Shown here piece by piece: positions 1 through 34,130 of a stretch of 34,130 bases of DNA; position 1 is the first letter of the stretch; each line of letters begins with the position of its first letter. Under the pieces are notes generated by a model that saw nothing but the letters and a program-made list of their open reading frames with translations, was not told the DNA's origin and made no database searches. A program made the position numbers and the translations under genes. The DNA is from a virus (Duplodnaviria; Heunggongvirae; Uroviricota; Caudoviricetes): the IMG/VR virus record IMGVR_UViG_2859799533_000006, one strand, 5' to 3'.

Positions 1-274
1 ATGAGCAGAAAAAACCAACGTTACTCTAAAGAGTTCAAAGCCGAAGCTGTCAGAACGGTTCTTGAAAATCAACTTTCGATCAGTGAAGGCGCTTCCCGAT
101 TATCCCTTCCTGAAGGCACTTTAGGACAATGGGTTACCGCCGCCAGAAAAGGGCTCGGTACTCCTGGTTCCCGCACGGTGGCTGAACTGGAATCTGAAAT
201 TCTGCAACTGCGTAAGGCGTTAAATGAAGCTCGCCTTGAGCGAGATATATTAAAAAAAGCAACAGCGTATTTTG
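1..274 (+). pseudogene. IS3-family transposase OrfA (N-terminal HTH part), 3' end replaced by the terminus of an IS66-family element
   Basis: ORF 1..309 (MSRKNQRYSKEFKAEAVRTV...LERDILKKATAYF) has IS3-family OrfA architecture; from nt 275 the frame runs into GTAAGCG, the typical start of an IS66-family terminal repeat. No IS3-type orfB follows. Confidence 0.55.
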
Positions 275-360
275 GTAAGCGTAAACTGACCGCCGTATGT
301 AGCCATTAAGCCTGTATTGGTAACGTAGGTGCCCACCTTTTCAACTAGTGGACACCTGTT

Positions 361-780
361 ATGGAACAGAAAGCATTATCTGCAGAATCCCGCAGATCAT
401 TTTCAAATGAGTTTAAACTTCAAATGGTTAAACTGGCTTCACAACCAGGAGCCTCTGTTGCCCGTATTGCCCGGGAACACGATATCAATGATAACCTGCT
501 GTTCAAATGGCTCAGGCTCTGGCAGAACGAAGGGCGCATATCGCGGCGTCTTCCGGTAACAACCTCTTCTGACACTGGCGTTGAATTATTACCTGTGGAG
601 ATAACGCCGGATGAGCCGAAAGAACCGGTGGCTGCTCTTACTCCGTCTTTATCTACTCAGACTACAGTTAGTGCCAGCTCCTGCAAGGTGGAGTTCCGTC
701 ACGGTAACATGACGCTGGAAAATCCTTCACCAGAGCTGCTCACAGTGTTGATCCGTGAACTGACCGGGAGGGGACGATGA
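361..780 (+). CDS. IS66-family accessory protein TnpA (Orf1)
   Basis: 139-aa ORF with HTH-like segment ASQPGASVARIAREHDINDNLLFKWL; first gene of the IS66-type triad; overlaps next ORF by ATGA. Confidence 0.8.
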   Translation: MEQKALSAESRRSFSNEFKLQMVKLASQPGASVARIAREHDINDNLLFKWLRLWQNEGRISRRLPVTTSSDTGVELLPVEITPDEPKEPVAALTPSLSTQTTVSASSCKVEFRHGNMTLENPSPELLTVLIRELTGRGR

Positions 781-1127
781 TCTCACTCCCGTCAGGCACC
801 CGCATCTGGCTCGTTGCTGGGATAACCGATATGCGTAAGTCTTTCAACGGGCTGGGTGAACAGGTACAGCATGTGCTGAATGATAATCCCTTCTCCGGTC
901 ACCTGTTCATCTTCCGTGGCCGACGGGGTGACATGATTAAAATCCTGTGGGCTGATGCTGATGGTCTGTGCCTGTTCACCAGACGCCTGGAGGAAGGCCA
1001 GTTTATCTGGCCTGCTGTGCGTGACGGCAAGGTATCCATTACCCGCTAGCAACTGGCAATGCTCCTCGATAAGCTGGACTGGCGTCAGCCAAAAACATCC
1101 CGCCTTAACGCACTGACAATGTTGTAA
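777..1127 (+). pseudogene. IS66-family TnpB (Orf2) carrying an in-frame TAG at 1047..1049
   Basis: Frame from 777 reads ...GKVSITR-TAG-QLAMLLDKLDWRQPKTSRLNALTML-TAA; total about 116 codons, the usual TnpB length. Confidence 0.7.
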
Positions 1128-1157
1128 AAATGTCATGGCCGGATTATAAAAACGGCC

Positions 1158-2750
1158 ATGAATCAAAAATACCTCATTCGCATTGCAGAACTGGAATGCC
1201 AGCTCCGTCAGAAAGACCAGCAACTGAGTCTGGTTGAAGAGACGGAGGCCTTCCTGCGCTCTGCACTGGCCCGCGCCGAAGAAAAGATCGAAGAAGATGA
1301 ACGGGAAATAGAACATCTGCGGGCTCAGATAGAAAAACTGCGCCGGATGCTGTTCGGTACCCGTTCTGAAAAACTGCGTCGTGAAGTTGAACAGGCTGAG
1401 GCCCTGCTGAAACAACGCGAACAGGACAGTGATCGTTACAGTGGGCGGGAAGACGATCCGCAGGTTCCCCGCCAGTTGCGACAGTCTCGTCATCGTCGCC
1501 CGTTACCGGAGCATCTGCCCCGCGAAATAAATCGCCTGGAGCCAGAAGAAAGCTGTTGCCCGGAGTGTGGCGGTGAGCTGGATTATCTGGGGGAAGTCAG
1601 CGCAGAACAACTGGAACTGGTGAGCAGCGCTCTGAAAGTGATCCGCACAGAACGGGTAAAAAAAGCCTGTACAAAATGTGACTGCATCGTTGAAGCACCG
1701 GCACCATCCCGTCCGATAGAGCGTGGTATCGCGGGCCCGGGGTTACTTGCCCGCGTGTTAACGGGAAAATACTGCGAACACCTGCCACTGTATCGTCAGA
1801 GTGAAATTTTTGCCCGTCAGGGTGTCGAACTGAGCCGTGCATTACTCTCCAACTGGGTTGACGCGTGCTGCCAGTTAATGACGCCGCTGAATGATGCTCT
1901 GTACCGTTATGTGATGAACAGCCGCAAAGTTCACACTGATGACACACCAGTAAAAGTGCTGGCACCGGGCAGGAAGAAGGCGAAAACAGGATATATCTGG
2001 ACGTATGTCCGGGATGACAGGAATGCCGGTTCGCCAGAGCCTCCGGCGGTCTGGTTCGCCTACTCACCGGACCATCAGGGTAAACATCCGGAGCAGCACC
2101 TTAGTCCCTTCCGGGGTATCCTGCAGGCAGATGCGTTTAATGGTTACGATCGGCTGTTCAGTGCCGAACGAGAAGGCGGCGCGTTGACGGAAGCAGGATG
2201 CTGGGCTCATGCGCGGCGCAAAGTCCACGATGTATATATCAGTACCAAAAGCGCGACAGCGGAAGAAGCCCTGAAACTAATCGGTGAGCTGTACGCCATC
2301 GAGCACGAAATACGCGGGTTGCCGGTGTCTGAACGCCTGGCGGTCAGGCAAATGCAGAGTAAACCGCTACTGACTTCCCTGTATAAGCTGATGCAGGAGA
2401 AAGAACACACGTTATCGAAAAAATGCCGTCTGAGAGATGCGTTCCGGTATATCAGGAAGCACTGGGTTGCGTTGTGCAACTTCAGTGATGATGGTCTGGC
2501 TGAGGCGGATAATAATGCCGCGGAAAGAGCGCTTCGTGCAGTCTGTCTCGGAAAGAAAAACTTTATGTTCTTCGGCAGCGATCACGGTGGAGAGCGTGGT
2601 GCGCTACTGTACGGGCTGATCGGCACCTGCCGACTGAACGGTATCGATCCGGAAGCGTATCTGCGCTATATCCTGAGCGTACTGCCGGAATGGCCTTCCA
2701 ACCGTGTTGACGAACTCCTGCCATGGAACGTAGCACTCACCAATAAATAA
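1158..2750 (+). CDS. IS66-family transposase TnpC
   Basis: 530-aa ORF with N-terminal coiled-coil/leucine zipper, CPECGGEL and CTKCDC zinc-finger motifs and a C-terminal catalytic region, as in IS66-family transposases. Confidence 0.9.
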   Translation: MNQKYLIRIAELECQLRQKDQQLSLVEETEAFLRSALARAEEKIEEDEREIEHLRAQIEKLRRMLFGTRSEKLRREVEQAEALLKQREQDSDRYSGREDDPQVPRQLRQSRHRRPLPEHLPREINRLEPEESCCPECGGELDYLGEVSAEQLELVSSALKVIRTERVKKACTKCDCIVEAPAPSRPIERGIAGPGLLARVLTGKYCEHLPLYRQSEIFARQGVELSRALLSNWVDACCQLMTPLNDALYRYVMNSRKVHTDDTPVKVLAPGRKKAKTGYIWTYVRDDRNAGSPEPPAVWFAYSPDHQGKHPEQHLSPFRGILQADAFNGYDRLFSAEREGGALTEAGCWAHARRKVHDVYISTKSATAEEALKLIGELYAIEHEIRGLPVSERLAVRQMQSKPLLTSLYKLMQEKEHTLSKKCRLRDAFRYIRKHWVALCNFSDDGLAEADNNAAERALRAVCLGKKNFMFFGSDHGGERGALLYGLIGTCRLNGIDPEAYLRYILSVLPEWPSNRVDELLPWNVALTNK

Positions 2751-2840
2751 GCGTCAATACGGTGCTCCGTTGACGCTGATATGACTTTCCGTGTCAAACC
2801 GGAATCTCTAATTTTGACGATTTTCTTTTTAGGTTTAATT

Positions 2841-3023
2841 CCCTGAGGGCGACGTAGCAGTAAATCCGACGGTGAATCACGCTGATATTCGCGGGTTGGA
2901 TACCGCATTACAGAGGTCCGTCATATGAGCCTGCCACTTTCTTACGTCGCGAATCAGCTTTGTTCCGCCGTCGCCAAGCGCTAACGTGGGTTACTCTTGT
3001 ACCGGGCTACGTCGCCTTCAGGG
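2841..3023. repeat. 18-bp inverted repeat (17/18 match) closing a ~147-nt segment between IS66 tnpC and the IS110-family recombinase gene
   Basis: ccctgagggcgacgtagc (2841..2858) versus gctacgtcgccttcaggg (3006..3023); the single mismatch is a G-U pair if transcribed from the plus strand and a C-A mismatch from the minus strand. Confidence 0.7.
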
Positions 3024-3041
3024 AACTGGTTATTCTCATTT

Positions 3042-4169
3042 TTATTTGTGACATTGTGGTTGTTGTGCGACAGACATTGCTATTCGGCCCATATCCCAGA
3101 TAAAACCCGCCAGCTCACGTGCAACAGCAACAATTGTAATATTGACATTCTTTCCTTTGGCCTGAAGTTTTCGATACCTCTTACAAAGCCTGAGTTGAGC
3201 ATCCCATGCTCTGTCAATGACGGGGCGGGGTAAATTTTCCTGCCTTTTTTGTATTGCCGGACTGATGCGTGCCGGATGACGGTAACTCCACGCTGCCTCG
3301 ACCAATAGCTTTCTGGCATAGCTGTTTCCGGCTTTGGTAATGCTGCCCTGATGTCTGCTTCCACCCGATGAATATTCTGATGGCGTGATACCAAACCATG
3401 ACATCAGTTGTCGTGGATGTTCAAAACGGGTCAGATCACCCAGTTCAGAAATTAATCCAACCGCAGTAATAAACTGAATCCCTCGCATGGCTTGCAGCGC
3501 CTCTACTACCGGATACAGCCTCCATTCGGTAACGGCCTCCTTCAGGGCGGATTCCAGCCGTTCACATTGTGCCTGCCGGTCTTCTATTGTACGACGGTGT
3601 TCGTCAAAAGCTAATTGTCGCCAGGGACTTTCGAATGAGTATTTGCTGAGCCAGCGTCGGTGTGCAGGGCCCCAATCTGCTCGCCCGACATAATGGACCC
3701 CATGAACCAGAAGAAACGATTTCAGACGTTGCCTTGCATGCCGTAAATCATCGCGGGCAGATGCCCATGCCCGGGCCAAATCCCGGAATGCCTCATCTTC
3801 AATGCCGGGTACGTAGACAGCAGAAAGATCTCCTGCACGCAGTGAACGCACAAGTCTGATGGCATCACGGCGATCGGTTTTAACCCGCTCCCCCGGTTTT
3901 TTCGGGATAAGTGAGGGGGCGCAGACCATGCAGTCAAAACCGGATTTCACCAGCCGACGATAAAGTCCATAACCACAGGGCCCCGCTTCATAAACGATAC
4001 TGACCTGCGATGACTTTGACCTGAGACGTTTACAAAGATTCTGAATATCAGTAGGTGATGTGCCAATTTTACCCATCAGTTCAACAGGTTCTGAATTGAT
4101 AGCATAAGCGACAGTAATCGATTCTTTGTGAACATCTAACCCGACGTACAATGTGTTATTGTTGTTCAT
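3042..4169 (-). CDS. IS110-family transposase/recombinase
   Basis: 375 aa from MNNNNTLYVGLDVHKESITV (IS110-family N-terminal motif) with GGAGG 6 nt upstream of the ATG at 4169; the ORF track extends 16 codons further upstream to 4217. Confidence 0.85.
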   Translation of the reverse strand: MNNNNTLYVGLDVHKESITVAYAINSEPVELMGKIGTSPTDIQNLCKRLRSKSSQVSIVYEAGPCGYGLYRRLVKSGFDCMVCAPSLIPKKPGERVKTDRRDAIRLVRSLRAGDLSAVYVPGIEDEAFRDLARAWASARDDLRHARQRLKSFLLVHGVHYVGRADWGPAHRRWLSKYSFESPWRQLAFDEHRRTIEDRQAQCERLESALKEAVTEWRLYPVVEALQAMRGIQFITAVGLISELGDLTRFEHPRQLMSWFGITPSEYSSGGSRHQGSITKAGNSYARKLLVEAAWSYRHPARISPAIQKRQENLPRPVIDRAWDAQLRLCKRYRKLQAKGKNVNITIVAVARELAGFIWDMGRIAMSVAQQPQCHK

Positions 4170-4384
4170 GCTGGCCTCCGTGGTGGAAATACCGGGGTGT
4201 AGCAACAGCTCACCCATGCGGCTCTGACAACGATGTTAACCCGCGTTAAATATCCCACGTTGGCCAGCATCTGTCTCACGGAAAGTCATACTGCCTTACT
4301 ATCGTATTGATTGATCTGCATCAAATTAACGTAAAAGCAACTTCAGATAATACAAATCAGCAACACTGAATATGGGGAAACATT

Positions 4385-4585
4385 ATGTCATCAAAGAACA
4401 GAACCCGCAGAACAACAACCCGCAACATCCGATTTCCAAACCAGATGATTGAACAAATTAACATCGCTCTTGATCTGAAAGGTTCAGGAAACTTTTCAGC
4501 GTGGGTTATTGAAGCCTGCAGGAGAAGGCTGGCAACAGATGCAACGCATCTGCGCCCGGCCAGCATGACAAATAACGAGAAATGA
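4385..4585 (+). CDS. small hypothetical protein, possibly a YlcI-like prophage protein
   Basis: 66-aa ORF MSSKNRTRRTTTRNIRFPNQMIEQINIALDLKG...; family assignment from memory only. Confidence 0.35.
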   Translation: MSSKNRTRRTTTRNIRFPNQMIEQINIALDLKGSGNFSAWVIEACRRRLATDATHLRPASMTNNEK

Positions 4586-4716
4586 ACGTTCGGTTACAGG
4601 AGCAGGTACCCACTGTCCTCCAACAATATTTCATCTTCATATCCGACGGAACAAGACTTACCCTGCCGGGATGTACAGAATAACAACAGAGTGATAATTA
4701 ATTTCTGATGAAATAA

Positions 4717-5049
4717 TCAGGGTGCGGAAGGACTAAAGATAAACGTTTTCTTCACGCCTTTACACGGCCTGTCCTTCTCAAATCGCCATTTTGCCATCGC
4801 CTTTACAACCTGCTCATCAAACAGATGGTGCGGCTCTGAACGAATAAACTCAATTCGGGTGACAGTACCATCAGCACCAATATCAAACCTCACATCAACC
4901 CGTCCCTTTATATAATTTGCCGCTGCATAGGCCGGATATTGTGGTAATGCCTTAACCAACTGTCGGGGCATATCTGTTTTATGTTGCGTACAGCCCATAA
5001 CCAGAGAAGACAACAAAATAATTAACGGAAGGTTTCTTTTCATTTTCAT
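4717..5049 (-). CDS. lipoprotein with TonB C-terminal-like domain
   Basis: Signal peptide with lipobox (MKMKRNLPLIILLSSLVMGC) and the pattern PQYPAYAAANYIKGRVDVRFDIGADGTVTRIEFIRSEP...KAMAKWRF characteristic of TonB C-terminal domains. Confidence 0.6.
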   Translation of the reverse strand: MKMKRNLPLIILLSSLVMGCTQHKTDMPRQLVKALPQYPAYAAANYIKGRVDVRFDIGADGTVTRIEFIRSEPHHLFDEQVVKAMAKWRFEKDRPCKGVKKTFIFSPSAP

Positions 5050-5387
5050 TCCCGGCACAGATAAGAATAAGTCTTATTCTAACAATGCCACCCTGTCGGT
5101 CATCAATCCTCTGCTTAATGGCAACGACAATTATCCGACTTAAATCACAAATCAGACACATGACATAACAGAGCTTGCGAGGTAACACATCGTCCGGTTT
5201 CTTCCACCATCGCACCGGACCAGCGACCATGAGGGGACAACGCCGCGCTCCGTTAACGCGGTAAACCCCGGTGTGTATCGTTTTTGATTATCCCCGCACA
5301 CTCGCGCAGAGGAGTCTCCCGGTCGGGCTGCGGTCTCTGTTAATGCGGGGATACGGCGACAATACCGCGCATGGTTAATAAGGTCGC

Positions 5388-5612
5388 TCAACACACTGGC
5401 TGTAATGCAGCGGATACCATGCGGCATTTAGCGGCATTCATCGTACACTCAACGGTTAGCTCTTCATTCGTGGCATTCACCTGAAAGGTCCGGGAGTGTA
5501 ATTGCGTACATTTACCACTGAACGAACCTTCAACAAGAACACGACCACGCTGCAAAATACGGAACGGAATTGTTCCCTGAAAAGGCTTTACGGTTACCAG
5601 TAATTTCTTCAT
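5388..5612 (-). CDS. hypothetical protein downstream of Rz
   Basis: ORF with start MKKLLVTVKPFQG...; no recognisable motif. Confidence 0.3.
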   Translation of the reverse strand: MKKLLVTVKPFQGTIPFRILQRGRVLVEGSFSGKCTQLHSRTFQVNATNEELTVECTMNAAKCRMVSAALQPVC

Positions 5613-5635
5613 GCATTCTCCGGATAACAAAAATA

Positions 5636-6109
5636 CTAGTTAATACACTGAGTGCGGATATATTCCTGCGCCCCTTCCAGTTGCTTCTGCATTGTCATCA
5701 ACCGCTCTCTGAGGGTGAAATAATCCCGTTCAGCGGTGTCTGCCAGTCGGGGGCCGGTTGCATTATCCATTCCGGAGGTGCCGGTGGCTTCACGCACGGT
5801 ACCGGAGCAGGTGGCGTTGATCCGCAGGCGCTTACGACCAGCGGCAACATCAGCACGCAGAGTTTCATTTTCAGCTCTCGCATCGGCTAATTCCCTTGAG
5901 TATCTGGCATCAAGCGCAGCAACATCACGCTGGCGCTGCTGCATGTCAGTAATGGTTGCGTTTGCCAGCTCCAGCTCTCTGGCTTTTTTATCGCGCTGCG
6001 CTTTGTAGGTGATGGCGTTATCACGGTAATGGTCTGTTGCCAGCCACAGCGCACCACAGACCACCAGCAGAATAACGGTAAACGCGGAAAGCATTCGGTT
6101 TATGTTCAC
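5636..6109 (-). CDS. Rz: i-spanin Rz
   Basis: Strong similarity to lambda Rz ([15 protein letters not shown]...[25 protein letters not shown]) with N-terminal TM segment; true start may be the internal Met at 6094. Confidence 0.9.
5698..5883 (-). CDS. Rz1: o-spanin Rz1 lipoprotein, embedded in the +1 frame of Rz
   Basis: [17 protein letters not shown]...[30 protein letters not shown] matches lambda Rz1 (lipobox plus proline-rich region) and lies entirely inside Rz. Confidence 0.85.
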
Positions 6110-6237
6110 CCCAGCAGCCCCGACGAAGACAACATCATCCAGGCCATGGAAAGAAAAAGAGCAACCAGCATTAGTGAAAATGAAATGCCGACAATTACAC
6201 AGAGGATCTTCGCCAGCGTTATGAGTTTGTCTGACAT
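6106..6237 (-). CDS. small single-TM peptide upstream of Rz (speculative)
   Basis: [38 protein letters not shown]; stop overlaps the Rz start (ATGA). Overlaps the alternative ORF 6252..6434 in another frame. Confidence 0.25.
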
Positions 6238-6251
6238 GCTTAATCCTCCCT

Positions 6252-6434
6252 TCACGATTTCAACGCAATGACCAGTTTTGCCAGCCCATACAGCATCGGG
6301 GACACAGCAACACCGACCGCCACCCACTTAATGGCAAAAGCCAGTGCTCTGCTGATGTCATCAGTTACAGGCGCTTTCAGTTCAAGGCCGTTTTTCATGG
6401 TCAACCTCAACAGAATTCGTTTATACTTCGCCAT
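6252..6434 (-). CDS. small membrane protein between endolysin and Rz (speculative)
   Basis: [60 protein letters not shown] with a C-terminal hydrophobic segment. Confidence 0.25.
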
Positions 6435-6590
6435 GTTCTCCCTTGCCTTACTCAAGGTCAGAAACACAAAACCCCGCTTGGTGCCAACAAACGGGGTTTT
6501 TACTTTTATTCACTTACGTTTCGCCAGTTCGCAGGATTTCGTGTTATCCGTCCGCGTGCTCATGCCTTATTTTTCAGCAAAATATTCTGC

Positions 6591-7124
6591 TTATCTGTCG
6601 ATGTCCCAGCACGCCAGCGCACTTTCCTGGTCTCGCCGGGATACCTGACCGTAGCAATTATTTGAGCGGATACGGCAGTCTCTGCCACCGTCCTTAATCC
6701 ACCAGCGAATCGCTTCGCATGCTCCCCTGCGGTCACCAGCATTAATCCGTCTGTAAAACGTCGACGGGAAACACTTACCGGGGCCAATGTTATAGGGACA
6801 AAATGACGCGATACCCGCTTTCTGGGGTTCGGTCAGCGGCACTTTAATATTGCGCTCCACCCATGCCAGCGCCTTATCACGCTCAATGGCGTTGACCTGG
6901 TCGCATTTTTCCTTCGACAACTTCATGCCCGGGACGACAGGTTTACTATCCACCAGAATGGCACCGCGGCAGATGGTCCAGATACCCGCGCCATCACGGT
7001 ATGCCGTGGTGTGGTTACCTTCCTTTTCATCCAGAAACTGGTCGAGGATTTCAGGCGCAGGCGCACCTGCGGCAATCAGCGCCAGAACGGCAGCCGACAG
7101 GCCGTATTTGATTTTGGTGTTCAT
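6591..7124 (-). CDS. R: SAR endolysin (phage lysozyme, T4/P1/phage-21 R type)
   Basis: N-terminal signal-anchor-release domain (LSAAVLALIAAGAPAPE) followed by the catalytic E...D...T motif (EGNHTTAYRDGAGIWTICRG); partnered with a pinholin. Confidence 0.9.
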   Translation of the reverse strand: MNTKIKYGLSAAVLALIAAGAPAPEILDQFLDEKEGNHTTAYRDGAGIWTICRGAILVDSKPVVPGMKLSKEKCDQVNAIERDKALAWVERNIKVPLTEPQKAGIASFCPYNIGPGKCFPSTFYRRINAGDRRGACEAIRWWIKDGGRDCRIRSNNCYGQVSRRDQESALACWDIDR

Positions 7125-7174
7125 GGATATTTATCAGGGTTTATCGATTTCAAATCCCTGGATATGTTAAGTCT

Positions 7175-7519
7175 TCAGGCCAGCGGTGGAGTCTTCAGAG
7201 AACCCGTAATTATTCCCGGTAGTTTTCCTCTGTAGGTTATCAACACATCCTGCGCCTCTAAAATTACGGGGCGCTTTTCCGGCAACGGACCATCCCCTTC
7301 ACATAACCCGGCAGCAACATCCATGAAAAACTGCTTCGCCTGCTTTTTCGCCTCAGCTTCGTAAAACTCCAGCGTGGCATCTTCAGTACGGTCAAGACTA
7401 ATCGCCACATCTGGCAACAACAGTGACGGATACCCACCAATTTCCAGTGCCACAGTAACAGTAATCTTATTCGGGTAATTATTTATCCCTTTAACAACCA
7501 GTTCGTATTTTTTCTTCAT
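7175..7519 (-). CDS. hypothetical protein inserted between holin and endolysin genes
   Basis: 114-aa ORF MKKKYELVVKGINNYPNKITV... with GGAG 10 nt upstream of the ATG, overlapping the holin stop. Confidence 0.55.
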   Translation of the reverse strand: MKKKYELVVKGINNYPNKITVTVALEIGGYPSLLLPDVAISLDRTEDATLEFYEAEAKKQAKQFFMDVAAGLCEGDGPLPEKRPVILEAQDVLITYRGKLPGIITGSLKTPPLA

Positions 7520-7523
7520 CGCT

Positions 7524-7739
7524 TTACTCTCCCCGCGCCGCCTTACGACGGTCCTCTCTGATTTTGAAATACAGGTTAGTCAGATATGTCAGCAGCCCAA
7601 ACAACAGACTCCCCAGCACGCCTATTGCCGCCCACTGAGACGGGGAAACCCTGTCCAGCAACTGCAGGAACCAGTAGCCCGTTCCCACCGCTGACGTGGT
7701 GTATGACACACCTGTTGTGATTTTTTCCATCTGGTACAT
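7524..7739 (-). CDS. S: pinholin (phage 21 S21-like) with dual-start motif
   Basis: [71 protein letters not shown] closely matches phage 21 S; starts at Met1 and Met4 as in the antiholin/holin dual-start arrangement. Confidence 0.9.
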
Positions 7740-7815
7740 ACCCCGTCTCCCGCAATCCGGAAGCTCACAACAATATAAAGACCACCGGCACACACCGATG
7801 GTCCCTTGCGCATGC

Positions 7816-8061
7816 TTACATCATCATGTCGCTGTCAGGTGTAGGTTCACCGCCATCTGAAGCACTCCCGTCACCCGCGATACCTTCCGGCTCAGGAACC
7901 GCTGCTACGCCCAGCAGCTCATCCAGAATGGCATCCACTTCTGCATCAAGACGCGACTCAAGATTCTGGCGAAGTTTCTGTTTCAGTGCGCTCCGGACTT
8001 CTTCAGAGCGCAGGACTTCCTTCACTGCCTCTGCAGTGACCAGGGATGTGATTTCTGACAT
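7816..8061 (-). CDS. hypothetical acidic protein upstream of the lysis cassette
   Basis: [51 protein letters not shown]... with acidic C-terminus. Confidence 0.45.
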
Positions 8062-8086
8062 GGGATTTTCTCGCTGAAAGGGGTTG

Positions 8087-8269
8087 TTAAGGAGTAACGG
8101 GTTCTTCGGGTTTGCTTCCGGCTGACTGACTGGCGCTGATTTTCTCAGCGGCCCTTTTATCAATCTGCCTGCACCAGAAATCGCGCACAGCCCTGTACCC
8201 ACCCGAAAGAAGATACAGCACACAGACCGCCGTACAGAAGTACAGCATCACCTGATGAATAAATGTCAT
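8087..8269 (-). CDS. small putative membrane protein
   Basis: 60-aa ORF with hydrophobic segment MLYFCTAVCVLYLLSGGY. Confidence 0.3.
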   Translation of the reverse strand: MTFIHQVMLYFCTAVCVLYLLSGGYRAVRDFWCRQIDKRAAEKISASQSAGSKPEEPVTP

Positions 8270-8407
8270 AATTTCTTACCGTTATGGTTGACAATGAGAA
8301 TTGTTTTCATTTAAAAACCAATGTACGAAAGCATCTTTTCTTTACATTCTCCATTGGGATTACCTCCGCCAGCTTCCATTCCTGCCGCTGGCGGCTTTTT
8401 TTAGCAA

Positions 8408-10273
8408 TTATGCGGCTGCTCCAGCTTTGTTTGCTTTAACTTCCACCGTATCAATAAGTACAGGGTAGGTTTCTGCACTACCTGTAATATCCGTAATGAC
8501 AAACCTGTTGAGTCCATTAGCAGTATTGGCCCATTTCACCAGGTCAAACGCCTGTCCATCCACACCATCAAGCACCGGAGTAACATTAATGCTGTTACTG
8601 CCCTTAAATTTAAATGCAAGCGTATGCCAGTCATGGTCGAATGCGCCAAACGTGCCAAGTTCTTTTTGTTGATTAACTGTATGATGGTATGCAACATTAA
8701 TACTGGCTTTATCTGTCTGGACAAAGAAAGAACTCAGATGGCCTTCACCACCCTCACCCGGCCATTCCGCTATTCGCCAGTACAAACCAAAGGCATACTT
8801 GTTTCTGGTTGTCTCAAGATTGACGTTTTCGGGGATTTTAAACCGGACAGCAATTTCCCCGCCTTTTTCCAGTAAAAGTTTTGCCTTGTCTGCAGCAATA
8901 TCACAGTACATTGACCAGGATTTCGCGCTGTTATTTTTCTCAATTCGCAGAGCTTTATTGCCGCTGTCATCAACCAGTGTGCGTCTGCCATACATACCGT
9001 CCCAGCCATAAGGTTTCAGCTGATTGTCTGTAGCTTTTTTGGCATCGTAAAAAATTACAGACTCTGAGGTGGTAACCGGCCTGTCTGGAACAACCACCCC
9101 GGCAGTACCATTAACAAACGCAGAAGACTTACCCGCGCAGCTCAGAATCGCCGTTGCCAGACGGTCGGAAATAATCCCACGGCGAGCCCATGAACTGAAA
9201 TGGCTCGCCCTGTCCTGTGACGTCCAGGTGGCTGAGCTGTCACGCCATTTCGAACCGTAATAACCGATACCCGGAATGTCCGGGTCTTCTTCCGGTTTGT
9301 TCGTCGGCACATTCACCCCGTTCTCATCGGTCATGAACGGTACGAAATGGATATTCTTTTCCGTTTTATTTTTATAGCTGCCGTACACCGTCTGGTACGT
9401 GGATTCGTTCTTCTGCTTCCAGAAATACGTCGTGTCCCCGCATATCCAGGGAACACCGCCAGCAGAGCCACCGACGCACTGGCCTGCCATATCCGCCAGG
9501 TCTGCACGGAATTTATCAACCAGCGCACCAAACTGTGCGGCATGATTTGCCGGCGTACCGCCAAAATCAAATTCCCCCTGCATCCACACCACGGCAAACA
9601 GCACATTTTTCGGGTTCTTCTCCAGTGCCGCTTTTGTTCGACCGATAAGGTCCTTATACAGCGGCTTGTCCACACCCCAGCGGGTTGAATTCTCCGAGGC
9701 ACCACTCGCGTCACTGTATGTGCCATCAGCTCCGGTGGTGAACGCTGAACCACCACGACAGCACGGAACCAGCAGAATGCCCGCATTCGCCGGTATAAAC
9801 GGCAGCAGTTTTTTGGCGATATGCAGCCCCTGCCCCACGGTTCCGTACTGCCCCTTTGACAGGTCCGCTTTCGGATGGTTAAGACGGCTCATGTCCTGCA
9901 CATCATGCAGACAATGGTCCGCCGGAATGATGTCGTTATATTTGCATGCTGCACCGCCCGGTGTCACCGTACTGCGACGCGCCAGTTGCTTAATACGCGG
10001 GTCCGGACGGTCATATGTCCCCGGCAGCGGAAGGCCTTCACCATACGACATGCCGTTTGACTGCCCTGCCAGAACCACAACAAAGTAATACTCCGGGTTG
10101 CTGGTGGCGCTGATTACTGCACCTTCTGCTGCAATCGCCTGCATCAGAGTATAAGGGGTTATGGCCACCGGACTACCAAACGGCTGCCAGCCCTCTTTCA
10201 GTTTATGTGTCAGCTTTTCCGCAAGATCTGACGGCGACGCCGCCCTGACAACATCATAGTGTTTAAATGCCAT
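8408..10273 (-). CDS. NanS-p-type sialate O-acetylesterase (prophage-encoded)
   Basis: About 620 aa starting MAFKHYDVVRAASPSDLAEKLTHKLKEGWQPFGSPVAI (DUF1737-like N-terminus) followed by an esterase-type domain (VVLAGQSNGMSYGEG); sits where NanS-p sits downstream of stx in Stx phages. Start could also be the upstream ATG at 10288. Confidence 0.8.
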   Translation of the reverse strand: MAFKHYDVVRAASPSDLAEKLTHKLKEGWQPFGSPVAITPYTLMQAIAAEGAVISATSNPEYYFVVVLAGQSNGMSYGEGLPLPGTYDRPDPRIKQLARRSTVTPGGAACKYNDIIPADHCLHDVQDMSRLNHPKADLSKGQYGTVGQGLHIAKKLLPFIPANAGILLVPCCRGGSAFTTGADGTYSDASGASENSTRWGVDKPLYKDLIGRTKAALEKNPKNVLFAVVWMQGEFDFGGTPANHAAQFGALVDKFRADLADMAGQCVGGSAGGVPWICGDTTYFWKQKNESTYQTVYGSYKNKTEKNIHFVPFMTDENGVNVPTNKPEEDPDIPGIGYYGSKWRDSSATWTSQDRASHFSSWARRGIISDRLATAILSCAGKSSAFVNGTAGVVVPDRPVTTSESVIFYDAKKATDNQLKPYGWDGMYGRRTLVDDSGNKALRIEKNNSAKSWSMYCDIAADKAKLLLEKGGEIAVRFKIPENVNLETTRNKYAFGLYWRIAEWPGEGGEGHLSSFFVQTDKASINVAYHHTVNQQKELGTFGAFDHDWHTLAFKFKGSNSINVTPVLDGVDGQAFDLVKWANTANGLNRFVITDITGSAETYPVLIDTVEVKANKAGAAA

Positions 10274-10533
10274 GGTTCTTTCCACCATCTGAAAAATGAT
10301 TCTTTAAAATACCTGACATGTAATACAGAAAAAACACAAAACCATACCTTAAATAAAAACCTCATCATCAAGCAGATATGCATGGATAAACTACAAGACG
10401 AGATATAAACCACCCTGCATTTAAATAAACAATAAACAACATCAGAAAAATAATTCTGCTCTATGGTTTACATTCAAAAATATCATTTATACTTTTCAGA
10501 ACATCACCAGCAATGCATAAACAAGGAAACCAA

Positions 10534-10869
10534 ATGAAGTGGATTGTGATTGATACAGTTATCCAGCCATCATGCGGAATATCTTTTTCAGTCATATGGA
10601 GTAAAATAAAATTAATAATCTGGTATCAATCGGATGCTTTCTTACCTCCTGAAAGTATATTTACACTGACTCACACAGGCATCATGCTCAATAACAAAGT
10701 GCTACCTGTAACCATTTACAACGTAGTACCATTCAATAAAACATTCTGGAATTTAATCAAAAACAGCCAGGAATGCCCTACAAATACAGATAACGTATTG
10801 AATGAATGCTTTAATAACCGTTGCACTCTGCAAATATGTCCTTATGGGCTAAAACAACAAAGTCCATAA
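10534..10869 (+). CDS. hypothetical protein in AT-rich cargo slot (stx-equivalent position), opposite strand to the late operon
   Basis: [25 protein letters not shown]... with AAGGA 7 nt upstream; very AT-rich context; several Cys near the C-terminus. Confidence 0.35.
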
Positions 10870-10903
10870 GGAGTTTACTCACATCTGACAAAATCAATAT
10901 AAA

Positions 10904-10925
10904 CAGCCCCTCCGGAGAGGGGCTG
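10904..10925 (-). terminator. rho-independent terminator (minus-strand transcripts)
   Basis: 9-bp GC-rich stem cagcccctc/gaggggctg with loop cgga; on the minus strand it is followed by a U-rich tract. Confidence 0.5.
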
Positions 10926-11158
10926 GAGAGTGGCGCTATGTGCCATTGCATGGTGCCGGGTGCCTCCCGGTGAATTCAGTACCAGCACCTGAATCTGCGA
11001 TTATCCCATATACCTACTCGCTGATTGCCCCTCCGCACAGGGGGATTCACCATGCCAGTTTCTTTTAACAAACTCCCCGCAAACCAGACAACAGTCAACC
11101 GCCTGAATTGTGAGACATTTAAAAAAAAGCCCGCAAAAGCGAGCCAGGGAAAATAAGT

Positions 11159-11235
11159 GTGGCGCGTTCTACTGTATTCGAACCAGTGACCGATTGCTTA
11201 GAAGGCAATTGCTCTGTCCGGCTGAGCTAACAACG
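11159..11235 (-). tRNA. argN: tRNA-Arg (anticodon UCU)
   Basis: Reverse complement gives a cloverleaf with anticodon loop CCTTCTAAG, T-loop TTCGAAT and CCA end; one acceptor-stem and one T-stem mismatch. Confidence 0.6.
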
Positions 11236-11251
11236 CAGGATACAGATAATG

Positions 11252-11326
11252 AACCGCCTTCGGGGACCCGAACTCCGCGCAACCAGCTTCGAAGGCTGGC
11301 GCTCTTTCCTGATGAGCTAATGGCGG
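11252..11326 (-). tRNA. tRNA-Arg-like (anticodon UCG), somewhat degenerate
   Basis: Hand-folded cloverleaf: D-arm gctc/gagc, anticodon stem ccagc/gctgg with loop CTTCGAA, T-loop TTCGGGT; acceptor 6/7 and T-stem 4/5 pairs; A58 replaced by G. Confidence 0.4.
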
Positions 11327-11333
11327 TATGTGA

Positions 11334-11409
11334 TGGTGGCCCTTGCTGGATTTGAACCAGCGACCTGGCGATTATGAGTCGCTCGCTCTCACCACTGAGC
11401 TAAAGGGCC
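11334..11409 (-). tRNA. ileZ: tRNA-Ile2 (anticodon CAU, ileZ-like)
   Basis: Reverse complement GGCCCTTTAGCTCAGTGGTGAGAGCGAGCGACTCATAATCGC...GGTTCAAATCCAGCAAGGGCCACCA closely resembles E. coli tRNA-Ile2; anticodon CAT. Confidence 0.8.
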
Positions 11410-11458
11410 GGGAGCAGAATAATAATGGTGCGTAATTAATTCTGCAATCTCATCCGTT

Positions 11459-12508
11459 TCAAACGATTAAATCCTGAACTTCCCTGACTGTCTGCTCAAA
11501 ACGTCCGGTCTCCAGTTCAACGCCAATCGCACGACGCCCGAGCGCCAGTGCCGCTTTTACCGTTGAACCTGAGCCCATAAAAAAATCTGCAACCTGGTCT
11601 CCCGGACGACTGCTCGCGTTGATTATCTGCTGCAACATTTCTGCCGGTTTTTCGCACGGATGTTTCCCTGGATAGTACTGCACCGGTTTATACGTCCACA
11701 CATCGGTGTACGGCACCTGCACCGTCACACCGAAATACCTCCGCAAATTTTTATATTCACTCAGCAGTTCCATATACTGCCGGCTCAGCTCACTGTATGT
11801 GCTGACCAGTTGGTAATGGGACTTTTCCAGTTCTCTCCGCTGATGTTTCTCTTCTGCCACCCGGGCAAACAGCGACTGTAATTTCAGATAATCGCTTTCG
11901 TTCGGTAGCTGCCACTGACTGGCACTGAACCAGTGCGACACCATGTTTTTCTTTCCTGTGGCATCTGCAATCTGTTTTGCCGTTATCCCCAGGGCAGCTC
12001 GCGCATCACGAAAGTAAGCAATCAGCGGGGCCATCACATTCTGTTTCAGTACCCTGCCCTTCGCCTCATAGCCATCATCTTTCGGGCGGTACGGCCCCTG
12101 ATAATGTTCCGCGAACAGAATGCGCTCTGTGGCGGGGAAATACGCCCGCAGGCTTTCCTTGTTGCATCCGTTCCAGCGTCCGGACGGCTTCGCTCAGATA
12201 ATATGGTTCAGCACACTGAAGCGTTCACGCATCATGATTTCGATATCAGATGCCAGGCGATGACCACAGAACAGGTAAAGACTTCCGGCAGGTTTCAGCA
12301 CCCGCCAGAACTGCGCCAGACACTGCTCCAGCCACTTCAGGTAATCATCGTCGCCCTTCCACTGGTTATCCCAGCCCTCAGGCTTCACTTTAAAGTACGG
12401 CGGGTCCGTGACTATCAGGTCAACAGAATTTTCGGGTAACGACCGGATAAATTCCAGGCAGTCGGCGTTGATTAACTCACAACTGGATATTTTTACAGTA
12501 TTAAGCAT
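11459..12508 (-). pseudogene. phage DNA N6-adenine methyltransferase (DPPY motif) interrupted by an in-frame TGA at 12194..12196
   Basis: N-terminal ORF has LIVTDPPYF; reading continues in the same frame across TGA (...SVLNHII-TGA-AKPSGRWNG...KQNVMAPLIAYFRD...), about 350 codons in total. Confidence 0.8.
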
Positions 12509-12658
12509 GGATCATTAAGCCTGTCTCTGATAGGCTCATTCTGCTTTTGCGCAAAGCAGTGGGCCTGAGGTTTGCTTGTGAACCCAACGCATGAGCAGAT
12601 GGCTGGTGGGTGCCCCTAACACCCACCAGCCGCCCATTTACCACAAATAAAAAAGCCT

Positions 12659-12856
12659 TCACTGCGGAAGGCGTCTGTAACAACCGAACTGATAGTCTGC
12701 CAGACCCGCCATAACCAGCTGGGTCAGTATTAACTGGCAGCGTTCGCGTGAAAGGTAAGTATTCTGCGCTATCTCCCCGACTGTCGCCGGTTCGGTAACG
12801 CTTAATTCATTAAACACCACTCTGGCGGTTTCTGTCATATCCTGCTGTTTTAGCAT
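12659..12856 (-). CDS. small putative DNA-binding (winged-helix-like) protein between Q and the methylase
   Basis: MLKQQDMTETARVVFNELSVTEPATVGEIAQNTYLSRERCQLILTQLVMAGLADYQFGCYRRLPQ with AAGGGA RBS; HTH-like segment. Confidence 0.4.
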   Translation of the reverse strand: MLKQQDMTETARVVFNELSVTEPATVGEIAQNTYLSRERCQLILTQLVMAGLADYQFGCYRRLPQ

Positions 12857-12978
12857 GTCTTTTTCCCTTTTCCGGTTAACGTGACACACCAATAACTCTT
12901 GTCGAAAAAGCCAGCAAGCTGAAAGACAGGTATTCACCGCCACCAGCGCGTTTACTGTACTGACGCGATTTCAGTCAT

Positions 12979-12999
12979 AAAAAAACCGCCAGGCGGCGG
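12979..12999 (-). terminator. rho-independent terminator about 85 nt downstream of Q (tR'-like)
   Basis: Minus-strand hairpin ccgcc-gcct-ggcgg followed by T7; this position downstream of Q is where lambdoid tR' lies. Confidence 0.5.
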
Positions 13000-13082
13000 G
13001 GTGTAAAAAATCTTCTAACGTCAGGCATAAAACGCCCATCATTAGAGCAAATTTACCACAGATTCGGGAAAAATCAACAACA

Positions 13083-13556
13083 CTATCGCGTTACCCTCTT
13101 TAACTGCCGCTCCGCCCATGCCTCTTCAATGTCAAACCGAACCACCAACGTATCGTAAAAGCGTTTCACTGATTTTTTCCACGTATCAAGCGTGATAGCA
13201 CTCGTCACTTTGCATATGGCATTAAATGCCTCCGTTGATGGTAGTCTTTCACAGCCACGACCACCACAACGCTGGCAGTCTCTGATAACAGGCATACCAC
13301 GTTTTACCGACTCTTCACGATGAATGGCGACACCACGCCCACGGCAATCCTTACAGGCGGTGGAAACCTCACCCTTTCCGCCACACTCCGGACAGGCAAC
13401 TTTTACCACCTCCCTGACTTTTTTCCATTCTTCCCAGTAAGACGGATACACGCCTTTTGTGCACTTTGCCCACACTGGTGGCTTACCATCCGGATACTGG
13501 ATCTTGTTTGTAAAAACCTCGCTTTCAATAAATTTTTTCCGTGACAGCAGGGGCAC
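13083..13556 (-). CDS. Q: late-gene antiterminator Q (zinc-finger part); has only a GTG start and is probably the 3' part of a frameshifted longer Q gene
   Basis: CPECGGKG...CKDCRGRG zinc-finger motifs; sits upstream of tR' and the tRNA trio; no ATG start, and overlaps the upstream ORF by 154 nt. Confidence 0.6.
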   Translation of the reverse strand: MPLLSRKKFIESEVFTNKIQYPDGKPPVWAKCTKGVYPSYWEEWKKVREVVKVACPECGGKGEVSTACKDCRGRGVAIHREESVKRGMPVIRDCQRCGGRGCERLPSTEAFNAICKVTSAITLDTWKKSVKRFYDTLVVRFDIEEAWAERQLKRVTR

Positions 13557-13903
13557 TGTTTTTTGCTCGCCGCGCTACGGGCATAATCTTCAAACGCATA
13601 CGAAGCCATAATGCGCATCACTACCGGTTTTATTTCTGCCGGAAGTTTTCTCAACGCCGCCACACGATCGCACCGACTGAGTGCATAATCTGCCAGTAAT
13701 TCTGTTGCCCGCGCCCTGTCATTCATACTGATGCCCATTTTCCCCAGGAACGCAGAAAACCCCATCTCAGCCCGATTCTGTGTCATGCCCTGCGCGGCCA
13801 TCACATCAGTGATACTCAGCGCATCTTTTGACGTTGAGGCCGATGCATCGGTCAGGCTAGGGGATTTTGGGGAGTAGTATTTCGGTAAATCTTCCAGTTT
13901 CAT
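13403..13903 (-). CDS. ORF upstream of and overlapping Q; likely the N-terminal part of the same Q gene displaced by a 1-nt indel in an A6 run
   Basis: MKLEDLPKYYSPKSPSL...RIMASYAFEDYARSAASKKQ then low-plausibility tail; two A6 runs (plus-strand T6 at 13533..13538 and 13559..13564) lie at the frame switch. Confidence 0.4.
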   Translation of the reverse strand: MKLEDLPKYYSPKSPSLTDASASTSKDALSITDVMAAQGMTQNRAEMGFSAFLGKMGISMNDRARATELLADYALSRCDRVAALRKLPAEIKPVVMRIMASYAFEDYARSAASKKQCPCCHGKNLLKARFLQTRSSIRMVSHQCGQSAQKACIRLTGKNGKKSGRW

Positions 13904-14274
13904 TTTTTGACCTGCTCTTCATGCATTATGGGGTAAATCTTCACCCCCATACGTCCACCAGATACTGGCTGACCACGAACGATATTGATTTCATCAAACT
14001 GCTCATCGTCCATTAACACTCCCGCATGCGTCAGCGCATCCAGCGGTGCTTTCAGGATATTGTCCAGGTCGCGACGACGCTTATCCGGTGGCTCTGCAAT
14101 CACCTTTATCGCCAGCCTTCCGGACAGGCTTAATTTCAGCCGCTGCTGGCGAACAATAAGCGCCACAGCCCGGCGATAACGCTTTCCCTCCTCCGAGATA
14201 AAATATGTGCTGCCACGGCGTCGCCAGTAAGTGTTCACCGTCGGCGGGTAAGGTAAAACCAAATCTATGAGCAT
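13900..14274 (-). CDS. rusA: Holliday junction resolvase RusA
   Basis: 124 aa with RusA signature (LPYPPTVNTYWRRRG...DKRRRDLDNILKAPLDALTHAGVLMDDEQ). Confidence 0.9.
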   Translation of the reverse strand: MLIDLVLPYPPTVNTYWRRRGSTYFISEEGKRYRRAVALIVRQQRLKLSLSGRLAIKVIAEPPDKRRRDLDNILKAPLDALTHAGVLMDDEQFDEINIVRGQPVSGGRMGVKIYPIMHEEQVKK

Positions 14275-14286
14275 CAGTCACCTCTT

Positions 14287-15282
14287 TTACCCAAGCACGC
14301 CAGTTGCAAAGGCGTGATCAAGAAAACGAAAAATTAAATCAACCTGAGAACCATGCTTTTCTTCGAACGCCAGAGGATCCGCATGAAGCTCGTTGTGATG
14401 CTCCCGACACAGCGGTAGCGTGAAAATATCGTGAGATTTTGTCCCCATTCAGCCCTGACCATGACCAATCAGGTGATGGGGATCGTCGGCTGGCTTACCA
14501 CAACACGCACACGGCTGTGTCTTCACCCAGCGTGTGTATTTCTCGTTAACCCAGCGGCGACGTTTTGGGCGTAACATAAAAGACTCCGGCGACTCCGGAT
14601 CCACTTTCAGCGCCAGCACCTTTTTCGCCTTATCCTGGATGATGCTGGTGGCAGGAACCGAAGGCACAAGGTCACTTTCCCGGGTGACAGACGGCACAAC
14701 AGGCTTCGGTAATCTCAGTGCCTTACGGGCTGCACTTTCCGGTAAGGCATCCGCCAGGTCATTACGAATCAGCCACCAGCACAGTTCCGGCATTGTCACA
14801 ACGTGACTGTCATCAAAACCGAGATCCCGACGCACAACAGACAACACCCAGCGGGCACAGTTATCCGTTGCCATTGATTCCAGCCGTTCCGTGAACTGGT
14901 CACGGAGAAGATTGTCACAGTGCCAGCACAGACGGATTGCGCCTGGCGCGTGCCGCATTGTGGTCATGTTCTCGCTGTGCCAGTCGGAATGAGGCCACTG
15001 ACAGCCCTTTTCACGAAGTAACCAGCTCTCAAGGCATTCCACGCCACCAGCACGACGGATCACCGCCTCATGGCGGAACACGGCCCGAACGGCAGGATCA
15101 TCCGCCAGCGGTTGTGATGCTGCCGGAACGGCACCGCTGGCGAAAGATGAATAACGTTCCGGCTCAGGCTCCAGCAGGACACGCCCCTGCATAAACAGGG
15201 GCATCAGCTCTGAACCGGGCCTGAACAATACAATCCCCATTCGCGGGGCAATTTCAGGAGTCAACAATGCTCTCACGGTCAC
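14287..15282 (-). pseudogene. prophage DUF968-like protein with C-terminal HNH-like zinc motif, interrupted by an in-frame TGA at 14449..14451
   Basis: Frame reads ...CACCGKPADDPHHLIGHGQG-TGA-MGTKSHDIFTLPLCREHHNELHADPLAFEEKHG...-TAA; the Cys/His motif is split by the stop. Confidence 0.65.
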
Positions 15283-15328
15283 CTCAGCGAACGATATTGC
15301 ATGAACGCAGGAGAAAAAAATTCAGCCA

Positions 15329-15586
15329 TCACGCAGTAAACTCCTTCACCAGCGTTTCAAACTGGCTTACCTGGCCTTCCAGTTCCGCCACGCAATCCAC
15401 CAGCTCATCCACCGCCTTTTGTGTACGGTGTTTTGCCTGCAGCAGATCACGAAGCGCCGGAGTAAGCTGCTTGCGGAGCGTATCTTTTGCCACGCTCGTT
15501 TTTTCCATCTGTTCAGCACAACGAAGCATCTCCTGCGCCTGCCGACGAAGTTGTTCCGGTGAAACAGTGATTGTTCTGTTGTTCAA
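15329..15586 (-). CDS. hypothetical coiled-coil protein
   Basis: 85-aa ORF with its start overlapping the helicase gene stop (ATGA); no recognisable motif. Confidence 0.4.
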
Positions 15587-16984
15587 AATAAACGCTCCGT
15601 TTTACTGCCCGACATGCGGTTATTGCTGTATCTGCGCGGATTGCCCGGCGTCATGGGTGTGGAAAGAACCCGGGCACTCTCCTGGTCCACAGGCAGAAAA
15701 TGTCCGTTATGAAAACGCCGGTAAATGGTCCCGAGCGTGCCATTACGCTGTTTCGTGATGTTGATTTCTGCTATGCCTCTGGCCTGAGTTTCCGGGTTGT
15801 ATACCTCATCCCTGTAAAGCATCAGAATGATGTCGGCATCCGCCTCGATTTCCCCGGAGTTTTTCAGGTCCGAGTTCATTGGGCGTTTATTGGGTCTGGA
15901 TTCCACGCCGCGGGAGAGCTGGCTCAGAGCAATCAGCGGAAAACCGCCGGATTTTGCCAGGCTTTTAAGTCCCTTTGAGATTTCCCCCACCGCAAGGTCG
16001 TGACGCCCCGTACTGCGGGTTTTAATCAGGCCGAGGTAATCGACCACCACCAGCGCCGTTTCCGGGTGTTTCATCCGGTGGTGCTTCGTGGTTGCACATA
16101 TCTCATCAATGGGTCAGGTTTGCCTGGTCCACCATCCAGATATTACGCCCCGTCATTCGTCCCACGCCCTGCGAGAAACGCGCCCAGTCTTCATCTTCAA
16201 AACGGGCAACAGACTTAAGACGGGATACCGGCATTCCACCGGCAGCAGACACCATACGTTCACCAATCTGGATGTTCGCCATCTCCATGGTGAACAGAAG
16301 CACGCCATGCCCCTGCTCAGTCACCTTGTCGATGATGTCCAGCGCAAGTTCGGTTTTCCCCATCGAAGGACGGGCGGCAATGAATACCAGGTCTCCGGGC
16401 TCCATACCGCCCGTTTTTGCGTCCAGTTCATCAATACCGGTCATCAGCGCCCTGGATTTCTCCAGTCCCTGATTGCGGCATTCAACACGGTCGACCACTT
16501 CCAGAAGGACATCATCAATGTGAACCGGCTGAATGACGCCCTTTCCGGTCGACAGTGAGGCCATCATGTTCTGCACATCCTTCAGGGCATCCTCGGCTGC
16601 TTCACAGGTATACGCATCACGTAAATTCTGTAATGCTTCAGTCAGTGTTTTTTCTGCATCGCGCAGTGCGGCATTGCGCCGCAACGCTGCGACATAGTGC
16701 TCCAGTGAAGACTTCACCCAGGTTTTGCGTCCGGTGTCGGTAATCACCGGGGCAAGTTCCGGCATCTCATTGCACAGCAGTACGGGGTCAATGACGCCGG
16801 ATATGCGAGCCTGTCTGCAAATCCCCGCGTAAATATCCCGGTACTGACGCACAAAAAATACATCCGCCGGAAGTGTGGCCAGAATATCCATCACTTCCGG
16901 ATCGGCCCCACGCAGAAAAAACGCACCGATGACAGCGCCTTCCAGGTCATCGTTACGCCATGCCGGGGTGTTCTGGCTGGTCAT
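15583..16984 (-). pseudogene. DnaB-like replicative helicase, frameshifted near 16106..16116
   Basis: N-terminal ORF ends ...[14 protein letters not shown]-stop; the +1 frame continues [31 protein letters not shown]... with RecA-fold motifs ([28 protein letters not shown]); switch at a C-run. Confidence 0.8.
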
Positions 16985-17868
16985 GCGGCAACACCTCCGA
17001 TACGAGAACGGTAGCTGGGCCAGTTAAACGACAACCAGTTGCGCCCGCCATCGGTGATCCTGTCGGCAATCCGGGGACTGATGAACGCCCACAATTCTTC
17101 CGGTGAAAGATTGCTGATCAAGATAGTTGGCAAAATACCCTCATACCGGGCATTGATAATTTCCTGCAAAATGGCCATTTCAGCCGCACTGCCAAACTGA
17201 ACGCCGACTTCGTCGACAATCAGCAAATCCAGTGACGCATAATGCTCAATGACGTCATCCGCTGTTTTTTCACTGTCATTCCGCCAGCAGTTTTTCACAG
17301 CCCGGGTAAGGCGCATCACGTCGGTGATCTCCACACTGGCCAGATAGTTACGGATGATGTGTTTTGCCATTGATACCGCCAGATGATTTTTCCCGGTACC
17401 GCAACTGCCGGTCATAACAAGACTGGTACCGTTCTCCAGCATATCTGGCCAGTTCTCCGCATAGCGGCGACAGGCCGCAAGATTTCTGGCTGCGTCAGGA
17501 TTAACCTCCAGATAATTATCAAACTCGCAGTCCCGAAAACGCAGAGCAATTCCGGCGTTATCAGTCAGTTCTTCCGCCTTGAGGGACGACAGTTCCATGG
17601 TCAAATAACTGGCCTCAGCGATCAAGCAGTCAGGGCAGCATGAAATTTTTTCTCTGTCCTCGCCATTACGATCGCTCCACACCAGTATATGCGTACGATA
17701 TTTACCGTGTTTTTCGCAATATCCGCGACCTTCACGCATCAGGCAGGAACGATAAGGCCATGGCTTTTCGCCCTTCTGAGCAAATGCAATCTCTGCCCGT
17801 AACTCATCCATTCGCGCCTGTAGTCTTGTTTGTTTCTCACGTTGGTCAATCGTCATCATCGCTGTCAC
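16981..17868 (-). CDS. DnaC-like helicase loader (AAA+ ATPase)
   Basis: 295 aa with Walker A TGSCGTGKNHLA and Walker B LLIVDEVG; overlaps the helicase start. Confidence 0.85.
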   Translation of the reverse strand: MTAMMTIDQREKQTRLQARMDELRAEIAFAQKGEKPWPYRSCLMREGRGYCEKHGKYRTHILVWSDRNGEDREKISCCPDCLIAEASYLTMELSSLKAEELTDNAGIALRFRDCEFDNYLEVNPDAARNLAACRRYAENWPDMLENGTSLVMTGSCGTGKNHLAVSMAKHIIRNYLASVEITDVMRLTRAVKNCWRNDSEKTADDVIEHYASLDLLIVDEVGVQFGSAAEMAILQEIINARYEGILPTILISNLSPEELWAFISPRIADRITDGGRNWLSFNWPSYRSRIGGVAA

Positions 17869-17869
17869 C

Positions 17870-18860
17870 TCAGAATGTCAATTTGTTACTGGATTTACCG
17901 AATTTGTCAGACATGGCTCCCAGGCCAGCCAGGACATCAACCTGTCGCTGTCGCCCACCTCCGTGAGCGGCTGGCTGTTGCCAGTAATCTTCGAAGTGAC
18001 GATCGGGTCCAAAGAACGTCGCAGCCTGCTTCACGAACTGTGTGCCGGTATTTCCTGTAGCACGTACCCAGGCGGCATACCGCTTCACGCCATCAAGCAT
18101 GGTCTCCGGTTTTATTCCTTCCCTGATACGGGCTTTCCAGGCTTTGAAGGCTGCTGACTTGGAATTGCCACCAGCACGTTTGGGATATTCCTGCCAGGCC
18201 TGTTCAAATTCCGGTGAATATTCCTGTCGGGCAGAACGCGCTGGCGCAGACGCGTCAGCGGATGCATCAATAGTGTTTTTAGTCTCCGTTGTAATCTCTG
18301 TAGTAATCTCTGTATTTGTATCAACATTCGGCGTATCCCTGTTCCGTTATGACGTCGGGGGTGTTCCGTTTTAACGTAATAGCTGTATCGCTGATTGCAT
18401 TATTGCTGTTACTTTCTGGCGAAACAGAAGAAGGTGTGGTGATGGCCGCAATTGCCTGTGGGTTGATCCCGACAAACAAAATATTGCTGCATTTCACCCC
18501 ATCGAGCATTTCCACCGTGCGTAAATCCAGAGTAATAAACCCTGCATCGCGCAGACGCTTCAGCGCATCTGCGGTTTCCCTTTTCCCGAAACCAAACTGC
18601 TCAGCAAACGCCTGGTAGCTTCTTTGCAGTTTGTCGCCCTGAAAACGCTTGCGATATCCCAGCAACGCTCCGGTGTGCTCATCCCTGACCTCTGTCGGGC
18701 GGTACCAGTAAACGATCTCTGAAAGCAGAGCGATAGCCGTCGCATCCGGACGCCCACTGGGTAGTCGAATATATTTCCACCAGTTCGCAGGTGTAACATT
18801 GCCGGAAATATTAATTTGACCAATAGCCATAACTTCCGGTGTGGGGGCGTAACGGCTCAT
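17870..18860 (-). pseudogene. phage replication initiator (O-like), frameshifted near 18337 at a GGG run; contains an in-gene tandem repeat
   Basis: N-terminal ORF 18321..18860 ends ...DVITEQGYAEC-stop; the +1 frame continues DTPNVDTNTEITTEITTE...EYSPEFEQAWQEYPKRAGGNSK...MLDGVKRYAAW... to 17870; 12-bp tandem gtaatctctgta x2 at 18291..18314. Confidence 0.6.
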
Positions 18861-19156
18861 ACAACCTCCTTCCGCGGCATGAGAATTGTGTAGCCACGCG
18901 CAGGTTGTAGTCTGGCTTTTGCATCAATAGTAAGCGTTGCAATTTTTCGGATATGAAGATAACCAGCTCTTTCCAGTGCCAGGGTTTCCCTGAATATCGC
19001 TTGCTTAGAACAACAGCAGAAATCAGCAAGCACCTGATGATCAATAACTCTCTCGCCTTCACCGTCTGAAGAACCCGACATCAAAACACGCAACATAATC
19101 AGGCGCTGAATCGGGTTATCGAAAGCACATCCGCACACAAACTGAAAACAGTTCAC
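18857..19156 (-). CDS. putative HTH regulatory protein, translationally coupled to the initiator gene
   Basis: 99-aa ORF with HTH-like segment SKQAIFRETLALERAGYLHI; stop overlaps the downstream start (ATGA). Confidence 0.45.
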   Translation of the reverse strand: MNCFQFVCGCAFDNPIQRLIMLRVLMSGSSDGEGERVIDHQVLADFCCCSKQAIFRETLALERAGYLHIRKIATLTIDAKARLQPARGYTILMPRKEVV

Positions 19157-19377
19157 GCCACACCTCCCAGACGCTTAAACATTTTTCCAGACAGAAATAC
19201 CGCCAGAGGGTAACTGATGGTGTAGCTACGCCCCTGTAGTTCGCACACGACTTTCTGGCTTTCAGCGTTGACTAGGCAAACCCGCAGAACGTGACCGTTG
19301 CTGGTGGCGAACCACTGCCCCACACGGGGGCAACGGTTGTATCGGTGATACAGGGAATTAACGATGTGGCGGATCAT
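19153..19377 (-). CDS. hypothetical protein (coupled operon member)
   Basis: 74-aa ORF with ATGA overlaps on both sides. Confidence 0.4.
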   Translation of the reverse strand: MIRHIVNSLYHRYNRCPRVGQWFATSNGHVLRVCLVNAESQKVVCELQGRSYTISYPLAVFLSGKMFKRLGGVA

Positions 19378-19568
19378 GGACGCACCTCCACCGTAGTTAC
19401 GTATTTAACCGGGCTACCTTTCATTGAGATGGTTTCACACATCTCTGCCGCTTTCAGTTCCGCTGTTTTTCTGGATTTATAGCGACGGTGCCAGACAGAT
19501 ACATCCGTGCGAACTGATACATCGTTTCTGTATTCCGTAGTGGAGATGATGATTTCGTAACTAATCAT
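19374..19568 (-). CDS. hypothetical protein (coupled operon member)
   Basis: 64-aa ORF overlapping the rha stop and the next start by 4 nt. Confidence 0.4.
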   Translation of the reverse strand: MISYEIIISTTEYRNDVSVRTDVSVWHRRYKSRKTAELKAAEMCETISMKGSPVKYVTTVEVRP

Positions 19569-20116
19569 GGGCGAACCTCCTTGTCAGAACCATTCAGCCT
19601 GGAATCAACAAGTGCAGCGCCAAAAACAGCATCACCAACACGGTCGTACAGTTTGCTAGCCAGCGGAGATTCAACGGCCTTAAGCATTGGATAAAGCTGG
19701 CTTGTCCAGATTTGATGGATTTCACGCAAATGCAGGTATACGCCTCTGGCGTTTCGTGCGACAGCTGACATATCAACCGCGTCAGCACCAGATAAATTCT
19801 TCTCCATCTGGTTAAAGGCGTTGATGTATGCCTCTTTGAACCGGGCTGCACGTTTGCCAGTAAAGCCCATAGCAAGGAACGCGAAGCCATCGCGGGTGAT
19901 TTGATAGCAAGGTAGTTTGCGGCCTGTGCAATCGGTGTAATCACTGGGCTGAAAATTCAGCTCAGTGAATTCAACAGAGCACTCAAGCGTCTGGATTTTT
20001 TGAATAACGTTTTTGTGCTGCTTGCAGAAATATTCGGCAACGGCCAAAGAAGAGGTAACAGCCTTCCCATGGATAACATCAATTTTAGGGTGAGTTTGGG
20101 TAGGGGTGGTTGCCAT
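19565..20116 (-). CDS. rha: phage regulatory protein Rha family
   Basis: MATTPTQTHPKIDVIHGKAVTSSLAVAEYFCKQHKNVIQKIQTL...FTELNF...YQITRDGFAFLAMGFTGKRAARFKEAYINAFNQME matches the Rha N-terminal domain; GAGGA RBS 9 nt upstream of the ATG at 20116. Confidence 0.8.
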   Translation of the reverse strand: MATTPTQTHPKIDVIHGKAVTSSLAVAEYFCKQHKNVIQKIQTLECSVEFTELNFQPSDYTDCTGRKLPCYQITRDGFAFLAMGFTGKRAARFKEAYINAFNQMEKNLSGADAVDMSAVARNARGVYLHLREIHQIWTSQLYPMLKAVESPLASKLYDRVGDAVFGAALVDSRLNGSDKEVRP

Positions 20117-20280
20117 AGTGACATCCTCATGTGCGAATTTTGAAAACTCACCACATGGGACGCCAATCACAGAGGTGGTGAGACGTACAGGGTTGGCGTA
20201 ACCGGTCGCACATGACCCCGGCGCATCTTTCGATGCCCCTGCACGCCCCACCATAATTTGGATGTGAGGAAACGTGCGCA

Positions 20281-20303
20281 AAAAAACCGCTGAAGCGCGG
20301 TTA
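20281..20303 (-). terminator. putative rho-independent terminator upstream of rha (minus strand)
   Basis: Minus-strand hairpin aaccgcg...cgcggtt followed by T7. Confidence 0.45.
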
Positions 20304-20521
20304 TGCGCATGTGCGAATTTCAGGACGCCAATCCCGGCACCCGCTTTATAAGGTGCGGAGACAGTGTAACGTCCCGAAATTGCAGAATCAATATTTGGTC
20401 TTGAAATGATCATATAGCTGCTGATATCTTTAGAACTGTTCTTGGATGTTTCGGAGCCGTTTTATGCGAAACAGCTCCCCGTTATTGATGTTGAGTGAGC
20501 CGGGTTACTCCCGGCTTTTTT

Positions 20522-21229
20522 TCACCGCTGCCAACCAATAACCTGAAATAACCCCATTTTCGGGTGATACCAGCGAGTCCCTCGCGGTTCTGCTTCCTCC
20601 ATAACCCGATAAAAAGCAGCCATAAACGGTTCCACAGCAACAATTGCGCGACGTGACAACAATCTGTCCGGCGTCATGAACTCATGGGTGTCTGTAGGAA
20701 TTTGATAGGCGTTCACCAGATTGCGGCATTTATCATCTGACAAACCGGTTTTTGCTTTCAGTTGGCGATATCCGGCATAGCCCTCACGAATAGTGCCCTT
20801 TTTAATTTGCTCGACTGTTTCAGCAACGTGGCTGACTTTTTCTTCCACCTGAGTGATCCGTTTCTGTTGGCGAACGGCTTCAAGAGCCATCGCGGCAACC
20901 ATTTCGATTTCGCTCATTGGCTTACGGATCTGTTCTTCCAGTTCGCGCCAGCGATCTACCAGGCGAGCTGTGAATTCAGGACAGAGCTGTGCGACGACAA
21001 TGATGCTGTCGCGCTTACCTCGTTCACCTTCGAATACATACGCGCTAGAAAATCGGCGAGGCCCAAGTGATTGTTTATTCTCAATTTCCACAGTCTGTGG
21101 AAATTGGATGATTCCCTTTTTAGCCAGTGTTTCAATAGTTCTCTTAACACTATCTGGTCGGCTTCCCACCAGCTCTGCGATCTCAACGCTGGTCATGGAT
21201 GCTTTGCCGTTAAAAATTGCGGTGTTCAT
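20522..21229 (-). CDS. phage DNA-binding regulatory protein (Rha/ORF6N-like antirepressor type)
   Basis: 235 aa; N-terminal MTSVEIAELVGSRPDSVKRTIETLAKKGII HTH-like region and coiled-coil middle; first large gene of the rightward operon. Confidence 0.55.
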   Translation of the reverse strand: MNTAIFNGKASMTSVEIAELVGSRPDSVKRTIETLAKKGIIQFPQTVEIENKQSLGPRRFSSAYVFEGERGKRDSIIVVAQLCPEFTARLVDRWRELEEQIRKPMSEIEMVAAMALEAVRQQKRITQVEEKVSHVAETVEQIKKGTIREGYAGYRQLKAKTGLSDDKCRNLVNAYQIPTDTHEFMTPDRLLSRRAIVAVEPFMAAFYRVMEEAEPRGTRWYHPKMGLFQVIGWQR

Positions 21230-21453
21230 TGTTGGTCTCCTGTGGGCTTGTCATCTTCTGTATTCGCTAGCCTTGGGTGTGTATATGGAATGCTCGGATC
21301 CAGATGACAAAGAATGGCAACATCCTCCGGAACACCTCGCGTTTTCCACTTTCCAACACCTTGACTGCCACGAGGCCTTCCTTTCTTTGGGAACCTGCGA
21401 CCAATAGCGGCATTGGTTTTAAATTGAATTTTTAATATTTCATAAAGGGTCAT
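21226..21453 (-). CDS. small basic protein at the cro position (possible Cro analogue; not a typical HTH)
   Basis: 75-aa ORF divergent from the repressor gene, coupled by ATGA to the next gene; contains a basic GRPRG (AT-hook-like) segment. Confidence 0.35.
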   Translation of the reverse strand: MTLYEILKIQFKTNAAIGRRFPKKGRPRGSQGVGKWKTRGVPEDVAILCHLDPSIPYTHPRLANTEDDKPTGDQQ

Positions 21454-21564
21454 TCTTTAGTCTCACACCAGATACTTTGTTATTCAACGATGTTAACCGC
21501 GGGATTCCAAAGTATCAAGAAATTCTGTTACTTTCGTATCAACAGCCATGAGAGGAGAAGAAAA
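21454..21564. promoter_or_regulatory. divergent promoter/operator region between the repressor gene and the rightward operon
   Basis: 110-bp intergenic region with the repeated motif CAAAGTATCAA (21507..21517), an inverted partial copy gatactttg (21470..21478) and a related tactttcgtatcaac (21528..21542). Confidence 0.5.
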
Positions 21565-22221
21565 ATGAAGTCTTTAGGTGAACGTCTCATCAACGCACGG
21601 CAAAAAGCTGGGTTAACACAAGATGCGTTGGCTAAAAAAGCTGGGATCACCAGAGTTGCAATCAGTAAAGCCGAGCAAGGCCTTACAAAAAGTTTCAACG
21701 GTGACACCCTTTTTAAAGTTGCAGCTGCACTGCGGTGTTCACCGCAGTGGCTTCAGAACGGAGATGAAAAAGATAAGCATTGGGAAAATAATGTTAAGAG
21801 CTGCCCACAGAGAGACACAGCACACTCTTACCCTGTAATTAACTGGGTTCAGGCAGGATTATTCGCAACTTCTGGTGATGACTACAACATGTATGATCAG
21901 GATAATTGGAGGCATTCTGTAAAATACGCTGGTGAGAGGGGGTTCTGGCTGGAAGTGCACGGAGACTCAATGACTTCGCCCGTAGGAATAACATTTCCTG
22001 AAGGAATGTCGATCCTTGTCAACCCAGATAAAGAAGTTTTTTCAGGGTGTTACGTCATCGCCAGAAAAAAATCCACCAATGAAGCAACATTCAAAAAATA
22101 TATTTCTGACATGGGAAAGGCGTTTCTAAAGCCCCTTAATCCACAATATCCAATCATAGAAATGGACAATGATTGCGAAATAGTAGGTGTTGTGGTTGAT
22201 GCCAGGTGGGATATTTTCTGA
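21565..22221 (+). CDS. cI: CI-like repressor (HTH plus LexA/S24 peptidase domain)
   Basis: MKSLGERLINARQKAGLTQDALAKKAGITRVAISKAEQG (HTH) followed by an S24-like domain with GDSM (Ser) and a conserved Lys; GAGGAGAAG RBS. Confidence 0.85.
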   Translation: MKSLGERLINARQKAGLTQDALAKKAGITRVAISKAEQGLTKSFNGDTLFKVAAALRCSPQWLQNGDEKDKHWENNVKSCPQRDTAHSYPVINWVQAGLFATSGDDYNMYDQDNWRHSVKYAGERGFWLEVHGDSMTSPVGITFPEGMSILVNPDKEVFSGCYVIARKKSTNEATFKKYISDMGKAFLKPLNPQYPIIEMDNDCEIVGVVVDARWDIF

Positions 22222-22246
22222 CCAGACACAAAACACAAAAAGAAAC

Positions 22247-22323
22247 CAAAGTATCAAAATCACTTGCCACACCTTGACACCTTAGTTACCATAAAACAAA
22301 GTTCGTAACTGAGGTATCATCTC
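22247..22323 (+). promoter_or_regulatory. putative operator plus promoter downstream of cI
   Basis: Third copy of CAAAGTATCAA at 22247..22257, then TTGCCA-N17-TACCAT ahead of the 22324 ORF. Confidence 0.35.
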
Positions 22324-22827
22324 ATGATCAATAAAGCTACAACTCTTGACTGTCTCGAAGAACTGAAAAACCTCGGCAGCCTCATTACACTAATAGCAAA
22401 AGCAACACCTGATGCTACACTCTCTAGCGATATAGAGTCATGCGCAGGACTGGCATGGGATATGACAAATAGCATATCCAGAAAGCTATCGTCAGCAATG
22501 CTTTTACAGAACAAAAATTCTGCAATCAACAACCGTCTTCGCACCCAACGCGAAGCCTGCGGCTTAACAACCGCCGAACTCGCCAGGCTGCTCGATCTCG
22601 ATGAAGAAATTATCATCCAGTGGGAGAGCGGAGAGTATGAACCAACTATCAGTATGCTTATCCCACTGGCAAATATTCTTGGCTGCGATCCGATGTGGCT
22701 GTTAACTGGTGAGGTTACTCCTCCGGAGCAACCAAAAAGTGAGGAGCAGCAACACCATGACGCATCTCAACAAGTTTGCCCCTTATCTCGCGAAGCTCTT
22801 CTGCGGAAGAACCAATACCAATGGTGA
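22324..22827 (+). CDS. XRE-family HTH protein at the rex-equivalent position
   Basis: 167 aa; central HTH (LRTQREACGLTTAELARLLDLDEEIIIQWESGEYEPTISMLIPLANILGCDPMWLL). Confidence 0.55.
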   Translation: MINKATTLDCLEELKNLGSLITLIAKATPDATLSSDIESCAGLAWDMTNSISRKLSSAMLLQNKNSAINNRLRTQREACGLTTAELARLLDLDEEIIIQWESGEYEPTISMLIPLANILGCDPMWLLTGEVTPPEQPKSEEQQHHDASQQVCPLSREALLRKNQYQW

Positions 22828-22975
22828 CATAATCGCCGCTTCGCCCTTCAAGGTACATGCGAACATTTTTATCAATCATTGCGGAAACAGTCTCAATATG
22901 AAAACACTTCTGAGACTCGCTATATAGCAGAACATATAAGTCAGCTGAGGAAGCCATGAAAAAGTTCGAAAACAT
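22715..22975 (-). CDS. hypothetical protein (antisense/convergent; uncertain)
   Basis: 86-aa ORF with GGAGAA RBS 6 nt upstream of its ATG; overlaps the 3' end of 22324..22827 and the 5' end of 22956..23321. Confidence 0.35.
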   Translation of the reverse strand: MFSNFFMASSADLYVLLYSESQKCFHIETVSAMIDKNVRMYLEGRSGDYVTIGIGSSAEELREIRGKLVEMRHGVAAPHFLVAPEE

Positions 22976-23321
22976 AACTGTTCTCCATGTTGATGACTTT
23001 GATTATACAAACCCGGAACTTCTCCCGGAGGTTGTAAAGGCAATAGATGTTGCCGATATAGTGATTAGAGAAAAGAGAATTGTCAAAAACAGGCTCGCAT
23101 GCACTTCAGGAGCAATGACAGAAACAACCTCACAGCAAGATAATTACGAAGGCATTTGTCTGGAGCCTGATTCATTTGCGGTAAATGTTTATCATTTATT
23201 GCATGCAACACAGGTATTACATATGTCCAGTAATCACGAAACGAAAACACTCGGCAGCGAAATTCTGAGTTTTGCATGTGAGTATACAAAAGCTGCTGCC
23301 GAAAAAGAATTAGCGCAATAA
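22956..23321 (+). CDS. hypothetical protein
   Basis: 121-aa ORF MKKFENITVLHVDDFDYTNPELLPEV... with GAGGAAG RBS. Confidence 0.45.
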   Translation: MKKFENITVLHVDDFDYTNPELLPEVVKAIDVADIVIREKRIVKNRLACTSGAMTETTSQQDNYEGICLEPDSFAVNVYHLLHATQVLHMSSNHETKTLGSEILSFACEYTKAAAEKELAQ

Positions 23322-23448
23322 CAACAAATATGCCCTGAACGTTTATTGCGGTTTTATCGCCGGGGATTGTTACAACCTTAATCCGCAGGAGGCTTTATTG
23401 TGACTTTTATAAAGAATATGGCATCACACAAGACCGCTGGATTTGCCC

Positions 23449-23756
23449 CTATATTTCCAGACATCTGTTATCACTTAACCCATTACAAGCCCGCTGCCGC
23501 AGATATTCCCGTGGCGAGCGATAACCCAGCGCACTATGCGGATGCCATTCGTTATAATGCTCGAACGCCTCTGCAAGGTTCTTTGCTGCCGTTAACCCGT
23601 CTGGTTTGGGCATGATACTGATGTAGTCACGCTTTATCGTTTTCACGAAGCTCTCTGCTATTCCGTTACTCTCCGGACTCCGCACCGCCGTGTTCTTCGG
23701 TTCAAGTCCCAACATCCGGGCGAACTGGCGTGTTTCATTAGCCCGGTAGCATGAAC
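23449..23756 (-). pseudogene. insD: IS2 transposase InsD, 3' fragment
   Basis: ORF 23449..23715 encodes the InsD C-terminus ([31 protein letters not shown]...); separated from the 5' part by IS629. Confidence 0.85.
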
Positions 23757-23798
23757 TGAACCGCCCCGGGTTTCCTGGAGAGTGTTTTATCTGTGAAC

Positions 23799-24689
23799 TC
23801 AGGCTGCCAGATCATCGTTTCCGATGGAAGCATAATAAGCTTTTTCTGCTTCTGCCGGAGGAGTATGGCCCAGCCTTTCCAGCAATCGTCGATTGTTATA
23901 CCAGTCCACCCACGTGAGTGTGGCCAGTTCCACTTCTGCACGGTTTTTCCAGCTCTTACGGTGTATTACCTCCGCTTTGTAAAGACCATTGATGCTCTCC
24001 GCCATCGCGTTGTCATACGAGTCGCCTGTACTTCCTGTTGATGCCAGTAATCCGGCTTCCTTAAGCCGCTGTGTGTAGGCCAGCGATACATACTGAGAAC
24101 CTTTATCACTGTGATGGACCGTGCCGGACGGTCGACGGGCCCATAACGCCTGCTCCAGAGCATCCAGCACGAATGTCGTTTCCATGGACGATGAGACCCG
24201 CCACCCCACGATGTATCCGGCAAACACATCAATGATGAACGCCACATAGACGAAGCCCTGCCATGTGCTGACGTAAGTAAAATCAGCCACCCACAGCTGG
24301 TCAGGTCGTTCTGCCACGAACTGACGGTTTACGCGGTCGCCTGCGGCAACGGCTTTCCGGCTGATGGTCGTACGGACCTTTTTACCCCGGAGAACACCGG
24401 CAAGTCCCATAACCGCCATGAGACGTGCCACAGTGCATCTGGCCACTCTGATACCTTCCCGTAACAACTGACGCCAGACTTTACGCACACCGTATACCTG
24501 ATGATTCCCATCGTATACGCGCAGTATCTCTTTCTTCAGCCAGTCATCGCGCTGCGCACGGGCACTGCGTTTATCAGGATGATGTCGCTGTTGCTGACAG
24601 TGGTAATACGTTGACGGGGCAATATGCAGTTCACTGCATACCGGTCCGACCCCGTACAGCTTACGCAGCTTATCCAGCAGTGGCATCAC
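23799..24689 (-). CDS. IS629 transposase OrfB (DDE integrase domain)
   Basis: 296-aa ORF with the IS3-family catalytic region; overlaps orfA in the arrangement for a -1 frameshift fusion. Confidence 0.9.
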
Positions 24690-25012
24690 TTTTTCCAGAG
24701 GCGGTCGAACTCCGCCTTCGCAAAATAAGCGGAAGCCTGGCGAAGGATATCGTTACTGCGGCGCAGTTCACGATTTTCACGCTCCAGCTCTTTCAGACGC
24801 TGACGTTCAGCGGTGGTGAGCCCTCCATCACCGCCCCCGGTATCCCGCTCATGCTGGCGAACCCAGACACGCAGAGTCTCCGGCGTACAGCCAATCTTTG
24901 GAGCAATGGAACAAATTGTCGCCCATTGTGAGTCATATTCGCCCTGACTTTCCAGAACCATACGGACTGCCCGTTGACGGACTTCGGGGGAAAAACGAGT
25001 ATTTTTAGTCAT
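24686..25012 (-). CDS. IS629 transposase OrfA
   Basis: 108-aa HTH/leucine-zipper protein [22 protein letters not shown]... Confidence 0.9.
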
Positions 25013-25066
25013 CCTGTTTACCTCTTTCTCAGGAAGTTTAGTCTCCAGGATTCCCGGGGCGGTTCA

Positions 25067-25667
25067 AACCATTATCCGTCAGCCACTCCACTGGAGACGA
25101 CGGAAGATCGTTGCCGAAGCGGCGTTCCACCGCTCCCAGCATGACGTCCTGTACTGTTTCACTGTTGAAGCCGCCGGTAGTCACCGCCCAGTGCAGTGCC
25201 TCACGATCACAGCAGTCCAGCGCGAACGTGACACGCAGTCTCTCTCCGTTATCACAGCAGAACTCGAACCCGTCAGAGCACCATCGCTGATTGCTTTCTT
25301 TCACGGCCACTCTGCCTGTATGTGCCCGTTTCGATGGCGGTACAGCAGGTTTTCGCTCAAGCAACAGCGCATTCTGGCGCATGATCCGGTAAACACGTTT
25401 GGCATTGATCGCAGGCATACCATCAAGTTCTGCCTGTCTGCGAAGCAGCGCCCATACCCGACGATAACCATACGTGGGCAGCTCTCCGATAACATGGTGT
25501 ATACGGAGAAGCACATCCGTATCATCAGTGTGACGACTGCGGCGGCCATCCATCCAGTCATCGGTTCGTCTGAGAATGACGTGCAACTGCGCACGCGACA
25601 CCCGGAGACAACGGCTGACTAAGCTTACTCCCCATCCCCGGGCAATAAGGGCGCGTGCGCTATCCAC
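25067..25667 (-). pseudogene. insD: IS2 transposase InsD, 5' fragment
   Basis: ORF 25038..25667 ([21 protein letters not shown]...) runs into the IS629 end at 25066. Confidence 0.85.
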
Positions 25668-25990
25668 TTTTTTGCCCGTCCATATTCAACGGCTTCTTTG
25701 AGGAGTTCATTTTCCATCGTTTTCTTGCCGAGCAGGCGCTGGAGTTCTTTAATCTGCTTCATAGCGGCAGCAAGTTCAGAGGCAGGAACAACCTGTTCTC
25801 CGGCGGCCACAGCAGTAAGACTTCCTTCCTGGTATTGCTTACGCCAGAGAAATAACTGGCTGGCTGCTACACCATGTTGCCGGGCAACGAGGGAGACCGT
25901 CATCCCCGGTTCAAAGCTCTGCTGAACAATTGCGATCTTTTCCTGTGTGGTACGCCGTCTGCGTTTCTCCGGCCCTAAGACATCAATCAT
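25625..25990 (-). CDS. insC: IS2 transposase InsC (OrfA)
   Basis: [56 protein letters not shown]... (121 aa). Confidence 0.9.
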
Positions 25991-26164
25991 CTGTACTCCA
26001 ATGACTAGTCTAAAAACTAGTATTAAGACTATCACTTATTTAAGTGATACTGGTTGTCTGGAGATTCAGGGGGCCAGTCTAACCGCCTGCCTTATTGCAC
26101 AATACGGTGAAAATTACATGCATATTGCCTGCTTATTTCTGCGTAAAGCATACGGGAGATAATA

Positions 26165-26365
26165 ATGCATCAGAAAACAGCAGAACACGAACAAACCAGA
26201 ATATTGCTGACCATCAAAAACGGGAAAGTAATATTCATTCGCCATGTTCATGACGATGAACTTGTAGGAACTCTTTCAACATTCCTGTTTATTGCAGAAA
26301 AGGCAGGATATGACGTTATTGCACCAGCAGATGAAGATGAAGATGAAGATGAAGATGAGGAATAA
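26165..26365 (+). CDS. small protein with poly-acidic C-terminal tail
   Basis: MHQKTAEHEQTRILLTIKNGKVIFIRHVHDDELVGTLSTFLFIAEKAGYDVIAPADEDEDEDEDEE; the tail is encoded by a (GATGAA)n repeat. Confidence 0.45.
   Translation: MHQKTAEHEQTRILLTIKNGKVIFIRHVHDDELVGTLSTFLFIAEKAGYDVIAPADEDEDEDEDEE
26330..26362 (+). repeat. hexanucleotide tandem repeat (GATGAA)x4 plus GATGAG-GAA
   Basis: Read directly from the sequence at the 3' end of ORF 26165..26365. Confidence 0.9.
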
Positions 26366-26370
26366 ATATC

Positions 26371-26967
26371 ATGCAATACGATGAATTCCAGGCTGAAGCA
26401 ACAGCCAATGGTATACGAACTGGCAGTATGACGATTGATTATCACGACGCCATACGTCGTCTGGATGCCGGAGAATTCGATACTCCTAATGTGCGAGGTT
26501 TACGTATCCTTCAGTGTCTGGCGCAAGCCGACGAAGCAGGATTACTGGGTAAACTTCCGGTTGAGATGAAGGTTGCTCAGTGGCGATGGTTGTATGTGAC
26601 GACATTCATCAACGAAGAAGAAGACAAGAACGGCACAATTGATATCCTGAATGAACACGGAACAACTGAACACGGAACAACTGAACACGCCGTGGTATAT
26701 AACGGGATGTATGGGTTTATGACGATATATCCCGGCCCCATTCGATTTGCCTTACAACAGTATATTGAATGGAATTTAATTCAAAAATACGGCGAAGCTG
26801 AAGGAATGGGAAGAGCGCTGTTTCTTTATCAGAAAATGCTCACTACTTCCCCTGATAAAGGTTTCATTCTTTCAGATATGGGTCGAGAAGGGCTTGAAAT
26901 CCTTCTGGATGAAATTATTAACGAAATGAATACTCATGGCATGCAATCCGAAACAGATATTAAGTAA
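26371..26967 (+). CDS. hypothetical early-left-operon protein with internal EHGTT repeat
   Basis: 198-aa ORF starting 5 nt after the previous stop; contains a 15-bp tandem repeat encoding EHGTTEHGTTEH. Confidence 0.55.
   Translation: MQYDEFQAEATANGIRTGSMTIDYHDAIRRLDAGEFDTPNVRGLRILQCLAQADEAGLLGKLPVEMKVAQWRWLYVTTFINEEEDKNGTIDILNEHGTTEHGTTEHAVVYNGMYGFMTIYPGPIRFALQQYIEWNLIQKYGEAEGMGRALFLYQKMLTTSPDKGFILSDMGREGLEILLDEIINEMNTHGMQSETDIK
26653..26689 (+). repeat. 15-bp tandem repeat gaacacggaacaact, about 2.5 copies
   Basis: Copies at 26653..26667 and 26668..26682, partial at 26683..26689. Confidence 0.9.
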
Positions 26968-26977
26968 AAGGGACCAC

Positions 26978-27226
26978 ATGACCGTTATCGAGTATATCCA
27001 GGAAAATCCAGATTGCAGTAGAGAAGATATATCCCTCGCACTTGGAAGAAGCGCAACTTCTATCAGTAATAAATTATCACGGTTATTGTGGAATGGGTTA
27101 ATAGTACGAACTGGAGAAAAAAACAAAATGATTCTGTACTGCGTAAACAATCTGCCGTTTGGATACAGCAATCCCCTAAGTGTTATGTTCAACCAGTTAC
27201 TTAAACAGGTAAGAAATGGCAACTGA
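26978..27226 (+). CDS. small putative winged-helix DNA-binding protein
   Basis: MTVIEYIQENPDCSREDISLALGRSATSISNKLSRLLWNGLIVRTGEKNKMILY...; start chosen at the internal Met of ORF 26936..27226. Confidence 0.45.
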   Translation: MTVIEYIQENPDCSREDISLALGRSATSISNKLSRLLWNGLIVRTGEKNKMILYCVNNLPFGYSNPLSVMFNQLLKQVRNGN

Positions 27227-27533
27227 CTCACAACTAACCATAGAAACGGCCCTGAATGTCGGCCTGGCGCTCCTTGGTTATTTTTACATCGTGTTCTGCA
27301 GCGGACGGTGGCTGTCGCTGTTGTTCCTGAAAAAATGGAATAAACGCCGTAAGCAGGATGAACGCCAGAAGGCAATGAATGCGTTTTCCGAAGCCTTCGG
27401 AATTGACGGCATGGAACCAGGGGATCCAGCTCGCGCAATCAGCAGAGGGGGTGTAGTAATCCTTGTATATCGGAGTGAAGAGAAAAATGACGATCACAAA
27501 ACAACGAGTAGAAAAAATCATATATCGCCATGA
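27216..27533 (+). CDS. small membrane protein
   Basis: N-terminal TM helix LNVGLALLGYFYIVFCSGRWLSLLFL followed by a basic stretch. Confidence 0.4.
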   Translation: MATDSQLTIETALNVGLALLGYFYIVFCSGRWLSLLFLKKWNKRRKQDERQKAMNAFSEAFGIDGMEPGDPARAISRGGVVILVYRSEEKNDDHKTTSRKNHISP

Positions 27534-27801
27534 AATGGGACTGAACAGCGATGTCACTGCCGAAGAGGTTTATGACCTGGCTGTACTGGCGCTGAATTTA
27601 TCAAATATCGCAAACCTGAAGCGATACGAGCTTGATATGGATGGTTGCGACTCGTGCGGTCAGGATTGTGGCGCAGATATGACTGAAGATCCTGATGGTG
27701 ATTATGTCCTGTTTGATGACGTGGTTAAGTTGTTTGAATTTGATACAACCACTCAAAAGTTAGAAATCCCGGCAAAGGAGGCTGCCAGTGAGCAAGATTG
27801 A
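27487..27801 (+). CDS. hypothetical acidic protein with CxxC motif
   Basis: MTITKQRVEKIIYRHEMGLNSDV...DGCDSCGQDCGADMTEDPDGDYVLFDD. Confidence 0.45.
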   Translation: MTITKQRVEKIIYRHEMGLNSDVTAEEVYDLAVLALNLSNIANLKRYELDMDGCDSCGQDCGADMTEDPDGDYVLFDDVVKLFEFDTTTQKLEIPAKEAASEQD

Positions 27802-28242
27802 CTATCAGGCACTGCGCGAGGCGGCGGAACAGGCAACGCAAGATGAATGGGTAGCATATATTTTGCCGGGTCATAACGGCATTTATCCTGCGCGCACGTC
27901 TGAGGGTAGGCATTGCGGATACTTTATTGACTGGCCTGGCGTCTGTCAGGGGCGGGAGAGCATCAGCATCAGAACCTACGCAGTGAATTGCAATGACGCA
28001 TGGCTAAACACCGAAGGTGATGACATCTCCGGCTCATACGTTAAGTACAAAGACCATCAGGAAGTGGTTGCCGCTCTTGAAGCCAAGTGCGCGGCGCTGG
28101 CAGCGGAGAATGCGGGAATAAAGTCTGCAATTCCAGAATCACGGGATATTGAGGATGACAATGACAATATGGATGACGTATCTCTCGCGGAAGACTTCGG
28201 GTTCAATCATGCAATAGAACGGATGAGGAGACAGATTGAACC
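27788..28242 (+). pseudogene. Ead/Ea22-like protein, C-terminus disrupted by IS629 insertion two codons before the native stop
   Basis: MSKIDYQALREAAEQATQDEWVAY... is the Ead/Ea22-like N-terminal signature; reading across the 3-bp target duplication gives ...RMRRQID-T-stop. Confidence 0.65.
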
Positions 28243-28278
28243 GCCCCGGGTTTCCTGGAGAGTGTTTTATCTGTGAAC

Positions 28279-29169
28279 TCAGGCTGCCAGATCATCGTTT
28301 CCGATGGAAGCATAATAAGCTTTTTCTGCTTCTGCCGGAGGAGTATGGCCCAGCCTTTCCAGCAATCGTCGATTGTTATACCAGTCCACCCACGTGAGTG
28401 TGGCCAGTTCCACTTCTGCACAGTTTTTCCAGCTCTTACGGTGTATTACCTCCGCTTTGTAAAGACCATTGATGCTCTCCGCCATCGCGTTGTCATACGA
28501 GTCGCCTGTACTTCCTGTTGATGCCAGTAATCCGGCTTCCTTAAGCCGCTGTGTGTAGGCCAGCGATACATACTGAGAACCTTTATCACTGTGATGGACC
28601 GTGCCGGACGGTCGACGGGCCCATAACGCCTGCTCCAGAGCATCCAGCACGAATGTCGTTTCCATGGACGATGAGACCCGCCACCCCACGATGTATCCGG
28701 CAAACACATCAATGATGAACGCCACATAGACGAAGCCCTGCCATGTGCTGACGTAAGTAAAATCAGCCACCCACAGCTGGTCAGGTCGTTCTGCCACGAA
28801 CTGACGGTTTACGCGGTCGCCTGCGGCAACGGCTTTCCGGCTGATGGTCGTACGGACCTTTTTACCCCGGAGAACACCGGCAAGTCCCATAACCGCCATG
28901 AGACGTGCCACAGTGCATCTGGCCACTCTGATACCTTCCCGTAACAACTGACGCCAGACTTTACGCACACCGTATACCTGATGATTCCCATCGTATACGC
29001 GCAGTATCTCTTTCTTCAGCCAGTCATCGCGCTGCGCACGGGCACTGCGTTTATCAGGATGATGTCGCTGTTGCTGACAGTGGTAATACGTTGACGGGGC
29101 AATATGCAGTTCACTGCATACCGGTCCGACCCCGTACAGCTTACGCAGCTTATCCAGCAGTGGCATCAC
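28279..29169 (-). CDS. IS629 transposase OrfB
   Basis: Identical to the copy 1 OrfB except one residue (Cys for Arg in SWKNCAEVE). Confidence 0.9.
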
Positions 29170-29492
29170 TTTTTCCAGAGGCGGTCGAACTCCGCCTTCG
29201 CAAAATAAGCGGAAGCCTGGCGAAGGATATCGTTACTGCGGCGCAGTTCACGATTTTCACGCTCCAGCTCTTTCAGACGCTGACGTTCAGCGGTGGTGAG
29301 CCCTCCATCACCGCCCCCGGTATCCCGCTCATGCTGGCGAACCCAGACACGCAGAGTCTCCGGCGTACAGCCAATCTTTGGAGCAATGGAACAAATTGTC
29401 GCCCATTGTGAGTCATATTCGCCCTGACTTTCCAGAACCATACGGACTGCCCGTTGACGGACTTCGGGGGAAAAACGAGTATTTTTAGTCAT
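29166..29492 (-). CDS. IS629 transposase OrfA
   Basis: Identical to copy 1 OrfA. Confidence 0.9.
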
Positions 29493-29776
29493 CCTGTTTA
29501 CCTCTTTCTCAGGAAGTTTAGTCTCCAGGATTCCCGGGGCGGTTCAGATACCTGAAACGCCAACCACTGATGCTTTCCTGGCTGAAGTCCGGGCGCAGGG
29601 GTGGATGCTGCTATAGAAGCTGCAAAAAATCTGGTGGCCCAAGAATATGAGTGTAAGGATTTCAAAGCGGCGCAGAGTGATTGCTGTATGCACCCTAGTT
29701 CAGACCTGGTAGGGAAGGTTGAAATGACTGAGTGGTTAGTTGACTTTGCTGCCCAGCTTCGCAAAGGAGGCAATCA

Positions 29777-30313
29777 GTGAGCGAAATTAATTACCAGGCA
29801 CTGCGTGAGGTGGCGGAACGTGCAATTCCAGCAATGGAACGCCTGTTAATGTTGCCAGTTGATGATGATTTGTTAAGTGAACAGGAACTTAAAGATTACG
29901 GTGTGGATATTGATGCGCTCAATGCCTTCAAATTTCTGACCGGACCAGAAACCGTGCTGGCACTACTGGATGAACGGGAAAGAAACCAGCAATACATCAA
30001 ACGCCGCGACCAGGAGAACGAGGATATTGCGCTTACGGTTGGGAAGCTGCGCGTTGAGCTTGAAGCAGCCAAATCAAAACTCAACGAGCAGCGCGAGTAT
30101 TACGAGGGAGTTATCTCTGATGGGTGCAAGCGTATTGCTGAACTGGAAGCGCGGGAAGTTCAATTACCGACTCGCTACGACCTTCGATATGGACACCCGA
30201 TAAATGCATATGAGCGACAAGTCATGATACCTAAAGAAAATGGCAGTTGGCTTTACCTGATTGACCTAGAACACGCATTACGCGTCGCTGACATTCGCAT
30301 CAAAGGAGAGTGA
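29777..30313 (+). CDS. Ead/Ea22-like protein
   Basis: MSEINYQALREVAERAIPAMERL... shares the N-terminal signature with ORF 27788; coiled-coil middle; GGAGG RBS. Confidence 0.65.
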   Translation: MSEINYQALREVAERAIPAMERLLMLPVDDDLLSEQELKDYGVDIDALNAFKFLTGPETVLALLDERERNQQYIKRRDQENEDIALTVGKLRVELEAAKSKLNEQREYYEGVISDGCKRIAELEAREVQLPTRYDLRYGHPINAYERQVMIPKENGSWLYLIDLEHALRVADIRIKGE

Positions 30314-30314
30314 T

Positions 30315-30614
30315 ATGGCGTTAACACACCACGAACTCTGTCAGATTGCGTACAAGTTCCTTAAGCGCAACGGGTTCAAGGTTTGCTTTCATGACCGCTT
30401 TGTTGCTGTAACCAGTACCGGAGAACAGCCAGATGCTATGGGATTCAGAAATTCAGCATCATGCCTGATAGAGGCGAAGTGTTCTCGTGCTGACTTGTTG
30501 GCAGATAGAAAAAAGCGTTTCCGTAAAAATCCCTCACTTGGCATGGGCGACTGGCGATTCTTTATTAGTGAGCCGGAAATTATTTCAGTTGAGGATTTAC
30601 CTCCCGGCTGGGGA
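30315..30614 (+). pseudogene. hypothetical prophage protein interrupted by IS911 (5' part); continues at 31863..32081
   Basis: Reading across the target duplication joins ...ISVEDLPPGWG to LLHVVNGRVRKVHGW...; the second segment is ORF 31848..32081. Confidence 0.6.
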
Positions 30615-30686
30615 TGAAGTGGCACACTGAATTTGGCCACCTGAACAGAGGTGATATGCTCACCTCAGAACAACACAGGTGCTCCA

Positions 30687-31854
<1,168 letters not shown>

Positions 31855-31862
31855 CCACTTCA

Positions 31863-32081
31863 GGATTACTTCACGTTGTTAACGGAAGAGTACGGAAAGT
31901 ACATGGATGGCCCAGGGGTAATTGCTGTTGGGGTAATCCTGACGATAAGCCATTTACCGGGAATAAGCAGGTTGAATGCGATTACATGTTATCTGCATTA
32001 AGGCGCATGGAGTTGAGAGGGCACCTTAATGAAATATATGACGGTGTGATTGTTAATAAGAAAGAAGGAAACGCGGCATGA
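31863..32081 (+). pseudogene. 3' part of the IS911-interrupted hypothetical gene
   Basis: In frame with 30315..30614 across the GGA duplication. Confidence 0.55.
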
Positions 32082-33022
32082 TCACTATTACCAAAGGGCG
32101 ACTGCTGACAATCAAGCAGTGGCGCGAAACATACGGACCGGGTAGCAACGTTGTACTGCCAGCAGAAGAAGCGGAAGAACTGGCACGGATTGCACTGGCA
32201 TCATTGGAAGCAGATCCAGTTAAACGAGTTAACTCAGATCAGATGCACCGAGTCTGCTTAGAAGCTAATCGCTATTTAGATAAATATGACGCGATGGCGA
32301 AAGAGGTAAATAAGTTGCTTGGACGCATCGCCCCGCCAGCGCCAGTATTTAACGGCGAATACGGTGACGCATATCAGGGCGCTCGTGAAGACCTGTCCAT
32401 CTGGAAACGGCGAGCGCTTGAAGCTGATGAGCACGTTCGGCGACTGGAGCAAATCAATGACCACATGGTGAAAGAGGCGCAGGGAGAATCACGCATGGGC
32501 GAGCCTGTAATACGTGAGCCAGCACCGGTAGTGCCTGAAGAAGCAACTCCGGAAAACGTAGAAATGCTCTCTGGCTATGTTTCAACGTACAAATTAACCG
32601 ATAGCGAGCGCGATATTGCTGCCGAAATATGGAACGCCTGCCGCGCCGCCATGCTTCAGTCCGGAAACTTTCGGGAAAACAAGAATTCGTCAACCAATAA
32701 TTTTCGGGAAATCGCGGAAACGTCAACCAACTATCCGGCAATTCCTAGTGAGGTGTTGTCCGCAATCCTGAAGGTTGCCAGGATTCGTGCCGATTTCGAT
32801 GATTTTGACGGTGACAGGCGAGGTATCGGTGATTGTCTGGATGAGGCTGAGCAAGAGCTTATCGTTACCATTAACAAATATGCCAGTCAGTTGGCAGCAG
32901 AACCTATAGCGCCTAATGACGTTCGAGAGCAGACAGCCATTCCACAAGTTCCGGTAATTCCGGATGGTTGGATAAGCTGTAGTGAGCGAATGCCGGACGA
33001 CAGGCAGGAGGTGAATCAATGA
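32078..33022 (+). CDS. hypothetical prophage early-region protein
   Basis: 314-aa ORF overlapping the previous stop (ATGA); acidic, partly coiled-coil. Confidence 0.5.
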   Translation: MITITKGRLLTIKQWRETYGPGSNVVLPAEEAEELARIALASLEADPVKRVNSDQMHRVCLEANRYLDKYDAMAKEVNKLLGRIAPPAPVFNGEYGDAYQGAREDLSIWKRRALEADEHVRRLEQINDHMVKEAQGESRMGEPVIREPAPVVPEEATPENVEMLSGYVSTYKLTDSERDIAAEIWNACRAAMLQSGNFRENKNSSTNNFREIAETSTNYPAIPSEVLSAILKVARIRADFDDFDGDRRGIGDCLDEAEQELIVTINKYASQLAAEPIAPNDVREQTAIPQVPVIPDGWISCSERMPDDRQEVNQ

Positions 33023-33102
33023 GCTGGCCTGATGCAATCGTAACTCTGGGGGTGGTATTCGCAGCAGCGTTTGTTGTGTTCTCGATTTGTCGATGGGGAT
33101 AA
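33019..33102 (+). CDS. 27-aa hydrophobic peptide (not in the ORF track), translationally coupled to the upstream gene
   Basis: ATG overlaps the upstream TGA; GGAGGTG RBS; MSWPDAIVTLGVVFAAAFVVFSICRWG is a single predicted TM helix. Confidence 0.4.
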   Translation: MSWPDAIVTLGVVFAAAFVVFSICRWG

Positions 33103-33106
33103 CCAC

Positions 33107-33349
33107 ATGTTCGCTTTGATTCAACGCGGTCAGATATACACGGACAGAGCTGGATACCCCGTGGTGATTACTCGCATCACTGAGCACTCAGTGTTCTTTC
33201 GACGGATGGACGGACGATCCGGGCGGGTACGCATTGGTGAGTTAAACTGCCTGTTCGAACATATTGACCACCAGGAGTACCGCAAAATTCTCGCGGACAC
33301 TGAGCAGGAAAAGCACCTGAAAAAATTACGAGCCATAAAAAGGAAGTAA
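33107..33349 (+). CDS. hypothetical protein
   Basis: MFALIQRGQIYTDRAGYPVVITRITEHSVFFRRMDGRSGRVRIGELNCLFEHIDHQEYRK... Confidence 0.4.
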   Translation: MFALIQRGQIYTDRAGYPVVITRITEHSVFFRRMDGRSGRVRIGELNCLFEHIDHQEYRKILADTEQEKHLKKLRAIKRK

Positions 33350-33423
33350 AGAATGAATAAAGCATTTGGGTGATGCTGCCAACTTACTGATTTAGTGTAT
33401 GATGGTGTTTTTGAGGTGCTCCA

Positions 33424-33699
33424 GTGGCTTCTGTTTCTATCAGCTGTCCCTCCTGTTCAGCTACTGACGGGGTGGTGCGTAACGGCAAAAGCACTGCCGG
33501 ACATCAGCGCTATCTCTGCTCTCACTGCCGTAAAACATGGCAACTGCAGTTCACTTACACCGCCTCTCAACCCGGTACGCACCAGAAAATTATTGATATG
33601 GCCATGAATGGCGTTGGATGCCGGGCAACTGCACGCATTATGGGCGTTAGCCTCAACACGATTTTACGTCACTTAAAAAACTCAGGCCGCAGTCGGTAA
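33424..33699 (+). CDS. insA: IS1 protein InsA
   Basis: [43 protein letters not shown]... (91 aa, zinc finger plus HTH). Confidence 0.9.
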
Positions 33700-33743
33700 C
33701 CTCGCGCATACAGCCGGGCAGTGACGTCATCGTCTGCGCGGAA

Positions 33744-34130
33744 ATGGACGAACAGTGGGGATACGTCGGGGCTAAATCGCGCCAGCGCTGGCTGTTTTAC
33801 GCGTATGACAGGCTCCGGAAGACGGTTGTTGCGCACGTATTCGGTGAACGCACTATGGCGACGCTGGGGCGTCTTATGAGCTTGCTGTCACCCTTTGACG
33901 TGGTGATATGGATGACGGATGGCTGGCCACTGTATGAATCCCGCCTGAAGGGAAAGCTGCACGTAATCAGCAAGCGATATACGCAGCGAATTGAGCGGCA
34001 TAACCTGAATCTGAGGCAGCACCTGGCACGGCTGGGACGGCTGGGACGGAAGTCGCTGTCGTTCTCAAAATCGGTGGAGCTGCATGACAAAGTCATCGGG
34101 CATTATCTGAACATAAAACACTATCAATAA
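33744..34130 (+). CDS. insB: IS1 InsB (expressed as InsAB' by programmed -1 frameshift)
   Basis: [44 protein letters not shown]...; stop at the last three bases of the window. Confidence 0.85.

Follow-up and report, generated by a model that had tools for sequence, protein, structure and literature searches.

Bacterial small membrane proteins form a class of products of fewer than 50 amino acids, each with a single helix, its own start codon and ribosome-binding site (RBS), and ends that follow the positive-inside rule; they are usually missed by gene callers. Several of them bind larger membrane proteins, including KdpF and PmrR (29 amino acids each), MgtS (31 amino acids), CydX (37 amino acids) and AcrZ (49 amino acids). 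A small hydrophobic helix, in products of 19–50 amino acids, is also the hallmark of the type I toxins TisB, DinQ, ShoB, Ibs, Ldr and Hok/Gef. The exo-xis region of lambdoid phages, in which early transcription is driven by pL, contains genes that influence the lysis–lysogeny decision and hence Shiga-toxin production (PMC10834534). The exo-xis literature consulted, PMC10834534 included, mentions no membrane peptide for this region.

Here we describe a small open reading frame (ORF) in this type of region, located in a stretch of 34,130 nucleotides of viral DNA (IMG/VR record IMGVR_UViG_2859799533_000006), hereafter the window. An initial annotation had pointed to a 27-residue single-helix peptide with a strong RBS, encoded in a prophage early region and coupled to the gene upstream. 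We find that the frame is maintained across many prophages, with its start signals and hydrophobic character, and that its product probably belongs with the small membrane proteins that act on larger ones.

A 27-codon frame behind an Ea22-like gene

The small ORF spans 84 bases, from an ATG at 33019–33021 to a TAA at 33100–33102. Its start codon overlaps the stop codon (TGA, 33020–33022) of the upstream 314-residue ORF, which encodes an Ea22-like protein, and the Shine–Dalgarno sequence is embedded in the last codons of that gene, with its final G 5 nt and its GGAGG core 7 nt from the ATG. The single-helix frame, the strong RBS and the ATGA overlap are thus all present as initially annotated, at the positions given in Table 1. 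As a chance control, we collected the 169 ATG-started ORFs of 20–40 amino acids in all six frames of the whole window. A 19-residue hydropathy of at least 2.0 is reached by 1 of the 169 and a Shine–Dalgarno-like 5-mer precedes 2 of the 169; the 27-codon ORF alone combines a Shine–Dalgarno sequence with a membrane-grade hydrophobic stretch.

Table 1 Features of the window around the small ORF
Feature	Position	Strand	Basis or remark
Ea22-like gene, 314-aa ORF	32078..33022	+	Translation, domain and profile matches
Shine–Dalgarno GGAGGTG	33007..33013	+	Inside the last codons of the upstream gene (QEVNQ, then stop)
27-codon small ORF, product MSWPDAIVTLGVVFAAAFVVFSICRWG, then TAA	33019..33102	+	Read directly from the sequence
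ATGA start/stop overlap of small ORF and upstream gene	33019..33022	+	Junction for translational coupling
Predicted transmembrane helix, residues 6–24 (AIVTLGVVFAAAFVVFSIC)	33034..33090	+	Hydropathy
DUF4222 gene, 80 aa	33107..33349	+	PF13973, E = 8e-14; phrog_285
Start of a 44-aa ORF, first five codons (MNKAF...)	33353..33368	+	Cut off by IS1
IS1	33369..34130	+	Between the DUF4222 gene and the xis/int site of intact relatives; reaches the window end
IS3-family element	30616..31862	+	Just upstream of the Ea22-like gene
Further insertion blocks	23436–26081; 28237–29544		Downstream of the early promoter region, upstream of the small ORF

The Ea22-like gene starts, in RefSeq relatives, at the Met corresponding to position 32243. 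The protein encoded in the window retains, of the 68 profile positions of its C-terminal DUF551 domain, only the first 16 and ends in ERMPDDRQEVNQ directly before the stop, whereas its relatives end in THWMPLPEPPQEVNQ.

Conservation of the frame and its start signals

The same 27-codon frame occurs in 142 distinct sequence contexts. The ATGA is kept in all 142, behind at least five unrelated upstream C-termini, and in 116 of them the frame ending with its TGA has 60 or more open codons. The GGAGG core lies 7 nt before the ATG in 100 contexts and 10 nt before it in another 31 (together 131 of 142). The small-ORF frame is in register in 208 of 209 pattern matches, and all but 3 of these 208 run for exactly 27 codons from an ATG placed two codons ahead of an invariant W. 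The variants, 54 distinct at the DNA level and encoding at least 32 peptides, keep frame, length, start and stop across alleles that are only 65–73% identical in DNA to that of the window. The initial annotation had let its proposal hinge on whether the frame is conserved in related prophages, and these 142 contexts and divergent alleles answer that it is. The window allele shares 13–17 of its 27 residues with the other main alleles, and the replacements are mostly hydrophobic for hydrophobic.

Variation is highest at third codon positions, and fixed ends are found in no other frame. Computed over the codons left free by the search pattern, entropy at codon positions 1, 2 and 3 is 0.56, 0.32 and 0.99. 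The pN/pS ratio is 0.43 in the small-ORF frame, a moderate constraint only; the other two forward frames give 0.76 and 1.77. Because codons 3–6 and 25–28 were fixed by the sampling pattern, their conservation in the DNA set is partly built in; they are still conserved in protein-database searches made without that pattern restriction. The retention of ATG, RBS, stop and length, together with the pN/pS of 0.43, points to an independently translated ORF under purifying selection.

The flanks show where this constraint ends. Mean pairwise identity, taken over 57 non-redundant contexts, is 0.33–0.43 upstream, 0.69 over the RBS (−15 to −1) and 0.75 over the ORF (0.78, 0.88 and 0.59 at the three codon positions), and 0.36 right after the stop. 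The conserved block coincides exactly with the RBS plus the ORF, with background level on either side, and the unit that is conserved and swapped between phages is this cassette of approximately 100 bp.

Membrane character of the peptide

Membrane insertion of the 27-residue peptide is well supported by its composition. Residues 6–24 have a mean Kyte–Doolittle hydropathy of 2.63 and a summed Hessa ΔG of −1.85 kcal/mol, and hydropathy over these residues is 2.0–2.6 in all five alleles tested. At 27 amino acids, well within a limit of 50, and with one membrane-spanning hydrophobic stretch, the peptide has the dimensions of a small single-pass membrane protein. The helix is flanked by an acidic N-terminal end (MSWPD) and a basic and aromatic C-terminal end (RWG), because of which an N-out/C-in topology is predicted; longer and distant relatives carry K/R-rich C-terminal tails. 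W3, A6 and G11 are invariant, and P4, A15, R25 and W26 nearly so. A conserved helix face was considered and is unsupported: conservation along the helix has no helical periodicity (permutation p = 0.66), and a single conserved packing face is therefore not demonstrated.

A widespread family that annotation passes over

The window peptide belongs to an unnamed family, ‘WP(E/D)AF...G...A...RWG’ (profile E = 2.5e-17), defined by an N-proximal W-P-[ED]-A-[FIL], a G five residues on and an A four residues after that G, then a hydrophobic run and a basic/aromatic C-terminal end, in a total of about 27–45 amino acids. A search of 5.8 billion proteins with a profile built from an alignment headed by 45-residue database calls gives 188 clusters at 90% identity with E ≤ 1, and 1.84 billion representatives, searched exhaustively, give 137 clusters at 50% identity with E ≤ 1e-3. 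Distant relatives, in unrelated operons too, keep the W-P-E-A-F...V-G...A motif. Existing database entries belong to the same family but have no family, domain or function assignment. Sporadic ones (AOM45384.1, ASL59396.1 and ETJ68712.1) are named ‘bacteriophage protein’, ‘putative prophage protein’ or ‘hypothetical protein’, and P0109, a 40-residue ‘MULTISPECIES: hypothetical protein’ from 427 contigs, has the exact 27 residues of the window behind a 13-residue N-terminal extension; the exact 27-mer is not itself an entry in a collection of 15 billion proteins. The annotation pipeline PGAP calls fragments of the peptide at contig edges ‘DUF551 domain-containing protein, partial’. Membership in DUF551 was rejected, as the DUF551 profile (PF04448) has no match in the peptide, the name derives from the neighbouring gene, and DUF551 proteins in the same 90% clusters are without the peptide.

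Scans of the peptide against Pfam, PHROG, NCBIfam and PADLOC returned nothing significant, a sequence-profile search of the PDB gave no match, and the peptide sequence was not found in the literature searched. In the supplement of a ribosome-profiling study of EHEC Sakai (PMC5597208), the peptide sequence does not occur, and neither do its Sakai coordinates, 1305785–1305868.

Carriers of the gene include the Stx phages 933W and Sakai Sp5, YYZ-2008, BP-4795 and plasmids of approximately 95–105 kb, and the virulent phage Av-05 carries it as well. At least 1,638 of 5,426 complete Escherichia coli genomes (at least 30%) have the gene, and a single genome can hold as many as seven copies. Lambda and the five K-12 prophages checked, the systems in which small proteins have been catalogued, lack it. 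In near-identical and related RefSeq and GenBank records, the 84–87 nt that separate the DUF4222 gene from the upstream gene are without an annotated feature. Prodigal, a common gene caller, has a minimum gene length of 90 nt, and a gene of 84–87 nt falls below it. Judged by its sequence record across these genomes, the 84-base frame is a real prophage gene, widely conserved and almost never annotated.

Operon position and state of this copy

In the window, the DUF4222 gene starts 4 nt past the small-ORF stop, and its RBS (GGGGA, 33095–33099) lies inside the small ORF. DUF4222 is the next gene in about 80 of the 142 contexts; other features after the small ORF are intrinsic terminators, hokW/sokW (933W and Sakai Sp5) and another small hydrophobic ORF, and the small ORF keeps its length and motifs even where the next gene is 34–150 nt away. 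A scan of genome contigs with the DUF4222 protein found two loci only. Pfam gives no informative domains for the neighbours of distant relatives (loci L216, L217 and L220), for the upstream genes of other contexts (L209–L211) or for the 44-residue downstream ORF (from L001). In the intact relative NZ_CP026723.1, a LexA-type repressor gene, early-left genes, Ea22-like genes, the small ORF, the DUF4222 gene, the 44-residue ORF, xis and int follow each other on one strand, a gene order that bears out the assignment to a prophage early region.

The prophage in the window is broken by five insertion sequences: three of the IS3 family, a truncated IS2 and IS1. Three insertion blocks upstream, together with IS1 downstream, probably disconnect this copy from its promoter; because the insertion sequences cut the operon, the copy may be silent.

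Alternative explanations

A membrane-damaging toxin, depolarizing or pore-forming like TisB, DinQ, ShoB and Hok or a holin-like killer, and silenced by prophage repression in the lysogen, would match the peptide in size and hydrophobicity, both within the range of type I toxins of 26–50 amino acids. The initial annotation had noted that such single-helix peptides may be toxic or active on membranes. In 933W-type phages the peptide gene is placed directly upstream of the hok/sok locus, and its operon position would keep it off in lysogens. We nonetheless regard such a toxin as unlikely. Searches of Pfam, NCBIfam and PADLOC at E up to 10 gave only two insignificant matches, unrelated to toxins; no antisense RNA family that could act as antitoxin was found in Rfam (E up to 1, positions 31800–33500); and promoter-like sites are missing from the antisense strand, both inside the ORF and immediately 3′ of it. 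The flanks of the ORF are not conserved. As opposed to the structured, translation-blocked leaders of type I toxins, the RBS here is exposed and strong and the gene is coupled to an early gene, and translation signals that combine strength, coupling and lack of repression are more in keeping with a small membrane protein of the regulator or subunit type than with a toxin kept tightly silent. Lying in the early-left operon by xis/int, outside the lysis cassette, the small ORF does not have the setting of a holin or lysis protein, and both its presence in up to seven copies per genome and its carriage by a virulent phage argue against a toxin. It is extremely improbable that the conserved block is no gene at all, and instead a DNA or RNA element or the trace of an ORF on the opposite strand. 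One antisense frame does stay open in 53 of 54 variants, with a pN/pS as low as 0.36, and antisense ORFs are listed in the window at 33016..33108 and 32723..33187, but the start and stop positions of the open antisense frame vary from −182 to +283 between contexts, and its openness follows from shared wobble positions and the hydrophobic sense strand. The two antisense ORFs of the window were rejected, with stops in their frames in 13 and 37 of the 54 variants, as was an RNA element, with no Rfam family and with start and stop regions that fold no better than shuffled sequences (z = 0.16 and 0.52). Three-base periodicity and fixed ORF ends favour the sense frame over the antisense.

Two further explanations accept the frame and deny the peptide a role of its own. 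If the ORF were purely a translational relay linking the Ea22-like gene with the DUF4222 gene, and its product functionless, the ATGA overlap in 142 of 142 contexts would be expected, as would a DUF4222 gene that starts 4 nt past the stop, as it does in about 80 of 142, with its RBS inside the small ORF. Such a relay would not explain why length and motifs persist before a terminator, a hok/sok locus or a gene 34–150 nt off, why W3, P4, A6, G11, A15, R25, W26 and hydrophobicity are conserved while third positions vary, or why distant relatives in unrelated operons keep the motif, and we give it very little credence. The peptide might otherwise be a C-terminal membrane tail of the Ea22-like/DUF551 protein, either detached as a piece of a split pseudogene or appended to some of the upstream protein molecules by −1 ribosomal frameshifting. 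In-frame fusions with Ea22-like proteins exist (P0159, 143 amino acids, and P0160, 206 amino acids, both ending ...KMSWPDAF...RWG), P0133 and P0232 bear the module at their C-terminal end, one locus (L093) is fused, the PGAP name of the contig-edge fragments points the same way, and, relative to the upstream gene, the peptide is read in the −1 frame. However, a long open frame upstream accompanies only 1 of 229 profile hits among the loci examined; the −1 frame in the window closes 11 codons ahead of the ATG, without a visible X XXY YYZ slippery site; and an own ATG and RBS are present in all contexts, behind several unrelated upstream genes. A viral-contig search for the fused form with P0160 matched its N-terminal part only. 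A tail or pseudogene fragment therefore seems very unlikely.

Proposed mechanism

We consider it probable that the small ORF is a lambdoid prophage gene for a translationally coupled, delayed-early inner-membrane peptide, oriented N-out/C-in, that acts on a larger membrane protein. From its position at the distal end of the early-left (pL-type, exo-xis) operon, the gene would yield a delayed-early product after infection or induction. Ribosomes that end the Ea22-like gene at the TGA would restart one base back at the ATG, helped by the GGAGG embedded in the last codons of the upstream gene, and the DUF4222 gene, 4 nt further on, could receive ribosomes through the same arrangement. Once inserted, the peptide would expose its five-residue acidic N-terminal end (M-x-W-P-E/D) to the periplasm and keep R-W-G on the cytoplasmic side. 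By likeness to known bacterial small membrane proteins, we infer that the helix, with the invariant G11 and near-invariant A15, would pack against a larger host or phage membrane protein and change its activity, and that the peptide would serve a dispensable accessory function.

A bolder proposal, which we hold to be doubtful, is that the approximately 100-bp unit of RBS and 27 codons is a self-contained mobile cassette that docks on upstream stops, its product being a widespread and unrecognized phage effector on one host inner-membrane protein. Candidate roles for such an effector would be a block to superinfection or altered transport or signalling during the lysis–lysogeny decision.

If this bolder proposal holds, phenotypes of ea22 or exo-xis deletions in Shiga-toxin phages could partly reflect loss of the coupled peptide. 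Because the peptide is translationally coupled to the gene upstream, mutations there may have unnoticed polar effects on it. The reference Shiga-toxin phages 933W and Sakai Sp5 carry the gene, and their reference annotations are blank at that place. The peptide is a testable candidate for small-protein and phage–host work rather than a new principle.

Comparison with known systems

The window ORF shares with KdpF, PmrR, MgtS, AcrZ and CydX a length below 50 amino acids, one hydrophobic helix and its own start and RBS, and the short polar ends of the peptide obey the positive-inside rule, but there is no sequence similarity to any of these proteins. KdpF-type proteins are chromosomal, whereas the gene described here is phage-borne and predicted to be expressed early, and its neighbours include no gene for a membrane protein. 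With the type I toxins the peptide has in common the small hydrophobic helix, and some of its relatives adjoin a hok/sok locus; as opposed to those toxins, it has no family match, antisense RNA or translation-blocking leader, and it is strongly coupled to the upstream gene. The lambdoid exo-xis genes ea22, ea8.5, orf60a, orf61 and orf63 occupy the same neighbourhood and strand, from the recombination genes to xis/int (PMC10834534). The small ORF lies directly behind an Ea22-like gene in this mosaic, dispensable region. It does not figure among the described genes and is absent from lambda, and its product would be the sole predicted membrane peptide of the exo-xis region.

A coupled gene for a predicted membrane peptide

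The small ORF encodes the 27-residue peptide MSWPDAIVTLGVVFAAAFVVFSICRWG and can be read directly in the window, where 33005-33027 is ...CAGGAGGTGAATCAATGAGCTGG..., bearing out the short peptide with a strong ribosome-binding site proposed in the initial annotation. The upstream 314-aa ORF ends at the TGA at 33020-33022, so that stop and start overlap as ATGA, the coupling that had also been proposed. The small ORF's frame is closed 11 codons 5′ of its ATG, and hence no longer form exists in the window.

The composition is that of a membrane helix, as the initial annotation had it, with residues 6-24 giving a mean Kyte–Doolittle value of 2.63 and a summed Hessa dG of -1.85 kcal/mol. The window's six frames contain 169 ATG-initiated ORFs of 20-40 aa, of which this one alone combines a membrane-grade hydrophobic stretch with a Shine–Dalgarno-like 5-mer. 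Within the peptide family, W3, A6 and G11 are invariant and P4, A15, R25 and W26 nearly so.

Features of the window around the small ORF (insertions defined against NZ_CP026723.1)
Feature	Position	Strand	Remark
IS3-family element and truncated IS2	23436-26081		
Second IS3-family element	28237-29544		
Third IS3-family element	30616-31862		
Upstream Ea22-like ORF	32078..33022	+	
Shine–Dalgarno GGAGGTG	33007-33013	+	Direct reading
Small ORF	33019..33102	+	ATG 33019-33021, TAA 33100-33102
Ribosome-binding site GGGGA of DUF4222 gene	33095-33099		Within small ORF
DUF4222 gene, 80 aa	Start 33107	+	PF13973, E = 8e-14
44-aa ORF remnant	33353-33368	+	IS1 cuts after five codons
IS1	33369-34130 (window end)		

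Conservation of the reading frame

The small ORF was described as unannotated, and RefSeq and GenBank hold no feature in the gap in any record inspected, which included E. coli chromosomes, PhiR5_1, PhiR12_1, YYZ-2008, BP-4795, 933W, ArgO145, Av-05, Sakai Sp5 and a 105-kb plasmid. At the equivalent site, YYZ-2008 and BP-4795 encode (M)MNWPEAFTAVGVAIAVAFILYSLFRWG with identical GGAGGTG and ATGA. A degenerate DNA pattern scanned over IMG/VR returned at least 120 loci. Over all loci collected, 208 of 209 pattern matches keep the 78-nt spacing in frame, so the frame is conserved in related prophages, where the initial annotation had proposed to look; in all but three of the 208 an ATG precedes the match by exactly two codons, for a product of 27 aa. 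These matches comprise 54 DNA variants and at least 32 peptide variants.

Over the 18 codons left free by the search pattern, entropy at codon positions 1, 2 and 3 is 0.56, 0.32 and 0.99, and pN/pS is 0.43 in the small ORF's frame versus 0.76 and 1.77 in the remaining two forward frames. Mean pairwise identity across 57 non-redundant contexts is 0.33-0.43 upstream of -15, rises to 0.69 from -15 to -1 and to 0.75 in the unconstrained codons (0.78, 0.88 and 0.59 by codon position), and falls to 0.36 directly 3′ of the stop. What is conserved thus coincides exactly with the ribosome-binding site and the ORF. The small ORF is a real, conserved gene.

One antisense frame is also low in pN/pS (0.36); it shares wobble positions with the sense frame, whose hydrophobic coding keeps stops away, and its start and stop shift by hundreds of bases among contexts. 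The window's antisense ORFs 33016..33108 and 32723..33187 lie in frames that are interrupted in 13 and 37 of the 54 variants, respectively. Rfam gives no match for the region, which folds no better than shuffled sequence. In Stx2 converting phage II, the 249-aa ‘hypothetical protein’ ‘ORF C38’ (NP_859317.1; minus strand, 101-850 of collected locus L226) overlaps the peptide gene and the gene next to it in antisense orientation, and is probably an over-annotation, since antisense frames of that strand and region are not conserved.

Coupling in varied surroundings

We surveyed 142 distinct contexts, each taken with 600 nt of 5′ and 400 nt of 3′ sequence. Every one has the ATGA, and in 116 the frame ending at its TGA runs open over 60 codons or more. 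The distance from GGAGG to ATG is 7 nt in 100 contexts and 10 nt in 31, and the peptide's second codon always begins with A (Ser AGC, Thr, Asn or Ile), which preserves the overlap. The upstream gene may have a full DUF551 C-end (...LPEPPQEVNQ) or the truncated form seen in the window, or be a ‘...GLISVEDILR’ gene, 933W p77 (...LKNIEQKVNQ) or the Av-05 gene (...AMLKKKGMNQ). The next feature 3′ is DUF4222 at +4 nt in about 80 of the 142, and elsewhere the hokW/sokW locus (933W, Sakai Sp5), intrinsic terminators or a second small hydrophobic ORF, MSDDISLAMEGALVVIVVVGVYCLVVLLMERLGN; relaying ribosomes to DUF4222 is thus not the sole reason for the peptide's retention.

The second small ORF (34 aa) lies about 36 nt past the first in some phages, in pattern-matched loci with the downstream context ‘TAAaaacgttcgccgggatt[ac]acaccaaaggagggaatatg’, and is detectable via database read-through fusion proteins (P0102, P0153). 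The 933W peptide gene (L209, 2001-2084) encodes MTWPEAFANVGTVMAVVLVVYSICRWR, and that of Sakai Sp5 occupies L214 1215-1298 (NC_002695.2, complement 1305785..1305868). In 933W-type Shiga-toxin phages the gene stops about 150 nt ahead of mokW/hokW, so the promoter and leader of the hok mRNA must sit at or shortly past the peptide gene's 3′ end.

As a rule the peptide has an ORF of its own: across 307 loci, only one of 229 matches (L093) has a long open frame upstream. A few database proteins bear the module as a C-terminal tail: the Ea22-like coiled-coil proteins P0159 (143 aa) and P0160 (206 aa), both ending ...LPPLE[SN][NK]KMSWPDAF...RWG, P0133 (78 aa, Salmonella) and P0232 (153 aa). Such rare fusions, to Ea22-like or other proteins, hint at a functional link between the peptide and the upstream protein. 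DUF551 proteins without the peptide share 90% clusters with 27-mers, and contig-edge fragments of the peptide carry the PGAP label ‘DUF551 ..., partial’.

Position in the early-left operon

The window is a lambdoid prophage of E. coli/Shigella type. Its intact relative NZ_CP026723.1 carries all genes on a single strand, in the order LexA-type repressor, early-left genes, two Ea22-like genes, an Ea22-like/DUF551 gene, the 84-nt unannotated gap, DUF4222, a 44-aa ORF, xis and int, which places the small ORF at the distal end of the early-left operon. The lambda literature calls this end the exo-xis region. Its transcription, driven by pL, begins within minutes of infection (PMC10834534).

The upstream protein matches Ea22-related PHROGs, and its DUF551 match is limited to positions 1-16 of the 68-position profile. 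Relatives end ...THWMPLPEPPQEVNQ and the window's protein ...ERMPDDRQEVNQ, with 32966-33019 reading ...DGWISCSERMPDD, then RQEVNQ*; the shortened C-end is an internal deletion of the DUF551 domain core. This deletion, with the rest of a 561-bp query, occurs in at least 128 complete E. coli genomes, and some copies are still named ‘DUF551 domain-containing protein’ in RefSeq. The DUF4222 gene begins 4 bases past the small ORF's TAA. The Cys/His-containing 44-aa ORF between DUF4222 and xis (MNKAFERWVHQRYGNRYDLTRDVDGFYCREVVKRMFEVWCHCRG; intact at L001 3554-3688) has no Pfam match.

This prophage copy is badly damaged. Two of the three IS3-family insertions are copies of one element, one adjoining the truncated IS2, and the insertions break the early-left operon at three places, a density typical of Shigella-like genomes. 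With three insertion blocks upstream and IS1 downstream, natural expression of the window's copy is doubtful.

Distribution and database status

By DNA search, the window's allele or relatives occur in 1,001 of 5,426 complete E. coli genomes and a commoner allele in 1,638, at up to 7 copies per genome and in about 150 plasmid places. PLSDB holds 181 plasmids with the gene, from Escherichia, Salmonella and one Klebsiella; 174 are non-mobilizable and, among the records listed, most are 80-130 kb, which suggests P1-like phage-plasmids. The gene is absent from lambda and from the K-12 prophages CPS-53, Rac, Qin, DLP12 and e14 (best E in these five = 0.43; the window peptide scores 2.5e-17 in the same profile comparison).

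The gene also occurs in the virulent Escherichia phage Av-05 (KM190144.1; 121 kb, Vequintavirinae), ATGA-coupled and with a TGA stop (L211 2001-2084, product MTWPEAFTTVGVVMAVAFAVYSVCRWG). The upstream C-end there, ...GWNACRAAMLKKKGMNQ*, resembles motif IWNACRAAMLQSGN of the window's Ea22-like protein, and both likenesses suggest an exchange of modules between temperate and virulent phages.

By exact-sequence look-up, the window's 27-mer is absent from a collection of 15 billion proteins. Several sister alleles are present there under the names ‘bacteriophage protein’, ‘Prophage protein’ or ‘hypothetical protein’; P0109 (427 contigs), also named ‘hypothetical protein’, is 40 aa long and consists of MKIEYQDAAGGES followed by the window peptide. 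A profile search of 5.8 billion proteins gave 188 clusters, with source names E. coli, Shigella, Salmonella and E. albertii; the 120 listed span 25-78 aa, and one of them (P0056, PF14359) has a precomputed Pfam domain, none covering the peptide. Exhaustive HMMER search of 1.84 billion representatives gave 137 clusters at E <=1e-3, sharing W-P-[ED]-A-F-x-x-V-G-x-A-[FMW]-A-x-A followed by a hydrophobic stretch and a basic terminus. Pfam, PHROGs, NCBIfam, PADLOC and PDB gave no significant match, and the sequence was not found in the literature searched.

Proposed role

We propose that the peptide would be a delayed-early product of the left operon, made by terminating ribosomes that restart at the ATGA. 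Its acidic N-end and basic C-end, and the K/R-rich tails of longer relatives, point to N-out/C-in insertion, after which it may pack against a larger membrane protein in the manner of known small membrane proteins; a test for a conserved helix face found none (p = 0.66). That the peptide is instead a membrane-damaging, type I-like toxin is less likely and fits less well, the translation signals being exposed and coupled, without any antisense regulator.

The gene is thus a widespread, essentially unannotated and uncharacterised gene of lambdoid phages for a predicted small membrane protein. Its place in the exo-xis region of Shiga-toxin phages and its coupling to the preceding gene matter when exo-xis mutants are interpreted. 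The finding adds a member to the known kind of small membrane proteins rather than a new principle.
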